DNA from: Chthonomonadaceae bacterium
GTDB taxonomy: Bacteria > Armatimonadota > Chthonomonadetes > Chthonomonadales > Chthonomonadaceae
Direction: 5' to 3'
Length of the DNA stretch: 64,000 nucleotides
NCBI GenBank assembly: GCA_035650735.1
Contig: DASRGZ010000143.1
Span: 1 to 64,000, forward strand
Made by a program: the position numbers and the translations under genes. Positions within the stretch are counted from its first letter, which is position 1. The number at the start of each line of letters is the position of its first letter. The notes beneath the pieces are model-generated. The model saw only the letters and a program-made list of their open reading frames with translations, made no database searches and was not told where the DNA came from. Shown piece after piece: positions 1 through 64,000 of this stretch.

Positions 1-51
1 GTGTGATGCACTTGGGTCCTCTTGAGGAGATAGGCCAGCCGCTCATTAGAG

Positions 52-83
52 GCTTGGTGCTCGCTAGAAAGCGAGCACCAAGC
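52..83. terminator. 14-bp perfect inverted repeat, terminator-like hairpin
   Basis: GCTTGGTGCTCGCT-AGAA-AGCGAGCACCAAGC; no clear U-tract. Confidence 0.4.
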
Positions 84-299
84 GGTCATCAGCCTCCAAG
101 TCCTCTCTCGAAGCAGGCAAAAAAGGGCATAACACCCTCTAAAGGGCAGGGCATTGATAGTCATGCAGGCTTTGCCTGTTTGCCGTGACATGGGCGCAAG
201 AGAATACGCTTCTCGCTATCCTCTGTATACGCGACGCAAACAGGAGTCCTCCCGGATTTTGCCGAGGATTCGGAAGGACTCCTGTTGCTGACAGGGCTG

Positions 300-884
300 C
301 TAGCGCAGCAGGTTCTGAATCGCCTCCTCCAGCGCCTCCTGTCCCTTCTTGTCCGCTTTCAGGTTGACGAATTTACTCGCCACCATCTTATTTTTATAGA
401 GGAAGACGGTGTTGCGGACGCGCGCATCCGTATTGATGCCATAGTCCTTGACCGCGTTATCGTCGAGATTGGGCAGAAAGGCAATGCCGATGTGGGTGAT
501 GTTCCTATCCGCTGCCATTTTTTCCAGGGACTTAGTAAGGTCTTCAGGCTCTTCCTCGCCGGGGTTGGTGAAGATGACAAACGCCTTAAGCCCTTGATTG
601 GCATGGGCCTGCACGGCCTTTTCCAGCGTCTCGGCCAGCGCGACGGCGTTCTTGGTGTTGTCCGTGTTAATCCAGACCTGCACCGCAGGTCGATCGCCGT
701 ACTTTCAAACGGGACAGGTTCGCGTGCCGCGATCCGGGCCGACGACGTGCTGGGGATTGTAGGCCGGGAGCGTCGTGCCAACCTCCAGGCCGGAGGTCAG
801 CTTTGTCTTTTGCTCCTGGGTCAGGGCTGGCAGGGTCAGCGCCGCAAGCAGCAGTCCTGCCAGTACCATGCGAAGGCTTTGCAT
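300..884 (-). CDS. Exported thioredoxin-like (seleno)protein with CxxU motif, 194 aa, read through an in-frame UGA at 705-707
   Basis: AGGAGG RBS then ATG 884; signal peptide MQSLRMVLAGLLLAALTLPA; SGLEVGTTLPAYNPQHVVGPDRGTRT-C-P-V-UGA-KYGDRPAVQVW continues in frame into ORF 300..683. Confidence 0.8.
675..691 (-). promoter_or_regulatory. Putative bacterial SECIS element
   Basis: GACCUGC-GGU-GCAGGUC perfect 7-bp stem with G-first loop, starting 13 nt after the UGA. Confidence 0.7.
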
Positions 885-1011
885 TGGCTGTTACCCTCCT
901 TGGGGATCGGGAATGGAAAGGTCTGATGGCTCTCGCTCGCCATATAAAGGCTTACCTTCTAATATGGATCGTAGGAACCGCGTGTTCCCAAAAATCGAAA
1001 GTTCTGCAAAT

Positions 1012-1980
1012 TTAGTGCGCGGCTGCCCTCTGGAGCGCCTGCCGCAACTGCTCCAGCGTGGTGTTACCGCCCGAGCAGACGATGCCGACCTTCTTGCCGC
1101 GCAGCTGGTCACGCAGGCGATACGCGGCGGCCAGGGAGGCCGCTCCCGCGCCCTCGGCCAGCGTGTGCGCGCGCTCGATCATCCAGGCCATCGCCTGCAA
1201 GATCGCGTCATCGGGGACCAGGATAAAATCGTGCAGCCGCTCTTGTAGGATAGCCTGGGGCAGGGCGAACCCCACGCCGGTCGCCAGCCCCTCGGCCAGC
1301 GTGCCGCTGGGAGCCTCTACGATCCGGCGCTGCCGCCACGACTCGTAGGCTGCCGGGGAGGCTTCCGACTGAACGCCAATGACCCGGATCGCCGGGTTGA
1401 TGGTATTGGCGACCAGGCAGGCGCCCGCCGCGCCGCTGCCGCCCCCAATGGGCACGATCAGCGCCTCCAGGTCGGGCCTGTCCTCCAGCATCTCCAGGGA
1501 GACCGTCGCCACGCCCGCGATCAGCAGCGGCTCGTCGCCGGAATGGATGTAGCGGTAGCCGTGCTGCGCGGCCAGGGCCTCGCAGTGGAGGCGGGCCTCA
1601 TCGAAGCTCTGGCCGTGAAAGATAAGCTCGGCGCCCATGCCCTGCATCGCCGCCACTTTGCCGGGATTGGCCCCTTCCGGCACGACGATGCGCGCCCGCA
1701 CGCCAAACAGCCGCGCCGCATACGCCACCGACTGACCATGATTGCCTGTGGAGGCCGTGATGACGCCGCGCGCCCGCTCCTCCGGACTCAAGCGCGATAC
1801 CAGGTTGATGCCTCCCCGCACCTTGAACGCGCCGACCGGCTGGTAGTTCTCCTGCTTGATAAAGACCTCGGCGCCGATCAACTCATTCACGGCGGGATAC
1901 GTGTGCAGCGGCGTGCGGGCCAGGTAGGGTCGGATCTGTCTCTGGGCGTCGAGGACGTCGCGGAAATCGGGAATGTTCAC
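1012..1980 (-). CDS. PLP-dependent threonine/serine dehydratase (no ACT domain)
   Basis: KQENYQPVGAFKVRG PLP-lysine motif, ASTGNHG, VPIGGGSG, CSGGN. Confidence 0.9.
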   Translation of the reverse strand: MNIPDFRDVLDAQRQIRPYLARTPLHTYPAVNELIGAEVFIKQENYQPVGAFKVRGGINLVSRLSPEERARGVITASTGNHGQSVAYAARLFGVRARIVVPEGANPGKVAAMQGMGAELIFHGQSFDEARLHCEALAAQHGYRYIHSGDEPLLIAGVATVSLEMLEDRPDLEALIVPIGGGSGAAGACLVANTINPAIRVIGVQSEASPAAYESWRQRRIVEAPSGTLAEGLATGVGFALPQAILQERLHDFILVPDDAILQAMAWMIERAHTLAEGAGAASLAAAYRLRDQLRGKKVGIVCSGGNTTLEQLRQALQRAAAH

Positions 1981-2217
1981 GGGTTAATTGCTCCTGCACG
2001 ATCCAGATTAGGCTTAAATCAGGGATACAATTAGAGAGAGTGTGCCCGGATTTCCTTCCGTTCTGGCCCCCACCCCCGGCCCCCACTGCCAGGGTCGGGG
2101 GTTAGGTTAAGTAAGGACAGAGGGTGAGGACCGCAAACGCAAGGAACGCGGCCCGAGGAGGGCGAACCTAACGCGAAGTCGATCCGTATCCAACGCGGGA
2201 GGGCGTGGAGGCACCCT

Positions 2218-3465
2218 ATGCGCGAGCGCTTTGATGTTCTTGTCGTGGGTGGCGGGCCGGCGGGGGCCAGCGTGGGAACGTGGCTGGCGCGCGCCGGGTT
2301 TCACGTCGCCCTGCTGGATCGCGCCCACTTCCCGCGCGATAAAGCCTGCGGCGAGTTCCTGACGCTGGAGGCGCGTCATCTGCTGGAGGACCTGGGCGCG
2401 TGGCCCGATGTCCGTGCGGCCGGAGTGCGGTCGGTAGCGGCGACGCGGCTCATTGCTCCCAACGGCGCGCAAACGCGGTACATGCCCGCGCACGGCGGGC
2501 CGGCCGGCTACGCGCTGCGGCGCATCGCGCTCGATGGGGCGCTGCTGGCGAACGCGCGCCGGGCGGGAGTGGCAGTGCGCGAGGGCGTCGCCATGCGCGA
2601 GCTGATCCGAGACGCGCGGGGACAGGTTTGCGGCGTCCTCGCCAGGGAGACGGACGGAAGGCCGATGGAGATGCGCGCCCGGCTTGTCATCGGCGCGGAC
2701 GGGGCGCACTCGCTGGTGGCTCGTCAACTCGGCTTGGTGCGCGCTCTGCCCCGCTTGCAGCGCGTCGCCCTCGTCTCCCACTGGCGCGGCGTGCCGGGCG
2801 AGGACGACGCCCTGGAGATGCGCGCTCGCGGGCCGATAGTCTGCGGCCTGGCCTTTCCTGGCCCCGAAGAAGAGAAAGGGGAACAGCAGAACCCATCTGC
2901 CTGCCCCGCCAACCTGACGCTCGTCGTGCCGACCTCCGCCGCCGCGCGGATAGCCGGGCGGGCAGGCGATTTCCTGGAAGAGACCATTGCAGCGCAATTT
3001 CCCGACCTGGCCGCGCGGCTGTCCGGCGCCGAAGGTGAGCCAGCTATCCGCACGGTGGGCTGTTTCGGCCATGTCTGCCGCCCGGCGGTGGCCGATGGCG
3101 CGCTGCTGGTGGGCGATGCGGCCACCTTCATTGATCCCTTCACGGGCGAGGGCGTCTATTTTGCCCTGCGCGGCGCGCAACTGGCGGCGGAGGTCTCTGC
3201 GGATGCCCTCCGCGCGAGCGATACGTCCCGGTCGCGCCTGCGGGCCTACCAGCGGGCGCGGTGCGAGCTGGCCCATCGCTATCTGCTGTGCGACATCGTG
3301 CAGGCCGTGGTCCGCCGGCCCGCCCTCTTTGCCAGAGTGGTGCGCCGCTTCGACCGGTTCCCTGGCCTCGCCGACCGGCTGCTTGGCGTCCTGAGTGACA
3401 CGCGCCCACCTGCCGAGGCGCTGCACCCGGCGTTTCTGTGGCGACTGCTGGTCCCGGAATTTTAA
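2218..3465 (+). CDS. FAD-dependent oxidoreductase, geranylgeranyl reductase-like
   Basis: VVGGGPAG, FPRDKACGE, GADG, LVGDAA..DPFTGEG. Confidence 0.9.
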   Translation: MRERFDVLVVGGGPAGASVGTWLARAGFHVALLDRAHFPRDKACGEFLTLEARHLLEDLGAWPDVRAAGVRSVAATRLIAPNGAQTRYMPAHGGPAGYALRRIALDGALLANARRAGVAVREGVAMRELIRDARGQVCGVLARETDGRPMEMRARLVIGADGAHSLVARQLGLVRALPRLQRVALVSHWRGVPGEDDALEMRARGPIVCGLAFPGPEEEKGEQQNPSACPANLTLVVPTSAAARIAGRAGDFLEETIAAQFPDLAARLSGAEGEPAIRTVGCFGHVCRPAVADGALLVGDAATFIDPFTGEGVYFALRGAQLAAEVSADALRASDTSRSRLRAYQRARCELAHRYLLCDIVQAVVRRPALFARVVRRFDRFPGLADRLLGVLSDTRPPAEALHPAFLWRLLVPEF

Positions 3466-3641
3466 AAGCCAAAACCTCCACAGGATGAACAGGATTAGAC
3501 AGGATTAAACAGGATCTCTAAAACCCACCCAACCAACCGAATTTCTGTTCCTCTGGATTACAAGTTGACTGGAAGACTTTTCTCTCTTGCCTTAATCCTG
3601 TAAATCCTGCAACATCCTGTTCATCCTGTTGAAAGGCTTTT
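3466..3641. repeat. CAGGAT/ATCCTG periodic palindromic element, copy 1
   Basis: Four CAGGAT units at about 10-nt period on the left arm, four ATCCTG on the right; related copies at 43354 and 56561. Confidence 0.85.
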
Positions 3642-3677
3642 CTCGCGGAGCGGGTGGTTTCAAAAAGGAGGTTTGCT

Positions 3678-4667
3678 GTGGTAGATACCGCATTTTTGAA
3701 GGCGTTGACGGAGGTGCCCTCGGTGGGAACGGCCTGCGGGCCGATAACTAAGGTGCTGATGGAGCGGTTTGGCGACGGCTATCTGCGCACGCTGATCCCC
3801 GACGGCTACTGCTTGTTCCAGAAGGCCGGCTACGCGCCGGAGGGGCTGCGTATCGTCTTCGTCGCGCATCTGGACGAGATCGGCGGCTGCATCTATGGGC
3901 CGCGTGCGGCGGCGGAGGGCGGCGGCTACCATACGCGCCACTGGGGCAACGTGGCGGAAGTCTTCGCCAACGCCAGCCTGCAAGCCTTCGACTATCTGGC
4001 GGAGGATGCCTCTGAAGCCTTCCCAGTGCAGGCCGAGATCGCCCTGGTCGGCGAGGAGGAGCGCCTGGTCCTGCATGGGGAGGGCATTCGTCCCTACCGC
4101 ACGGCCTGGACCTTCCGCGAGGAGACCACGTTTCGCGGCGACATCATCGAGGGCAAGGCGCTCGACCCGCGCGTGACCGTCTACGCTGTCGCCGAGGCCG
4201 TCCGCGCGCTGGATTCGCCGGAGGTCGGGGCGCTGTTTGTCATGGCGGAGGAGTGCGCGATGGACGTGGCGCGTAAGGCTGTTACGTTCCTGCAGCGCCG
4301 CGCCTCGCACCTGGAGCTGATCGCTAACGCGGATGTGCCCTGGATCAACAACCTCGGAGAGGGACGGCTGGACATGCCCGCCATCCGCATCTTCGAGGGG
4401 CGCAACTTTATTGACCCGGCGTTTGGCATCCGCGTGACGGAGAAGCTGCAGGCGCAGGGCGTGGAAGTCTCGCTTTCCGCCGCGCGCAGCGGCAGTCAGA
4501 CGCTGCTCTTCACGCCGCTGGCACCCACGCTCTCCATCGCCCTGCCCAGCGAGGGCGTTCATCTGCCGCGCGTGCGAATGAGCTTGAAGGGCACCGAGCG
4601 GTGTGTGGCGCTGCTGCGGGCCATCGGGGAGGGCGCGCTCAACGGCGATTTCTCGTTATACGAATAG
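3678..4667 (+). CDS. M42/M20-clan metallopeptidase-like protein
   Basis: AGGAGG then GTG 3678; AHLDEIG, GKALDPR, AEE and GVH metal-ligand pattern. Confidence 0.7.
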   Translation: MVDTAFLKALTEVPSVGTACGPITKVLMERFGDGYLRTLIPDGYCLFQKAGYAPEGLRIVFVAHLDEIGGCIYGPRAAAEGGGYHTRHWGNVAEVFANASLQAFDYLAEDASEAFPVQAEIALVGEEERLVLHGEGIRPYRTAWTFREETTFRGDIIEGKALDPRVTVYAVAEAVRALDSPEVGALFVMAEECAMDVARKAVTFLQRRASHLELIANADVPWINNLGEGRLDMPAIRIFEGRNFIDPAFGIRVTEKLQAQGVEVSLSAARSGSQTLLFTPLAPTLSIALPSEGVHLPRVRMSLKGTERCVALLRAIGEGALNGDFSLYE

Positions 4668-4735
4668 AATCGTAACTACCGTGCAACAAATTTTACACAG
4701 TAGTTCGTTTCTATGAATAGAAGGGAGTAGCAGCA

Positions 4736-6175
4736 ATGCCAACAGGGGAAAATCCGCTCGTCTTGATCGCGGGCGAAGGGCCTTACCAGGCCACCGATGA
4801 GGTCCCGGTGGCCTTCCAGGCGGACATGGAGGCGCGGCTCAAGGCCATCTACGATGGTTTTGTCGCCGAGCAGCAGGCCGGGCTGGAAACGCTCAAAAAG
4901 CACCTGCGCGCCTGGACCGTCAGCCACTTGCAGGAGAAGGACATCGCCGATACCCTGGCGCTGGCCAATCGCATTCGCGAGCGGTTTGCGGCGTTTGTGC
5001 TGGTCGGCATCGGCGGCTCCGACCTGGGCGCGCGCACGCTCCACGACACCCTCGACGACCCTTACCATAACCAGCGGACGCCGGAGGAGCGCGGCGGCGC
5101 GCCGGAGATCTACTTCACCGGGGATACTTTCGACCCCAAGCGCCTTGTCGCGCTTCTGGACCTGCTCAAAAGGCGCGGCCTGCTGACCAGGACCTGCTTC
5201 GACATCGTCAGCAAGTCCGGCAAGACCGGCGAGACCATCGCGGCGGCGATGATTATCCGTGAGCAACTGCGGGAGGCGGGCGCGCAGGACTGGGCGCAGA
5301 ACATGGTCGCCACTACCGGCTTTGAGGAGAGCAGCGTCCTCTGGCAGATGAACAAGCAGGCCCCGTTTTTCGGCCTGCTGCCCGTGCCAGAGGGAGTCGG
5401 CGGGCGCTTCAGCTACATCTCCCCAGTCGGCCTGCTGCCGTTTGCCGTCACTGCTAACGCCCGCGCCGAATCGCCGGAAGCGCGTCTGAAGAGCGCGCTG
5501 GCGGGCCAGGCGGAGGGGCATCGCCGCTTCCTCGCGCCGCTGGACGACCCCGACAACGTGGCCTATCGCCTGGCCCGCTGGCTCCAGTTCGCCGAGCAGT
5601 TCGACCGTAAGGGTGTCCTCGTCTTCTGCAACTACGCCGACGATGCCCGCATCACCGACTGGATGGGCCAGCTCTACAGCGAGAGCATTCAGGAGCGCGG
5701 CGGCGGGCTTAATATTCTGGGCACGCGCGGCCCGACCGGCAACCACTCCCTGCTTAACGGTATCCTGCGCGGCCCGCGCGATAAGGTCGTCCTCTTCCTG
5801 CAGTGGCAGGACCTGGGGCCGAACCTGACCATCCCGACCGGCACAGGCATCGGCGGCGACCTGGCGGCCTTCGAGGGCCTGACGATGACCCAGGTGCAGA
5901 CCGCCTCCTGGCAGGGCACCTTTGATGACTATACCTCCAACGGCCTCTCCTGCGTGACGCTGCGCCTCGCCCGACGGGACGCCTACCATCTGTTCCTGCT
6001 CATGCGCACGCTAATGGATACGGTCGCCATTAAGGGACGGCTGCAGCTTCTCCAGATTGATGAGAACGGCCAGCCAAACTATGAGACCGAGCTGACCTAC
6101 CAGCAGCACGGCGTGGAGGGCTATAAGCAGCGCACCCGTGAGAATGCGCAGAGAATGCGCGGCAGCGCGGCCTGA
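4736..6175 (+). CDS. pgi: Glucose-6-phosphate isomerase
   Basis: GIGGSDLG, SKSGKTGET, VGGRFS, QLYSES, QHGVEGYK. Confidence 0.9.
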   Translation: MPTGENPLVLIAGEGPYQATDEVPVAFQADMEARLKAIYDGFVAEQQAGLETLKKHLRAWTVSHLQEKDIADTLALANRIRERFAAFVLVGIGGSDLGARTLHDTLDDPYHNQRTPEERGGAPEIYFTGDTFDPKRLVALLDLLKRRGLLTRTCFDIVSKSGKTGETIAAAMIIREQLREAGAQDWAQNMVATTGFEESSVLWQMNKQAPFFGLLPVPEGVGGRFSYISPVGLLPFAVTANARAESPEARLKSALAGQAEGHRRFLAPLDDPDNVAYRLARWLQFAEQFDRKGVLVFCNYADDARITDWMGQLYSESIQERGGGLNILGTRGPTGNHSLLNGILRGPRDKVVLFLQWQDLGPNLTIPTGTGIGGDLAAFEGLTMTQVQTASWQGTFDDYTSNGLSCVTLRLARRDAYHLFLLMRTLMDTVAIKGRLQLLQIDENGQPNYETELTYQQHGVEGYKQRTRENAQRMRGSAA

Positions 6176-6277
6176 TCGCGCGTTTGAAGCGCCTCTATCA
6201 CAAGGGAATGAATTCCCTCGCTGGGTGGCGTTCCGCCCAGTGTTCCCCTACGGGCACACTACCTTTCGGAAGGCTAT

Positions 6278-6508
6278 TTGGTGTCCGCGTAGGCGGACTT
6301 GGTGTCCGCGTAGGCGGAGGGCTGTCGCAAGGCAAAGCCGTGTCGCAAGGTGTCGCAAGGCGGAGGCAAGGGCCGTAACCTTGCCGACCCTGGCAGTGGG
6401 GCGAACCGTTGTAGCCCCGCCCCTGGCAGTCCATTGCAGGGCCGACCCTGGCAGTCCGAAGGCTACCCAGCGAAGGGCTTTAGCCCGTCGTCGAGAGAGA
6501 CCGGGCTT
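6278..6508. repeat. Composite REP-like repeat cluster
   Basis: Tandem TTGGTGTCCGCGTAGGCGGA x2, TGTCGCAAGG x3, CCCTGGCAGT x3; about 6360-6455 matches the reverse complement of 51259-51332. Confidence 0.75.
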
Positions 6509-6580
6509 ACCTGCCTTTCTGAGGGCTCCGGGAGGGGGACCGGCATTTGGGCCGGTTTTTGCGTTTTCCATCCACCGCTA

Positions 6581-6635
6581 TTGACACGAAGCTGCGATGG
6601 TTGCTATAATCCGATCATAGCAGTCATAGCTATGA
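6581..6635 (+). promoter_or_regulatory. Sigma70 promoter plus candidate operator of the GntR/LacI gene
   Basis: TTGACA(6581)-18 nt-TATAAT(6605) with extended -10 TG; palindrome TCATAGCTATGA at 6624-6635. Confidence 0.75.
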
Positions 6636-6665
6636 AAATGCCGCCCCATAGCCTGGGAGAGGCCC

Positions 6666-7817
6666 ATGATTGCCTTGAATCTAGATCCCCTGGCGGGGAA
6701 ACCGCTCTACCTGCAAATCGTCGAGCAGATCGAAGCGGCGGTAGAGGCAGATACGCTCAAGGAAGGACAGGCGCTCTGGTCGGCGCGCAAGATCGCCGCG
6801 CATTACCATATCTCCTACCAGACGGCCGAGCGCGCCCTGGCGGAGCTGGCGCGGCGGGGCATCGTGCAACGCTCGGTGGCTGGCGGGACGGTTATCCGTC
6901 CCACCCCGGCGGGGCGGGCAGCGCAGCCAAAAGTGCAGCATCGGGTGATCGCTCTGCTCTCCTGCTGGGAGGTCTGGGGCGCAAAGCCGACCTACACCAT
7001 GGCCGAGTTGGAGATGACGCAGGCGGCGGCCCATGAATTGAGCGCCGGACTCTGGGGATTGTTGTCCTTCTCGCCCGGCAGCGGCGACGTGCCTGGCGGC
7101 TTTTCGGTGGCGAGGTTGGCCGATTGGTGTCACCAGGTAAAGTTCGACGGCGCGATTGTCTTTGGCAACATGCCGGAGCGGGGCCTGCGATGGCTGACCC
7201 GGCACGGTTATCCTCTCGTCGTCGCCGACGCCGAGCCGGAGGGGCCGTATCCGCGCGTCGTACACGATAACTATGGCGGTATGCGGGCCGCCGTGGAGCA
7301 TCTGCTGGCGCTCGGGCACCGGCGGATCGCCTTTCTGCGCGGCGACCGGCCTTACCACTATGGGGTGCGGCAGCGCGCCTATGAGGAGGCGCTGCGGGAT
7401 GCCGGAACCGTCGTAGACCCGGAGCGTATTCTCAGCGTAAGGCGTCCTAAACCCAGTGTCGAGGATGCTCTGGATTTCTGGCTGAATTTGCCGCCGGAGC
7501 GCCGTCCGACTGCGATTGCCGCTGGATCGGACATCCTGGCCGCTCTGGTGATCAAATGCCTTCAGGAACGCGGGCTGCGCGTTCCCGAGGTCGTCTCGCT
7601 CACCGGTTATGATGACGAGCCGTTCGCGCCCATGCTCGATCCGCCATTGACGACCTTGCGCGTCTCCTGGGCCGAGATGGGGCGTGCGGCAGCCCATCTG
7701 CTGTTGGACAGCCTTGCCGATAAGGATGGCAATGAGGCGGGCCTGGCCGATCCGCCGCGCCGTCAGGTCATCCCGGCGCAACTGATCCTGCGCAGCTCCA
7801 CCTGTCCGCCAGCGTAG
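6666..7817 (+). CDS. AraR-like regulator (GntR HTH plus LacI-type sugar-binding domain)
   Basis: PLYLQI..SARKIA..ISYQTAERAL; DNYGG, LGHRRIAF, VPEVVSLTGYDD, PPLTT. Confidence 0.9.
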   Translation: MIALNLDPLAGKPLYLQIVEQIEAAVEADTLKEGQALWSARKIAAHYHISYQTAERALAELARRGIVQRSVAGGTVIRPTPAGRAAQPKVQHRVIALLSCWEVWGAKPTYTMAELEMTQAAAHELSAGLWGLLSFSPGSGDVPGGFSVARLADWCHQVKFDGAIVFGNMPERGLRWLTRHGYPLVVADAEPEGPYPRVVHDNYGGMRAAVEHLLALGHRRIAFLRGDRPYHYGVRQRAYEEALRDAGTVVDPERILSVRRPKPSVEDALDFWLNLPPERRPTAIAAGSDILAALVIKCLQERGLRVPEVVSLTGYDDEPFAPMLDPPLTTLRVSWAEMGRAAAHLLLDSLADKDGNEAGLADPPRRQVIPAQLILRSSTCPPA

Positions 7818-7910
7818 GGAAGCTGTGTCTCTGCCCTTCCGAAAGAGGGCGCGATGTTTTTGAAAAACGAACTCCGTTTTTCAAGCTGGAATGGAGGAAA
7901 AGAGGAAACT

Positions 7911-8687
7911 ATGCCACGAAGTTCACGACGAGGATTTACGCTGATCGAATTGCTCGTCGTTATCGCGATTATCGCCATCCTGGCGGCCATCCTGTTCCCG
8001 GTCTTCGCCCAGGCCCGCGAGAAGGCGCGCGGCATCGCCTGCCTATCGAATATGCGCCAGCTTGGTATCGCCTTCCAAATGTACTTCCAGGATGATGATT
8101 ACGCCTCTATCCGGGATACCGACTGGTCGTTTGATCACTATCCCTACTGCTGGAACGGCTGGCTGCAGCCCTACGTCAAGAACGAGCAGATCTTTAAGTG
8201 TCCGAGCCACGGCTTGCCTGCCGCCGGCTCTTGGGAATCCCAGCCGTATGATCCGAACCTGGAGTATCGGGACAAGTCCTACGGCATCAGTGTCTACGGC
8301 GCCGTCGTGAGCATCCCGCTCCAGCGCGATGGAGAGCCTATCCAGCCCTGGATGGTCGACTCGCTGAAGTACCCTGCCGAGCGCATCCTGCTCTACGAGG
8401 TGGTGTCGAACCTGGGCGACGGCTGGGGTGACAACGCCTGGTGGGTCTATAACGGGCCGTATGACGACCCCAATTCGGTCGAGACGCGCCGACTGGCGTT
8501 CCGCCACACGAACGGCATGAACACGCTTCTCTTTGACGGGCACGCCAAATTCTACAACAAAGACTTCCTGCTGAACATGATGGACGTTAACAAGACGCCG
8601 CGGCAGCGTGGGCCGGGGGATTGCAAGTACCAGTTCTACCGCACGGTCTATTATCCGTGGAGCGCGGACATGAGCTGCCAGGATTAG
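7911..8687 (+). CDS. Prepilin-type N-terminal cleavage/methylation protein, DUF1559/H-X9-DG
   Basis: [36 protein letters not shown]-terminal [12 protein letters not shown]. Confidence 0.92.
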
Positions 8688-8795
8688 CGGTTCATCTGGT
8701 GAAGCAGGAGCCGGCTGCTCAGGATGCAGCCGACAAAGCGCCGCCGGAGCCTTCCTGCGCTCCGGCTTCGCTCCATTTCAAGGGAAGAAGTAACG

Positions 8796-8993
8796 ATGAA
8801 GAAGGAAGTAAGCCCGCTCACGATGGCGATTGTGGGTATCGTTATTCTGGCAGCCATCGTACTGCTGTTTTGGAAGGGAACGACCCCTGCCGGCGTGAAA
8901 ACCGCCAAGCCGCCCAAACCCAACCCGCCAACGGGGGCGATGCCTGCCGAGCCTAAGGCGCCGCAGGGAGGCATTCCCGCACCCCCTGAGTAG
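8796..8993 (+). CDS. Small single-TM Pro-rich protein next to the pilin-like gene
   Basis: MKKEVSP, hydrophobic helix, P/G/K-rich tail; paralog at 15094-15381. Confidence 0.75.
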   Translation: MKKEVSPLTMAIVGIVILAAIVLLFWKGTTPAGVKTAKPPKPNPPTGAMPAEPKAPQGGIPAPPE

Positions 8994-9026
8994 AATCAGG
9001 GCCCTTTCATTAGGCTCAAAAAAGAG

Positions 9027-9055
9027 TTGCCAAATCCAGGCGCATCGGCTATAAT
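9027..9055 (+). promoter_or_regulatory. Sigma70 promoter upstream of the small gene and pyrG
   Basis: TTGCCA-17 nt-TATAAT. Confidence 0.7.
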
Positions 9056-9130
9056 AGTTGTGGGCGCAGCGGGATATACCCCCGTTGCGCCCTTGCGCGT
9101 TTGGAGGGATCGGCGCAGAGGAGAATTCCC

Positions 9131-9328
9131 ATGCCACAGTATCAGCAGCACAAGAAAGGGCAGGCCCGGATCCGCATTCTCTCTAAGGATGCGACCCGCG
9201 TCTATCTGTTACTGATGCAGAAGACCGGCGGCAAGCTGCAGGCGCTTCCCAACGATGTCTACGTCGTCGAGGAGAAGATCCTGCCTATTCTGAACGAGAA
9301 CCAGATCGAGTATGAGGTATTGGCCTAA
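9131..9328 (+). CDS. Small hypothetical protein (65 aa)
   Basis: GAGGAG RBS, protein-like composition, upstream of pyrG. Confidence 0.65.
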   Translation: MPQYQQHKKGQARIRILSKDATRVYLLLMQKTGGKLQALPNDVYVVEEKILPILNENQIEYEVLA

Positions 9329-9404
9329 AGGCAGGGGCGGAGGCCCTCTGCCGAATAAGCCTACTCGGGTCCGTAGTGGCCGGTGAGCAGAAGGAGTGAA
9401 GAGC

Positions 9405-11222
9405 GTGAGCAGTAAGACGAAGTATATCTTTGTGACCGGAGGCGTCGTCAGCAGCATCGGCAAAGGGATCACGACAGCCAGCCTGGGACGGCTCCTGCGC
9501 AATCGGGGATTTAACGTCACTCTGCAAAAACTGGACCCGTACATCAACGTGGATGCGGATACCATGAACCCCTACCAGCACGGCGAGGCGTTCGTCACCG
9601 ACGACGGGGCCGTGACCGATCTGGACCTGGGGCACTATGAGCGGTTCGTAGACATCAACCTGACCAAGAAGGCCAGCGTCACCACCGGCAGCGTCTACCG
9701 TACCGTGATCGAGAAAGAGCGGCGCGGCGACTACCTGGGCGCGACCGTGCAGATGATCCCCCACGTTACCGGCGAGATCAAGGAGCGTATTAAAGACGCG
9801 GCGAAGGGACGCAACGGCGAGCCCGACGCGGACGTGGTCATCGCGGAGGTGGGCGGCACGGTCGGCGACATCGAGGGACTGCCGTTCCTGGAGGCTATCC
9901 GCCAGTTCCGCAAGGACGTGGGCCACGAGAACGTGATGTATATCCACATCACCCTGATCCCCTACGTCGGCCCCTGGGGCGAGGTCAAGACCAAGCCCAC
10001 CCAGCACAGCGTTATCAAGCTGCGCGAGATCGGTATCCAGCCGGACGTGCTGATCTGCCGCACGCGCCTGCCCATCTCTCAGGAGATGAAGAACAAGATT
10101 TCCCTCTTCTGCGACGTCGAGCCCGAGGCCGTCGTGGAGGCGCAGGACACAGATACCATCTACGAGGTGCCGTTAACGTTTGAGGAGGCCGGCCTGGCGG
10201 ATCTGGTGGTGCGGCGGCTGGGGCTGCCCGTGCGCGAGCCGGACCTGGCCGAATGGAGGCAGATCGTCGCGCGGATCAAGCGGCCCCACTATGTGGTGGA
10301 CGTGGCGGTCGTCGGGAAGTATATTGACAACGGCGACGCCTATATCTCCATCGCGGAGGCGCTCAAGCACGGCGGCATCGCCAACGACGCCCGCGTCAAC
10401 CTCCACTGGGTAGACAGCGAGGAACTGGAGCAGGTACCCGCTTCCGAGGCGCTGGCCGGCGTGGACGCGATCCTGGTCGCTCCGGGCTTCGGGGCGCGCG
10501 GCGTGGAGGGCAAGGTCGCAGCCGCCCACTACGCCCGCACCAACAACATTCCCTTCCTGGGCGTCTGCTACGGGATGCAGATGGCGGTGGTGGAGTTTGC
10601 CCGCCACGTCGCCGGGCTGGAGGGCGCCCACTCGGAGGAGGTCGTCCCCGACGCGCCGCACCCGCTGATCCATATCCTGCCCGACCAGAAAGACATTGTG
10701 GATAAGGGCGCGACCATGCGCCTGGGCTCCTACAAGTGCCAGCTTCTCGCCGGCTCGCTGGCGGAAAAGCTTTACGGGACGTCGCATGTCCACGAGCGGC
10801 ACCGCCACCGCTATGAGCTTAACAACGAGTATCGCGAGCAGTTGGCGCGGCTCGGCATGGTCTGCTCCGGCCTCTCGCCCGACTACCGGCTGGTCGAGAT
10901 AATTGAAATACCCGCCCATCCCTATTTCATCGCCACGCAATTCCATCCGGAGTTCCGCTCCCGTCCCAACCGCGCCCATCCGCTCTTTAGCGGCCTGATC
11001 GCGGCGGCCCTCCAGCGCCATCGTCGCCTTTACGCGCCAGAGCCAGAGAGCGCGGCGGAGTGCGAGACAGACGCGCCCGCAAAAGCCGTCCTCGCCGTGC
11101 AGCGACGCGAAGCCGCCAACGGCAGCGAGAGCGAAGCCGCCAACGGCAGCGAGAGCGAAACCACCCAGCGCAACGGGCGCGGCGACTTCAATGCCGAAGC
11201 GGCAGAGGCCCTGGAGCTCTAA
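9405..11222 (+). CDS. pyrG: CTP synthase with C-terminal extension
   Basis: [55 protein letters not shown]. Confidence 0.97.
11107..11159 (+). repeat. 24-bp in-frame tandem duplication in the pyrG tail (EAANGSES x2)
   Basis: GCGAAGCCGCCAACGGCAGCGAGA twice plus a partial unit. Confidence 0.85.
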
Positions 11223-11261
11223 AGGCCCGATTCGCGCAAGTCTGGGACGAGGAGCGTTCTC

Positions 11262-13865
11262 GTGAGCGAAGCGGTCTGGCAGGCGCAATGGATCTGGGGC
11301 CCGGAGGCGGAAGGCCGCTATTTCTACTTCCGGCGCGCGTTTGAGGTAGGCGAGGCCGAGGTTCAATCCGCGACCCTGCGGGTTTGCGCGGACACGCGCT
11401 ACCGGCTCTGGCTCAACGGGCAGCTACTCGGGCACGGCCCGGCCCGCAGCGATCCCGCCTGGCAGTACTACGATGAGTACGATATAGGCAGGCAGCTTAG
11501 GCCAGGCCAGAACGTGCTCGCCGCGCTGGTAACCCACTACGGCATCGGCACCTGCTATTCCCGCCTGGGGCGGCCCGGCTTTCTCCTGCAAGCCGAGATT
11601 GTACTGGCGCATGGCACGACATTGACCGTCGCCACAGACGGAGAGTGGAAATCGGCCCCCGCGCCCTACGAGACCGGTTACGCGCGCATGAGCATCCAGC
11701 TAGCCTATCCTGAGGTCTTCGATGCGCGCCGCGAACCCGCCAACTGGAATCTGCCCGGATTTGACGACAGCGATTGGCCAAATGCGGAGGTGCTTGGCCC
11801 CGTCGGAATGGCGCCCTGGACGACACTGATGCCCCGCGATATTCCCCTGCCCTATTACCGGGCCATTGCGCCGGCGCGGATGATCCAGATCAACGCCGTA
11901 TCGTCCTCACCCCCTGACTCCCCTTCTCTGACGCCTGCCGAAGTCATGGAGCGCGCCACGCGCTTGCAGCCGGCCCCGCCTGGCAGCGTCACCTACACCC
12001 ATCCGGCGCTGTTTACCGTCGCGCCGCAGTCCGGCGATGCCGGCGTCTCCGTCGTGCTGGATTTCGGCAGGGAAGTGAGCGGCTTTCCGCTGCTGGTGGT
12101 GCGGCGGGGTGGGGGCGGGCGCGTGGATATCGGCTACAGTGAGCGCATTGAGGCCGACGGCACGGTCAACCCGAACCGCTGGGGCGGCTGCGGTGTGCAC
12201 TACGCCGACCGGCTGCTTATGCGGCCCGGCTACCAGCGCTACGAGCCGCTGGACCATCGCGCCTTCCGCTATCTGCGCCTGGACTTCTATGACTGCCCGG
12301 AGTCCGTCGAAATGCTGGTCGAGATGACCACCAGCGGCTATCCGGTGGCGTATCGGGGCGACTTCCAATGCGCGGATGCGCTCCTACAGCGTATCTGGGA
12401 GGTGGGCCGCTACACCACGGAGCTTTGCATGGATGATGGCTTCCTGGATACCCCGTGGCGGGAGCGCGGCCAGTGGCTAGCCGATGCGCGGGTGGAGGCG
12501 CTGACGGCGGCCTACGCCTTCGGGGATACCGCGCTCGCCCGCAAAGCCCTCTTGCAGTACCCCCAGTCCCAGGACGAAACCGGCTGGTTCCGGGGCCTCT
12601 TTCCCGCCGACCCGCCGTTCAACGCCATTTTGCCGACCTTCTGCTGCCTCTGGCCGGTCGCACTGTGGGAGTACTTCCTGCTGACCGGCGACCGCTCGCT
12701 GCTGGAGGCCGTCTGGCCCAACGTCGAGCGGCTGGTGGCAGCCCTTGCCAATGCCCGCAATGAAGGCGGCTTGCTCGCCGACCTGCCCGGATGGATTTTC
12801 GTGGATTGGGCGTCCCTAGACACGAGCGGGCAATCTACCGCCGTCAACGCCCTGGCCTACGACGCCCTGCACGCCGCGGCCCGGATCGCCCGCGCGCTGG
12901 GCTATCCCGACCGGGGCGGCGACCTTCAGATCCTGGCCGAGGACATCAAGGAGGCCGTCAACGATCTGCTCTGGGACAATGCGCGCGGCGTCTATGTAGA
13001 TGGCATCGTCCACGGAGAGCGCTCCAGCGTGGTCAGCGAGCAGGCCAATGTGCTCGCGGCGCTTGTGGGCGTTGCGGACGCCCGGCAGACGGAGCGCATC
13101 CTCGCAGCGCTCTTTGCCAGGCCGCGTACCGTCGAAATGGTGCCCATCGCCACGCCCTACTTTGCCTTCTACCTGCTGCGCCTGCTCTTCAAGCAGGGAC
13201 GGCATGAGCAGGCGTTGGAGTATATCCGCGAGCGGTGGGGCCGTATGCTGGAGCGGGGCGCGACGACGTTCTGGGAGCAGTGGGAGCCGCACTGGAGCCT
13301 CTGCCACGCCTGGAGCGCCGGCCCCACCTACGACCTGATGGCCGAGATCGCGGGCATCCGTCCCCTGCAGCCCGGCTTTGAAGAGTTCACCGTGGATCTG
13401 CGTCCCGGCCCGCTCTCCTGGCTGCGTTCGGTCGTGCCCACGCCCTATGGCGACATCGCCGTTGCCTATCACTACCGCACGGAGACGCCGCAGAGAGACC
13501 CGATAGGGCAGGCCGTGCCGTTGGGCGCAACGGAGCCTGCCATTGCCGTCAGCCTTACCATCCCGACCGGAACGCGCGCCCACGTGCGCTTTCCCTTGCG
13601 CGGCCTGAACGCGCCCACCATCCGGTTAAACGGCAAGCCGGTCTGGGAAGCGGGCCGGCCCGTGCCGCCCAGCGGAGAGAAGTTTGCGCGCGAAGGGGAC
13701 GCCCTCACCTTCGCCATTCTGGGCGGGCGCTACCATATCGAAATAGCGCGATCCGGCCCGGCGTCGAAACAGCAGGGACAAATGCTTACCTTCGGTATGT
13801 TTCCTCAACTTCAAGCGCTCACCGAAGAAGACTTTAAAAGCGCCGAGTGGCACGGCGAGGATTGA
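11262..13865 (+). CDS. GH78 alpha-L-rhamnosidase family protein
   Basis: AQWIW..YFRRAF, DFGRE, DTPWRERGQWLAD, GATTFWEQW, SLCHAWSAGP, TPYG. Confidence 0.88.
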   Translation: MSEAVWQAQWIWGPEAEGRYFYFRRAFEVGEAEVQSATLRVCADTRYRLWLNGQLLGHGPARSDPAWQYYDEYDIGRQLRPGQNVLAALVTHYGIGTCYSRLGRPGFLLQAEIVLAHGTTLTVATDGEWKSAPAPYETGYARMSIQLAYPEVFDARREPANWNLPGFDDSDWPNAEVLGPVGMAPWTTLMPRDIPLPYYRAIAPARMIQINAVSSSPPDSPSLTPAEVMERATRLQPAPPGSVTYTHPALFTVAPQSGDAGVSVVLDFGREVSGFPLLVVRRGGGGRVDIGYSERIEADGTVNPNRWGGCGVHYADRLLMRPGYQRYEPLDHRAFRYLRLDFYDCPESVEMLVEMTTSGYPVAYRGDFQCADALLQRIWEVGRYTTELCMDDGFLDTPWRERGQWLADARVEALTAAYAFGDTALARKALLQYPQSQDETGWFRGLFPADPPFNAILPTFCCLWPVALWEYFLLTGDRSLLEAVWPNVERLVAALANARNEGGLLADLPGWIFVDWASLDTSGQSTAVNALAYDALHAAARIARALGYPDRGGDLQILAEDIKEAVNDLLWDNARGVYVDGIVHGERSSVVSEQANVLAALVGVADARQTERILAALFARPRTVEMVPIATPYFAFYLLRLLFKQGRHEQALEYIRERWGRMLERGATTFWEQWEPHWSLCHAWSAGPTYDLMAEIAGIRPLQPGFEEFTVDLRPGPLSWLRSVVPTPYGDIAVAYHYRTETPQRDPIGQAVPLGATEPAIAVSLTIPTGTRAHVRFPLRGLNAPTIRLNGKPVWEAGRPVPPSGEKFAREGDALTFAILGGRYHIEIARSGPASKQQGQMLTFGMFPQLQALTEEDFKSAEWHGED

Positions 13866-13879
13866 GGGGTTTAAAAGCT

Positions 13880-14115
13880 GCGCCCGGCCCTAAAGGACCG
13901 GGCTGTGGACGGCAAGCCCCGTAAACGGGGCTGTGTAAGGTGGATCGGTTCCTACCAGAGGCAAGGGCATCCATGCACTCCGTCTAGAGAGCCGTCCGCA
14001 GGGGCTCACCCACCTCTCGTAGCCCGCTTGAGCGGGCTTGCCCACTGCAAGGGGCGGCCCTACAACGGTTCGGGCCTCCGCCTTGCGACACAGCCCATCC
14101 CTTTAGGGGTAGGCT
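13880..14115. repeat. Palindromic REP/MITE-like element
   Basis: Imperfect terminal inverted repeats (CCCTAAAGG..GGGCTGTG / CACAGCCC..CCTTTAGGG); internal hairpins AGCCCCGTAAACGGGGCT and AGCCCGCTTGAGCGGGCT. Confidence 0.6.
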
Positions 14116-14120
14116 GAATG

Positions 14121-14156
14121 AAAAGCCGCGCCTTGTGCAGACGCGGCTCGTTTTTT
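14121..14156. terminator. Bidirectional intrinsic terminator
   Basis: AAAAGCCGCG..CGCGGCT..TTTTTT between convergent genes. Confidence 0.6.
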
Positions 14157-14177
14157 GGTTATACGAGGAAATGAACC

Positions 14178-15035
14178 TTACTGAATCTGGCTGCCGGGAA
14201 TGTCCACGGGGACTTTGCCGCAGTCAAACCGATCCGTAAGCGGGCTGCCATCCGGAACGGGGTTCCAGGCACCCCAGAGCGAACCGTCCGTATGGCTCCA
14301 GTCGTAGCCGGGGAACTTATGCAGCCCGGCGAAATCCTTGTGGTCGCCCGCCGAAGTGCCCATAGCACCGGAGGACTCCCACGGGGTGGACTTCACATGG
14401 CCGTCCGCATAGAGGAAGTTGCCCTGATGATTATGGCGCCAGGCCGTCTCACTCTCGGCGTCGTTGACTGCGCACCAGTTCCAGCTCGGGCGAGGGTCAT
14501 CGCCCCAGGTCGCCGGACTTGCTGCACAGTTGTCGCGCTCGGTCAGGTAGATGGTCTGCGCCGGCTTCGGCACGCCCGCCAGGCGGTTCGGAGGCGTATT
14601 GGGGCACCAGTTGCCGCCCATGTTGCCGGGCATGGAGTAAGAGCGGACCACGCCGCCGCCCCCCTTGGGAAACACGTTGGTTCCCGGAGTTTTGTCGCTG
14701 GGACAGCCCGTGAGCATACCATTCTTGACGTATGGTTGGATCAGGCGATCCCATGATTCGTCGAAGCCCTGAGCATCGGAGTACCATCCCGGGCTGCCAC
14801 CGGCAAGGGTACCACCATCAGGCCCCCAGGGAAGATGCCAGGGAACCAACTGCTCGTCATAGTCCTGAGCGTACATCAATAAGCCCAGACCGGTCTGCTT
14901 GAGGTTAGAGAGGCAGGTTGTTTTGCGGGCGGCTTCGCGCGCCTGCGCGAACACCGGGAAGAGAATGGCTGCCAGGATGGCGATAATCGCGATGACGACG
15001 AGCAACTCAATCAGTGTAAAGCCTTTCTTGTGCAT
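14178..15035 (-). CDS. Prepilin-type N-terminal cleavage/methylation protein, DUF1559/H-X9-DG
   Basis: [49 protein letters not shown]. Confidence 0.92.
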
Positions 15036-15093
15036 ATCGGTTTCCTTTCTAAGGACACTTGCGAAACTACCGCTAATCACGGAAATCACGGTA

Positions 15094-15381
15094 TTACTGC
15101 GGTGCGGAGGTAGCGCCGCCAGCATTGGCCGCGTTGCCCCCGGTGTTGGCTGAGGGACTGTACGCGCCGGGTATTCGCATTTTCATGGCCTGCTCCGGTG
15201 TTATCCGCCCACCAGGCTTTCCGCCTCCACCGGGCATGCCGGTTTCTGCTGCTGGGTGCCCGGCCCCCTGGCCTGGATAGTCCGGTTTCTCTGTGCTGGC
15301 ACGGAAGAGAAAGAAACCGGCGATAGCCACGACGATAATTAGAGCGACGACGACGATGGCCGGGTTGATCTGTTTGTCCAC
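15094..15381 (-). CDS. Small single-TM Pro/Gly-rich protein next to the pilin-like gene
   Basis: AAGGAGGTG RBS, GTG 15381; MDKQINP, hydrophobic helix, G/P-rich tail. Confidence 0.75.
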
Positions 15382-15665
15382 GAATTCACCTCCTTTCTTT
15401 GGGTCGGGAAAAATGAAGTCCATTCGCTGTGAGCCGAAGGGTTAGACTCAATTTCGGAACATGAGGCGAGAACGGCTGTGCGCCAGGCTCACAGGGAAAA
15501 TAGAGCAAGACGAGAAAGGCAAGAAAGCTTCAACGGAGGGGCCAGCGCAGGAAGGAGACACGCAGGTCAAAAGGTTCGCATCCTCATTGCCGATGCGGCG
15601 GTATGAGGTAACAGAAAGCCTCCCAAAAAACATTGCCTCGCTCCTCGCCGTTGAAGCGTGCGGCA

Positions 15666-15768
15666 GTGTCAAGCTAAGCAAAAAAGAAAACCGTCTGCGC
15701 GCCACAGACAACAAGAGCGCCATTCAATCCGCGCGTGTCAAGCTAAGCAAAAAGAAAACCGTCTGCGC
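15666..15768. repeat. Two-unit direct repeat of about 35 bp (69-bp period) in the divergent promoter region
   Basis: GTGTCAAGCTAAGCAAAAA(A)GAAAACCGTCTGCGC at 15666 and 15735. Confidence 0.85.
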
Positions 15769-15975
15769 TGCCGCGTGGCCTCTTCGAGCCGAATACAACG
15801 GTGATAGCATTATAAACCGAAACGAGTGAGGATTGCAAGCACTAATTTTGTGCTTATTTTGAAGCCGTTCGCCGGACTGCGAACGGAGGAGAAACCGGCG
15901 CTGAGGATGAATACCCCGGCAGAAATGCTGTCTTGCGGCAGCGATCACACCACCGGCAGAGAGGACAGGAGTTCC

Positions 15976-17142
15976 ATGAGCGACTATACCCCGCAAAAGA
16001 GCGACAAGTTTACCTTTGGCCTGTGGACGGTCGGCAATATCGGGCGCGACCCCTTCGGCGATGCCGTCCGCCCTCCGCTCAATCCCACCTATAGCGTCGA
16101 GAAGCTGGCCCAATTGGGAGCCTACGGCGTCAACCTGCACGACAACGACCTCGTGCCCATTGATGCCGCGCCCGCCGAGCGCGACCGCATCGTGGCGGAG
16201 TTCAAGAAGGCTGTCGAGGATAACGGCCTGAAAGTGCCGATGGCGACCACCAACCTGTTCTATGATCCCGTCTTCAAGGACGGCGCCTTCACCGCCAACG
16301 ACCCGAAGGTGCGTGCCTACGCCGTGCAGAAGACCATGCGGGCGATGGACTTGGGCGCGGAGCTCGGCGCGGAGGTCTACGTCTTCTGGGGCGGGCGCGA
16401 GGGTGTCGAGACCGAGGCCAGCAAAGATGCGCGCGACGCCCTGAAGCGGATGCGCGAGTGTCTGAACTTTCTGGCCGAATACGACATTGCGCAGGGCTAT
16501 AACATGAAGTTTGCCCTGGAGCCCAAGCCCAATGAGCCGCGGGGCGACCTCTATCTGCCTACCGTCGGCGCGATGCTCGGTTTCATCACGACGCTGGACC
16601 GGCCTGAAAAGTTCGGCCTCAACCCGGAATATGCCCACGAGACGATGGCGGGCCTCAACTTCGTCCACGCCGTGGCCCAGGCCATTGACGCGGGCAAGCT
16701 GTTCCACATTGACCTCAACGGCCAGAAGCCCAGCCGCTATGACCAGGACTATCGGTTCGGCGCAGAGGATATTAAAGCTAACTTCTTCCTGATCAAGCTG
16801 CTGGAGGACAGCGGCTACCAGGGTATGCGCCACTTCGACGCACACGCCTACCGCACTGAGGACGAGGGCGGGGTCTGGGAGTTTGCGAAGGGCTGCATGC
16901 GGACGTACCTGATTTTGAAGGAGAAGGCACAGAAATTTAACCAGGATGCCGAGATTCAGGGGCTTATCCGGGAGCTCAATGCCGACCCGGAGGGCCTCGC
17001 GCCACTGCTCGGCTCCTACTCCAAAGCGAATGCGGACCGAATCGGCGCGCTCAATCTGGACCGCGTTGCCCTCGGCAAAAGAGGCTACAGTTACGAAAAG
17101 CTCGATCAACTGACTACCGAGCTGCTGTTGGGCCTGCGGTAG
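15976..17142 (+). CDS. xylA: Xylose isomerase (class I type)
   Basis: [54 protein letters not shown]. Confidence 0.96.
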
Positions 17143-17174
17143 CACGCTGCCTCATCCGCGTAGCCCCCACCTTG

Positions 17175-17357
17175 GCCTGCCGCTAGAGGGCGCATAGCGC
17201 CCGTCGCCCACCTACGTGGGCGAGAAGCACATTTTGCCCGCGTCGGCAGTGCCCATAGAGCATGATGGTGACGACCCTGGCGTGTCACCGGGTATTCTGC
17301 CTGCGCAGGCAGGCAGCGGGCCGTAGGCCCCACAGCGGCAGGGTTTAGCCTGCCGCT
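17175..17357. repeat. Multi-hairpin intergenic element, copy 1
   Basis: Hairpins GCGGCAGGGTTTAGCCTGCCGC and CGCCCACCTACGTGGGCG; inverted copy at 22648-22847, partial copy at 39279-39342. Confidence 0.8.
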
Positions 17358-17574
17358 ATAGGGGGTTAGGTCTTCTGGAGTGAAAAACGGTTCCGTCTCC
17401 TTGCTGTCACGGGAAAACTCCGCCGACGTTATCAAGCGGTAGAAAAGGCGCAGCACGCGGTTTCGGGAATCCGGGGCGCGGGGAAACAATAAGGACATCC
17501 GCCACTCTCACCCCGGCCCGGCGACTGCGCCCGGATAAGCTTTCGGAAACTCGGATCGGCAAGGAGATATTTCG

Positions 17575-18066
17575 ATGAATCGTACCCATCGTTTGACCGC
17601 GCTGGCGCTCGCCGCCGTCATGGGCGTCGGGATCGTGACCGCCCCCCTTGCGGCGCGGGCCAGCGAACAAGGACGCCGCAACACGGCTATCGCCCTCGGC
17701 GCGGCGGCAGTAGGCCTGCTCCTGACGCAGAAGAACAAGCTGCCCGGCATCGTTGCCGGTGTCGGAGCGGCCTATGCCTACAAGCGCTATAATGATGCGG
17801 TGAGCGACCGCCATCGCCGCGAACGCGAGTACGGCTACTACGACGATAACGACTATTATCGTCAGGATCGCTACCGCTATCATCGCGACCGGAACGACTA
17901 TGGCGATTACGATGATCGCAACTATCGGGACGACAACTATCGCCGCAATGATGACAATTGCCGCGACAACGGCTATTCGGACAATGGCTACTACGGCAAC
18001 GATTACCGCAGCAGCCGGACGGCCCGGCGCGGTCATTCTCGTTACTATACCTATCGCGGCCGGTAA
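17575..18066 (+). CDS. Secreted protein with glycine-zipper-like segment and D/Y/R/N-rich tail
   Basis: AAGGAG RBS, signal peptide, GAAAVG..AGVGAA, low-complexity YDDNDYYR-like tail. Confidence 0.8.
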   Translation: MNRTHRLTALALAAVMGVGIVTAPLAARASEQGRRNTAIALGAAAVGLLLTQKNKLPGIVAGVGAAYAYKRYNDAVSDRHRREREYGYYDDNDYYRQDRYRYHRDRNDYGDYDDRNYRDDNYRRNDDNCRDNGYSDNGYYGNDYRSSRTARRGHSRYYTYRGR

Positions 18067-18081
18067 TCCCTCTATTCCTCA

Positions 18082-18154
18082 GCAGCAACGCCTTGCATCA
18101 AGCCACAGATAAGACCGGCATTTCCAGCCGGAGGGTCTGATGCAAGGCGTTCTG
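18082..18154. terminator. Long inverted repeat between convergent genes
   Basis: AACGCCTTGCATCA...TGATGCAAGGCGTT. Confidence 0.5.
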
Positions 18155-18156
18155 CT

Positions 18157-19359
18157 TTAACCTGGCGACCTCTCCGACCTCTCACCACAGCCTACCTGCT
18201 CCAGTCGCGCCTCCTGCGCGCAGAGGATATCCGCGATGTCCGTCTCCAAGATGCGCTCCAGTCCCTGCGGGCCGCGTCGGGCATGGATGAGGCCGGAATG
18301 GGAAATATGCAGGTCTTCCAGCGTTTTGCCCGGCTTGAGCGTGCCCCAGTCCGGCACATCCAGTACCGGATACCAGCACAGGCCCCGCAGCGGCAGCCCT
18401 TCCTGCAAGGCAGCGACGGCCCAATCCGTCATCTGCGTGATCCAGGGGCCGCGCTCATCGCCGCGCACGCTGGTTTCCGTCACCAGCACGGGCTTCTGGC
18501 CGTAGCGCTCCCGGAAGAGGCGCAACGCCTCGGTCAGCGAGATGCGGCGCGGATCGTCCATCGGCAGCATCCGCCGATCATAGTGGTGCGTGTGCGGCTC
18601 CCAGTAGCACTCGACCTGCCCATCGGCATAAAAGTTCATGCCTAGAATGTCCGTCCAATCGCAAAGGCGGTCGGCAGCCTCCAGGGCCGCATTGCGCCAG
18701 AAGGCCGCCTCCTCTAGGCTGTCGGGATCGTCTTCACTGCCGACGGCATAGTAGAAGGGGTCAATCATCAGGATCTGGATGCCGGGCAGGATCTGTTTGG
18801 CGCGCTCATAGCAGCGGCGATGGGCCGCCATCAAGCGCTCTTTAAGCGGGTGTCCCTCGTCCCGCACGAACGGGTACCAACTGCCCAGCGTTGACACGTG
18901 CCAGGTATAGTAGGAGATCTCGTTGATCGGGCAGACGAGAACGTCGGCGATGCCGTGCGCCTGGAGCCACTCCAGATGGCGCGCGCCGAAATCGGCCAGT
19001 CTCTCCGGGAAGTTCTCGTTAAGGGGATTGACAAAGGTGGGGCAGCCATAGTGCATCCAGGACCAGACGATCTGTACGTTCTGGTCGCGCGCAGCCTCGA
19101 TCATGGGCTCCAGCGGCGCAAAGTCGTAGCGTCCTGGCTCCGGCTCGCACAGATGCCAGCGCGCGTCCTCGCGCGTCCAGCGCATCCCCAGGCGAGCCAG
19201 CAGGCGATAGTCCAGATCCGCGTGGCTGTCATGCTGGGTGGCGACAACAAGGTCTATGCGTTGGGTTTGGTCCCCGGAGTGCACCAGGGGCGAGATGGAA
19301 TCAAAGCCCCCTCCCCAAAACGATCCCAGGAGGGGGCATGGCTGGACTTGCGCGCTCAT
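18157..19359 (-). CDS. GH1-like (clan GH-A) glycoside hydrolase
   Basis: FWGGGFD, HYGCP, PINEIS (acid/base), VTETS (nucleophile), CWYP. Confidence 0.75.
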   Translation of the reverse strand: MSAQVQPCPLLGSFWGGGFDSISPLVHSGDQTQRIDLVVATQHDSHADLDYRLLARLGMRWTREDARWHLCEPEPGRYDFAPLEPMIEAARDQNVQIVWSWMHYGCPTFVNPLNENFPERLADFGARHLEWLQAHGIADVLVCPINEISYYTWHVSTLGSWYPFVRDEGHPLKERLMAAHRRCYERAKQILPGIQILMIDPFYYAVGSEDDPDSLEEAAFWRNAALEAADRLCDWTDILGMNFYADGQVECYWEPHTHHYDRRMLPMDDPRRISLTEALRLFRERYGQKPVLVTETSVRGDERGPWITQMTDWAVAALQEGLPLRGLCWYPVLDVPDWGTLKPGKTLEDLHISHSGLIHARRGPQGLERILETDIADILCAQEARLEQVGCGERSERSPG

Positions 19360-19802
19360 TCCGTCTCTTCGATAAGAACCTCTTCAATAACCTCTGCCTG
19401 CGTGGCGGTGACGCCTTCGCGGGCATAGTGGCGCAGAGTCGCCAGCCCCGCTTCCTGCATGATGGTGACGCCTTCGCGGGCATGGTGGCGCAGGGTCGCC
19501 AACTCCGCCGCCACTTGTCGGCGTTTATCCTCGGCTTCGGCAGGGCGGCTCTGCTGCATCTGCATCGCCTCCATATTCGCCTTCAGGCTCATCAGATTGG
19601 CGCGGTGGCGCAGTGCCGCCTCGATGAAGGCCGCCCCATGGAGCAGGCAGATCGGGCAGACATCGCCAATTGCCTTGCCGGCGCCATCCTGGGCTTTGCC
19701 ATCCATACCCATGGGCGCATAGTCCATGTCGCAGACATAGCAGCGTCGGAACTGCTGGGAGAGCGTGCCTAGATCGTGGTCGGTGCGAATGGTAACCTGC
19801 AT
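19356..19802 (-). CDS. Zinc-ribbon (CxxC-24-CxxC) plus helical-tail hypothetical protein
   Basis: RCYVC..IGDVCPIC; 57-bp duplication encoding LATLRH(H/Y)AREGVT; paralog at 61307-61690. Confidence 0.7.
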   Translation of the reverse strand: MQVTIRTDHDLGTLSQQFRRCYVCDMDYAPMGMDGKAQDGAGKAIGDVCPICLLHGAAFIEAALRHRANLMSLKANMEAMQMQQSRPAEAEDKRRQVAAELATLRHHAREGVTIMQEAGLATLRHYAREGVTATQAEVIEEVLIEETE

Positions 19803-19836
19803 GAGTTCCTCCGTGAAGATAAAGGGCTGTTATAGA

Positions 19837-20148
19837 CTATCCGCTTAGCCGGATACCGCTCCGCGCGGCGCGCGTTCCCGCGCCGATTTCCGGTTTGCGT
19901 CCGCTTCCGCTGCGGGGCGTGTGCTCAGCAGCGAATGCCTCTTCAGTGCGCGCGGCTGGCTGCTCGGCCAGGGCTTCGGACCCTCCCAGGCGGCTATAGA
20001 AGATCGCCTCGTAATCCCCACGCGCCCGCAATTGATTGTAATGGGCATCGCATAGGGTGAGCGGGTAGCCGTTCGACTGCCACCACCAGTGAACCCAGGG
20101 GGCGGGCGAAGAGCACCCAGGCGTGCCACAGGATGATTGAGCGTTCAT
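19837..20148 (-). CDS. Small putative metal-binding protein (CxxxxC..CxxH)
   Basis: AAGGAG RBS; CGTPGC...LCDAH. Confidence 0.6.
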   Translation of the reverse strand: MNAQSSCGTPGCSSPAPWVHWWWQSNGYPLTLCDAHYNQLRARGDYEAIFYSRLGGSEALAEQPAARTEEAFAAEHTPRSGSGRKPEIGAGTRAARSGIRLSG

Positions 20149-20236
20149 GTCCGTTTCTCCTTCACAGGCAGGCAATTTTCTGTAAAATTTTGCCGCTGTT
20201 TGTACTCGACCTTAAGTTTCCTTCGATGATCCGCCG

Positions 20237-21457
20237 CTAACGCGACAGGGAAGGGCTTTCCCTAATCCCCGCCCCTACGTCGAAGGTTCGTGCCACCACA
20301 GCCGTAGAGGGCGTTTGCCGGCGTCGGCGGGCCAGGGAGGCGAGCGCTTCCTGGTAGGCCCGATCCTGGCGCTCGGCCATCTGCCGGGCGGTAAACCGCT
20401 GTCTGTAGCGCGCTTTCGCGGCGGCGCTCCAGCGGCAATCCGTCTCCGGCGCGAAGGCCAGCCTTAGGCCCTGCGCCAGCGCCGCATGGTCGCCTATCGG
20501 GGCCAGCCAGCCGGTGACGCCATGCTCTACCGCGTCCCGGACGCCGGGCGCATCGCAGCCGACAACCGGGAGCCCTACGGCCATCGCTTCCAGAACCGCC
20601 AGCGGCAGCCCCTCGAAGCGGCTAGGCATGACCAGCGCATCGGCTGCCGCCAGCAAGCCAGGCACATCCCGCCAATGGCCCAGAAACCGCACGCGGCCCG
20701 CAATGCCAAGCTGCTGCGCCTCGCGCTCCAATTCCCCGCGCAGGGGGCCGTCGCCCGCAATCAGCGCATGGGCGCAGGCGTCGACCGAATCGAGCCTAGA
20801 CAAGGCGCGCAGCAGCAGGCCCGGATCCTTCTGCTCCGTCAGCCGCCCGACAAAGAGCGCAACCGGCGCGTCTTCCGGCAGACCGAGCGCCTGCCGAGCG
20901 TCGGCGCGCGTTGGGAGCAATCGCGGCGCCTCCACGCCGTTCTCCACGGTGAACGCCTTTTCTGCCGCAATCAGGCTGCATTCTACCAGAGACTGCCGGA
21001 CGCTCTCGGAAACGGCGAAACTCCGATGCAATAGACGATTGACTCGACGGCGGTGCTCCAATTCCTGATCCAGCTTCAGGACGCAGGGAAGGTGATCGGT
21101 GGCCACCACCAGCGGGACGCCCGCACAGCGCGCGGCAATCGTACCCCAATCGCCCTCCCAGGTAGCGCCAATGTGGTTGTGAAAGATGTGTATCCGCCAC
21201 GCCCGGAGTTGCCGCGCCAGCGCTGCCAGCGCCGGCAGATCAGTATCCCCGCGCACCGTGTAACGCGCCATCCCGGCCACATAGGGCTGCATCCGCTCGG
21301 CCAGGCCGTCCGCGCCCGGATGGTCGGCGCAGATCAGGAACAGGGCGTAGCGCTGGCGCGGCAGATGCCGGGCCAGCATCTCCATCACCCGGCCCACCCC
21401 GCTCGGCTCCAGGCTATCGGTAAACAGAGCCAACCGAATGCGCTGCTCGCGTGGCAT
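20237..21457 (-). CDS. Glycosyltransferase family 4
   Basis: FVGRLTEQKD, PSRFEGLPLAVLEAMAVG. Confidence 0.92.
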   Translation of the reverse strand: MPREQRIRLALFTDSLEPSGVGRVMEMLARHLPRQRYALFLICADHPGADGLAERMQPYVAGMARYTVRGDTDLPALAALARQLRAWRIHIFHNHIGATWEGDWGTIAARCAGVPLVVATDHLPCVLKLDQELEHRRRVNRLLHRSFAVSESVRQSLVECSLIAAEKAFTVENGVEAPRLLPTRADARQALGLPEDAPVALFVGRLTEQKDPGLLLRALSRLDSVDACAHALIAGDGPLRGELEREAQQLGIAGRVRFLGHWRDVPGLLAAADALVMPSRFEGLPLAVLEAMAVGLPVVGCDAPGVRDAVEHGVTGWLAPIGDHAALAQGLRLAFAPETDCRWSAAAKARYRQRFTARQMAERQDRAYQEALASLARRRRQTPSTAVVARTFDVGAGIRESPSLSR

Positions 21458-22587
21458 CAGGTAGTTCTCCTGCCGCAGCTTGTTTCCGCCAGGGCTTCCG
21501 GGAAGGTCAGCGCGACCTGAACGGCATGGTTTGGGTACTTATCCAGCAACTGGTAGGCCGAGGCAGCCTCCTGGAACGGAATCTCCTGGGTGATCAGGGG
21601 AATCAGATCCAGCTTGCCGGCAGCCTGCAGGTCCATGATGGTCCGCTCCAGGCGGGGCACATCCCAACGGTAACTGAGCGCGGGATTGACGGTGAAAATC
21701 TGCGAGCAGATGATCTGCACCCGGTTATGGTGGAACTCCTCACCCAAAAACAGGCTGCCAGCGCTGCTCTGGTAGAAGCCCAGCGAGATCACCTTGCCCG
21801 CGTAGGCCACGCTGCGGATCGCCTCGGCCAGCGCGTCGTAGCTGCCCGCCGCTTCAATCACTACATCCGCGCCCCGACCGTGCGACTCGCCCTTGATCGT
21901 CAGGGCCACGTCCTTGCTCAGCCACTCATCGGCGTAGCGCTCAGCATGGCGCAGCCGCACCGGATCGATATCCACGGCGATGACGCGCGCGCCCGCCAGA
22001 CGCGCCAGCCCCATGCAGATGAGGCCAACGACTCCCGCCCCGAAGACGGCCACCGTCTCGCCTACGTTAATCTGGGCGTCCAGGATGCCGTTGAGGGCGA
22101 TGGCCCCGATCCGGGCGAAGATGCCGTGACGTGGGTCCTGATCGGAGGAGAAGCGGTTCTGCGCCGCTAAGCGAGCGGGCAGCACTACCTCCGTGCGGTG
22201 CGACCAGGAGCCATAGACGCAATCGCCCACCGCCACCTCGGTCACATCCGGGCCGACTTCCACCACGCAGCCTACTTCCTCGTAGCCCAGCGGCGCGGGA
22301 TAGAACTGCGGCTGCTCCGTCGTCGGCACGAACAGCTTGAGCTCGGCATTCCAGCGTTTCTTAGCGTAAGGATTGCTGCCGCGATAGATGGTCATCTCGG
22401 TCCCGGCGGAAATACCGGAGTAGAGCGTGCGCACGCGCACCTGGCCTGGCGCCAACGGCGGCCGCTCCTGCTGCTGAAACGCGACAGCGTATGGCTCCTG
22501 GATGACCAGGATTTCTACCGGCTTCTGCGGCCCGGCTTCCGGCGACGGCTGCTGGCCGGGCATCGGCTCTTTCTGTTTGGTCTCCAT
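21457..22587 (-). CDS. Medium-chain (MDR) dehydrogenase
   Basis: YSGISAGTE, LGYEEVG, GAGVVG, EFHHNR. Confidence 0.88.
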   Translation of the reverse strand: METKQKEPMPGQQPSPEAGPQKPVEILVIQEPYAVAFQQQERPPLAPGQVRVRTLYSGISAGTEMTIYRGSNPYAKKRWNAELKLFVPTTEQPQFYPAPLGYEEVGCVVEVGPDVTEVAVGDCVYGSWSHRTEVVLPARLAAQNRFSSDQDPRHGIFARIGAIALNGILDAQINVGETVAVFGAGVVGLICMGLARLAGARVIAVDIDPVRLRHAERYADEWLSKDVALTIKGESHGRGADVVIEAAGSYDALAEAIRSVAYAGKVISLGFYQSSAGSLFLGEEFHHNRVQIICSQIFTVNPALSYRWDVPRLERTIMDLQAAGKLDLIPLITQEIPFQEAASAYQLLDKYPNHAVQVALTFPEALAETSCGRRTT

Positions 22588-22647
22588 CCTACTTCTCTTA
22601 GCTCATACGGAGCGCATCTACACAAGCTTCTGGCCGCCCGGTCCTGA

Positions 22648-22847
22648 AGCGGCAGGCTGAACCTGCCGCTGTAGAGCCTACGGCTCTCTGCCTGCCTACG
22701 CAGGCAGAATACTGAATGAGAGGTTTTGCTGCACGCCGCCTGCTGGCAGACCGTGCACGATGCTGTCTGCGCAGCCAGAGCATTTCGCCCACGTAGGTGG
22801 GCGACGGGCGCTGTGCGCCCTCGATCGGCAGGGTTTAGCCTGCCGCT
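22648..22847. repeat. Multi-hairpin intergenic element, copy 2 (inverted)
   Basis: Reverse-complement similarity to 17175-17357; GCGGCAGG..CCTGCCGC-type hairpin at both ends. Confidence 0.8.
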
Positions 22848-22854
22848 TTAGGGA

Positions 22855-23991
22855 CTAAGCCGCTCGCTCTGCCTGTCGTCTGGCAGCCAGTTTGGTAAAC
22901 AGCGCCTCCCACTGCGGGATGACGGCCTCGGCGCTGTAGTTACGAACCACGTGATCCCGCAGCGCGCCGCCAAGCTGCGCGCGCAGCCCCGGATCGTCGG
23001 CCAGCAGGATCATGGCCTTTGCCACCTCCGGCGGATTCTCATGCGGCACAAATAGCCCGCTGACGCCATCCGTGATCTGCTGGGGCGTGCCGCCGTCGCG
23101 CGTGGCGATCACGGGCAAACCGGCCGCGCCGGCCTCCGCGATCACATGGGGCATTCCCTCCCCGCGGGACAGCCACACAAAGATATCCAGCCCGGCCAGC
23201 AGGCGCGCGACATCCTTCCGGTCGCCGGTAAAGATCAGTCGTCCCTCCAGGCCGCACTCCGCCGCCTGCCGGCGCAGCCCCTCCGCGTATTCGGGATGGA
23301 AGGCGTCCGGCCCGCCGATAACCATAAACCGCGCCTGCGGGCGCTCCCGCGCCGCCAGGGCGCACGCCTCAACGAAGTCCTGCACATGCTTCTTGGGGTC
23401 CAACCGGCCCACCCAGCCGATCAGCGTCTCCTCAGGCGTCAGGCCGAACTCCGCCCGCGCCGACTCGCGGTCGCCCTCCCGAAACTCGCTGAGGTCCACC
23501 ATGCTGGGGATCTCATAGGCGTCGTCCGGGCAGGGCATCACGGACGCCCCGGCGTCCCGGATCTCCCTGCAGACCCCCACATAGGCGCTCGTGTAGTGTT
23601 TCGGGTTATGGAACGCCTCGGAGACCAGCCCGCCGTGCTCGACCAGCGGCGGGCGGTCGTCGAGCAGGTCATAGGCCGGATAGATCGGGCGCACCCCCTG
23701 GCAGGCGATGACGATATCAGGCCGCTTCTCCCGGATAAAACGCGCGATGTGCGGGGGATGCTCCTCCGGCGGCATATCGTAGCAGCAGGAATCCACCGGC
23801 ACGCCCAGCGCCTCTAACTGCTCATGGGTCTGGCTCGGCATGTTGGGCTTGCGGAAGGTAGAGAGCACGGACAGCCGGTAGCGCCTGGGGTTCAGATTGC
23901 GCGCCAGCAGCCGCACCTCGGTCTCCTCGCCCCCGACTACCAGCCAGGCGAAAACAAACAGGACATGCAGGGGATCATCTTTGCCCAGCAT
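22855..23991 (-). CDS. Glycosyltransferase family 4
   Basis: WVGRLDPKK, SRGEGMPHVIAEAGAAG. Confidence 0.9.
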   Translation of the reverse strand: MLGKDDPLHVLFVFAWLVVGGEETEVRLLARNLNPRRYRLSVLSTFRKPNMPSQTHEQLEALGVPVDSCCYDMPPEEHPPHIARFIREKRPDIVIACQGVRPIYPAYDLLDDRPPLVEHGGLVSEAFHNPKHYTSAYVGVCREIRDAGASVMPCPDDAYEIPSMVDLSEFREGDRESARAEFGLTPEETLIGWVGRLDPKKHVQDFVEACALAARERPQARFMVIGGPDAFHPEYAEGLRRQAAECGLEGRLIFTGDRKDVARLLAGLDIFVWLSRGEGMPHVIAEAGAAGLPVIATRDGGTPQQITDGVSGLFVPHENPPEVAKAMILLADDPGLRAQLGGALRDHVVRNYSAEAVIPQWEALFTKLAARRQAERAA

Positions 23992-24095
23992 GGCAGGCCC
24001 CCTTCCTCATTGATTGCGTCCAGAAACGTGTGTAAACTCGGCCTGTGTGCCGAGATGGAACGGGCAAAGAGCGCCCGCTTTCTGGGCGTAATTTC

Positions 24096-25289
24096 CTATT
24101 CGCAGCGTAGGACGACTTGCAGCGCCTTCTTGCCATCGTTTGCCAGCAGGTCGAACGCCTGTTGGGCGCTCTCAAAAGGCAGGGTGTGGGTGATCAGCCG
24201 CTCCTTCACCTGGTTGCCCTTGTCCCGCAGGAAATCCAGGGTCACGGCCCCCAGCCGCCGCCGGTCCCATTGGGCGCACAGCTTGCGCGGCACCCGGTAG
24301 ATCTGGGCGCAGATGTGCTTGAGGCCGTTGTGGTGGAACTCCTGCCCCAGCTTGACCTGCTCGGCGCCGTCCTGGTAGAACCCCAGATCGATCACCGCCG
24401 CCTGCGGCTGTAGGGACCGCAACGCCAGATGCAGCAGCTCGTCCGAGCCGGAACACTGGAAAGCCACGTGCGCGCCGCGATTGCCCGCGCCGTCGTGCCA
24501 GCGCAGCTTGGCCCAGCGGCCCACGTCTGTCTTCTGGGTGTTGATCGGGATCAGGCCCAAAGACTCGGCCACGGAGAGCTTCCAGTCGTTGCGGCCCGCG
24601 ACGGCCACCTCGGAGGCGCCGGCCCACTGGCACATCAGGGCGGTCATCAGGCCGATCACGCCTGTGCCGCAGACCAGCACGTTGCGCCCGCGCACGCCCA
24701 CGCCGAACGCCTGCGCGCTCTGCCCATACGCCTCCTCGTCCGCGTGGAGCACGCCATTGGCGCAGATGGGCCCCATCTGCGCTACATAGATGCCCAGGAT
24801 CGGGTCCATATCGGCGGGCAGGGGAAACAGGAGCTCGTTTTTCGGGTCGGCGGTGTGCCCGGTCTTGTGGCCGTAGGTCATGGCGACGACCTCGCCGGTC
24901 GGGAACGCCGGGGAGCGCGACTCCACCACACGCCCAACCTGCATGTAGCCGGAAAACGGCAGGGGGTATTCCGTGCAGCCATCGTCGGCGAAAAGCTTGA
25001 GCTCGTCGTCCCAGCGCGCAGAAAGGTAGGGGTTGGTGCCCTGGAAGTGGGTCAACTCCGTGCCCGTGGAGATGCCGCAATAGAGCGTGCGCACGCGAAC
25101 GCATCCCTCCGGCAGCGGGCCTTCGTCGTAGTGGAAGATCTCGGTCTGGCCGGGCGCGCGAAAGCCGATGTGGTACACCCGCCACGGCTGGCCGACAGGT
25201 TCGGCGGCGGCCACCACCGCCTCCGCCCGACCTTCCTCTTGATGCTCGCCCGCTTGTAAAGCGGTGATCTCAACGTTATTGACTGCCAT
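24096..25289 (-). CDS. Medium-chain (MDR) dehydrogenase
   Basis: YCGISTGTE, SGYMQVG, GTGVIG, EFHHNG; paralog of 21457-22587. Confidence 0.88.
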   Translation of the reverse strand: MAVNNVEITALQAGEHQEEGRAEAVVAAAEPVGQPWRVYHIGFRAPGQTEIFHYDEGPLPEGCVRVRTLYCGISTGTELTHFQGTNPYLSARWDDELKLFADDGCTEYPLPFSGYMQVGRVVESRSPAFPTGEVVAMTYGHKTGHTADPKNELLFPLPADMDPILGIYVAQMGPICANGVLHADEEAYGQSAQAFGVGVRGRNVLVCGTGVIGLMTALMCQWAGASEVAVAGRNDWKLSVAESLGLIPINTQKTDVGRWAKLRWHDGAGNRGAHVAFQCSGSDELLHLALRSLQPQAAVIDLGFYQDGAEQVKLGQEFHHNGLKHICAQIYRVPRKLCAQWDRRRLGAVTLDFLRDKGNQVKERLITHTLPFESAQQAFDLLANDGKKALQVVLRCE

Positions 25290-25954
25290 CTTCTCACTCC
25301 TCCCTCTGGGTGTGCGGCCTCACCGAAGAGGCCGGAACCGAGCGTTCCCCAGACCGGCTTCGCCTCCGCGCATGCACAAGACCAAAACGCACCCCTGGCT
25401 GCCCTGAAACCACAGAGCAAAGCGCTGCGTTTTGCACAGACGCCGCTTCCCTAGCCATCAGCGCTCAGGGCAGAGGCAAGCGAGAAAATCACGCGGCTCC
25501 CGGTTTGGCCCGCTCTGTGTCGGCAGGACAAACAGGCCGGAACCGGACAGGTTGCCGGTGGAAGCCACAGGAGCACGAGCAGCGTGTTATTGCACAGGCA
25601 GGCGTGTGCTGTTGGATACCCGCAGAGAACACGGATAGCACACGTAAGCCGAAAAGGACTCTCACAACGCAGGAACTTGAGGTTATATCCGAATTGCGCG
25701 GCAGCACCTTAGGAAACCGTGGTTTGAGATTGAGCCTCCGAGAGGCAACCACACTCTAGGGCAGGGCTGCCGGTTGCGCTGCTGCCGGTGGAAAACATCC
25801 AGGTCTGATTGGCTGTTAGCAACGTCGGGGATTAGACCGGATGAGCAGAAAGGGGAGTATCGTACTTTCGACCTATTTTGGAGTAGGCAATAAGGCTATC
25901 TGAACAGAACAGCAGAGCCAAGAAGTCTCGGCTCCGCTGTCCGCCAGACCCACA

Positions 25955-26146
25955 TCACGACGCGCCACTCTGGGCGGGAGGCTGTAAGCGTTCCAAAAGC
26001 TTCCTGACCGTCGCCTCCCGCGCCTTGAGCACTTCCTTGGCCTCGTGGCTATCGGCACGATAGACCTCGGAGCGCAAGGATTGGAACTCGTCCTCCAGCA
26101 ACTCGACCAGTATCTGGCGCTCGTTCTCTGTCAATGCGATCTCCAT
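25955..26146 (-). CDS. Small helical hypothetical protein
   Basis: GGAGGAGG RBS; MEIALTENERQILVELLE amphipathic helices. Confidence 0.7.
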   Translation of the reverse strand: MEIALTENERQILVELLEDEFQSLRSEVYRADSHEAKEVLKAREATVRKLLERLQPPAQSGAS

Positions 26147-26526
26147 GGATATCCTCCTCCAGGCCATGCGTCATGGCCGCGCCAATGACGCTGCCAAAGC
26201 CTGATTCGGCACTTTGGCAATCTCTTCCTCTTCGCTGGGGCGCCTTGTTCTCGCAGGAGGCATCTTCCCAGACGCCTGAAGTTGCGGCGTGCGCGGACAG
26301 GCACATTTGCGGAACAGGATCGGCGTGCCTGTCGTCATGCTCAAAGCGCCCACGCCTACTTGCCGATGGCCATGACCGCATCATCACAGGCTCTCTGCCC
26401 TCTTAGACCTCTTGCCTCAGTGGGCTCGATAGATAAGCTTCGGATGGTCCAGGGGGGCTGAGGCAAGAGGTCGATTGGTTCCGGGGAGAGGCGCGGGGGG
26501 AGCGATTGCCTGTCGGAGGAAACAGG

Positions 26527-27102
26527 ATGATACGCGCCAGAAAATGCCAAGAACCTATTGCAAGGGAGCGCCGATCCCGGGGCTATGGCTGGCTGCTACT
26601 GGGCGGACTCGGCGCGGGGATGCTAGGAACGGCGATCTGGACCCTGATGAGGGCACGGGCACAGGCGCAGGCCGGTGCCGAGATCGGCGGCAGGCGAGAT
26701 ACGCAGGATAAGAGCGCACCCCTTGCCGAGACCGCGCCGGCGACGCGCGCGCCGGAGGCCGCAGCCGGGCCTTTAACGCCAACGACTGCTGCGCACCCTG
26801 CAGAGACGCCGAAGCCTGTATCGCCGCCGCCGGAGGCCGCGTCCGTAAGCCTGGCTGCCGGCTCAACTACGCTGGGACCGGCTGCCGGGGAGTTGAGCGA
26901 TCACGACTTTCTTACCCCACCGGTTTCGCACCGGGCATCCGAGGAGAAAGTCACGGTCAATGCCAACCAGGCCGACCCGGAAACACTGTTTGGCGGCGGA
27001 ACTCCCGGCGAGGTCGCGGGCGATCAGCAGCCCGTCGGCGACGTGCCATCCATAATGGATCAGGAGGAGGCGACGCCGGATTTTGCCCAGGAGCGCGGCT
27101 GA
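26527..27102 (+). CDS. Membrane-anchored low-complexity hypothetical protein
   Basis: GGAGG RBS; one TM segment then an A/P/E-rich region. Confidence 0.65.
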   Translation: MIRARKCQEPIARERRSRGYGWLLLGGLGAGMLGTAIWTLMRARAQAQAGAEIGGRRDTQDKSAPLAETAPATRAPEAAAGPLTPTTAAHPAETPKPVSPPPEAASVSLAAGSTTLGPAAGELSDHDFLTPPVSHRASEEKVTVNANQADPETLFGGGTPGEVAGDQQPVGDVPSIMDQEEATPDFAQERG

Positions 27103-27174
27103 GCGCTGCTCCTATGAGGCCAAAACCAGGTTGCTAATTCAACTGACGCAAGCCAACTTTTTTGCGGCGGGTAC

Positions 27175-27203
27175 TTGCTTTACGACACGCTTTGTCTTAT
27201 AAT
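27175..27203 (+). promoter_or_regulatory. Sigma70 promoter with no sense CDS downstream
   Basis: TTGCTT-17 nt-TATAAT. Confidence 0.55.
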
Positions 27204-27209
27204 AGAAGC

Positions 27210-27404
27210 CGCGCTTACAGGTTCTTGTTTTGCCGGGCGCCGCTAACAGCAAACGATACGGCGGCGTCTCCTGCAAATGTTTCCCAGCCCGATTTTACCC
27301 TTATGACGAATCCGCCTGGGGAGGCGGAACAGGGCGCCTCGTCGCTGACCAGGCGCCCTGAAAAAAAACGCCGTGCCGGGACTCCCCCCTCGGCACGGCG
27401 TTTT
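27210..27404 (+). ncRNA. Candidate sRNA of about 195 nt
   Basis: Between a promoter and a terminator; hairpins TCCGCCT-GGGG-AGGCGGA and CAGGGCGCCT..AGGCGCCCTG. Confidence 0.35.
27361..27404. terminator. Bidirectional intrinsic terminator
   Basis: A8-CGCCGTGCCG..CGGCACGGCG-TTTT. Confidence 0.8.
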
Positions 27405-27442
27405 GATGTTTGGCTTCTAGCGCTGCCAGGTGGATACGCTGG

Positions 27443-27491
27443 ACTCCCACCTAACCCCCCGTCCCCCTTCCCTGCGAGGGAAGGGGGTGAC
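27443..27491. repeat. CCCCTCTCC..GGAGAGGGG-type palindromic repeat
   Basis: CCCCCTTCCCT-GCG-AGGGAAGGGGG; relatives at 27987-28031 and 51341-51467. Confidence 0.6.
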
Positions 27492-27543
27492 CCGGCTTCT
27501 TCTCTTCTCTCCCCAGAATTGGGAGGCTATTTCCGCCTACGGT

Positions 27544-27930
27544 TCAGGCGGGAACCGGAACGGACTCAGAGACCGGCGCGGCGACTCGCCGGGTGGAGGC
27601 CAAATGCAAGATGTGGATATTCTCGCTGTGCGTCCAGATTCGCTCGCGGCGGCCCCAGTAGGCGCAATACGCCTGCCGGCCATCCACCGTCGGAACCCAG
27701 CCATCCTGGCCGCTGCCGGTGAACAGCACCACGCAGGTATACGGCTTGATGGGAACGTCCTCCCGAAAGATATACATCTCCTGGGCAACCCGCGCGGCAT
27801 CTCCGCTCAGGTAGGCATCCGTACATAACGCCCAGCCGCGCAGGCTGACCGTCAACAGCCCCTGGTTCTGCAAGACGACGTATTCTCCCTGCGCGCTCGT
27901 TGCGGGATGTATCTCCACGATCTTTAGCAT
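27544..27930 (-). CDS. Lamin-tail-domain-like protein
   Basis: GEYVVLQNQG..VSLRGWAL, VVLFTGSG, YWG..IW. Confidence 0.75.
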   Translation of the reverse strand: MLKIVEIHPATSAQGEYVVLQNQGLLTVSLRGWALCTDAYLSGDAARVAQEMYIFREDVPIKPYTCVVLFTGSGQDGWVPTVDGRQAYCAYWGRRERIWTHSENIHILHLASTRRVAAPVSESVPVPA

Positions 27931-27986
27931 CGCCCTTTCTCCCTAGCCGTCCATGCCCCTTCGGGTCACCCTCTCGCATAAAAACG

Positions 27987-28031
27987 CCTCTCCCCTCTCC
28001 TGTAGAAGGAGAGGGGACGGGGGTGAGGTCT
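27987..28031. repeat. CCCCTCTCC..GGAGAGGGG-type palindromic repeat
   Basis: CCCCTCTCCT-GTAGA-AGGAGAGGGG then GGGGGTGAGG. Confidence 0.7.
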
Positions 28032-28040
28032 ATTCTCACG

Positions 28041-31000
28041 TCAGGAGCAGCCGAATACGGAACCGCAGTTGAGGCACTTGAAGCAGGCGCCGTTGCGTAC
28101 CATCAGGCTGCCGCATTCGGTGCAGATCGGTGCGTCGGCCTGGTTCTGGAAGGTTTCGTGCTCGTGTTCCGCCAGGGAGAGCGCCTGCGCAGACGGCTCC
28201 GCGCTCGTCAGCGCCAGCCTCGGGCCGGCAGGAGCCGGCCCGGCCTGAAGCGCGGCCTCCTCGCCGTGCCCGTTCCCGTTGGAGAGGGTCGGCTCGTTGT
28301 TGACCGGCTGATGGTTGAGGAACTTGGCGCCGAGCCAGCGGAAGATGTAGTCCATGATGGACTTGGCGAACCGGATCTCCGGGTTGTTGGTGATGCCGGA
28401 GGGCTCAAAGCGCGTATGGGCGAACTTATCCACCAGCGTCTGCAGCGGCACGCCATACTGCAAAGCCAGCGAGATGGCCGTCGCAAATGAATCCATCAGG
28501 CCGGAGATGGTCGAGCCTTCCTTGCTCATCGTTAGGAAGATTTCGCCTGGCGTCCCATCCTCGTACATGCCGACGGTGATATAGCCCTCATGGCCGGCGA
28601 CGCTGAACTTATGGGTGATGCTGCGCCGCTCGTCGGGCAGCTTGCGGCGCATCGGTCGGCGTGCCTCCACGACCGGCGCTGCCGGCGCAGGTTCCGCCTT
28701 CACTGCCTCGACCACCTTCGGCTCCTCGACCTCCGCCTTCTTGGTCGTCAGCGGCTGGGTGCGCTTGGAGCCGTCGCGGTAGATGGCGATGGCTTTCAGG
28801 CCCAGCTTCCAGCCTTCTATATAGGTCTGGACGATCTCCTCCGGTGTCGCCTCATGGGGCATATTGACCGTCTTGGATATCGCCCCCGATATGAAGGGCT
28901 GCGCCGCCGCCATCATGCGGACATGGCCCATGTAGTGGATGGAGCGCGTGCCGTTGGCGGGCTTAAAGGCACAGTCGAAGATAGGCAGGTGTTCCGGCTT
29001 CAGTTCGGGCGCGCCCTCGATGGTATCGTGCTGGTCAATATAGGCCAGGATCGCCTGAATCTGCGGCTGCGTATAGCCGAGCCGCTGAAGCGCCTCCGGC
29101 ACGGTCGTGTTCACGATCTTCATCACGCCGCCGCCGACCAGGTTCTTGTACTTGACGATGGCGATGTCCGGCTCAATGCCGGTCGTATCACAATCCATCA
29201 GGAACCCGATGGTGTTGTGGCTGACAAAGCCGTTGGCAACATAGGTCACGTTGTCGGGAACGGACAGGTCGTAAGTGAACTGTTCCTCGCCTAGCTCTGC
29301 CGTCGCAACCTCATCGTAGCAGAAACCCAGCAGATGACCGAGTTTCGGGCTGTTGGCGCGCTTGAGCAGCTCCGTGGCCGCCCGCCGGGATACCATGCCG
29401 TGTCGGGCCAGGGACATCAGCAGCGTCTTGCGCAGCGCATCGTCGGCGGGAGCCAGCTCATCTACCATCTCGCGCGTGATCGGAATGTGATCGTAGCGCG
29501 CGGCCTGCGGATGGTCTTGCACTGTTAATAGTGCGCGCTTGCGATCCGAGAGGAAACCGATCTCCTCACCGAAGCGTCCTGCAACGGAGACGTTCAGCAG
29601 GCGCAGAACGTATGGCGGGTTTTGGCCCCATTTCCCTGCCTGTGGCGGATCGATTTTGCGCGTAGTGACAAAGCCCAGCGCCAACAGCAGCGATTGCACG
29701 TCGCGGCTAAACGACTCACTGCGCGTTGTCCATGCCACGTAGCCGTTAGAAATGGTGCTGTCGGCCTCAAACAGGCCGCGCACAAAGGCGGCGTAGATCG
29801 CCGGGTCGTTGGAGTGCAGGACGGCATCCGGGATATGCGGCAGATAGCCTTTGCCCGTGTGCTCCTGCGAGGGCGGGATTTTGGCGAAGCCGCAGGCTTC
29901 CCACCAGAGCGTCAGGCGGACGGAGTTAAAGGCGACTTCGGTATAGCCCTGCCGCTCTGTGATCGCCGCCTCGATGCCAAAGAGCGATCTGCCAAGCTGC
30001 TGTAGGCGCGCGACGACATCTCTATCGGAGGCCGTCACGCACAGGCGAATGCCTTTGGAATGCAGCGAGCCGTCGCCCATGAAGTAACCGACGAATTCGG
30101 CCAGGTCCGCCGTCATCTGACGCGGCACGAAGGTCGTATGATCCGAAGTCCAGTAGGCTTCGGCCAGTGGCGGCAGGGGCACTCGTTGGGGCGTGCCCAC
30201 CAGACCGCCCAGCATGAGCGGCACGCGGTCGCCGGGCCGGATGTCGGCGAAGCGCTTCCACTGCCAGTTCCCCTGCGCATCCACGACCTTAACGCGGTGG
30301 GTCGGCGTGCCTTGAATACGGTAGCCACGTCCCGTCTCAATGGTGACCACCGGCTCGACGCCGTTGACGTAGAACTGGCTGGCCTGGCGCGGCCCTTCGT
30401 CGGTGGCGACTTCGATGTCGAGCCGCTGCCACTGCGCGCCGTTGGGATCGCCCAGGCTCCGCAGGCGCACCAGCCCACGACCGGTCAGGATGAGGCTATC
30501 CCCGACCAGGCAGCCGGTCGGAGCCAGAACCGTCGCCTGCGCGTTGCGGTAGCCGTGCTTCTCGCCGGAAGCGATGGCGTCGTCCCAGGCCCGGCGCGCG
30601 GCGCCGAGCAGATCGTCGGGCACCAGTCGCGCGTCAATCTCGTCCACGGCGGCGCGGTGCATCCGCATGACTTCCAGGAACGGCTCGCGGTTCTTGGCGT
30701 AGCCGGGGAAGGGCCAGCCGTGGTCGCGGGCGATGATGCTGGACTGGTGGTAGGCTTCGCCGGTCATCAGGGCCGTGATCGCTCCGGCGTAGGCGCGGCC
30801 TGCGTCGCTGTCGTAGGGCACACCCCGCGCCATCAGCAGCGCGCCCAGGTTGGCGTAGCCCAGGCCGAGCGGGCGGTAGTCGTGGCTGTTCTCGGCGATG
30901 CGCGGCGTGGGGTAGGAGGCGTTGTCTACAATGATCTCCTGCGCCGTGATGAGGATACGGCAGGCATGTTTGAACGCCTCGGTATCGAACTCGCCGTCCT

Positions 31001-34000
31001 CACGCCGAAACTTGATGAGATTTAATGACGCTAGATTGCAGGCGCTATCATTTAGGAACATATATTCACTGTTGTGGACAAAAACGCCTGAATAGTTTAG
31101 CGCGCCTTCCGCACAGGACAGCTCTGTTGAGGTCAGGATGGCGAAGTTATGATGGGTGTCTACCGTGCCGTCGTAGACATCTTCATAGCCGCAGAACGCG
31201 ACGGAAACCACCTTATGATTGTACAGCGCGGCCTCCTCGCGCAGAGCGGCCTCACTGTCAAAGTGCAGTGCGACCGTCTCCGCTGTCGGCACGCGCGTTG
31301 CCCCTAGCGCGCGGGCTTGGGCACGCAGGGAGTCCCAGGCATCCAGCGAGACGGGGAGGCCATTATCCAGCAGCAGGCGCGCGGCTTTCAGGATGGCGTT
31401 GCGGTGGCTGGTCAACGCCGCCCGCCGCTTGGTTTCCGGGTCGCTGGCAGCGCGGACGCTGGCGCTGAGCTTGGCCCGATGGTCGGCGGTGAGCACGCGG
31501 CCCCGGTTGTGCGCCCAGGTCTTTTCGCCGCTCATCTGCATTCCCATCGGGCTATAGCGGCAGGCATAGGAGCAGAATATCTGCTCAATGCGCGCCGTGA
31601 TAAAGTTGTTCCGGCAGACCGGGCAGCACCGCTCGTAACGCTCTCCGCACGGACGACCGACCGGGCGGCCCTCGGCTTTTGCCCGTGCCAGCGCCGCTTT
31701 GATGCTTGCGCCGGAGCGTTGACGCTCTTCACTGCTGGCCCAACGCTGCGCCGACCTCTCGCGCATACGGCGGCGCGTCTCCTCCGAGTGCATATGTCCA
31801 TAATGGCCGTTCTTCTCGCCGCGCTGCGCTTCGGCGATATGCTGCCGCCAGGCCGCGCTCATAAAGCGGCAGGCCGGATTGTTATCGCCAAGCATTCCCT
31901 CTCGATGCAGGGCCGCATGTTCCTCGGCGGGCATTAGTTCCAGGTTTGCCAGAGTATCGTTGAGGGCATTGAAGTCGCGGTGATGAATGTGGCAGCCCTC
32001 CGGCGTTTTGCCGTTGGCATACTCCCAGACGGCCCGGTACTGCGGCTTCCAGGCGCGTCCGGACCAATAGTAGCGCCGCTTCGTCCGCACATTCGCAGGC
32101 ATAAGCACCTTCGAATGGAAGGGCATCAGCGCATCGCCCGCTTTTAGATCGCGCACCATGCGGTACGCGCCGTCGCGCAGCATAATGAGATGGTCATCCG
32201 TGGCGCGGAAACTGCTACCGTCGTCCAGAGTCACACGGAAGACCGGCGCATTATGACGCTTCACGCCGATATTCCACATGCGCGAGATGGTTGTGCGCCC
32301 CGTGGCAAGGTCATGGGCATAGACAGGGACTTCCGTGCCGACCAGGTCCTTAATGGCGACAGCATTGCGCCCATCGGCGACCGCTATGAGCGTGTCTCCG
32401 GTGACACAGCACGGGTTCGAAGCGTAGATGCGATCCGTGTTCTTGCAGGTATGCCACTTGTTGATGGTCGTGTCGTACTGAATGCCGGGATCGCCGCAAA
32501 CCCAGGCGCTCTGCCCGATCATCTTCATCAGTTCGCGGGCCTTGTAGGTGCCGGCAACTTCGCCGGAAAGGACGTAGTGCGTGTTCCAGTCGCCGTCCTG
32601 CTCACAGGCGCGCATGAACTCGTCGGTGACGCGCACAGAGTGGTTGGCGTTCTGGAAGGAGACGCTGTCATACGCGCCACCCGGCACGTTGAACGCGCCG
32701 CTGTAGCCGGCATCAATCAGCGCCCAGGCTTTGCGCTCCTCTTTCTCCTTGCAGGTGATGAAGTCTACAATGTCCGGATGGTCTACGTCTAGTATGACCA
32801 TTTTTGCCGCCCGCCTGGTCTTTCCTCCGCTATTATGGTTTATAATGCCATTTGCGACAAAAGAATGCGTCCCAGGCACGGTGAAGTCGTACGTGACCGC
32901 CGGTTCCGCCGGCTGCACCGAGGCGACGACATCCCAGAAGAACTCTCGTTCCAGGATCGTTTCCAGCGTCTGCGCCCAGTCAGGATTTAGAGACCGTACT
33001 TTCTCGACCAATCCCGGCGCGCTGCGCAACCGGTTATACGAGATGCCCGTTCCCGGCCTCCGGTTAAAGAAGCCGAAGGCAAGAGGACGCTTCCCGCCGC
33101 CCGCGCACGCGAAGTATTTCGAGCGGTGGGCGCAGGCGCGCAGCACATCTACCAGGAAGGGAACCACATCAATATTCGTGTTCTTGTCACCCGCGAACTC
33201 GGCGGCGCGGCGTTTCCGCGAGGAGATAAAGCCGACCTCACGCACGAACATCCATGCCTGCTCGCCGCGCAGATACAGGCACCAGTAGGTTTTTCCATTG
33301 ACCGCATGTGGTCGCAGGAGCGGAACCATGCCTATGTTGAGCAGGAGCAGTTGGATCTCTTGCAGGAGCGTTTGCGAGGCGCTGGCGGCATAGACATGCG
33401 TAGAGACATGCCCATCGCCTTCAAAGTAGGCGCGCAGGAACTCTACGACCAGGGCGCGCGGCGCGCAGCGGATACTCCAGGGAACGGACCTGGCTTCGGA
33501 ACGCCCCGTCGTTAGGCCGACGTGCTTCAGGAAGCGCACCGCGTTCGTCCAGCAGGCTTCAAATTGCCAGGTGGTCACGCCGGTCTGCGGATGCACGCGC
33601 TGCCGGATGTTGCCCGTCGGGGCGACGCCAAACACCGCCTGCACGCAGGCCAGGAAGTCGTGGAAGACCTCCTCGTCCGCGTTGCTGAATCGGAAGCGCT
33701 CGTCGTCCAGGCTGCCCTCCGAGACCATATAGCCGAGGAGCCTTGCCAGCTCCGGGGTCAACGCCTTCGGATAGGCGAGCGTCTTCTTGGCCGACTTTGT
33801 TTGCGGCTGGAAGTCCTGGAAAGAGGGCGCCTCGGCAGGCCACATCTCCATGCGCCGCGATACGGCCACGCGATCCCCGGCGGTGAGGTCGGCCAGCCGC
33901 TTCCAGACAAGCGCGAACGAAGGAGTCAGCGTGAGCACGGGATGCTCCGACGTGCCGCGAAGACTCAGGCCGGTATGCTGCAAGGTCAGGCGGAACGTCT

Positions 34001-34973
34001 CCGCTTCGGGGCTTACATAGACGTGGGAGATGCGCGTCGGGCCGTCTTTCGTTGCCAGCGTGACCGATTCATCGGCATGGAAACCGGACGGCAGCGTGGT
34101 ATCAATGACCTCTCCGAGCGTCTGAAGCCCCCGGTCGGTATAGATATAGGCATCCGGCGTCAGGCACTTAATCGCGCCCGCAAACTGGTCGAAACCGCGC
34201 ATGAAGGAGATCGGCCCGGAGGCCGTCCCGCCGCCCTGCAGCGGTTCGCGCGAACCGCGTATCGTCGAGAGGTTCGTGCCCGTGCCGCTGCCGTACTTAA
34301 ACAGCATACCCTCCGTCTTCGCCAGCGTCAGGATCGACTCCATCGTGTCCTCCACGCTGTTGATAAAACAGGCTGAGCACTGCGGGCGCGGCTGGTCCGG
34401 CAGGCCGACATTGAACCAGACGGGAGAATTGAAGGCGGCTTTCTGATGCAGGAGGATATGCGTCAGCTCGTCCTGAAAGGCCTGAGCGTCCTCTTCGGTG
34501 GCGAAGTAGTCCATCGCGCGGCCCCAACCCGCCATTGTGTTCGCGACGCGCCCAATCAACTGGCGGACGCTGCGCTCACGCTGCGGCGTGCCGATGTGGC
34601 CCCGGAAGTACTTGGAGACGACCACGTTGGTTGCCAGTTGGGACCAGGACTTGGGGATCTCGACGCCCTTCTGCTCGAAGACCTTCTCGCCGCGCTCGTT
34701 GGTGATGACGGCGTCGCGCAGCTCCCATTCGACCGTGCTGTAGACGTCCTCGCCCTTTTTCGTAAAGCGGCGCTCGACTCGCAAGCCGGGGGCGTTGGCA
34801 GGCCGCACGCTCTTGCGCTTGCCGTCGGTGGGTTTGGCGCGAACGACCGCCTTGCCGTAGTCTTTGGCGTGACCGTTGGCGGTCGCAGTGACGTTCTGCG
34901 CGGGCGTCTCGGTTTCGTCCTGATGAATAACGGATTCGATATCCGTCTGATGGGGATTCGGATCCTGAGTCAA
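28041..34973 (-). CDS. nrdJ: Class II (AdoCbl-dependent) ribonucleotide reductase with three inteins; precursor about 2310 aa, spliced about 986 aa
   Basis: GGAGG then TTG 34973; FNSPVWFN, QCSACFI, GGKTRRAAKM, NPC-SE, CNLASLNL, APTG-TI, ISGAISKTVN, YRDGSK, C-terminal TSCPD-like region and CTEC..CLNC. Confidence 0.95.
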   Translation of the reverse strand: MTQDPNPHQTDIESVIHQDETETPAQNVTATANGHAKDYGKAVVRAKPTDGKRKSVRPANAPGLRVERRFTKKGEDVYSTVEWELRDAVITNERGEKVFEQKGVEIPKSWSQLATNVVVSKYFRGHIGTPQRERSVRQLIGRVANTMAGWGRAMDYFATEEDAQAFQDELTHILLHQKAAFNSPVWFNVGLPDQPRPQCSACFINSVEDTMESILTLAKTEGMLFKYGSGTGTNLSTIRGSREPLQGGGTASGPISFMRGFDQFAGAIKCLTPDAYIYTDRGLQTLGEVIDTTLPSGFHADESVTLATKDGPTRISHVYVSPEAETFRLTLQHTGLSLRGTSEHPVLTLTPSFALVWKRLADLTAGDRVAVSRRMEMWPAEAPSFQDFQPQTKSAKKTLAYPKALTPELARLLGYMVSEGSLDDERFRFSNADEEVFHDFLACVQAVFGVAPTGNIRQRVHPQTGVTTWQFEACWTNAVRFLKHVGLTTGRSEARSVPWSIRCAPRALVVEFLRAYFEGDGHVSTHVYAASASQTLLQEIQLLLLNIGMVPLLRPHAVNGKTYWCLYLRGEQAWMFVREVGFISSRKRRAAEFAGDKNTNIDVVPFLVDVLRACAHRSKYFACAGGGKRPLAFGFFNRRPGTGISYNRLRSAPGLVEKVRSLNPDWAQTLETILEREFFWDVVASVQPAEPAVTYDFTVPGTHSFVANGIINHNSGGKTRRAAKMVILDVDHPDIVDFITCKEKEERKAWALIDAGYSGAFNVPGGAYDSVSFQNANHSVRVTDEFMRACEQDGDWNTHYVLSGEVAGTYKARELMKMIGQSAWVCGDPGIQYDTTINKWHTCKNTDRIYASNPCCVTGDTLIAVADGRNAVAIKDLVGTEVPVYAHDLATGRTTISRMWNIGVKRHNAPVFRVTLDDGSSFRATDDHLIMLRDGAYRMVRDLKAGDALMPFHSKVLMPANVRTKRRYYWSGRAWKPQYRAVWEYANGKTPEGCHIHHRDFNALNDTLANLELMPAEEHAALHREGMLGDNNPACRFMSAAWRQHIAEAQRGEKNGHYGHMHSEETRRRMRERSAQRWASSEERQRSGASIKAALARAKAEGRPVGRPCGERYERCCPVCRNNFITARIEQIFCSYACRYSPMGMQMSGEKTWAHNRGRVLTADHRAKLSASVRAASDPETKRRAALTSHRNAILKAARLLLDNGLPVSLDAWDSLRAQARALGATRVPTAETVALHFDSEAALREEAALYNHKVVSVAFCGYEDVYDGTVDTHHNFAILTSTELSCAEGALNYSGVFVHNSEYMFLNDSACNLASLNLIKFRREDGEFDTEAFKHACRILITAQEIIVDNASYPTPRIAENSHDYRPLGLGYANLGALLMARGVPYDSDAGRAYAGAITALMTGEAYHQSSIIARDHGWPFPGYAKNREPFLEVMRMHRAAVDEIDARLVPDDLLGAARRAWDDAIASGEKHGYRNAQATVLAPTGCLVGDSLILTGRGLVRLRSLGDPNGAQWQRLDIEVATDEGPRQASQFYVNGVEPVVTIETGRGYRIQGTPTHRVKVVDAQGNWQWKRFADIRPGDRVPLMLGGLVGTPQRVPLPPLAEAYWTSDHTTFVPRQMTADLAEFVGYFMGDGSLHSKGIRLCVTASDRDVVARLQQLGRSLFGIEAAITERQGYTEVAFNSVRLTLWWEACGFAKIPPSQEHTGKGYLPHIPDAVLHSNDPAIYAAFVRGLFEADSTISNGYVAWTTRSESFSRDVQSLLLALGFVTTRKIDPPQAGKWGQNPPYVLRLLNVSVAGRFGEEIGFLSDRKRALLTVQDHPQAARYDHIPITREMVDELAPADDALRKTLLMSLARHGMVSRRAATELLKRANSPKLGHLLGFCYDEVATAELGEEQFTYDLSVPDNVTYVANGFVSHNTIGFLMDCDTTGIEPDIAIVKYKNLVGGGVMKIVNTTVPEALQRLGYTQPQIQAILAYIDQHDTIEGAPELKPEHLPIFDCAFKPANGTRSIHYMGHVRMMAAAQPFISGAISKTVNMPHEATPEEIVQTYIEGWKLGLKAIAIYRDGSKRTQPLTTKKAEVEEPKVVEAVKAEPAPAAPVVEARRPMRRKLPDERRSITHKFSVAGHEGYITVGMYEDGTPGEIFLTMSKEGSTISGLMDSFATAISLALQYGVPLQTLVDKFAHTRFEPSGITNNPEIRFAKSIMDYIFRWLGAKFLNHQPVNNEPTLSNGNGHGEEAALQAGPAPAGPRLALTSAEPSAQALSLAEHEHETFQNQADAPICTECGSLMVRNGACFKCLNCGSVFGCS
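29214..30512 (-). mobile_element. Intein 3 (433 aa), LAGLIDADG type
   Basis: APTG|CLVGDS...YVANGFVSHN|TIG; GTPTH; FVGYFMGDG, FVRGLFEAD. Confidence 0.93.
31071..32408 (-). mobile_element. Intein 2 (446 aa) with HNH and NUMOD3-like cargo
   Basis: NPC|CVTGDT...GVFVHN|SEY; ATDDH; HIHHRDFNALNDTLANL; HSEETRRRM; CPVC..FCSYAC. Confidence 0.9.
32832..34166 (-). mobile_element. Intein 1 (445 aa), LAGLIDADG type
   Basis: AIK|CLTPDA...FVANGIINHN|SGG; LLGYMVSEG, FLRAYFEGDG. Confidence 0.93.
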
Positions 34974-35443
34974 CTCTTCGTTCCTCCAATGGTTAACAGG
35001 TTGGGGCTGCGTGGCGCAAACAGGGTTCCTTCTAAGGGAATCTCCGGGATATGGGAAAAGCGGAAAGGAATGCCGGGGAACCTTTGCCCGGTATCGGGCA
35101 GAAGCCAATCGGCGGCCAGCAGGGCTTCCGGCGATGCCGCCAGGCAGCCCTTGGCCCATAGTACCCCAAGAAAATCCGTTTCCAGTGCCAGAACCCCTGT
35201 TCTCTGCGCTCGGCGTTGCGTTGACGACATGGTCTCTGCTCTCCCGCGAGCACGCCCGTCCGGCGCAGCGCGACGGCGCAACGGCCAGACTGGCGGCGCT
35301 CCTTGCCAATGGTGCATTCGCTTCTTCCCGGCAACGCCGGCGGGAAGGGGACGCTCAGGACTAGCGCATCCACCGATTTTTCTCTCCTCATGCCAACCGA
35401 GCACGTTCGCAAGGAGAGGAAGAGGCGCTTGCCCTAGGGGACG

Positions 35444-35914
35444 CTAAGGTTTCTTGTTGCGGCGGCGCAATAGCATATTCACAATCTCTTTGAACTGGGT
35501 AGCATCCTCAAACTGGCGGTAGACGGAGGCAAAGCGGACATAGGCCACGTGATCGAGGGTGCGCAGCCGCTCCATCACCATCTCGCCGATTTCGCGGGAC
35601 GAGACCTCTTTTTCCAGGCGGTTGTAAAGCTGGCGCTCGATCTCCTGAGCGATCTCGTCGAGCGTTTCAAAGCTGATGTCGCGTCCCTTGCAGGCCAACT
35701 GCATCCCGTGCACGATCTTCTGGCGGTTGAATGGTTCGCGACGATTGTCAGATTTCACGACAAAAAGCTGTAGCTCCTCGATCTCTTCCATCGTGGTAAA
35801 ACGCCGTCCGCAGGCTTCACATTCCCGGCGGCGTTTGATGGAAGCGCCATCGTTGAGGGTGCGCGTTTCGAGAACGCGGTCCTTGTTAAGCGTTCCGCAG
35901 AACGGGCACTTCAT
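35444..35914 (-). CDS. nrdR: Transcriptional repressor NrdR
   Basis: MKCPFC, RRRECEACGRRFTT, ATP cone, VAYVRFASVY. Confidence 0.97.
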   Translation of the reverse strand: MKCPFCGTLNKDRVLETRTLNDGASIKRRRECEACGRRFTTMEEIEELQLFVVKSDNRREPFNRQKIVHGMQLACKGRDISFETLDEIAQEIERQLYNRLEKEVSSREIGEMVMERLRTLDHVAYVRFASVYRQFEDATQFKEIVNMLLRRRNKKP

Positions 35915-36034
35915 GGCCTGGCAGTCACCCCGCTCAGACTCCTTCTCGCTCTGGCGCGGGCGAAAGAGGTAACTTTCGGGCCGCGTCGGCCCCGCTAGGT
36001 TTAGGGGCGGAGACCTCCCCAGATGCCGGCTTGA

Positions 36035-36081
36035 ACACTAAATATGTTCTAACTTTCGCGTTCGCCGCCTATATATGGGGA
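36035..36081 (-). promoter_or_regulatory. Tandem NrdR boxes
   Basis: ACACTAAATATGTTCT (36035) and CGCCTATATATGGGGA (36066), 31 bp apart, resembling acaCwAtATaTwGtgt. Confidence 0.65.
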
Positions 36082-36088
36082 CAAGCAA

Positions 36089-36118
36089 AGCATATCATCC
36101 CTACGGGTAGGTTGTCAA
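36089..36118 (-). promoter_or_regulatory. Sigma70 promoter of nrdR(-nrdJ)
   Basis: TTGACA-18 nt-TATGCT with extended -10 TG. Confidence 0.7.
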
Positions 36119-36213
36119 GTAGTTTGGAAAAAAAGAGTCGGAGAAATTCTTGCGGCCTCGTCCGGCCCCTCTCGTTGTGAAAGAGAGGGGCGGACAGGCT
36201 GCTGGCGCAGGCG

Positions 36214-36714
36214 CTACCGGCGCAGCCCAAAGGTGGGTGGGTCCGGGGGCAGTGGGGCCGCCGGCCAGACATACAGAGGCGTCGGTGTCGGCTGCCAGGT
36301 GGCCGGCGTGGCGGAGGGAGCTGCGGCGACCGGAGCGGGCGCCGGGAGCAGGTAGCGAACCTGGGGCGCGGGAGGGAGGCTTTCCGCCGGGGCGGCGGTC
36401 AGGCTCTTCTCCGCGCGGGCCGAACTGGGCTGCGGCGTGGGGACGGAACGCACGGCCATTATCCGAGAGGGAGCGGGAGACCAGCGCAGCATCGCGGCTA
36501 TCAGGAGCACGACGAGCGCCAGCTCGCCGGCTATCAGGCGCAGCAGGCGGGTATCGCGGCGTAGGCCGCCCTGCGTGGCGCGGACGCGGGGAGCGCCCGA
36601 CGCAGGCCAGGGGATCGGCTGCGTGACATCCAGCGCGGAGGCCGAGAAGTGTAGAGTCTCCATACCAGCGGTCACGTCCCTGGCATCAGGCGATGGAGAG
36701 GAAGCGGATACCAT
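36214..36714 (-). CDS. Single-TM Pro/Ala-rich hypothetical protein (start uncertain)
   Basis: Hydrophobic LALVVLLIAAML followed by a P/A-rich tail. Confidence 0.45.
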   Translation of the reverse strand: MVSASSPSPDARDVTAGMETLHFSASALDVTQPIPWPASGAPRVRATQGGLRRDTRLLRLIAGELALVVLLIAAMLRWSPAPSRIMAVRSVPTPQPSSARAEKSLTAAPAESLPPAPQVRYLLPAPAPVAAAPSATPATWQPTPTPLYVWPAAPLPPDPPTFGLRR

Positions 36715-36894
36715 GCCCCATTATACCAGGCGGAGCCAGGGACGGCAAGAGGCGTCTGACGGGCGCAGCAGCCCATGTAACAGCTCACACGCCGAATGTG
36801 GCCGATGTCATAGCGCCCGCGCGCGCCCGGACGGCTATACTGGGGGTATGATCCATTCGAGGGGACCGCGCTCGAAGCGCCGGGAGGCAACGCC

Positions 36895-37089
36895 ATGTTC
36901 ACGCTGCTGCTGTTCGGAGGGCTCTATCTGGGAATGGCGGTCGCATTCTACGCCTACCTGCTGACAACGGCGCAGGAAGGGTCGGAAGAGGATACAGAGA
37001 TAGAGCCGGCGGATGATTGTGACCGCCCTATCATCGTGGAGAAGGGCTGCGAGCCTCAGCGCGTCCCCTTCTCAGCGAGTGGCGCCTGA
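36895..37089 (+). CDS. Small membrane protein
   Basis: GGAGG RBS; N-terminal TM, acidic tail. Confidence 0.6.
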   Translation: MFTLLLFGGLYLGMAVAFYAYLLTTAQEGSEEDTEIEPADDCDRPIIVEKGCEPQRVPFSASGA

Positions 37090-37395
37090 GCGCATACCGG
37101 GCCCGGTATCGGAGCCATTTGCGGAGGCGCCGCCTGTCGTCATGCCCGAACTTGCACCCGGCGCGCCCGTTTGCGCGCCAGTGCCGGTCGTGGGCGTGCG
37201 TTTTTCGGTATAGCCGGCAGTGCTGCCAGCCCCAGCTACCCCAGGGGGACTGCCTCCCGCGCCCTTGTTTGGCGTCTGCTCCCTATGAGCAAGCCCCGTT
37301 CCGCCGCCGGCGGAAGTGCCCGTTGAGACACAGCCGATAACCGGCAGTAATCCAAGCAGAGCGATGACGCCTGCAAGTGTGCGTATTCCCCTCAT
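37072..37395 (-). CDS. Gly/Thr-rich putative lipoprotein
   Basis: GAGGAG RBS; MRGIRTLAGVIALLGLLPVIG-C lipobox-like. Confidence 0.6.
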   Translation of the reverse strand: MRGIRTLAGVIALLGLLPVIGCVSTGTSAGGGTGLAHREQTPNKGAGGSPPGVAGAGSTAGYTEKRTPTTGTGAQTGAPGASSGMTTGGASANGSDTGPGMRSGATR

Positions 37396-37522
37396 CCTTA
37401 TACTCCTCATGGTCCGCACGATCCGGTTATGGGACACATACCGACGGATTAATGTTCCGTCAATGCCCTATCGGGAACGATTCGGGCATGGGAAGAGCGT
37501 ACTCCTCAGAATCCATCGCTTT

Positions 37523-37552
37523 TTGACGGACGGCGGGCCGGCGTGTTATAAT
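37523..37552 (+). promoter_or_regulatory. Sigma70 promoter facing the 3' end of xerD
   Basis: TTGACG-18 nt-TATAAT with extended -10 TG. Confidence 0.6.
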
Positions 37553-37641
37553 GGCGCGCCTAAGCCTGCCATGCCGGAGGTAGGATAGGCCCGATGGGGT
37601 AGGGCCTGAGATAGAGACTTCTGGGGTGGAAAAGGAGGCGA

Positions 37642-38628
37642 TTAGGCGCGGGGATGCGCCTTTTTGTAGATGTCCTTGAGGCGCTGGTTGGTAACGTGGG
37701 TGTAGATTTCGGTCGTCGTGATCTGGGCGTGGCCGAGCAGCTCCTGGATGGTGCGCAGATCGGCCCCATGCGCCAGCAGGTGCGTCGCGAAGGAGTGACG
37801 GAGCATATGCGGGGTCACCTTCTCGTCCAGGTGCGCCTTATTGGCGGCCTCCCGGACCAGCTTATAGACATCCTGCCGCCATAGCTTCTCGCCGCGCCGG
37901 TTGGGGAAGAGCAGGGGGCTGCGCGCCTCCTCCAGCGTGATGGGCATCTGCGCGCGCCTTCGTCCCCGGCCTGGCCTGGGCGTGTCGGCGTAACGCGGCG
38001 CCGGCCCGCCCGCCTCCGCCGCCTTGACCACCAGCTTGCGCTGCGCTAGATAGAGCGCCACGTACTCGCAGGCAACCTTGCCGACCGGCACCATCCGTTC
38101 CTTCCGGTTCTTGCCAAAGCAGCGCACGGACCCGTTTTGCAGGTCTATATCGTCTATGGTCAGGCGGGTTAGCTCCGAGACGCGCAGGCCGGTGGCATAG
38201 AGCAGCTCACAGAGCGCTTTGTCGCGCAGGGAGTGGGGATCGGCGGGGTCGGTTTGGTTTAGCAGCTGCTTGACCTTGGCGGGGGAGACCGCGCGGGGTA
38301 GCCGCTTGGGCCGCTTGCGCCCTGAGATGCCCGCCATGAAATCGTCTTTACGCACGTCGTCAATGACCAGGTATTTGGCGAAGGAGTGGAGCGCGGTCAG
38401 CTTACGGGCCAGGGTGTTCTCCGAGAGGCCCTGCGCCTGCAACTGCGCGATCCAGGCCAGCACGTGGGATTCGAGCAGGTCTTCGGCGTCGCGCGCCCCC
38501 CGCTGCAGCGCCATCATCTGGAACTGCTCCAAATCCACCCGATACGAGGCGGCGGTTTCCGGCGACAACCCGCGCTCGACAATCAGGTAGTTGAGGAAGC
38601 TTTCGATGTGGGTCTGAATAGCTGCCAT
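37642..38628 (-). CDS. xerD: Tyrosine recombinase XerD
   Basis: ERGLS, LLYATGLRVSEL, GKNRKER, PHMLRHSFATHLL, LLGHA..TTEIYTHV, HPRA end. Confidence 0.85.
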   Translation of the reverse strand: MAAIQTHIESFLNYLIVERGLSPETAASYRVDLEQFQMMALQRGARDAEDLLESHVLAWIAQLQAQGLSENTLARKLTALHSFAKYLVIDDVRKDDFMAGISGRKRPKRLPRAVSPAKVKQLLNQTDPADPHSLRDKALCELLYATGLRVSELTRLTIDDIDLQNGSVRCFGKNRKERMVPVGKVACEYVALYLAQRKLVVKAAEAGGPAPRYADTPRPGRGRRRAQMPITLEEARSPLLFPNRRGEKLWRQDVYKLVREAANKAHLDEKVTPHMLRHSFATHLLAHGADLRTIQELLGHAQITTTEIYTHVTNQRLKDIYKKAHPRA

Positions 38629-38676
38629 GCTTTTCTATTCGGCAGCCCGGCGCATTTTCCTGCTTTTGTTTGAAAA

Positions 38677-38758
38677 GGTAATCCCTCCCAACGGTATTGA
38701 CGTATCTCCTCAGCAGCAGGCTGCGTGAGATTGATCCACACGGCTGGGAGTGTCTACC
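38677..38758. mobile_element. 82-bp MITE copy 1, 8-bp TSD TTTGAAAA
   Basis: Ends GGTAATCCCTCCCA / TGGGAGTGTCTACC; 79/82 identical to 46355-46436. Confidence 0.88.
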
Positions 38759-38927
38759 TTTGAAAAAAGAACGCTGATAAATGCAGATAAACGCCGATAG
38801 CCGTGAAGGACTATGTTCATCGCCGTGCAGGAAGGGTCGTTTGGCGCGTTTGATAGCGAGACGGCGGCAAGGGCAGAGTGCGGGCCAGGGCGGAGCGCGG
38901 ACGGCGCAGGAAGCGAGGAGAACGGAC

Positions 38928-39275
38928 GTGCGGTTTCAAGGCGTAATGGCGATGGTGCTGGTGCAGGATATCGAGCGCGCGCTGCGCTTCTACCGTGATA
39001 TCCTCGGCTTCACGGTCCAGGAGGAGCAGGAGGACTGGGTCGTCTTCAACGAAGGCGTCGGATTACAGGTCTCCCCGGAACCGTTGCCGGAGGTGAATCT
39101 GAATGTCAACGCGGTCATGGTCACGCTGCTGGTAGATGACGTGCGGGCGGCCTATAACGAGTTGACCCAGAAGGGCGTCGCGTTTCTCGTGCCGCCGACC
39201 GATGCGAGCGGGGCGGTGGTGGCGACGTTGCGCGATACCGAAAACAACCTGCTCCAGCTCATGCAACTCTACTGA
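38928..39275 (+). CDS. VOC/glyoxalase family protein
   Basis: GAGGAG then GTG; VQDIERALRFYRDILGF, LRDTENN. Confidence 0.88.
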   Translation: MRFQGVMAMVLVQDIERALRFYRDILGFTVQEEQEDWVVFNEGVGLQVSPEPLPEVNLNVNAVMVTLLVDDVRAAYNELTQKGVAFLVPPTDASGAVVATLRDTENNLLQLMQLY

Positions 39276-39278
39276 TTT

Positions 39279-39342
39279 GCGGCAGGCTAAACCCTGCCGC
39301 TGTGGGGCCTATGGCCTGCCGCCCACCTGCGTGGGCGGGAAT
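39279..39342. repeat. Partial copy of the multi-hairpin element
   Basis: GCGGCAGGCTAAACCCTGCCGC and CGCCCACCTGCGTGGGCG. Confidence 0.7.
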
Positions 39343-41507
39343 AGGCGCCGCAAGCCCGGCCCCGTGTTTTTACTCCGAGTGCGCCGGCCTCCCACCGTCG
39401 CGACCGCCGGCTCCAGCAGCAGGGCGACGAGCGCGGCCAGCAGACAGTAGGGCCAGAGCGGACGCCCGCGCCGTAATTCCTCCAGGGCCGCGCTGCCTTC
39501 AGTTCCCCCGCGCACCAGGTAGGAGGCGCGCGCACGGCGCTTGCCCTCCAAGGCGCGAGGGTCCAGCGCGCGCAGGTCGCTCTCGTCCGGGTGCGGATTG
39601 ACGGCGAGGGTAGCCGCCGCCTGTCCGTCTGCCAGGAGGGTATAAAACCCCGGCTCCTCCGCCCGCTCCACGATCACGCCGCTGCCCGTCCGATCCACGG
39701 TGACACGCTCCGATGCGCTATGCGGCCCGATGGCTATGATCCGACCCTTCGCCTGCGCCGCCTCTAGGGTCGCCGACGCCGACTCGCCCGCAAAGAACTC
39801 GCGCCGCTCGCCCTCGCCTGCCGTCATGCCCTTGATGAGCTCGTGCAGCAGGGGCGGAAAGACCTCCTGCCGAGCCAGATCGCCGTCGGCGGGCGCCGGA
39901 GAGAAGTTGCAGAGCAGCACGCTGCCTGCGCCCAGATTGCGGCGGGCGGCGGCAGGCGTTCCGTCTTCGTATTTGAGCAGGACTTCAGCGCGGGGATCGG
40001 CCGGCTGCGTAATAAAAAAGTGCGTGAACCGGACCTGGCCCAGGTCGGCTGCGCCGGGATCTTTGAAGAGCGCCAGCAGCGGGCTTTCGTACCGGGCCTC
40101 CGTCCAGACGACGTAGCCTTTGCCGTGCCCCCGCACGTCCATCGGTGCCTGCGGCAAAAAGGGCAGCCCTTCGCCGCGCGGAGCCAGCTTCGCCAGCGCC
40201 GCCATCTGCTCGACGCAGCGCGGCCCGCTCAGGAAGACGATCAGCGCGCCGCCCTCGGAAACGTAGCGGGCAATCAGCGGAAGCTTAGCGGCGGGCAGCG
40301 TCCTCACCTCGGTCCAGATCACCACGTCGCTGGTTTTCAAATCCGTTTCCGAGAGGTCGGCGGCGTGCCGGGGCAGGACACGCATCCCGCCCGGCTGCTC
40401 GGGCGTGGGGTTCAGGGCACGGCGAAGGTAATAGGCGGCGGTATCGGGACGGCGCAGGTCCGCGTCGGTGAGCAGCAGGACGTTGAGGCTGTGCCGCAGG
40501 TCGGCGGCGAGATAGCGGACGTCGTCGGCAGGCAGATCGTCGGCGGGCAGCCGCGCCGTGATCCGGTATCGGCCCGCGTCCGGGAACATGATGGGAAATG
40601 CCGCTGTGCCGCTGGCGTAGGGCGGGACGGTCACGCTCTGCGTCTGCGTCTCCGGGGAAGATGCGCCTTCGGGAAGGGGCCCCTCCTTTTCCACCCGGAG
40701 GGTGATGGGCAGCGTGCGCGCTCGGCGCGTGCCGTTCCAGACCTCCGCGACGACCTGGGCTACTTCACCCGCGCGCGGAGTCGGGGGACGCAGCTTCAGG
40801 CCGGTCACGGCGGTATTGTCGCGCTCCCCGGCGGCATCCAGGAAAACGATTTTCACTCCCGGCGGCAGGGCGTCGAACGACACTTCGGCCCAGTTGGCGC
40901 GCTGAAAGTCGGAGGCCAGCCATAACTCCTTCTGCGGCGCCCGCGCTTTGCTCAACTGCTCAGCGGCCAGGGCGATGGCGGCAGGCAGGTCGCCCCGCTC
41001 CGGGACCGCCTCCGCGCTCTTGAGCGCTTGCCGCAGCGTGCCAAAGTCCCCGCCCATCTCCGGCAGGACGGGTTTTGGCGCCGCGCCGGCCAGGAGAACG
41101 TTGGCGATATCGCCGGGGCGCAGGTCCTCCAGCAGCGCCGCCGCCTGCCCGCGCGCCCGCGCCAGAGTGGAGACGCCCCCCCGCGTATATCCCATAGAAA
41201 GCGAGGTATCGAGCACGAGCAGAACGGCGCGCTGCGTCCCTTCTGCGGAGGCCAATGGCGCCCGCAGAGTTGGCTTCAGGAAGGCCAGCACCAGAGACAG
41301 CACCAGCGCCAGCCGCAGCGCCAGCAGCAGCCAGCGCCGCAGACGGAACACCTGCGATTGCTGGGCCAGCGCCCGCTGCAAGAACGCGAACGTCGGCAGC
41401 ACATAGGTGCGCCGTGCCTGCCGCGTCAGCAGATGAATGAGGATGGGAATGCCAAGCGCCAGCAGCCAGGGCCACAAGCCCACATTAAGAAACGCCACTC
41501 CATGCAT
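39309..41507 (-). CDS. BatA N-terminal plus vWA domain membrane protein
   Basis: PILIHLL..P, LLLALRL; MIDAS DTSLSM, SDFQ; ESDL; C-terminal TM LWPY..LLLE. Confidence 0.88.
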   Translation of the reverse strand: MHGVAFLNVGLWPWLLALGIPILIHLLTRQARRTYVLPTFAFLQRALAQQSQVFRLRRWLLLALRLALVLSLVLAFLKPTLRAPLASAEGTQRAVLLVLDTSLSMGYTRGGVSTLARARGQAAALLEDLRPGDIANVLLAGAAPKPVLPEMGGDFGTLRQALKSAEAVPERGDLPAAIALAAEQLSKARAPQKELWLASDFQRANWAEVSFDALPPGVKIVFLDAAGERDNTAVTGLKLRPPTPRAGEVAQVVAEVWNGTRRARTLPITLRVEKEGPLPEGASSPETQTQSVTVPPYASGTAAFPIMFPDAGRYRITARLPADDLPADDVRYLAADLRHSLNVLLLTDADLRRPDTAAYYLRRALNPTPEQPGGMRVLPRHAADLSETDLKTSDVVIWTEVRTLPAAKLPLIARYVSEGGALIVFLSGPRCVEQMAALAKLAPRGEGLPFLPQAPMDVRGHGKGYVVWTEARYESPLLALFKDPGAADLGQVRFTHFFITQPADPRAEVLLKYEDGTPAAARRNLGAGSVLLCNFSPAPADGDLARQEVFPPLLHELIKGMTAGEGERREFFAGESASATLEAAQAKGRIIAIGPHSASERVTVDRTGSGVIVERAEEPGFYTLLADGQAAATLAVNPHPDESDLRALDPRALEGKRRARASYLVRGGTEGSAALEELRRGRPLWPYCLLAALVALLLEPAVATVGGRRTRSKNTGPGLRRLFPPTQVGGRP

Positions 41508-41668
41508 AGGGAGACAGCTCTTTTCCGAAATAGAACTTTCCGACGTTTACATGCGTCTAATAAACCGCGACAGCTTATGTGCGCCTTCAAGAAGGAACCT
41601 GCCCGGACGATACGCGAATTATACCGTATTCTGATTATTCGGCAGCTTCTGGAGGGCAAACGAAACCC

Positions 41669-42436
41669 ATGAAACTACCGCAGGAGAAGATCGAGCAGTT
41701 CCGACGGGACGGATACCTGGCGGTCGGGCCGGTGCTGACGGCGCAGGAGCTGGAGGCAGCGCGCGCCGCCTATGACCGCATCTTCCAGGCGACCGAAAAG
41801 CCCGCCACCTACCGCAACCTGGGCCAGAAGGAGGGCGAGGAACGGAGCGAGGGCGCGGTGCTCCAGATCATTGACATGCACACCCTCGACGACATCTTCC
41901 GCCACCTGCTCTACAAAGAGGAGATTCTCGATCTGGCCGAAAGTATCCTTGGCACGCCCGACATCCGGCTCTACCACGACCAGGCGCTCTACAAGCCGGC
42001 CCTGCACGGCGATATTGTGCCCTGGCACCAGGACAACGGCTACTGGCGTCTGGAGCCTCCGAACGCCGCCTCGCTCTGGATCGCGCTCGACGCCGCGACG
42101 ACGGAGAACGGCTGCATGTGGGTCATACCGGGCAGCCATCGGGCGGGCGAGGTCGGCCACCAGCGCGCCGGGCAATACATCGCTCAGCTCAAAGCCGACG
42201 CCGACGAGTCCCTGGCCGTTCCGGTGCCGCTTCCGGCCGGTTCGGCCATGTTTCACCACTGCCGCACGCTGCACTGCACCCGGCCCAACCGCAGTCCCTA
42301 CCAGCGGCGCGCGTGGGTTATCCACTATATGCCCGCCGATACCAGACAGGGCGGGAACTACCTGTCGCATCGTCCCCTGCTGCGCGGCCAGGCACGCCTC
42401 TCTGGCGTCTCGCAGTCGTCGAGCGGGGACATTTAG
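41669..42436 (+). CDS. PhyH-family Fe(II)/2-oxoglutarate dioxygenase
   Basis: FRRDGY, PWHQD, WIALD..ENGC..PGSH, HCT..N.S..RR. Confidence 0.9.
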   Translation: MKLPQEKIEQFRRDGYLAVGPVLTAQELEAARAAYDRIFQATEKPATYRNLGQKEGEERSEGAVLQIIDMHTLDDIFRHLLYKEEILDLAESILGTPDIRLYHDQALYKPALHGDIVPWHQDNGYWRLEPPNAASLWIALDAATTENGCMWVIPGSHRAGEVGHQRAGQYIAQLKADADESLAVPVPLPAGSAMFHHCRTLHCTRPNRSPYQRRAWVIHYMPADTRQGGNYLSHRPLLRGQARLSGVSQSSSGDI

Positions 42437-42458
42437 GAGAGGCTGAGGAGAAAAAGCA

Positions 42459-43352
42459 ATGTATTGGCGCACGATTCTTTCTACCACGGCGACGGTGGCC
42501 GCCGCGCTCCTGATTGGCTTGAGCGCGCCGACAACCGCTCTGGCCCAGGGGCCCGGGCAGGGCGGACGGCCCGGCTTTGGAGGCGGCAGGTTCTTCGGCG
42601 GCATGTTTGCTGGCATGCAGGCGCGTTCCGCCGCAACCAGCGATCCGCTTCGCAGCGCCGAGATGGCCCTGCTGACGCGCCCGGATGTCCAGCGCACGCT
42701 GATGCTGACCGTTAAACAAAAGGACGCCCTGGCCGAGCTTCAAAACAACGCCGGTGAGCAGTTCCGTCAGAGGATGGCGCAGAATTTCCAGGATCTGCGT
42801 AATATGACCCCGGAAGAGAGACGGGCGCAGCGCGATCAATTCCGCGATAGGATGCAGGACACCATTACCCAGGTGACCGGCGAACTGAACAAGCAGGCGG
42901 AGGCGATACTGAAGCCGGACCAGGTTCAGCGCCTGCGCGAGCTGGATCTGCAGTGGCGCGGACCGCTCGCCCTGAACGACCCGAAAGTGGCGGAAGCAAT
43001 GGCGCTGGAGCCGGAGCAGAAGGAAAAGCTGGCGGCGCTCTTGCAGGAGTTCCGACAGGCGCAGCAGAAGGCCATGCAGACGGCTTTTGCCGCTATGCGT
43101 CCGCCGCAGCCTCCCGCCCCTAATGCCGATGGCAGTACGCCGCCCCCCGCTCCACAGGCCCGGCCCAATCCGATGGAGATGCAGGCCCGGTTCCGCGCTG
43201 CCCAGCAGCAGGTGGAGCAGCAGATGGAAAAGGTTCGCAAGGGGCTGAGCGAGAAGGCGCTGGCCGTGCTTACCGATGAGCAGCGACAGCGCTGGCAGAC
43301 GCTCCAGGGCAAGCCGTTCCTCTTCCGCAATCTGGAAATGCCCCAGCAGTAG
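42459..43352 (+). CDS. Secreted helical Spy/CpxP-like (LTxxQ) protein
   Basis: Signal peptide; LTVKQ, LKPDQ, LEPEQ, LTDEQ repeats; Q/E/R-rich. Confidence 0.75.
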   Translation: MYWRTILSTTATVAAALLIGLSAPTTALAQGPGQGGRPGFGGGRFFGGMFAGMQARSAATSDPLRSAEMALLTRPDVQRTLMLTVKQKDALAELQNNAGEQFRQRMAQNFQDLRNMTPEERRAQRDQFRDRMQDTITQVTGELNKQAEAILKPDQVQRLRELDLQWRGPLALNDPKVAEAMALEPEQKEKLAALLQEFRQAQQKAMQTAFAAMRPPQPPAPNADGSTPPPAPQARPNPMEMQARFRAAQQQVEQQMEKVRKGLSEKALAVLTDEQRQRWQTLQGKPFLFRNLEMPQQ

Positions 43353-43353
43353 C

Positions 43354-43489
43354 AAAACGCTTCAACAGGATTAACAGGATTTCTAAAACCCAACCAACCG
43401 AGTCTCTATGCCTCTGTTCCGCTTGGTTTTAAGGCTTTTGTCTTCATCCTGTAAATCTTGAGAAATCCTGTTAATCCTGTTGGATTTTT
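43354..43489. repeat. CAGGAT/ATCCTG periodic palindromic element, copy 2
   Basis: CAACAGGATTAACAGGATTTCT..AGAAATCCTGTTAATCCTGTTG, shared CCAACCGA core. Confidence 0.85.
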
Positions 43490-44408
43490 AAACCCCGGCG
43501 AGGATTTTATCCACGCGGGCGCTGACATCGCGCAGATACGCTTCGTCGCCGCCGCCGAGCTCCGTGTTCATAAAGCCGGTAAAGCCGACCTCCGCAAAGG
43601 CCCGGCGCACCTCCGGCCAGTCCACATCGCCTTCCCGCAGGTTGACGAACTGGTAGGTGCTGCGCTTGAAATCCTTCAGGTGCACCTTCTGGATACGCTT
43701 GCCCAGCGTGCGTATCCAGTCCTCCGGGTAGCCGTAGATCACCACGTTGCCCACATCGAAGTAAGCCTGCACCAGCGGATGCCGAAACTCGTCAATGTAG
43801 CGGGCGAACTCCAGCGGGCTGAGCAGGAACTTGTTCCAGACCTCCTCGATCAAAATCATTACGCCCAGCTTCTCCGCCGTCGGTATCAGCGTGCGGATAT
43901 TCTTTTGGGAGCGTGCGTAGGCGTCCTTGTAGCGGGTTTGGGCCGTGACGACGCCCGGCACGAGCAGAATATCGTCTGCCCCCATCCATTTGGCGCTTTG
44001 CAGGGCCGCGCGCGTGCTCTCCAATCCCCGCTCCACGACGGCAGGATCGGCGCTGGAGAGCGGATTTTCCCACCCGCCATAGATGACGGAGTGAATGGGT
44101 ATCCCGGCCTTCTCCGCCGCCGCCCGCATCGCCAGCGCCTCCTTCTCCTCGCCAACCGGCCCGGCCTCCACGCCCTCAAACCCGACCTCCTTCGCCAATT
44201 GGAAGCGCGCTTCCAGGCTCAGGTTCCCGGGCAGCATGGAGAACATCACCGATTTTTTCGGGCGGTTGGCCTGCTCCTGGCGCCGAGGGGCCGCATCGAC
44301 TACGGCTGTTTCCAAGCTGCCGGCGGCGCCCGCCCCGCCCAGGCCGAGCGCCAGCGCCGTGCTCGCCGACCTGCCAAGAAATTGGCGCCGATTGATGTGT
44401 TCGCTCAT
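43488..44408 (-). CDS. Tat-exported sugar phosphate isomerase/epimerase (xylose-isomerase-like TIM barrel)
   Basis: NRRQFL Tat motif; GFEGVE, IEEVWN, FDVGN, VHLKD, NTE. Confidence 0.88.
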   Translation of the reverse strand: MSEHINRRQFLGRSASTALALGLGGAGAAGSLETAVVDAAPRRQEQANRPKKSVMFSMLPGNLSLEARFQLAKEVGFEGVEAGPVGEEKEALAMRAAAEKAGIPIHSVIYGGWENPLSSADPAVVERGLESTRAALQSAKWMGADDILLVPGVVTAQTRYKDAYARSQKNIRTLIPTAEKLGVMILIEEVWNKFLLSPLEFARYIDEFRHPLVQAYFDVGNVVIYGYPEDWIRTLGKRIQKVHLKDFKRSTYQFVNLREGDVDWPEVRRAFAEVGFTGFMNTELGGGDEAYLRDVSARVDKILAGV

Positions 44409-44553
44409 GGTGGTTTCTCCTCTCGCCTGCGGTGCGCCCTAGAGGTTCGGCAGGCAGAGGGAACGTTCCTGCCCTCCGGCAATTGCCGCCCTGAGAGCCT
44501 ATCCCCATAGGGCCAGGTTGCTTTCTCGCAAGCCTGCCTGCCGGAAGAGGCCC

Positions 44554-46008
44554 TTACTTGGTGGGGAAGAGCAGGATCACACCGCTTTGCGGCGGCAGAT
44601 CTACCTTGCGCACCCGCGCGCCCGTGACCCGCTGCATCTCGCCACCCAGCAGTATGGTGCGCCCTCGCTGCGCGTCCGAGTTGACGTAGACCACGCCTCC
44701 CTGAAACACCCGCCGCCAGACCGTGCCGCCCTCGGCGGGAACCAGGTGCCGCTCCTGAACCGCCACGCCCAGGGGCACATTGAAGTAGGCCGATTTGGCG
44801 CTGACCTGCTTGCGCAGCACAGCCAGGCTAAAGCCTGCGTCGCGCCGTTCGTCCGGCAGCAGAGGCATCGGCTGGAAAACACAGCGCCCCTGATTATGGA
44901 CGATGAGCAGGTAGCTTGCCAGGTCATACTCCAATTCGACGTCGTTATGGTAGGCGGCGCAGGCGATAAAAACCTGACCGTTGCGGCCCGCGCGGTCGGC
45001 GGCCTCCAGGGCAATCTCCCACAGGTTTTCCGGCTGCGGGACGTCATCCCGATACGAGTAGACCCACCCCTCGTCCCAGGCTCCATCTATGAGGCCGAAG
45101 TAGTCGTCCCAGAGCCGGCCCGGAAGATTGGGTTCCTCGGTGCCGGGGGGCGTCACGAGCGTTGTATGCCCGGCAGGCAGATCAAAGCCCATCGCCGCCG
45201 GGATCAGAAAGAAGCGGTTGGCAGCGCGGGCGGCACGCAGCCAGTTTGTCGTCGCCGTAATGCGGTCTTCCGGGGTCCGGTACCGGGCCAGATCCTCGCC
45301 GACAAAGGGGTTGTTGAGCGGCAACTGTGTCGCCACCACGCCCTGCGCGCTATACTGGCGCGTCAAGGCCAGCGCGCGGTCGCGCCAGTGGGCCGCCCAA
45401 TCCGGGTTGGCAAAGTCCATCCAGTGGCCGCCCGGCGCCGGATGGGCGATCTCGTTGCCGCTGCCATCACGCAGCGTCCAGGCCGCCATCTCCGGCTTCC
45501 ATCCGCCGACGTTGGCCCGCTGGTCGTCCCGCTCGTAGAGGGCGGAGGCGGAGGCGATAAGCAGGGGCGTGAAGAGGCGCTGCGCCTTGACAATAGCCGG
45601 GAAGGTCTCCGGCGTGATATTGACCGCATTGAGGGCGATCACGTCGCAGTTTGCGGCGATCCAGCGCTGGTTATCCGCCGAGAGCTTGACGCCCAGCGCC
45701 GCCGACTCTTCCATATCGGCGCTGCCGTCGCCCAGCCCCAGCGTATAGATGCCGCCCAGACGCACCGGGCAGAGCGGACGGATGCGCGGAGCTACCTGGA
45801 TGAGATCATCGTTGGACTTGGATTCGAGCTTGCCGCCCGGTCTGTCCGAAGGCTTGACCTCGATCTCTTTTACCCGCACCTGCGGCGGCAATTTCGGTCG
45901 GCTGTCTGGCGGCGCAGGGCGCGGCTTGGCAGGAGGCTTCGCAGAGGTAGCGAGCGCACCTGTGCAGAGCAATGCAGCGATTAGCCAGAGAGTGAGCAAG
46001 CGGGACAT
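44554..46008 (-). CDS. Secreted putative glycoside hydrolase
   Basis: Signal peptide from ATG 46008; WMDFANPDW, DGAWDEGW, WRRVFQGGVVYVN. Confidence 0.6.
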   Translation of the reverse strand: MSRLLTLWLIAALLCTGALATSAKPPAKPRPAPPDSRPKLPPQVRVKEIEVKPSDRPGGKLESKSNDDLIQVAPRIRPLCPVRLGGIYTLGLGDGSADMEESAALGVKLSADNQRWIAANCDVIALNAVNITPETFPAIVKAQRLFTPLLIASASALYERDDQRANVGGWKPEMAAWTLRDGSGNEIAHPAPGGHWMDFANPDWAAHWRDRALALTRQYSAQGVVATQLPLNNPFVGEDLARYRTPEDRITATTNWLRAARAANRFFLIPAAMGFDLPAGHTTLVTPPGTEEPNLPGRLWDDYFGLIDGAWDEGWVYSYRDDVPQPENLWEIALEAADRAGRNGQVFIACAAYHNDVELEYDLASYLLIVHNQGRCVFQPMPLLPDERRDAGFSLAVLRKQVSAKSAYFNVPLGVAVQERHLVPAEGGTVWRRVFQGGVVYVNSDAQRGRTILLGGEMQRVTGARVRKVDLPPQSGVILLFPTK

Positions 46009-46354
46009 AGTAACAAACTCCTGAGTTGTCCCGGCGCTGCCCGAACGGCACGCACCCGGGCGAGACAGATGGCAGGGACATGGCGCGGGGGGAGATATCG
46101 AGGACAGACCTGCGTTCCAGGGAGATCGCAAAGCGCCGCTTACAGTATAATCCACGCGGGCCGGGCCGTCAAGTAGGCAGTAGGGAGTAGGTAATGGGCA
46201 GTGGGGCATCATCTGCACGCCGGGCCGTCGAGCTGAATCCGGGGAAAGGGAGCGCCGAGAAGATGGGAACGATCTCCAGGGTGGGGCCGTCTCCTCAATA
46301 ACCCTGTGCGTTAGGAGAAAGAGAATACAGATATTGAACAGGCTCACGTTCCCA

Positions 46355-46436
46355 GGTAATCCCTCCCAACGGTGTTGACGTATCTCCTCAGCAGCAGGCT
46401 GCGTGAGATTAATCAACACGGCTGGGAGTGTCTACC
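46355..46436. mobile_element. 82-bp MITE copy 2, 8-bp TSD CGTTCCCA
   Basis: CGTTCCCA at 46347-46354 and 46437-46444; overlaps the 3' end of the cyclase/STAND gene. Confidence 0.88.
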
Positions 46437-49046
46437 CGTTCCCACTTCTTCCAACGCATACTCCATCGCCTGCTCCAGCGTCATGGCCTGCCCTTCCGCC
46501 CAGGCCGCCGCAAACGCCTCCTCGCCCAACGCCTCCCGCACGTCGCCTAGGCTGCGCTCATACTCAGCAAGAACACAAGGCCATAAAGGAGAACTCATGG
46601 CTTCGCGTTGCGCTGCTGCCACGGCCCATAAAACGGCCGCACGCTCCCCCTGTTGCTGAGCCGCCGCTAACTTCGCGAACCCTTCGAGAAACCAAACGAC
46701 CCCGCCCTTATAGCCTAAATCCCTGGCTATCTCTAACCCTTGCCGCTGGAGCGCGCGGGCGGAAGCATAATCCCCTTCTGCTGTAGAAAGAAGGCCCAGG
46801 TTGTCCAGGGTCAGAACCATGCCGTATTTGTTGCCCATTTCCTGGAAGGTAGGCAGGCACTTTTCATAGCAGGCGCGGGCAGCGGCATAATCGCCCTGAT
46901 GATAGGCGGCAAGCCCCTGATTGTTCAGCACATAGGCTACGCCCGATGTATTTCCCAACGCCTCGTTGATAATCCGGCTTTGCTCATAGAGAGAAAGCGC
47001 GGTAGAATAGTCGCCTTGAAAATGGGCTAGCAGGGCGAGCATGTTGAGCACAGAAGCAATTTCTTGCTGGTCATCTAACTGCCGATAGATCGCCAGACTC
47101 TCTTCATAGAACGCGCGGGCCGCCGCATAATCGCCCTGGGCGCCCGCCATGTAACCGACTTGAAAAAGCGCTCCTGCCCTCAGGGCCATCGGCGTGCGGC
47201 TGCTTTTTTGCAGCATGGTTTCCAGCCATTGGCGCCCCTCCGAATAGCGTCCTCGCATTCCCCAGAAATGCGACAGCCAGCCCGCCAGACGCAGACCGGC
47301 CCCGGCGCTATCCTCCTGAGTCCGGCACCATTCTAACGCGGCCCGGAGATTGGCGTACTCCCTTTCCGAGCGTTCTGCCAGGTTCGGCTTTTTCGGCTCC
47401 AGATACTGCGAAAAGTAATCAAGATGCCTTCGATGCAGCGCCTCTTGTTCGCCGCCCGCTTCAGACTCTTCTGCGGCATACTGGCGCACGGTCTCCAGCA
47501 GGCGGTATCGCGCCTGCCCCTCCCGCTCCTCGTAAAGGACCAGGGACTTATCCACCAGGCCGGTCAGCAAGTCCAGCACTTCCCAGTCCTCGATGCCTTG
47601 ACCGGCACATACGGCCTCTGCCGCTTCCAGCGTCCAGCCACCGGCAAAGATAGACAAGCGACTCAGCAAAAGCTGCTCCTGCTCCGAGAGAAGGTCGTAA
47701 CTCCAGTCAATAAGCGCGCGCAGCGTCTGCTGTCGGGGCAATACCGTGCGGCTTCCGCTTGTTAACAGCCGGAACCGGTCGTCCAGACGTTCGGCTATCT
47801 TCTCGACAGCCATCGCGCGTATTCGGGCTGCCGCCAGTTCGATAGCCAGTGGGATGCCGTCCAATTGGTGGCAGATCTCGGCTACCGCAGGCCCGTTCTG
47901 CCGGGTGAGCGCAAACTCAGACCGATGCGAGCAGGCGCGTTCCACAAACAGGCGCACGGCATCATAGTCCATCAGCGCTGCCGCAAGGTCTTTCTCCTCT
48001 GAGGGCAGACGCTCCGGATCGGGCGGAAGCAGGGAAGGCACCCGATAGGTCGTCTCGCCGGGAACATTGAGGGCTTCCCGGCTGGTCGCCAGCAGCTTCA
48101 CGTTGGGAGAAGAGCGCAGCAGTGTCTCGGCCAGGGACGCACAGGCCGCCACCAGATGCTCGCAGTTATCCAGGATCAGCAGCAGGGACCTGGACTGAAG
48201 ATAATCGATCAAGGTCTGAGTCAGGGAACGGCCTGGCTCCTCACGCAGACCCAGGGCCGAAGCCACACTCTGCGGCACCGGGCTGCCCTCGGACAGAGCG
48301 GCCAACTCCACCAGCCAGGCGCCATCCGGGTAGTCCTCCAGCAAGTCGGCAGCCGCTTGAAGGGCCAGCCGGGTCTTGCCACAGCCGCCTATTCCGGTCA
48401 GAGTCAGTAAGCGGGTGGAAGAGAACAACCTTTTGAGCTGGGCCATCTCCTGCTCTCTGCCGATGAAGGAAGTGGTCTGGACAGGCAGGTTGGTATTGCG
48501 TAGAGAGCGCAGCGGTGGAAACTCGGAGGGCAGATCAGGGGCGGCCAGTTGAAAGACGTGCTCCGGCTGCTGCAAGTCCTTGAGGCGATGACTGCCCTTG
48601 TCCATCAGAGGCGCATCAGGAGGCAACAAGTCCCGCGCGGCCTGAGAGAGCAGCACCTGGCCGCCATGCCCAATAGCCCGCAGCCGAGCGCAACGATTGA
48701 CGGCGGAGCCATAGTAGTCGCCTTCTCGCAAGTCCGCTTCTCCCGTATGCAAGGCCATCCGAACCCGCAAGGGAGCTTCGGCAGGCCAGGGCTCAGACAC
48801 AAACGCCTGCTGGAGCGCACACGCGGCGGCCACGGCATCGGTAGCGCGGGCAAAGACACAAAACAGGCTGTCGCCTTCGCCCCGGCTCTTGACCAGAAGG
48901 CCCTCATGCTGCTCAATAATCGAGGCGGCCAGAGCGTCATGGCGGGCCAGGGCCTGGCGCATGGCCTCCGGGCATTCTTCCCAGAGCTTGGTGCTGCCTT
49001 CAATATCGGTGAAGAGAAAGGTGACGGTTCCGCTCGGCAGGAGCAT
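46413..49046 (-). CDS. Adenylate/guanylate cyclase domain plus STAND ATPase plus TPR protein
   Basis: TFLFTDIEGST, EGDS, HTGE; GIGGCGKTRL, LILDNCEH, DGIPLAIELAA; TPR repeats. Confidence 0.92.
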   Translation of the reverse strand: MLLPSGTVTFLFTDIEGSTKLWEECPEAMRQALARHDALAASIIEQHEGLLVKSRGEGDSLFCVFARATDAVAAACALQQAFVSEPWPAEAPLRVRMALHTGEADLREGDYYGSAVNRCARLRAIGHGGQVLLSQAARDLLPPDAPLMDKGSHRLKDLQQPEHVFQLAAPDLPSEFPPLRSLRNTNLPVQTTSFIGREQEMAQLKRLFSSTRLLTLTGIGGCGKTRLALQAAADLLEDYPDGAWLVELAALSEGSPVPQSVASALGLREEPGRSLTQTLIDYLQSRSLLLILDNCEHLVAACASLAETLLRSSPNVKLLATSREALNVPGETTYRVPSLLPPDPERLPSEEKDLAAALMDYDAVRLFVERACSHRSEFALTRQNGPAVAEICHQLDGIPLAIELAAARIRAMAVEKIAERLDDRFRLLTSGSRTVLPRQQTLRALIDWSYDLLSEQEQLLLSRLSIFAGGWTLEAAEAVCAGQGIEDWEVLDLLTGLVDKSLVLYEEREGQARYRLLETVRQYAAEESEAGGEQEALHRRHLDYFSQYLEPKKPNLAERSEREYANLRAALEWCRTQEDSAGAGLRLAGWLSHFWGMRGRYSEGRQWLETMLQKSSRTPMALRAGALFQVGYMAGAQGDYAAARAFYEESLAIYRQLDDQQEIASVLNMLALLAHFQGDYSTALSLYEQSRIINEALGNTSGVAYVLNNQGLAAYHQGDYAAARACYEKCLPTFQEMGNKYGMVLTLDNLGLLSTAEGDYASARALQRQGLEIARDLGYKGGVVWFLEGFAKLAAAQQQGERAAVLWAVAAAQREAMSSPLWPCVLAEYERSLGDVREALGEEAFAAAWAEGQAMTLEQAMEYALEEVGTGRHSQPC

Positions 49047-49419
49047 AGTGCGCCTCCGCAAATTAAGCCAGGAGTTCGGAGTAAAAGTTCGGGAGCCGTG
49101 AGGCTTTTCCTGCGAGGCAGAGGCAGTGTATCACAGCGCCCTCTCAGTCATGGAACATGGCAGGAGAGGATACGCCCAAATTTCGCCGGGTTATCTGGTT
49201 TTTCCTGTGGCGGCGAGAAGCCGTGTTGTCATGGGGAACTAAGCGGGGTACACTATTTCACGGGCGCTGCCGGCGTCCCGCCGAAAATGGCATCGCCCGC
49301 ATCAGAGGCGCGCTCGCCTGAGTAGGTAGAGCCTACGGCCTGTCCCTTGCGGGGTGAGGTTCAGGCCGGAAACGCCTGCATCCGGCAACCATTCACTTCA
49401 GATCGAGGAAGCTCTTTAC

Positions 49420-50679
49420 ATGGATTTGCTCAAAGCCGCATCCGCCTCGCCCGCCGACGCTGCGACGGAGGCGAGGCTGCGACTGGACTGGCAACTGTTC
49501 ACTGCTCTGACCTTTTTGTTCTCTTTCGGATTCGCCGTCTACTCCGGGGTCTTTCAGAACTTCCTGCGGGACGTGCTGCACGCCAACGCCCTGCAGCTTG
49601 GGGAGCTGGAATCCCTGCGCGAGATACCGGGCCTGCTGGCGGCGCTGATGGCCGGAACGCTGGTGGCGCTGGCCGAGTCGCGCGTGGCCGGATTGGGCCT
49701 GCTCATCACGGCCATTGGCATCGGCTTGAGCGGATCGGTATCGGGATACGGAGCGCTGATCGCCATCACCGTCTTCTGGTCGGTCGGCTTTCACCTCTGG
49801 GCCTCGGTGCAGTCGGCTATCACGCTGGCGCTGGCGCGCGGACGGGAGGGTGGGCGACACCTGGGCCGGATGTCGGCGGTAGGCTCGGCGGCGACGCTGG
49901 CCGCGCTCGGCCTCGCGACCCTGCTGGCGCGCCTGGCCCCCAAGCTCCATTACACCGTCTACTTCGCCCTGGCGGGCGTCTGCATCTTCGCTGCCGCCGC
50001 GCTCTGCTCCCGCCTTTCCACGCACGCAGAAGGCGCGCCCCGCGCGCGCCTCATCCTGCGCCGTGAGTACAGCCTCTACTACCTGCTCACCTTCCTGGAG
50101 GGCTGCCGCCGGCAGATATTCAGCATCTTCGCCTCTTTTGCCCTGATTCTGGTCTATCACGTCAAGCTCGGGCCGATGCTGACCCTCCAGTTCATCAACG
50201 CCATTCTAATCTCTATTACCGCGCCCGCCATCGGCAAGCTCATAGACAGGCGCGGCGAGCGCAGCCCGTTGACCTTCTACAGCGTCGGCCTCATCGTCGT
50301 CTTCCTGGGCTACGCCACCTTCCAGAACGTCGGCGCGCTCTACGCCCTCTTCCTGATTGATAATGTGCTCTTCTCCTTCGGCGTCGGCTTTACGACCTAC
50401 CTGCATCGAATCGTCCGCCCCAACGAGCTGACGCCCTGCCTGGCCATGGGCACGACGATGAACCATATCGCCGCCGTGACCGTGCCGGTAGGCGGGGCCT
50501 GGCTCTGGCAGCACTATCACAACTACCAGCTTCCGTTCTGGGTGGGGGTCGGGATCGCCTGCGTCTCCCTGATCGCCACGCGCTGGCTGCCGCGCGAAGC
50601 GGCCCTGCCCGCGCCCACCATCGCGCTCACGCCCGAAACGCCGCCGCAGGAAGAGACGGCCCCCATCGTCACGCCCTGA
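49420..50679 (+). CDS. MFS transporter
   Basis: About 12 hydrophobic segments; GKLIDRRGER loop motif. Confidence 0.88.
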   Translation: MDLLKAASASPADAATEARLRLDWQLFTALTFLFSFGFAVYSGVFQNFLRDVLHANALQLGELESLREIPGLLAALMAGTLVALAESRVAGLGLLITAIGIGLSGSVSGYGALIAITVFWSVGFHLWASVQSAITLALARGREGGRHLGRMSAVGSAATLAALGLATLLARLAPKLHYTVYFALAGVCIFAAAALCSRLSTHAEGAPRARLILRREYSLYYLLTFLEGCRRQIFSIFASFALILVYHVKLGPMLTLQFINAILISITAPAIGKLIDRRGERSPLTFYSVGLIVVFLGYATFQNVGALYALFLIDNVLFSFGVGFTTYLHRIVRPNELTPCLAMGTTMNHIAAVTVPVGGAWLWQHYHNYQLPFWVGVGIACVSLIATRWLPREAALPAPTIALTPETPPQEETAPIVTP

Positions 50680-50775
50680 TGGCTCTATCGCGTGCCTTCC
50701 TGTAAGTTCCGGGAACCTTTTCTCCAGAACAACCGACAGATGTGTATTGATTTTTGACGGTGATAGGAGGGCACC

Positions 50776-51228
50776 ATGAGCCAGAGAGAACATAACTCCC
50801 ATGCCCGGATGGGTAACGAGGCCGCTAACGGGCGCACCGCAAACCTGCGCGATTCGCCTATGATGGCGCATCTGCTGGACGCCCTGGAGTCCGGCAAAGA
50901 CATCGGCCACTACGGGCGGCTTGTCTTTGCGATGGTGGCGCGATTCTTCCTGCCGGAGGACGAGATCGTGCGCCTGCTGGCTGCCCAGCCGGATCAGAAC
51001 GAGGAGAAGGCGCGGGCGATGCTGCTCCAGGTTAAAGAGCGCAACTACAACCCACCCAGGCGGGAGCGCATTCTGGAGTGGCAGGCGCGGCAGGATTTCC
51101 CGATCTGCCCGACTCCCGACGATCCGCGAAGCTGCAACGTCTATAGCGAATTGCAGTTCCCGGAAGACATCTACGGCCAGATCGAGGAGTTCTACGAGGA
51201 GCAGGTGGAGGCGCAGCACGCTTCCTGA
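50776..51228 (+). CDS. Hypothetical protein resembling the primase large-subunit C-terminal domain
   Basis: AGGAGG RBS; PMMAHLL..GKDIGHYGRL..YNPP..CP..C. Confidence 0.6.
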   Translation: MSQREHNSHARMGNEAANGRTANLRDSPMMAHLLDALESGKDIGHYGRLVFAMVARFFLPEDEIVRLLAAQPDQNEEKARAMLLQVKERNYNPPRRERILEWQARQDFPICPTPDDPRSCNVYSELQFPEDIYGQIEEFYEEQVEAQHAS

Positions 51229-51258
51229 ATCGCTTCGGAGGGCAGACCTCACCCCGGC

Positions 51259-51467
51259 CTACTGCCAGGGTCGCGCCTGCAATGGTTGGGCCACTGCTAG
51301 GGTCGGCAAGGTTACGGCCCTTGCCTCCGCCTAGCGAGGCCACCCCTCTCCTTCGCAAGGAGAGGGGAGAACGAGAGTAGCCCGGCCCCTCTCCTTCGCA
51401 AGGAGAGGGGCCGGGGGTGAGGTCTCTCCCCTCTCCCGCAGCGTCGGGAGAGGGGGAGGGGTGAGGG
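51259..51467. repeat. Composite repeat cluster between convergent genes
   Basis: Inverted match to about 6360-6455; CCCCTCTCCTTCGCAAGGAGAGGGG x2; CCCCTCTCCCG..CGGGAGAGGGG. Confidence 0.8.
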
Positions 51468-51471
51468 CCTG

Positions 51472-52476
51472 CTACTCGGCGCTGGCGCCGACGGCGGTGA
51501 TGGGTGGTGTCTCCGGCAGCGCCGCCCCCTCCGTCGCCGAGAAGAAATTAATCGCCGTGTGGTTGAAATCGTCTGCCTCTTCGTCGTGGGGCAGCATGCC
51601 GCTATGCTCGAAGATACGCAGACGCGCGTGCTGGCCCTGTTCTACGAACGCCTGCGCGTTCTCCACCGGAGATTGGCGGGCATAGCGTCCCCAGCAGATT
51701 AAGATCGGCTGCGTCACCTGCGGATAGACGGCGGTGAGGTCGCAGTCGAGCAGCCCCGCCAGGAACGAGCGCAGGGCGTACTGCGCGCCGGGCTGATGCG
51801 CCGACTGATAGTAGTGCTCGACCAGCGCAGGCGTCACGCGCGTCGGATCCACATACAGGTTCTCCCGCAGGTAAGACTCGATGTAATTATAGGAGGCAAT
51901 GCCGTTGTAGACGGATTTCCCAAGAGCCGGCAGGCTGAACAGGCCGTAGACGGCCTGACTCACGCCGGGGAGCGGACGACGAAGCTGCTGAAGCCCCGTT
52001 GGGCAGATCAGCACTAGCTTTTCGATTAGCTCTGGGCGCTGCGCCGCAAGTTTCACCGCGTAGGCGCCGCTCAGGGAGCTAGCGATCACAAACGCCGGCT
52101 GCTGCACGACATCCCGCAGGAAATCCATTAGGGCCAGGATGTAGAGGTCGGCGGTGTAGGTAATGTCCCGGCGCTCCGACTTGCCGAAGCCGGGCAGATC
52201 CAGCGCATAGACGCGAAAATGCTCCGAGAGCATATCAAAGTTGTGCCGCCACTCGTAGGACGACTCTCCCGCCCCGATGCCGTGCACCAACACCAGCGGA
52301 GTTCCCTGGCCGCGCACCTGGTAGTAGATGCGCCCCATCGGCCAGGCGTATTCCCCGCCATCGCCAGGCAGGGCCGTCAGAACCTCTCGCCGCCGAAGCG
52401 AGATCGCGTAGTTGATGGCGGCAGGCACCGCGAAGGCAACCCCGGTCCACAGGGCAGCGCGCCATAGCCTGTTCAT
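51472..52476 (-). CDS. Alpha/beta hydrolase fold protein with N-terminal anchor
   Basis: LVHGIG, DLPGFGKS, ASSLSG elbow, PHDE. Confidence 0.88.
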   Translation of the reverse strand: MNRLWRAALWTGVAFAVPAAINYAISLRRREVLTALPGDGGEYAWPMGRIYYQVRGQGTPLVLVHGIGAGESSYEWRHNFDMLSEHFRVYALDLPGFGKSERRDITYTADLYILALMDFLRDVVQQPAFVIASSLSGAYAVKLAAQRPELIEKLVLICPTGLQQLRRPLPGVSQAVYGLFSLPALGKSVYNGIASYNYIESYLRENLYVDPTRVTPALVEHYYQSAHQPGAQYALRSFLAGLLDCDLTAVYPQVTQPILICWGRYARQSPVENAQAFVEQGQHARLRIFEHSGMLPHDEEADDFNHTAINFFSATEGAALPETPPITAVGASAE

Positions 52477-52630
52477 CGCCCTCCCTCCTTCCCAAAAGCA
52501 AAACCTTCCGGTTGGTTTAAAAGGCTTGTCCCTGCACCCTATACCGCAAAACCTTCAAGTTGTTTAAAAGACTCGCGCCCTGGAAACGCAGGCAGGCGGA
52601 ATCAGAGCGCGACACCGTCAAGTTGTTGGC

Positions 52631-53494
52631 TTAAAAGCCTTCCACGTAGGTAGCGCCGTATTTGGTCAATAGATCTCGTATCTTCGCTTCGCTCACCTGT
52701 CCGGTCACCTCTACGCTCAGGATCGGGCCGCCCGTCTCCATGTGCTCGCTCAGCCGACGCGCCGGCTCCGGCGGCAGGCCCATATCCGTGAGATAGCCGT
52801 AGATGCCGCCCGCAATGCCGCCCGCCGCGCCGGTCGCCGCCGCCAGGCCCGCGATCAGCGCGCCGGCGCCCGCCACAAGCCCGAAGCCGGGCACCGTCAC
52901 CGCCGCGATACCCAGCAGCGCACCCAGGCCGATCCCGATGCCGGCCCCTTCCAGCGCGCCCTTGGCCGCATCTCCGCCCGTGCTCGGGCTGATGCCGGTC
53001 GCCGCGTAGGGCTCCTTGCGGTTCTGATCGATGATGTGGGGCGCGTGATCGGTCTGCACCATATCTATCGGGACATCGCCGGCCAGCGTGGGCCGCTCGG
53101 TAGCGGACACCGCGACCGCCGGCTGCACGCCCGCCACGTTGACCGCAGGCGGCTTGCTGTCCGGGAGGACGGCTCCCGTCGTACCGTAGGTAGAGGCCGT
53201 TGTATTATCCTCCGCAAGATGCCTATCCTGCGCCAGCCCGGTGGCAATCGGGTTGGAGACGCCCGGCGTCTGCGGAATCGCCACGTCGGGGGTCGGAACA
53301 TCCTGCGGCACAGCACCCGGAGTCGGGCCTACCGGCGGCAGTCGATCCTCCATCTCATGGTGCTCAGGATGGGCCACACGCCGGGGCATAATATAGCTAA
53401 GCGCTTCGGCAGGGACGCCGTGATCCATCAGCGCGCCTGCCGCGCGCTCGGCGTCGTTGCCGGTCGGAAATGTTGCGTAGATAGTTCTCGCCAT
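52631..53494 (-). CDS. General-stress/glycine-zipper membrane protein
   Basis: ATFPT..AERA..L; GAGIGIGLGALLG..PGFG..AG; GGIYGYLTDMGLP. Confidence 0.75.
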   Translation of the reverse strand: MARTIYATFPTGNDAERAAGALMDHGVPAEALSYIMPRRVAHPEHHEMEDRLPPVGPTPGAVPQDVPTPDVAIPQTPGVSNPIATGLAQDRHLAEDNTTASTYGTTGAVLPDSKPPAVNVAGVQPAVAVSATERPTLAGDVPIDMVQTDHAPHIIDQNRKEPYAATGISPSTGGDAAKGALEGAGIGIGLGALLGIAAVTVPGFGLVAGAGALIAGLAAATGAAGGIAGGIYGYLTDMGLPPEPARRLSEHMETGGPILSVEVTGQVSEAKIRDLLTKYGATYVEGF

Positions 53495-53894
53495 GGTCGC
53501 CTCTCCATAGGCAGCGCCTCGCAAGCGTGGTTTAAGGAGGAAGAAAAGCCTTTGCTCTTTTCCTCACTTCATCCCTATCGTGGGGCAACCACGCGTGAAG
53601 GCCATGCCGCTCCACTGTTCTGCCGACGAATTTATAGGGAGGACGATGGGCAAACGAGCGGGGTTCCCAAATGTAGGCCGGCAGGTTCGGCCAGGGCCAT
53701 CCCCGCCGATGCGACCGCCCAATAACGGAACCTGCGGCGGGGAACAGGCGTCTGTTTCATAAGGGCCGTTCAAGGAAGGCTCCACGCCGGAGGACTCGCC
53801 TCGACACACGCCGGCGGATGCCGTTGGCCTGAATGGGCCCGCTCTTCCGACCCCTGCGTACATTATTGCCTTGTTTGAGGAAAGGGAACACAGG

Positions 53895-54173
53895 ATGACA
53901 CCAATCTGGCTGGATGGGTTCAAGGGACAGCATGTCACGGTCTACTCCAGCGCCGGAGACGACGAGCGCACGGATACCGGCACGCTGGCACAGATAGGAG
54001 ACGGCTGGCTGCAATTAATCAAAGACAACGGGGAGAATATGCTCTACCCCTACTCGGCGGTGCGCGTCGTCAAGCTTCTGGATCTGGCTCAGACCACGCC
54101 CGCGCTGCGCGCGGAGCCGGGCGGTCCCGTGGATACGCGTATCTACGAGCCCAACGCGCAAACGCTGCCCTGA
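53895..54173 (+). CDS. Small protein with a possible Sm/SH3-like beta-barrel
   Basis: GQHVTV..GTL..GDGWLQL..LYPYSAVRVV. Confidence 0.6.
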   Translation: MTPIWLDGFKGQHVTVYSSAGDDERTDTGTLAQIGDGWLQLIKDNGENMLYPYSAVRVVKLLDLAQTTPALRAEPGGPVDTRIYEPNAQTLP

Positions 54174-54267
54174 TCGATCTGGTACCCAAGAATCACGACA
54201 GGGACGGCGCGTTCATATACGCGCCGTCCCTGCGGAGTGGACGCAAACGGAGAGGAAGATACGGGGC

Positions 54268-54474
54268 CTAATTGATCAGGCGCTGCCGCACCATATAGCG
54301 GAAGATAGCCGCTCGCTCCTCTTCGGGAAACTCGCGCACGGTAGAGCAGATCTCTAACTTGCGCTGCTTGCACCACTGGACGAACTGCTCGTCGGTGAAG
54401 TAATAGATCCATGTCGGAACCCGAACCATCGGCTCCTGATTCTCTTGCGTGCGTTCGGGCGATACTTGCGTCAT
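54268..54474 (-). CDS. Small hypothetical protein
   Basis: GAGG RBS, protein-like 68-aa ORF. Confidence 0.55.
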   Translation of the reverse strand: MTQVSPERTQENQEPMVRVPTWIYYFTDEQFVQWCKQRKLEICSTVREFPEEERAAIFRYMVRQRLIN

Positions 54475-54698
54475 TCTCTTGCCTCGATCTTTCCTTGGCC
54501 AGCGAGTAACGGTAAGGATTCTCTCTCGCTCCGCCGGGAGATCCGGCGGGAAGAGAGAAACAGGACAGCCAAGCTGCGCTGGCCGCAGGCCCTTGCGCTA
54601 TCCACGGTTCGTATCGTTTGGCAGCCGGAAGGCGCCTCCATACGCCCTCCGGCATTTTCTCTGTTTATCCCTTTCGGCTAAACACAAGCCCTCTTGTT

Positions 54699-54737
54699 CC
54701 GCTCGAACGCCTCTCTATACGCGAAGCGTTCGAGCGG
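54699..54737. terminator. Hairpin downstream of the HtrA gene
   Basis: CCGCTCGAACGC..GCGTTCGAGCGG. Confidence 0.5.
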
Positions 54738-54744
54738 GGAGATA

Positions 54745-56274
54745 TTAATCGAGATTGATCTGGGCCAGCACCGTCTGCTGACCGCGCCGAATAATCGCTG
54801 AAACGGACGTGTCGCTCTTGAGGTTACGCACCGCCGCGCTCAGATCGCTGGCATTGGTAATGGCCTTGCCGTCGAGCCGCTCGATGACGTCGCCGGGCTG
54901 AATGCCGGCATCCGAGGCCGGGCTGCCGGGAACCACTTCGACGACCAGCGCGCCGGGCCGTCCGTTGCCCTTCAGGCCGAGCTGCTGCCGGACCTCGGCG
55001 TTGTTGGCGTCCGCCACGGAGACGCCGAGCCGGGCCCTGGTATCGGACTTGGCCGGGGTCTCGTTCTGGGCGACCTGCTCCGCCGGGAACGTACCGACCG
55101 TCACGTTGATCGTGCGCTCGGCATTGCCGCGCTTGACGACCACCGGCACCGTCTCGCCCGGTCTGGTGCGCGCTACCATCTCGCGCAGGCTGGCATCGTC
55201 GGTCACGGGCTTGCCGTCATAGCGGATGATCACATCCTCGACCTGGAAGCCTGCCTTGGCCGCCGGGGTGCCATCCTGGACGGAGACGACCAGCGCGCCC
55301 TCGTTGACGCCGTAGCGCTGCTTCTCGTCATAGCTGAGCGTCTTGGGAGCCAGCCCCAGGTAGCCCCGCGTCACGGAGCCCTTGGTCATGAGCTGCTCCA
55401 TAACATACTTGGCCGTGTTAGACGGGATCGCGAAGCCAATGCCGACGTTGCCCCCGCTCGGGGACTCGATGGCGACGTTAATGCCGATCACGCGCCCGAA
55501 GATGTCCACCAGCGGGCCGCCGGAGTTGCCAGGATTGATGCTGGCGTCGGTCTGGATCAGGCGCGGATAGAGCCGCGCTTCGCTGCCGCTGCCGATGGCC
55601 TGCTCGCGATTGAGGGCCGAGACGACGCCGACGGTCATGGTATCGCTCAGGCCGAACGGAGCGCCGAAGGCGATGGCGAACTGACCGATATGGACCTGAT
55701 CGGAGTCGCCCAGTTCCGCCGCCGGCAGGCCGGTCGCGTTGATCTTAACCAGGGCCAGGTCGTCGAGGGAAGAGCTCTTGACCTGCCCGACGAACTCCCG
55801 CCCATCCTGCAGCCGCACCGTGACCTTATCTGCGCCATCAATGACGTGCGCGTTGGTAAGGATATAGCCGTCTCCGCGCACGATCACGCCGGAGCCGCTG
55901 GCATAGGCGTGGCGCGGGAAGGTGGGCGGCATCATGCGGAACTGCCCTCCGCCAGGACCGCCCGGAAAGCCGGGAAACATAAAGCCAAACGGATTGTTAT
56001 CGCCGTCATCCTGGTCGGCGCCACGCCGCAGCTGCGGCGCGCTGGCCGTCTGGCGGCTGCGGATGAAGACTACAGAGGGCCGCAGCCGGTCTGCAACCTG
56101 CTGAAAAGCGTTCTGTAGACTAAGCACCTGGGCTGGGGGCTGGACGGGAGGCGGCGCTGAGACGTTCTGCCCCGCGTTGCCGCGCAAACCAACTGCGGCG
56201 ATTGCGCCCAGCGCGAACACGCCAGCCAGGGACATTGCACGCAGCCCGCGATTCTGCCACCGCGTAGAAACCAT
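54745..56274 (-). CDS. HtrA/DegP-DegQ serine protease with two PDZ domains
   Basis: GSGVI, TNAHV, DLA, QTDASINPGNSGG, two PDZ domains. Confidence 0.95.
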   Translation of the reverse strand: MVSTRWQNRGLRAMSLAGVFALGAIAAVGLRGNAGQNVSAPPPVQPPAQVLSLQNAFQQVADRLRPSVVFIRSRQTASAPQLRRGADQDDGDNNPFGFMFPGFPGGPGGGQFRMMPPTFPRHAYASGSGVIVRGDGYILTNAHVIDGADKVTVRLQDGREFVGQVKSSSLDDLALVKINATGLPAAELGDSDQVHIGQFAIAFGAPFGLSDTMTVGVVSALNREQAIGSGSEARLYPRLIQTDASINPGNSGGPLVDIFGRVIGINVAIESPSGGNVGIGFAIPSNTAKYVMEQLMTKGSVTRGYLGLAPKTLSYDEKQRYGVNEGALVVSVQDGTPAAKAGFQVEDVIIRYDGKPVTDDASLREMVARTRPGETVPVVVKRGNAERTINVTVGTFPAEQVAQNETPAKSDTRARLGVSVADANNAEVRQQLGLKGNGRPGALVVEVVPGSPASDAGIQPGDVIERLDGKAITNASDLSAAVRNLKSDTSVSAIIRRGQQTVLAQINLD

Positions 56275-56560
56275 CCTCTTTCTCTCCTTCACTATCCGCA
56301 AAATTACAGGGCGCGCTTCCGGGGGTCGCAACGAAACGATAGCCCTGCAGGAAACCCACCCGCGCACGTTGTCCGGTAGATATTTGACACGCCTTGCGGG
56401 CGTCTTTGCTCTAGGATTAAATACGAGAAGCGCAGGTTGGCGTGTTTCCACAAACAGCAGAAACTACCGGAAATTGTTGAGAAATCTTAACTAAATCCAA
56501 AGCGGGGCCTGAGGGGGACGAGAGAGGGCGCGTTTTCTCCGTAAAGACAAACCAAACGAA

Positions 56561-56730
56561 AAACCAAAACCTCCAACAGGATAACAGGATTTTACAGGAT
56601 TAAACAGGATTTCTCAAACCTACCCAACCGAGTACCTGTTCCTCTGGACTTCAAGCTGATTGGAGGGCTTCTGTCTTTTGTCTTCATCCTGTAAATCCTG
56701 AGTAATCCTGTTCATCCGGTTGGAGGTTTT
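56561..56730. repeat. CAGGAT/ATCCTG periodic palindromic element, copy 3
   Basis: AAAACCTCCAACAGGAT..ATCCGGTTGGAGGTTTT ends with four units per arm. Confidence 0.85.
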
Positions 56731-57335
56731 TATTTGATGGCGCGCAGATCGACGACGAAGATGAGGGTGGAGTTGGGTGGGATGGTGCCATCCGGCGTGC
56801 CGGACGCTCCATAACCCAGGTCAGGGGGGACAGTGAGCTTGCGCTTGCCTCCGACGCGCATCCCGGCGACGCCCTCATCCCAGCCTTTGATGACCTGGCC
56901 CGCCCCCAGAGGGAACTCAAACGGCCCGCCGTGTTTGCTGGAGGCGTCGAACTCCGTGCCATCCGCCAGCGTGCCCACGTAATCTACAGCCACCGTCTGG
57001 CCGGGCTTGGCTTCAGGCCCCGTCCCCACCACAATATCCTCGTACTTCAGCCCGTCGGGCAGGGTGACCACCTTGCCGGCGGCGGCCTTGGCCGTCGGTT
57101 TGGTCCCGGCTTTGGGCGCTGCCGGCGCTTTCGCCGGTTTCGACGCTGTAGCGGTCTCCGGCGCTTTGGGAGTTGACGGCACCTTCGCCTCCGCCGGCGG
57201 AGACGTTTCCGCCGTTCTGGGCGTCTCCGTAGCCTGGGGGGGTGCTGCCGGCCTCTCTACCTCGGTGGTTTGTTTGCAGGCAAAGCTGCCGGCCATCAAT
57301 GCCGCGCCTAGTAGCGCAATGTAAAGTCTTCGCAT
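56730..57335 (-). CDS. FKBP-type peptidyl-prolyl isomerase, lipoprotein
   Basis: Lipobox SFA-C; VDYVGTL, FDAS, VIKGWDEG, IPPNSTLIF. Confidence 0.93.
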   Translation of the reverse strand: MRRLYIALLGAALMAGSFACKQTTEVERPAAPPQATETPRTAETSPPAEAKVPSTPKAPETATASKPAKAPAAPKAGTKPTAKAAAGKVVTLPDGLKYEDIVVGTGPEAKPGQTVAVDYVGTLADGTEFDASSKHGGPFEFPLGAGQVIKGWDEGVAGMRVGGKRKLTVPPDLGYGASGTPDGTIPPNSTLIFVVDLRAIK

Positions 57336-57510
57336 GGGGGTTACATCTCCTGCAAGGGCACGTCTCTGGGACGCCCGGTGTAATGGCAATCACAGGCTTG
57401 TTCGTGCCGGAGGAAGCGTTTTCCTGCCTTGAGGAGATCCGGCGCTCAATGGCGAATAGACCCCTGCATTGGCGTTTTCAGGAATCCCGCAACGCGGGAA
57501 AGAGAGGAAG

Positions 57511-59538
57511 ATGGCAGGCAGGACCAACCAGCGCAAGACGGAGATAGCCACCGATACGCCCGAAGCAGGCGCAGCCGTGACTCCCCGACCGCACCCTGCG
57601 CCGCTCTCCTGGCGCTCTGTGTTCATCGGACTGGCGGGGGCCGTGTTTATCAGCGCGCTGCAGGTAGCGCAGAAGGTCACCCCACGCCGCGCGCTCTTCC
57701 CCTTCCACAGCGTCTACACGCTCTTTCCCGGCGTCATCTGCCTGCTGTTTGCGCTGGCCCTGCTCAATCTGGCGCTGCGACGCTGGCGTCCACGCGCCGC
57801 CTTAAGCCCCGCCGAGTTCGCCGTCGTCTACGCCATTGCGACCGTCGCCGCCGCCATCGCCGCCCAGGATGAGCTTCAGTTTCTGCTGCCGATGTGGGTC
57901 TACCCCTTCCGCGCCTCGCAGAAGGAGGCCATGGAAGCGTTTCGGCAGTATATTCCTACCTGGCTGGTGCCGCAAGACCCGCAAATCGTCGAGCCCTACT
58001 ATATGGGCGGCGTCAACTTCTGGCAGCCGCGCCTGATCCTGGCCTGGCTGGTTCCGCTGGGGTCCTGGCTCATCTGGCTTCTGGCGCTGGGGGCGACGAT
58101 GTGGGCCTGGAACGTGATCCTGCGCCGTCGCTGGATGGACCATGACCGCCTGGAGTTTCCCTGCATCCAACTGCCCTTACAGATGTGCAAGGAAGCCGGC
58201 TTTGGCGGCATGGTTTCAGGCCGGCTGTTCTGGGGTGGCTTTCTGATCGCGGCGACCCTGGAGTCGCTGGCCCAGATCCATGATCGCTTCCCCGCCGTTC
58301 CGGCCATGCCCCTCGACTTCAACGCGACTCCGTTCCTGGAGGCCGCGCCGCCGCCCTGGAACGCGCTGGCGCCCATGTATCTGCTCTGGAGCACGCTGCA
58401 TCTGGGCGTCTGCTACTTCATCCCGCTGGATATTCTCTTTAGCGCCTGGTTCTTCTACCTGGTGCGCAAGGGGCTGGAGGTCTTTGGGCGGGCGATGGGC
58501 TGGCGCGACCTGGGCTGGGACGCCTCAGGATTCCCCTTCACGCGGGCGCAGGCGGCGGGTGCCTGGATCGCGCTGTTCTTCCTGCTGGTCTGGGCCGAAC
58601 GGCATCATCTCAAGCGCGTGCTGATGCTGGCCTTCGGGCTGGGCCGCGCTCGCGCGCGCGCAATGCTGGATGGCTCGCTCAACGATGCAGGCGAGCCGGG
58701 TTCCTACCGCTGGGCCGGGCGTATTCTGGTTGCCGGGACGCTGTTTATGGTCTTCTGGAGCGTGGCGGCGGGCATGTCGTTCTGGCTGGCCATCGCCTTC
58801 TACGGCTTTTTCTGGGCGCTCAACGTGACCATGACGCGCATCTATGCGCAGGTCGGCCCGCCCATTCTGGAGCTCTACTTCCTCGACCCGCAGAAGACCC
58901 TGACGACCCTCTTCGGCACGATGGGCCAATCGCCCGCCTCGCTGACGCACCTCTCGCTGCTCTACTGGATCAACCGGGACGACCGGGGGCAGCCGATGGC
59001 CCACCAGCTCTCCGCCTTCCGCGTCGCCAAAGCCGCCAACGTCGATCTGCGCGGCATCGGCAGGCTCGTCCTGGTGGCGTTTATGGTCGGCTGCGTGACG
59101 TGCCTGCTGGCCTATCTCTCCTGGGCCTATCGCGTCGGGGAGGATCAGTTTATGGAGGGCGGCTGGCGGGAATCGGCGGCGCCGGTGGCCGTGTCGCGCA
59201 TTCGGGATTGGGTGAACACTCCCAAAGGCCCCCGCTGGACAGAGATCGCCTATATGGCGGTTGGCGGCGGCGTGACACTGGCCCTGGCCAAGCTCAACTA
59301 CACGCTGATAGGCTTCCCGTTCCACCCCATCGGCTTTGCGCTGGCGATGTGCTTTGCGGTGGAGTACAACTGGCCTGCGTTTCTGGGAATGTGGCTGCTG
59401 AAGCTGCTCTTGCTGCGCTATGGGGGCCGCAAGCTCTACCTACGTTATGCGCCGATCTTCCTGGGCCTGATCCTGGGAGGTCTGGTGGTGCCGATGGGCT
59501 GGGGCTTTGTCGCCTGGCTATTCGAATGGTACAAGTGA
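57511..59538 (+). CDS. Multi-pass membrane protein, DUF6785/DUF6784 (OPT-like) family
   Basis: LSPAEFAVVY, RRRW..DRLEFP..LP, FPFHPIGF, LRYGG; many TM segments. Confidence 0.75.
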   Translation: MAGRTNQRKTEIATDTPEAGAAVTPRPHPAPLSWRSVFIGLAGAVFISALQVAQKVTPRRALFPFHSVYTLFPGVICLLFALALLNLALRRWRPRAALSPAEFAVVYAIATVAAAIAAQDELQFLLPMWVYPFRASQKEAMEAFRQYIPTWLVPQDPQIVEPYYMGGVNFWQPRLILAWLVPLGSWLIWLLALGATMWAWNVILRRRWMDHDRLEFPCIQLPLQMCKEAGFGGMVSGRLFWGGFLIAATLESLAQIHDRFPAVPAMPLDFNATPFLEAAPPPWNALAPMYLLWSTLHLGVCYFIPLDILFSAWFFYLVRKGLEVFGRAMGWRDLGWDASGFPFTRAQAAGAWIALFFLLVWAERHHLKRVLMLAFGLGRARARAMLDGSLNDAGEPGSYRWAGRILVAGTLFMVFWSVAAGMSFWLAIAFYGFFWALNVTMTRIYAQVGPPILELYFLDPQKTLTTLFGTMGQSPASLTHLSLLYWINRDDRGQPMAHQLSAFRVAKAANVDLRGIGRLVLVAFMVGCVTCLLAYLSWAYRVGEDQFMEGGWRESAAPVAVSRIRDWVNTPKGPRWTEIAYMAVGGGVTLALAKLNYTLIGFPFHPIGFALAMCFAVEYNWPAFLGMWLLKLLLLRYGGRKLYLRYAPIFLGLILGGLVVPMGWGFVAWLFEWYK

Positions 59539-59605
59539 GGGAGCCTCCTGCGCCCGCTTCCGCGCCATCCAGCAGACAAACGGCGATCATAACAGGACGT
59601 TTCCC

Positions 59606-59634
59606 TTGACAGGCGAACGCGGCAGTGATACAAT
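59606..59634 (+). promoter_or_regulatory. Sigma70 promoter of tRNA-Thr
   Basis: TTGACA-17 nt-TACAAT with extended -10 TG. Confidence 0.8.
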
Positions 59635-59665
59635 AGGGGAGTTCAGAACGGCAGAAATAGCTTGC

Positions 59666-59737
59666 GCCTCTGTAGCTCAGTGGTAGAGCAACCGCCTTGT
59701 AAGCGGTAGGTCGTCGGTTCGAAGCCGACCGGAGGCT
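59666..59737 (+). tRNA. tRNA-Thr(UGU), CCA not encoded
   Basis: Acceptor GCCTCTG/CGGAGGC; D arm GCTC..GAGC; ACCGC-CT-TGT-AA-GCGGT; GTCGG-TTCGAAG-CCGAC. Confidence 0.95.
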
Positions 59738-60070
59738 TTTTGACCCCTTCTGAGGGGTACGACTCCATAGCTTGTACCCACTTGTCCGCCGTTAGAATCG
59801 GGGTTTGTACCCCTCACATCCCCATTTTTTATCACTACGCGGCCCGGCACAAAAGCGGAAGGCTGCGTAGTTATTTTTTGTGTGTATTGCGCTACGGTCT
59901 TGGCTATCAAACGCTTATATGGGCAGGTGGGAACGCAAAGCATCGCGAATCAGAGTCTCAGAAAGCACCCGACACATAGGCTGGCAACACACAAGGACAA
60001 AATGCTGATAACTCCCATAGTGATCCAAATTGGCGTCGTCCAGTCTGTTGAAGGCGTTGCTCCTGCGATT

Positions 60071-60379
60071 TTAACCTCCAGTATTATGATAAGCAAGATA
60101 ATCCAGCAGCAGCAGCCAAAACCATCCCCACAGGCCCAGGCCGATCCTGAAGTAACGCCACATGGAACCGGGTTCATCCCAAATCCATCGTATCGGCACA
60201 CTGCTGCTGAGTAAAGGCGCTGGCGATGCAGCCTGCATCTGCAAGGTTGACTGGATAGTTGGCTGCGGAGGAGAAGGTTGCTGCGAAGGCGGGCGCTGAT
60301 CGGCCCCACAGTGCCTACAAAAGACATCAGATAGATCAAGGGGCTGCTTACACTTGATGCAGTAGACCGGATTGACCAT
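60071..60379 (-). CDS. Zinc-ribbon membrane protein (possibly frameshifted)
   Basis: AGGAG RBS; CIKC..FCRHCG, P/Q linker, hydrophobic end. Confidence 0.55.
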   Translation of the reverse strand: MVNPVYCIKCKQPLDLSDVFCRHCGADQRPPSQQPSPPQPTIQSTLQMQAASPAPLLSSSVPIRWIWDEPGSMWRYFRIGLGLWGWFWLLLLDYLAYHNTGG

Positions 60380-60614
60380 TGCTGCTTGTTCTCCTGGGGT
60401 TGTATGGTCGGTCTTACTACTGTGATGGGTCGCATTCTCTCTTTCGATACAGGCCAGCAATTCTCCTGCTGTTGATGGATTTCCACTGCTTACTCGGTTG
60501 GATCACGGAGGATGACGCTGGCAACCTTCAAGGGATCAAAAGCATCGCGCCTATCCTCCAGTCTGGCACTCTCATAGCGAATACGGTAGTAGTAATGAGC
60601 ATTGTTGGGTTTCT

Positions 60615-60848
60615 CTAAGCCACCAACGATAGCGCAGGCCCAGTGTTGATAGCCTGGGTTGAGATCACTACGATATGTTCGTCTAGGGCGGCTTTAAGTG
60701 TTTCAATGAAAACGGCCACCGCTTGGTCACGCCGTCTGCGAATGGCAACAGGTGTAGGCGCGTTAGCGCGCGCCGCTAAGTAATCAGCCTGTGCTGCCTT
60801 CACTTCGTCAAGCGCCCCCTGAAGGCGGGCCTCCATCTCTGTGTCCAT
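60615..60848 (-). CDS. Small helical hypothetical protein
   Basis: GGGAGAG RBS, protein-like composition. Confidence 0.55.
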   Translation of the reverse strand: MDTEMEARLQGALDEVKAAQADYLAARANAPTPVAIRRRRDQAVAVFIETLKAALDEHIVVISTQAINTGPALSLVA

Positions 60849-61059
60849 GTTCTCTCTCCCTTTAGCACCGTACCGCTCAAACGCATCGCAATGGCTCACC
60901 CGACCGAGGGGAGCAGCCAAGAAAGGACGAACGAGGTAGCAGTCCTTGTTAATGTGAACATTGTAGCGAGCGAAGAGAAAGTTGTCAATGGACTAATTAC
61001 CGCACGGCGCATCCTCTCCAACACGCTCTTGCCCGTTCGTGAACACCAACCAAACCCAG

Positions 61060-61167
61060 GTCACCACTGCGTTTCCCTCCGCCAGAGCCTTCGCTGGATC
61101 CTCCTCCCGCAGCGCCTCCAGGATAGCGCCTCGTCACCACTGCGTTTCCCTCCGCCAGAGCCTTCGC
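61060..61167. repeat. Two-unit 35-bp perfect direct repeat (73-bp period)
   Basis: GTCACCACTGCGTTTCCCTCCGCCAGAGCCTTCGC at 61060 and 61133. Confidence 0.85.
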
Positions 61168-61306
61168 AGGATTGACGCGGTTCTGGAGAGAACCCGGTTG
61201 GGCGGAGAAACCCAACCGGGCCTTACTGCTGCCTGCCGGAGAGGGAGGAGAGAGGCCCTTAGCGGCAGGGCGGAGGACAGGGGAACGCGCCGACTACAGG
61301 GGCCGC

Positions 61307-61690
61307 TTACTTCTTGACCGACCAGGCTCTCTCTACGCGCTCCAGATACGCCTCAATCTCCTCCTCGGCCCGCGCTGCCCGCGCATCCCGGTCACGCTCC
61401 CGACGCATATACTCCCGCATGTGCTCCACACACGCACTGATCTTGACCTGGATGCTGTTTTCCACATCCTCCCGCAGACGCGCTGCCTCCGCTTCCAACC
61501 AGATGGCTTTTTTGTAAAGGGAGAGACGCACGGCCTGCTCTCCGAGGGCCACACAGGCATCACAGATATAGCCGATCCAGTCAGCATCGCGCTCATAGGC
61601 AGCGGCCACATGCCCTAACTCAAACAGATGCCCACAGACATAGCAGCGGTGGTCATCAAAGACATTGCTGGCGAGCAAACGGATGTCCAT
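61307..61690 (-). CDS. Zinc-ribbon (CxxC-23-CxxC) plus coiled-coil hypothetical protein
   Basis: AAGGAG RBS; RCYVC..IGYICDAC; paralog of 19356-19802. Confidence 0.7.
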   Translation of the reverse strand: MDIRLLASNVFDDHRCYVCGHLFELGHVAAAYERDADWIGYICDACVALGEQAVRLSLYKKAIWLEAEAARLREDVENSIQVKISACVEHMREYMRRERDRDARAARAEEEIEAYLERVERAWSVKK

Positions 61691-62384
61691 CTTGGTGCTC
61701 CTTTCCCGCGCGCAAAGAGCGCGGCTCACAAAAGGGGATACGCCTCTGGGAGAACGTGGGCACGCAACAGAGGCGCAGTGCCCGCGCTCACCCATCGGCA
61801 GGAGCATTAGGGAGGGCAGAAACAACAAAGCCACCAGGCGCATTAGCGTCCGGTGGCTCAACAAGGGAGATGGGAGGGAGTACAGTCTCAGGATAGGGAG
61901 ACCTTGTTTCGGAAGGCGAGACTTCCGCGCATTGAGGCTTATGCCTCAAGCACCGCTGGCATCTCCTGGCCCGGTTGCTGGATGCTCTGCTGAGCATCGC
62001 TCCTAATGCATCTCCTAGTATAGCGCATAAGTGGTCTTTTGTCAACCGATTTCCTTTTTTTATTTTGTCGTCTTCCCTATCCATCTGGTTTCGAGTATTT
62101 GACTTAAGGAGATGGTGGATGCCTCAGCCGGAGACACTGACGGTGAAATTCCGGTGTCTTTTCCGCAGGATTCTCCGTCCGGCTGTTGAATAGAGAGGCG
62201 ATCTGTTGCGGCGCTCCGTGTGCGGCCTCATGGCAGCACTTTGTCCCCTTCCTGGCAAACAGAGATAGGATGCTCTGCCTGGGTTTCCGCTTGCACTCGC
62301 CTGCCCGGAGTCTGCCCGTCAGAAAGGAATTGCTGGGGCCACTCGCGCCATTTTTCCCTCACGATACAGGTGACGACCACAGCC

Positions 62385-64000
62385 ATGCCGGATAATATTT
62401 TGCTCTCTCTCGTGGGCCAACGGGTGCCGCTGCCAGGACATTTCGATGTTCCCGTCCTCCTGGAGCATGTCCGTCCCCTGGCAACGGGCTTTGAGTGCCG
62501 CGTCCGCCTGCCCGATGGCAGGTTAGAAGAAGCCGTTCTCTCCTCCTCGGAAGCCCAGGCATTGGCAGGCAGGAGCGCCGTACCCACGCAAAGCGCGTGC
62601 CCTGCCCAGGCTGAGCAGCTGCGCTTGTTGATTGAGTCGGCCCGTATCCGGCTGGCCTATGCCCACGACCCCCAGTTTGCCGTCTCCCTCTCCGGCATCC
62701 GCACGCTGCCCCACCAGATTGAGGCGGTCTACCAGAAGATGCTGCCCCAGCCGCGCCTGCGCTTCCTCCTGGCCGACGATCCCGGCGCAGGCAAGACCAT
62801 TATGACGGGGCTGCTCATCAAGGAGATGAAACTGCGGGAGGCCATCGAGCGCGTCCTGATCCTCTGCCCGGCCCCCCTGACGATCCAGTGGCAGGATGAG
62901 ATGCTACGCTGGTTCGACGAGCCGTTCGACATCCTCTTTGCGGCGGTGGATCAGCAGCAACTCACCGACCCCTGGCAACGGTGTTCCCAGGTGATCGCCT
63001 CCCTGGACTACGCCAAGCAGGAGGAGGTGCGGGAGCGGGTCTGGCAGCAACGGTGGGACTTGGTGGTCATTGACGAGGCGCATAAATGCTCTGCCTACAC
63101 CAAGTCCCAATCAGGTCGGAACCCGGAAGCCGAAGAGACGAAACGCTATCAACTGGCAAAGAAACTCACGGCGCTGGCCGATCATGTGGTGCTGCTGACG
63201 GCCACGCCGCATCATGGCGATGAAGACCGCTTCGCCCATTTCGTCCGGCTCATTGACCCTGACCTGTTCCCGGAACCCCACCGGCTCGGCCATCAGGCCC
63301 AAGAGATTCGGAAGTCCGTCTTTCGGCTGGGCGCGGAGTGCCCCTGGGCGCTGCGCCGAATGAAGGAAGACCTGCGTGACCTCAACGGGCGCCGCCTCTT
63401 CCCCGACCGGCACGCCCTGACCGTTGCCTTCACCTTAAACCGTGCCGAATACGCGCTCTACAAGGCGGTAACGGCCTACATTAACGAGTTTATCCCCCAG
63501 CAGACCGGGCAGCGGAGAAGCAGCGCGGCGCTGGCCCGTACCGTGTTGCAGCGCCGCCTCGCCAGTTCGACCGCCGCCATCCATGAATCGCTCAAGCGCC
63601 GTCTGGAGAAGCAGCGGAACCTGCTGGAAGAACTGGAAAGCCTGACGCCCACCCAACGGGCCAGGCGGTTGGCGCGGACACAGGGACGCCTGCCAGACGC
63701 GGAGCAGGAAGAGGACGACCTGGACGAGGCCGCGCGTGATGTCGTGGTGGACGAGTACACAGCGGCACAGGAACTCGACCAGATGCGCCGGGAGGTCGCG
63801 GTCTTGAAGGAGTTGGCGGAGCAGGCCCGCCAGGTACGGGAGCAGGCCAGCGACTCCAAACTGGCTGCGCTCAAGAAGTGCCTGTCCCACTCGCAGTTCG
63901 CTGACCTAAAGGACGGGCGCGGGAAGCTGCTCCTGTTTACCGAGCACAAGGACACGCTGGATGCCGTGCGGGAGGTGCTGCACCGCTGGGGCTACTCTAC
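62385..64000 (+). CDS. SNF2-family helicase, partial (runs off the window; absent from the ORF track)
   Basis: Manual translation from ATG 62385: MPDNILL..LPHQIEAVY..FLLADDPGAGKT..VIDEAHK..LLTATP..RRLASS..LFTEHKDT. Confidence 0.9.
   Translation, partial: MPDNILLSLVGQRVPLPGHFDVPVLLEHVRPLATGFECRVRLPDGRLEEAVLSSSEAQALAGRSAVPTQSACPAQAEQLRLLIESARIRLAYAHDPQFAVSLSGIRTLPHQIEAVYQKMLPQPRLRFLLADDPGAGKTIMTGLLIKEMKLREAIERVLILCPAPLTIQWQDEMLRWFDEPFDILFAAVDQQQLTDPWQRCSQVIASLDYAKQEEVRERVWQQRWDLVVIDEAHKCSAYTKSQSGRNPEAEETKRYQLAKKLTALADHVVLLTATPHHGDEDRFAHFVRLIDPDLFPEPHRLGHQAQEIRKSVFRLGAECPWALRRMKEDLRDLNGRRLFPDRHALTVAFTLNRAEYALYKAVTAYINEFIPQQTGQRRSSAALARTVLQRRLASSTAAIHESLKRRLEKQRNLLEELESLTPTQRARRLARTQGRLPDAEQEEDDLDEAARDVVVDEYTAAQELDQMRREVAVLKELAEQARQVREQASDSKLAALKKCLSHSQFADLKDGRGKLLLFTEHKDTLDAVREVLHRWGYS

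Follow-up and report, generated by a model that had tools for sequence, protein, structure and literature searches.

In this study, we analyzed a 64,000-nt stretch of the genome of a Chthonomonadaceae bacterium (contig DASRGZ010000143.1; hereafter the window) and found that a gene close to its start very likely encodes an exported selenoprotein of an uncatalogued bacterial family, which is cut short at an internal UGA in databases. On the minus strand, the frame running from 884 to 300 is open over 194 codons save for the TGA at 707-705, codon 60 (Table 1), and the 194-aa product aligned with its homologues across most of its length at 35-56% identity. The TGA stands in the context T-C-P-V-[TGA]-K-Y-G, which gives the motif CPVU (Cys57-Pro-Val-Sec60). 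Standard gene calling yields a 127-aa ORF that starts at GTG 683, inside the hairpin described below, and has no Shine-Dalgarno-like sequence upstream; the database protein (P0002) is this 127-aa form. These results confirmed the original prediction, according to which a 127-aa ORF without ribosome binding site belongs to a frame that reaches ATG 884 with its AGGAGG, is broken only by the TGA and would be truncated by annotation.

The prediction of a signal peptide, and with it of export, was likewise borne out at the level of prediction. The N-terminal stretch contains a hydrophobic 11-mer of KD 2.74 (by our own heuristic), residues 1-20 have low pLDDT in the AlphaFold2 model, and an N-terminal hydrophobic stretch without lipobox was present in 65 of 67 full-length homologues. 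Beyond the stop codon, region 190-300, which holds a long GC-rich hairpin, gave a folding z of -5.13. The terminator scan did not call the hairpin at 233..288, the promoter scan found no promoter, and Rfam gave no match within positions 1-2200 of the window.

Table 1. Features of the selenoprotein gene in the window, and further selenoprotein candidates on other contigs of the genome
Feature	Position	Strand	Basis
Full coding sequence, 194 aa, inferred Sec at codon 60, TAG end (302-300)	300..884	-	frame reading; homologues
Shine-Dalgarno-like AGGAGG, 10 nt 5' of ATG 884	895..900	-	sequence
Predicted Sec/SPI-type signal peptide, about residues 1-22, without lipobox	819..884	-	heuristic, hydrophobicity
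His46, conserved (Asp in distant CYxC/U subfamily); possible catalytic residue or metal ligand	747..749	-	homologue alignment
Cys57, opening residue of CxxU	714..716	-	Cys in 141/141 rows having a residue there
In-frame TGA, inferred selenocysteine 60	705..707	-	Cys/TGA column in homologues
In-CDS SECIS-like hairpin, 7 bp, GGU loop, codons of R-P-A-V-Q-V	675..691	-	folding, comparison
Cys-free thioredoxin-fold core, residues 64-194	303..695	-	predicted structure, structural alignment
Long GC-rich hairpin just 3' of stop; possible terminator or mRNA stabiliser	233..288	-	folding
Four further candidates (L113, L114, L118, L124)	C28:51152-51538, C215:44415-44780, C83:11521-11892, C151:3062-3391

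Reading of the in-frame UGA

Comparison with homologues indicated that the UGA at codon 60 is very likely recoded as selenocysteine, as originally predicted. Among 75 protein homologues, 72 had CxxC at this place and the remaining three lacked the region; in an alignment of 141 homologue rows, position 60 was Cys in 138 and Trp in one, and the 44 GTDB rows covering the column comprised 8 with TGA and 36 with Cys. An unbiased search with the family profile across 401 genomes from the phylum returned 142 matches in 111 genomes, with one TGA in 36 matches, a TAA in one and a TAG in none. All 35 TGA rows from other genomes, which belong to several families, carried the TGA exactly at codon 60 and had intact frames on both sides, and similarity likewise extended to both sides of the column where it held Cys. 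In addition, a pattern scan of metagenomes gave 33 hits, of which 16 were true homologues with TGA, one of them identical to the window; the other 17 were dropped for having no similarity to the query.

The genome (97.6% complete) encodes selA (535.7 bits), selB (368.8 bits) and selD (374.5 bits), all above the curated cut-offs, together with a tRNA-Sec gene on contig C198, and its selD gene carries an in-frame TGA of its own (UxxK). Lack of the sel genes, a residue other than Cys at the column or a sequencing error had been named as grounds for rejecting selenocysteine; the genes are present, the column holds Cys, and the letters at 705-707 were unchanged in contigs of four public runs (two studies; two of the runs are possibly the source of this DNA). 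Across the phylum, 30 of 34 genomes with a TGA gene had a selB match vs. 22 of the 46 genomes searched among the 76 that lack a TGA copy (Fisher p 3e-4; kin are not independent). The four TGA-carrying genomes without a selB match are fragmented drafts of 260-1140 contigs. For selA, with the same dependence among kin, the two groups were not separated (8/8 TGA genomes vs. 24/34 others, p 0.16). The U and C forms interleave on the trees, with 13 changes of which at least four are forced by strong branches (a quick tree and FastTree; trait column masked for the change count, four short rows omitted from one tree), suggesting that selenocysteine was kept or regained in many lineages.

A true stop is hardly credible, whether it marks a pseudogene, stems from an error in sequencing or ends a short peptide that a separate 127-aa protein follows: the 127-aa form does stand in databases, one population has a nonsense allele at codon 45, and a hairpin and CxxU can come about by chance, but the TGA occupies the same codon in every TGA row of other genomes, hairpin-preserving synonymous codons are fixed only in TGA genes, the TGA is constant over the four runs, and the GTG start is without a Shine-Dalgarno sequence. 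UGA as a tryptophan codon is also unlikely, because Trp occurs at the column in a single protein and UGA ends ordinary genes in this genome. The nonsense allele itself was seen in one contig of run X5 (depth 11), in which a change at 752 turns Gln45 into a TAG stop; the other three runs were without it, and it is a possible loss-of-function allele in one population.

Four further likely selenoproteins were identified in the genome, two of BCP type (TxxU) and two of TlpA type (UxxC), all with the TGA at the canonical site; four of the genome's 15 AhpC-TSA matches have an in-frame TGA there. Scanning the whole genome for a TGA followed by the hairpin core of the window gene turned up nothing else that was convincing. 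At 63% GC, the genome contains 17 six-frame TGA sites at which open frames and a strong hairpin accompany a CxxU context. The local combination of CxxU and hairpin is therefore within chance expectation, and it is the homologue evidence that decides the question of selenocysteine.

When refolded, the SECIS-like hairpin of the original prediction (GACCUGC-GGU-GCAGGUC, 691-675) was recovered: it has 7 bp and an energy of -10.1 kcal/mol, begins 13 nt past the TGA and places its G-first GGU loop 20 nt past it. None of 200 shuffles was as good; the wider 73-nt region around the hairpin was not unusual (z -1.26). The bSECIS model given in section 5 of PMC13188914 has a loop of 3-9 nt, a G as one of its two opening nucleotides, a spacing of 16-37 nt and an energy of at most -7.5. 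By our own script, the window hairpin fits the geometry taken from that section.

Among close relatives, the subfamily with the peptide P-A-[VI]-Q, a strict hairpin model was passed by 17 of 19 TGA genes vs. 1 of 46 Cys genes. Within this peptide, Ala was encoded by GCG in 19/19 TGA genes vs. 8/39 Cys genes and Pro by CCT in 17/19 vs. 8/39, part of the 19-gene TGA set having come from a pattern that demanded the peptide, not the codons. Covariation over these 19 genes was not above shuffles, with compensatory changes at one pair in two genes. In the phylum set, the strict model was passed by 6/35 TGA genes vs. 2/34 Cys genes. With bulges allowed, the median hairpin energy was -15.3 kcal/mol for 47 U genes vs. 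-10.7 for 65 C genes, and a permissive threshold did not discriminate (44/47 vs. 54/65). Other clades, which fail the strict model, form hairpins that are longer and bulged and whose loops stand at about +26 to +32 nt, and from sequence it appears that different clades place different SECIS hairpins in the same coding stretch. One whole family of the phylum (19 genomes; L156-L173, L176) has the TGA form only; its long bulged hairpin, with the loop 30-32 nt past the UGA in most genes, follows a SECIS design unlike that of the window. In the genome's own Cys paralogue on contig C72, the hairpin region departs from the SECIS core at the loop G and is possibly a relic.

Predicted fold and position of the CxxU motif

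The AlphaFold2 model of the protein had a pLDDT of 91.9, and its top structural match was DsbE 3gl3 (Z 17.4, rmsd 2.2, 140 residues aligned), with further matches to ResA 2f9s (Z 16.2), Bcp1 3drn (Z 15.6) and 5enu (Z 15.3). The protein had been proposed to be thioredoxin/AhpC-like. As to the fold, this proposal stands, with a predicted thioredoxin-superfamily fold of TlpA/ResA type. The peroxiredoxin (BCP/AhpC-TSA) motif PxxxTxxC/U is absent from the canonical site, and the weak PF00578 trace, which starts at residue 60 (profile position 21) and was found in 5 of 76 family members, stays below the cut-off (16.5 vs. 26 bits).

The usual site of the thioredoxin fold, as described in PMC2757866, is a CxxC at the first helix. 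In our model, the motif lies on a short helix (58-62) ahead of the first core strand (67-72). Residues 64-194, which contain no Cys, reached a pLDDT of 95.6 when folded alone; this core aligned to ResA residues 62-174 (Z 11.8, rmsd 2.5, 112 aligned) and matched whole classical thioredoxins as well. The active-site cysteines of ResA, C74 and C77 according to the structure entry titles, lie inside the aligned region, which puts the canonical site at roughly residues 73-79 of our protein. Cys occurred in 2 of 141 homologue rows over columns 70-85, and the canonical position is without Cys. Since the Cys-free core already covers the ResA active site, CxxU sits in the N-terminal extension, and the models make it very probable that the motif has been relocated there, away from the usual thioredoxin active site. 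The earlier view of CxxU as a typical thioredoxin/AhpC active site was therefore not upheld.

Should the register of the model be wrong, CxxU would be the ordinary thioredoxin/peroxiredoxin-position site of a divergent TlpA/BCP-like enzyme, and hhalign, from sequence only, indeed paired CPVC with the canonical CxxC (probability 46-57%, with a long gap). The match of the fold to TlpA/BCP and the BCPs of this genome, which have Sec second in their motif (TxxU), point the same way. Nevertheless, we regard this as very unlikely, because the confidently folded Cys-free core spans the ResA site and whole classical thioredoxins, both models put the canonical-site strand-helix pair after the motif, and the motif has no PxxxTxxC or WCxxC context. 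The structural register was ranked higher, and the hhalign register was set aside.

In the structural register, the ResA residues that match C57 and U60 are Leu57 and Leu60, positions that may be partly buried. The cis-Pro position, assigned from the fold map, is taken by Asn158 ahead of strand 158-164, with Asn in 104 of 141 rows. Conservation is concentrated in the extension, at S31, G32, G36, P44, H46 (133/141), G49, C57 (141/141), C60 (138/141) and Y62; in most rows of a distant subfamily, His46 is replaced by Asp. Y148, N151, N158, T159, Y163 and N174 are conserved too, and several non-Cys residues are near-invariant.

Compared with TlpA/ResA/DsbE (3gl3, 2f9s, 8t4c), the protein shares the predicted fold, the N-terminal extension, the strand-helix insertion and export (Z 16-17, rmsd 2.2-2.3, 136-140 aligned), but identity is only 8-17%, WCxxC is missing at the start of helix alpha1 while CxxU stands about 15 residues earlier, the signal peptide is of soluble type and the mature protein has no membrane anchor, and the cis-Pro before the third core strand is absent. 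With BCP/PrxQ (TxxU; PF00578), it has in common the fold class, Sec as second residue of the motif and the weak PF00578 trace, but it lacks PxxxTxxC/U and carries its motif elsewhere in the fold; the true BCP selenoproteins of the genome, unlike the window protein, have U after the first core strand. Sco proteins have a thioredoxin fold and bind Cu through CxxxC and a His, the CxxxC lying near the canonical site. Like Sco1/SenC, the window protein is an exported thioredoxin-fold protein with two Cys-type residues and a conserved His, but its motif is CxxU in a different position, Sco structures matched at Z of about 12.5, and there was no Sco Pfam match. The defining motifs of TlpA/ResA, BCP and Sco are all missing from the window protein, which belongs to none of these families. 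As far as sequence can tell, it works like a bacterial CxxU selenoprotein; with the catalogued ones in Table 1 of PMC13188914 (SelW-like PF10262, Trx7/PDZ NF041199, Prx-SUH NF045827, AhpD-like) it shares CxxU, Cys homologues and a SECIS within the coding sequence.

The original suggestion of a possibly uncatalogued family was supported by several searches. No Pfam or NCBIfam model matched the query, 75 homologues or 12 distant members at cut-off, the NCBIfam library including the models of Haft and Tolstoy 2025. The 119 families in Table 1 of PMC13188914 (the 2026 catalogue) contain no matching entry as judged by model IDs and motifs, and the available full texts, including PMC4807772, PMC12013277 and PMC13326102, hold no description of the family; BSepDB Table S2, Haft and Tolstoy 2025 and Deng et al. 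2026 could list it. Bacterial selenoproteins that are exported have been described before (bioRxiv 2022.07.06.499078), and export by itself is therefore no novelty. Searching PDB sequences with the family profile yielded nothing significant (best E 0.24). The ESM Atlas returned unnamed clusters only and, by structure, dioxygenase and rhodanese fusion clusters as well.

Possible function of the Cys-x-x-Sec centre

Selenocysteine residues are in nearly all cases catalytic or metal-binding, and the TGA hence indicates where the working site of this orphan domain lies. Because this site lies away from the usual place in the thioredoxin fold, the family offers a direct test of how the fold moves its active site. 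We consider it fairly probable that this uncatalogued, phylum-wide family lost the canonical site and that a His + Cys-x-x-Sec centre arose anew within its N-terminal extension, where the central strand has its opposite end. The protein itself is probably a periplasmic thiol/selenol redox catalyst whose CxxU is recycled by an exported thioredoxin, with substrate and partner putative. SelB would bind the in-frame hairpin, leading to insertion of Sec at the UGA, and the protein would be exported unfolded. The CxxU motif would then cap a short helix next to His46, where Sec60 could act as the reactive nucleophile, reducing a periplasmic oxidant (a peroxide or a protein disulfide) and subsequently closing a Se-S bond with Cys57 that an exported thioredoxin would re-reduce. 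A redox context is suggested by exported WCxxC thioredoxins that adjoin Cys relatives or are fused to them. Against this reading stand the missing thioredoxin gene beside the window copy, the lack of a conserved neighbourhood, the close kinship and shared Cys form of the thioredoxin-adjacent loci, and the possible partial burial of the motif.

As a less likely but possible alternative, His46, Cys57 and Sec60 may bind Cu, Zn, Fe or a toxic metal in a periplasmic carrier or chaperone, and thioredoxin would only keep the site reduced. His46 is kept in 133/141 rows and gives way in the distant subfamily to Asp, which can also serve as a ligand; the domain is fused to intradiol-dioxygenase-like domains, a distant subfamily sits behind a gene for a two-CxxCH cytochrome c, and the protein no longer has the canonical redox face, nor, by the fold map, the cis-Pro position (Asn158). 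Haft and Gwadz (bioRxiv 2022.07.06.499078) also argue for metal interaction of exported CU proteins. On the other hand, just three candidate ligands are conserved, Sco structures rank lower than TlpA/ResA/BCP (Z 12.5-12.6 vs. 17.4), and no metal-transport neighbourhood recurs.

It is highly improbable that C57 and U60 form a structural or regulatory Se-S or S-S bond while the function resides in a non-redox binding surface (Y148, N151, N158, T159, Y163, N174). Such a role would fit the hydrophobic character of those ResA extension positions to which the motif corresponds, the near-invariance of several non-Cys residues, and the use of the domain as a building block of diverse exported proteins (fusions with YceI, an SGL-like propeller or dioxygenase-like domains). 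This reading conflicts, however, with the repeated keeping or regaining of Sec over the 13 tree changes, at least four of them forced, and with established selenoproteins, which according to section 7 of PMC13188914 use Sec for catalysis or metal ligation.

Family extent, fusions and gene neighbours

The analysis adds a large missed selenoprotein family, an orphan domain without Pfam model that has more than 1,000 relatives at 50% clustering; the family profile matched 1,057 cluster representatives. Of the best 150 representatives, 33 have their first residue at around 61-70, the start expected of calls truncated at a UGA, as judged from the protein records. Within the phylum, 35 of 401 sampled genomes have the TGA form.

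The domain also occurs in fused form, in other phyla with dioxygenase-like, YceI and thioredoxin domains. All but one of 30 longer hits are fused to a PF00775 intradiol-dioxygenase-like domain, and PF00775 was found in 12 of 20 long representatives scanned; the named fusion examples are from Bacteroidota. The C-terminal domain of these Bacteroidota proteins (P0227, Pedobacter) is a true homologue (25-33% identity, profile E 1e-21 to 1e-29) with the same G-P-D-x-G-T-x-T-C-P-V-C-K-Y-G motif, but it is a fused Cys form, whereas the window protein is a stand-alone Sec form. Stand-alone members labelled 'protocatechuate 3,4-dioxygenase beta' probably owe this name to the fusion. In a single case, a stand-alone intradiol-dioxygenase-like gene (L071:1775-2581) lies about 2.4 kb from a Sec member on the opposite strand, echoing the fusion. 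Other exported fusion partners are YceI and an SGL-like propeller.

The genome's own Cys paralogue (contig C72, 46% identical) is fused to an exported WCxxC thioredoxin. This gene (L033:6870-7925), whose thioredoxin part has WCGPC, is convergent with a gene for an exported protein (L033:6145-6807) that has two CCxGC motifs and no Pfam match at 1e-5. Tandem Cys and Sec copies occur in two other loci, and such natural Sec/Cys pairs within one genome are ready controls. Seven loci of the same order, which are close kin and all Cys forms, have a gene for an exported WCxxC thioredoxin immediately downstream; the window copy lies downstream of a PALP-family gene and has no adjoining thioredoxin gene. 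Neighbour clustering gave no family-wide operon or conserved neighbourhood. Members of the distant subfamily stand after the cytochrome c gene or near Tpx, TlpA and GPx genes, one of them being followed by TlpA and GPx genes. In the CYRC subfamily of the host's family (L025-L028, L031), the gene comes directly after one whose product combines a cytochrome c domain with a pair of CxxCH motifs. A record titled Methyloversatilis (L075) has a gene identical around the site to that of an Armatimonadota record (L077), and its label looks doubtful.

In addition, positions 1-143 of the window form an interspersed repeat, about 143 bp long, that contains a palindrome at 52-83 and has no Rfam match. It had about 30 near-full-length blastn matches in the genome, 35 of its 59 matches lay near contig ends, and its depth in public runs was very high; the repeat is possibly a MITE or REP-like element.
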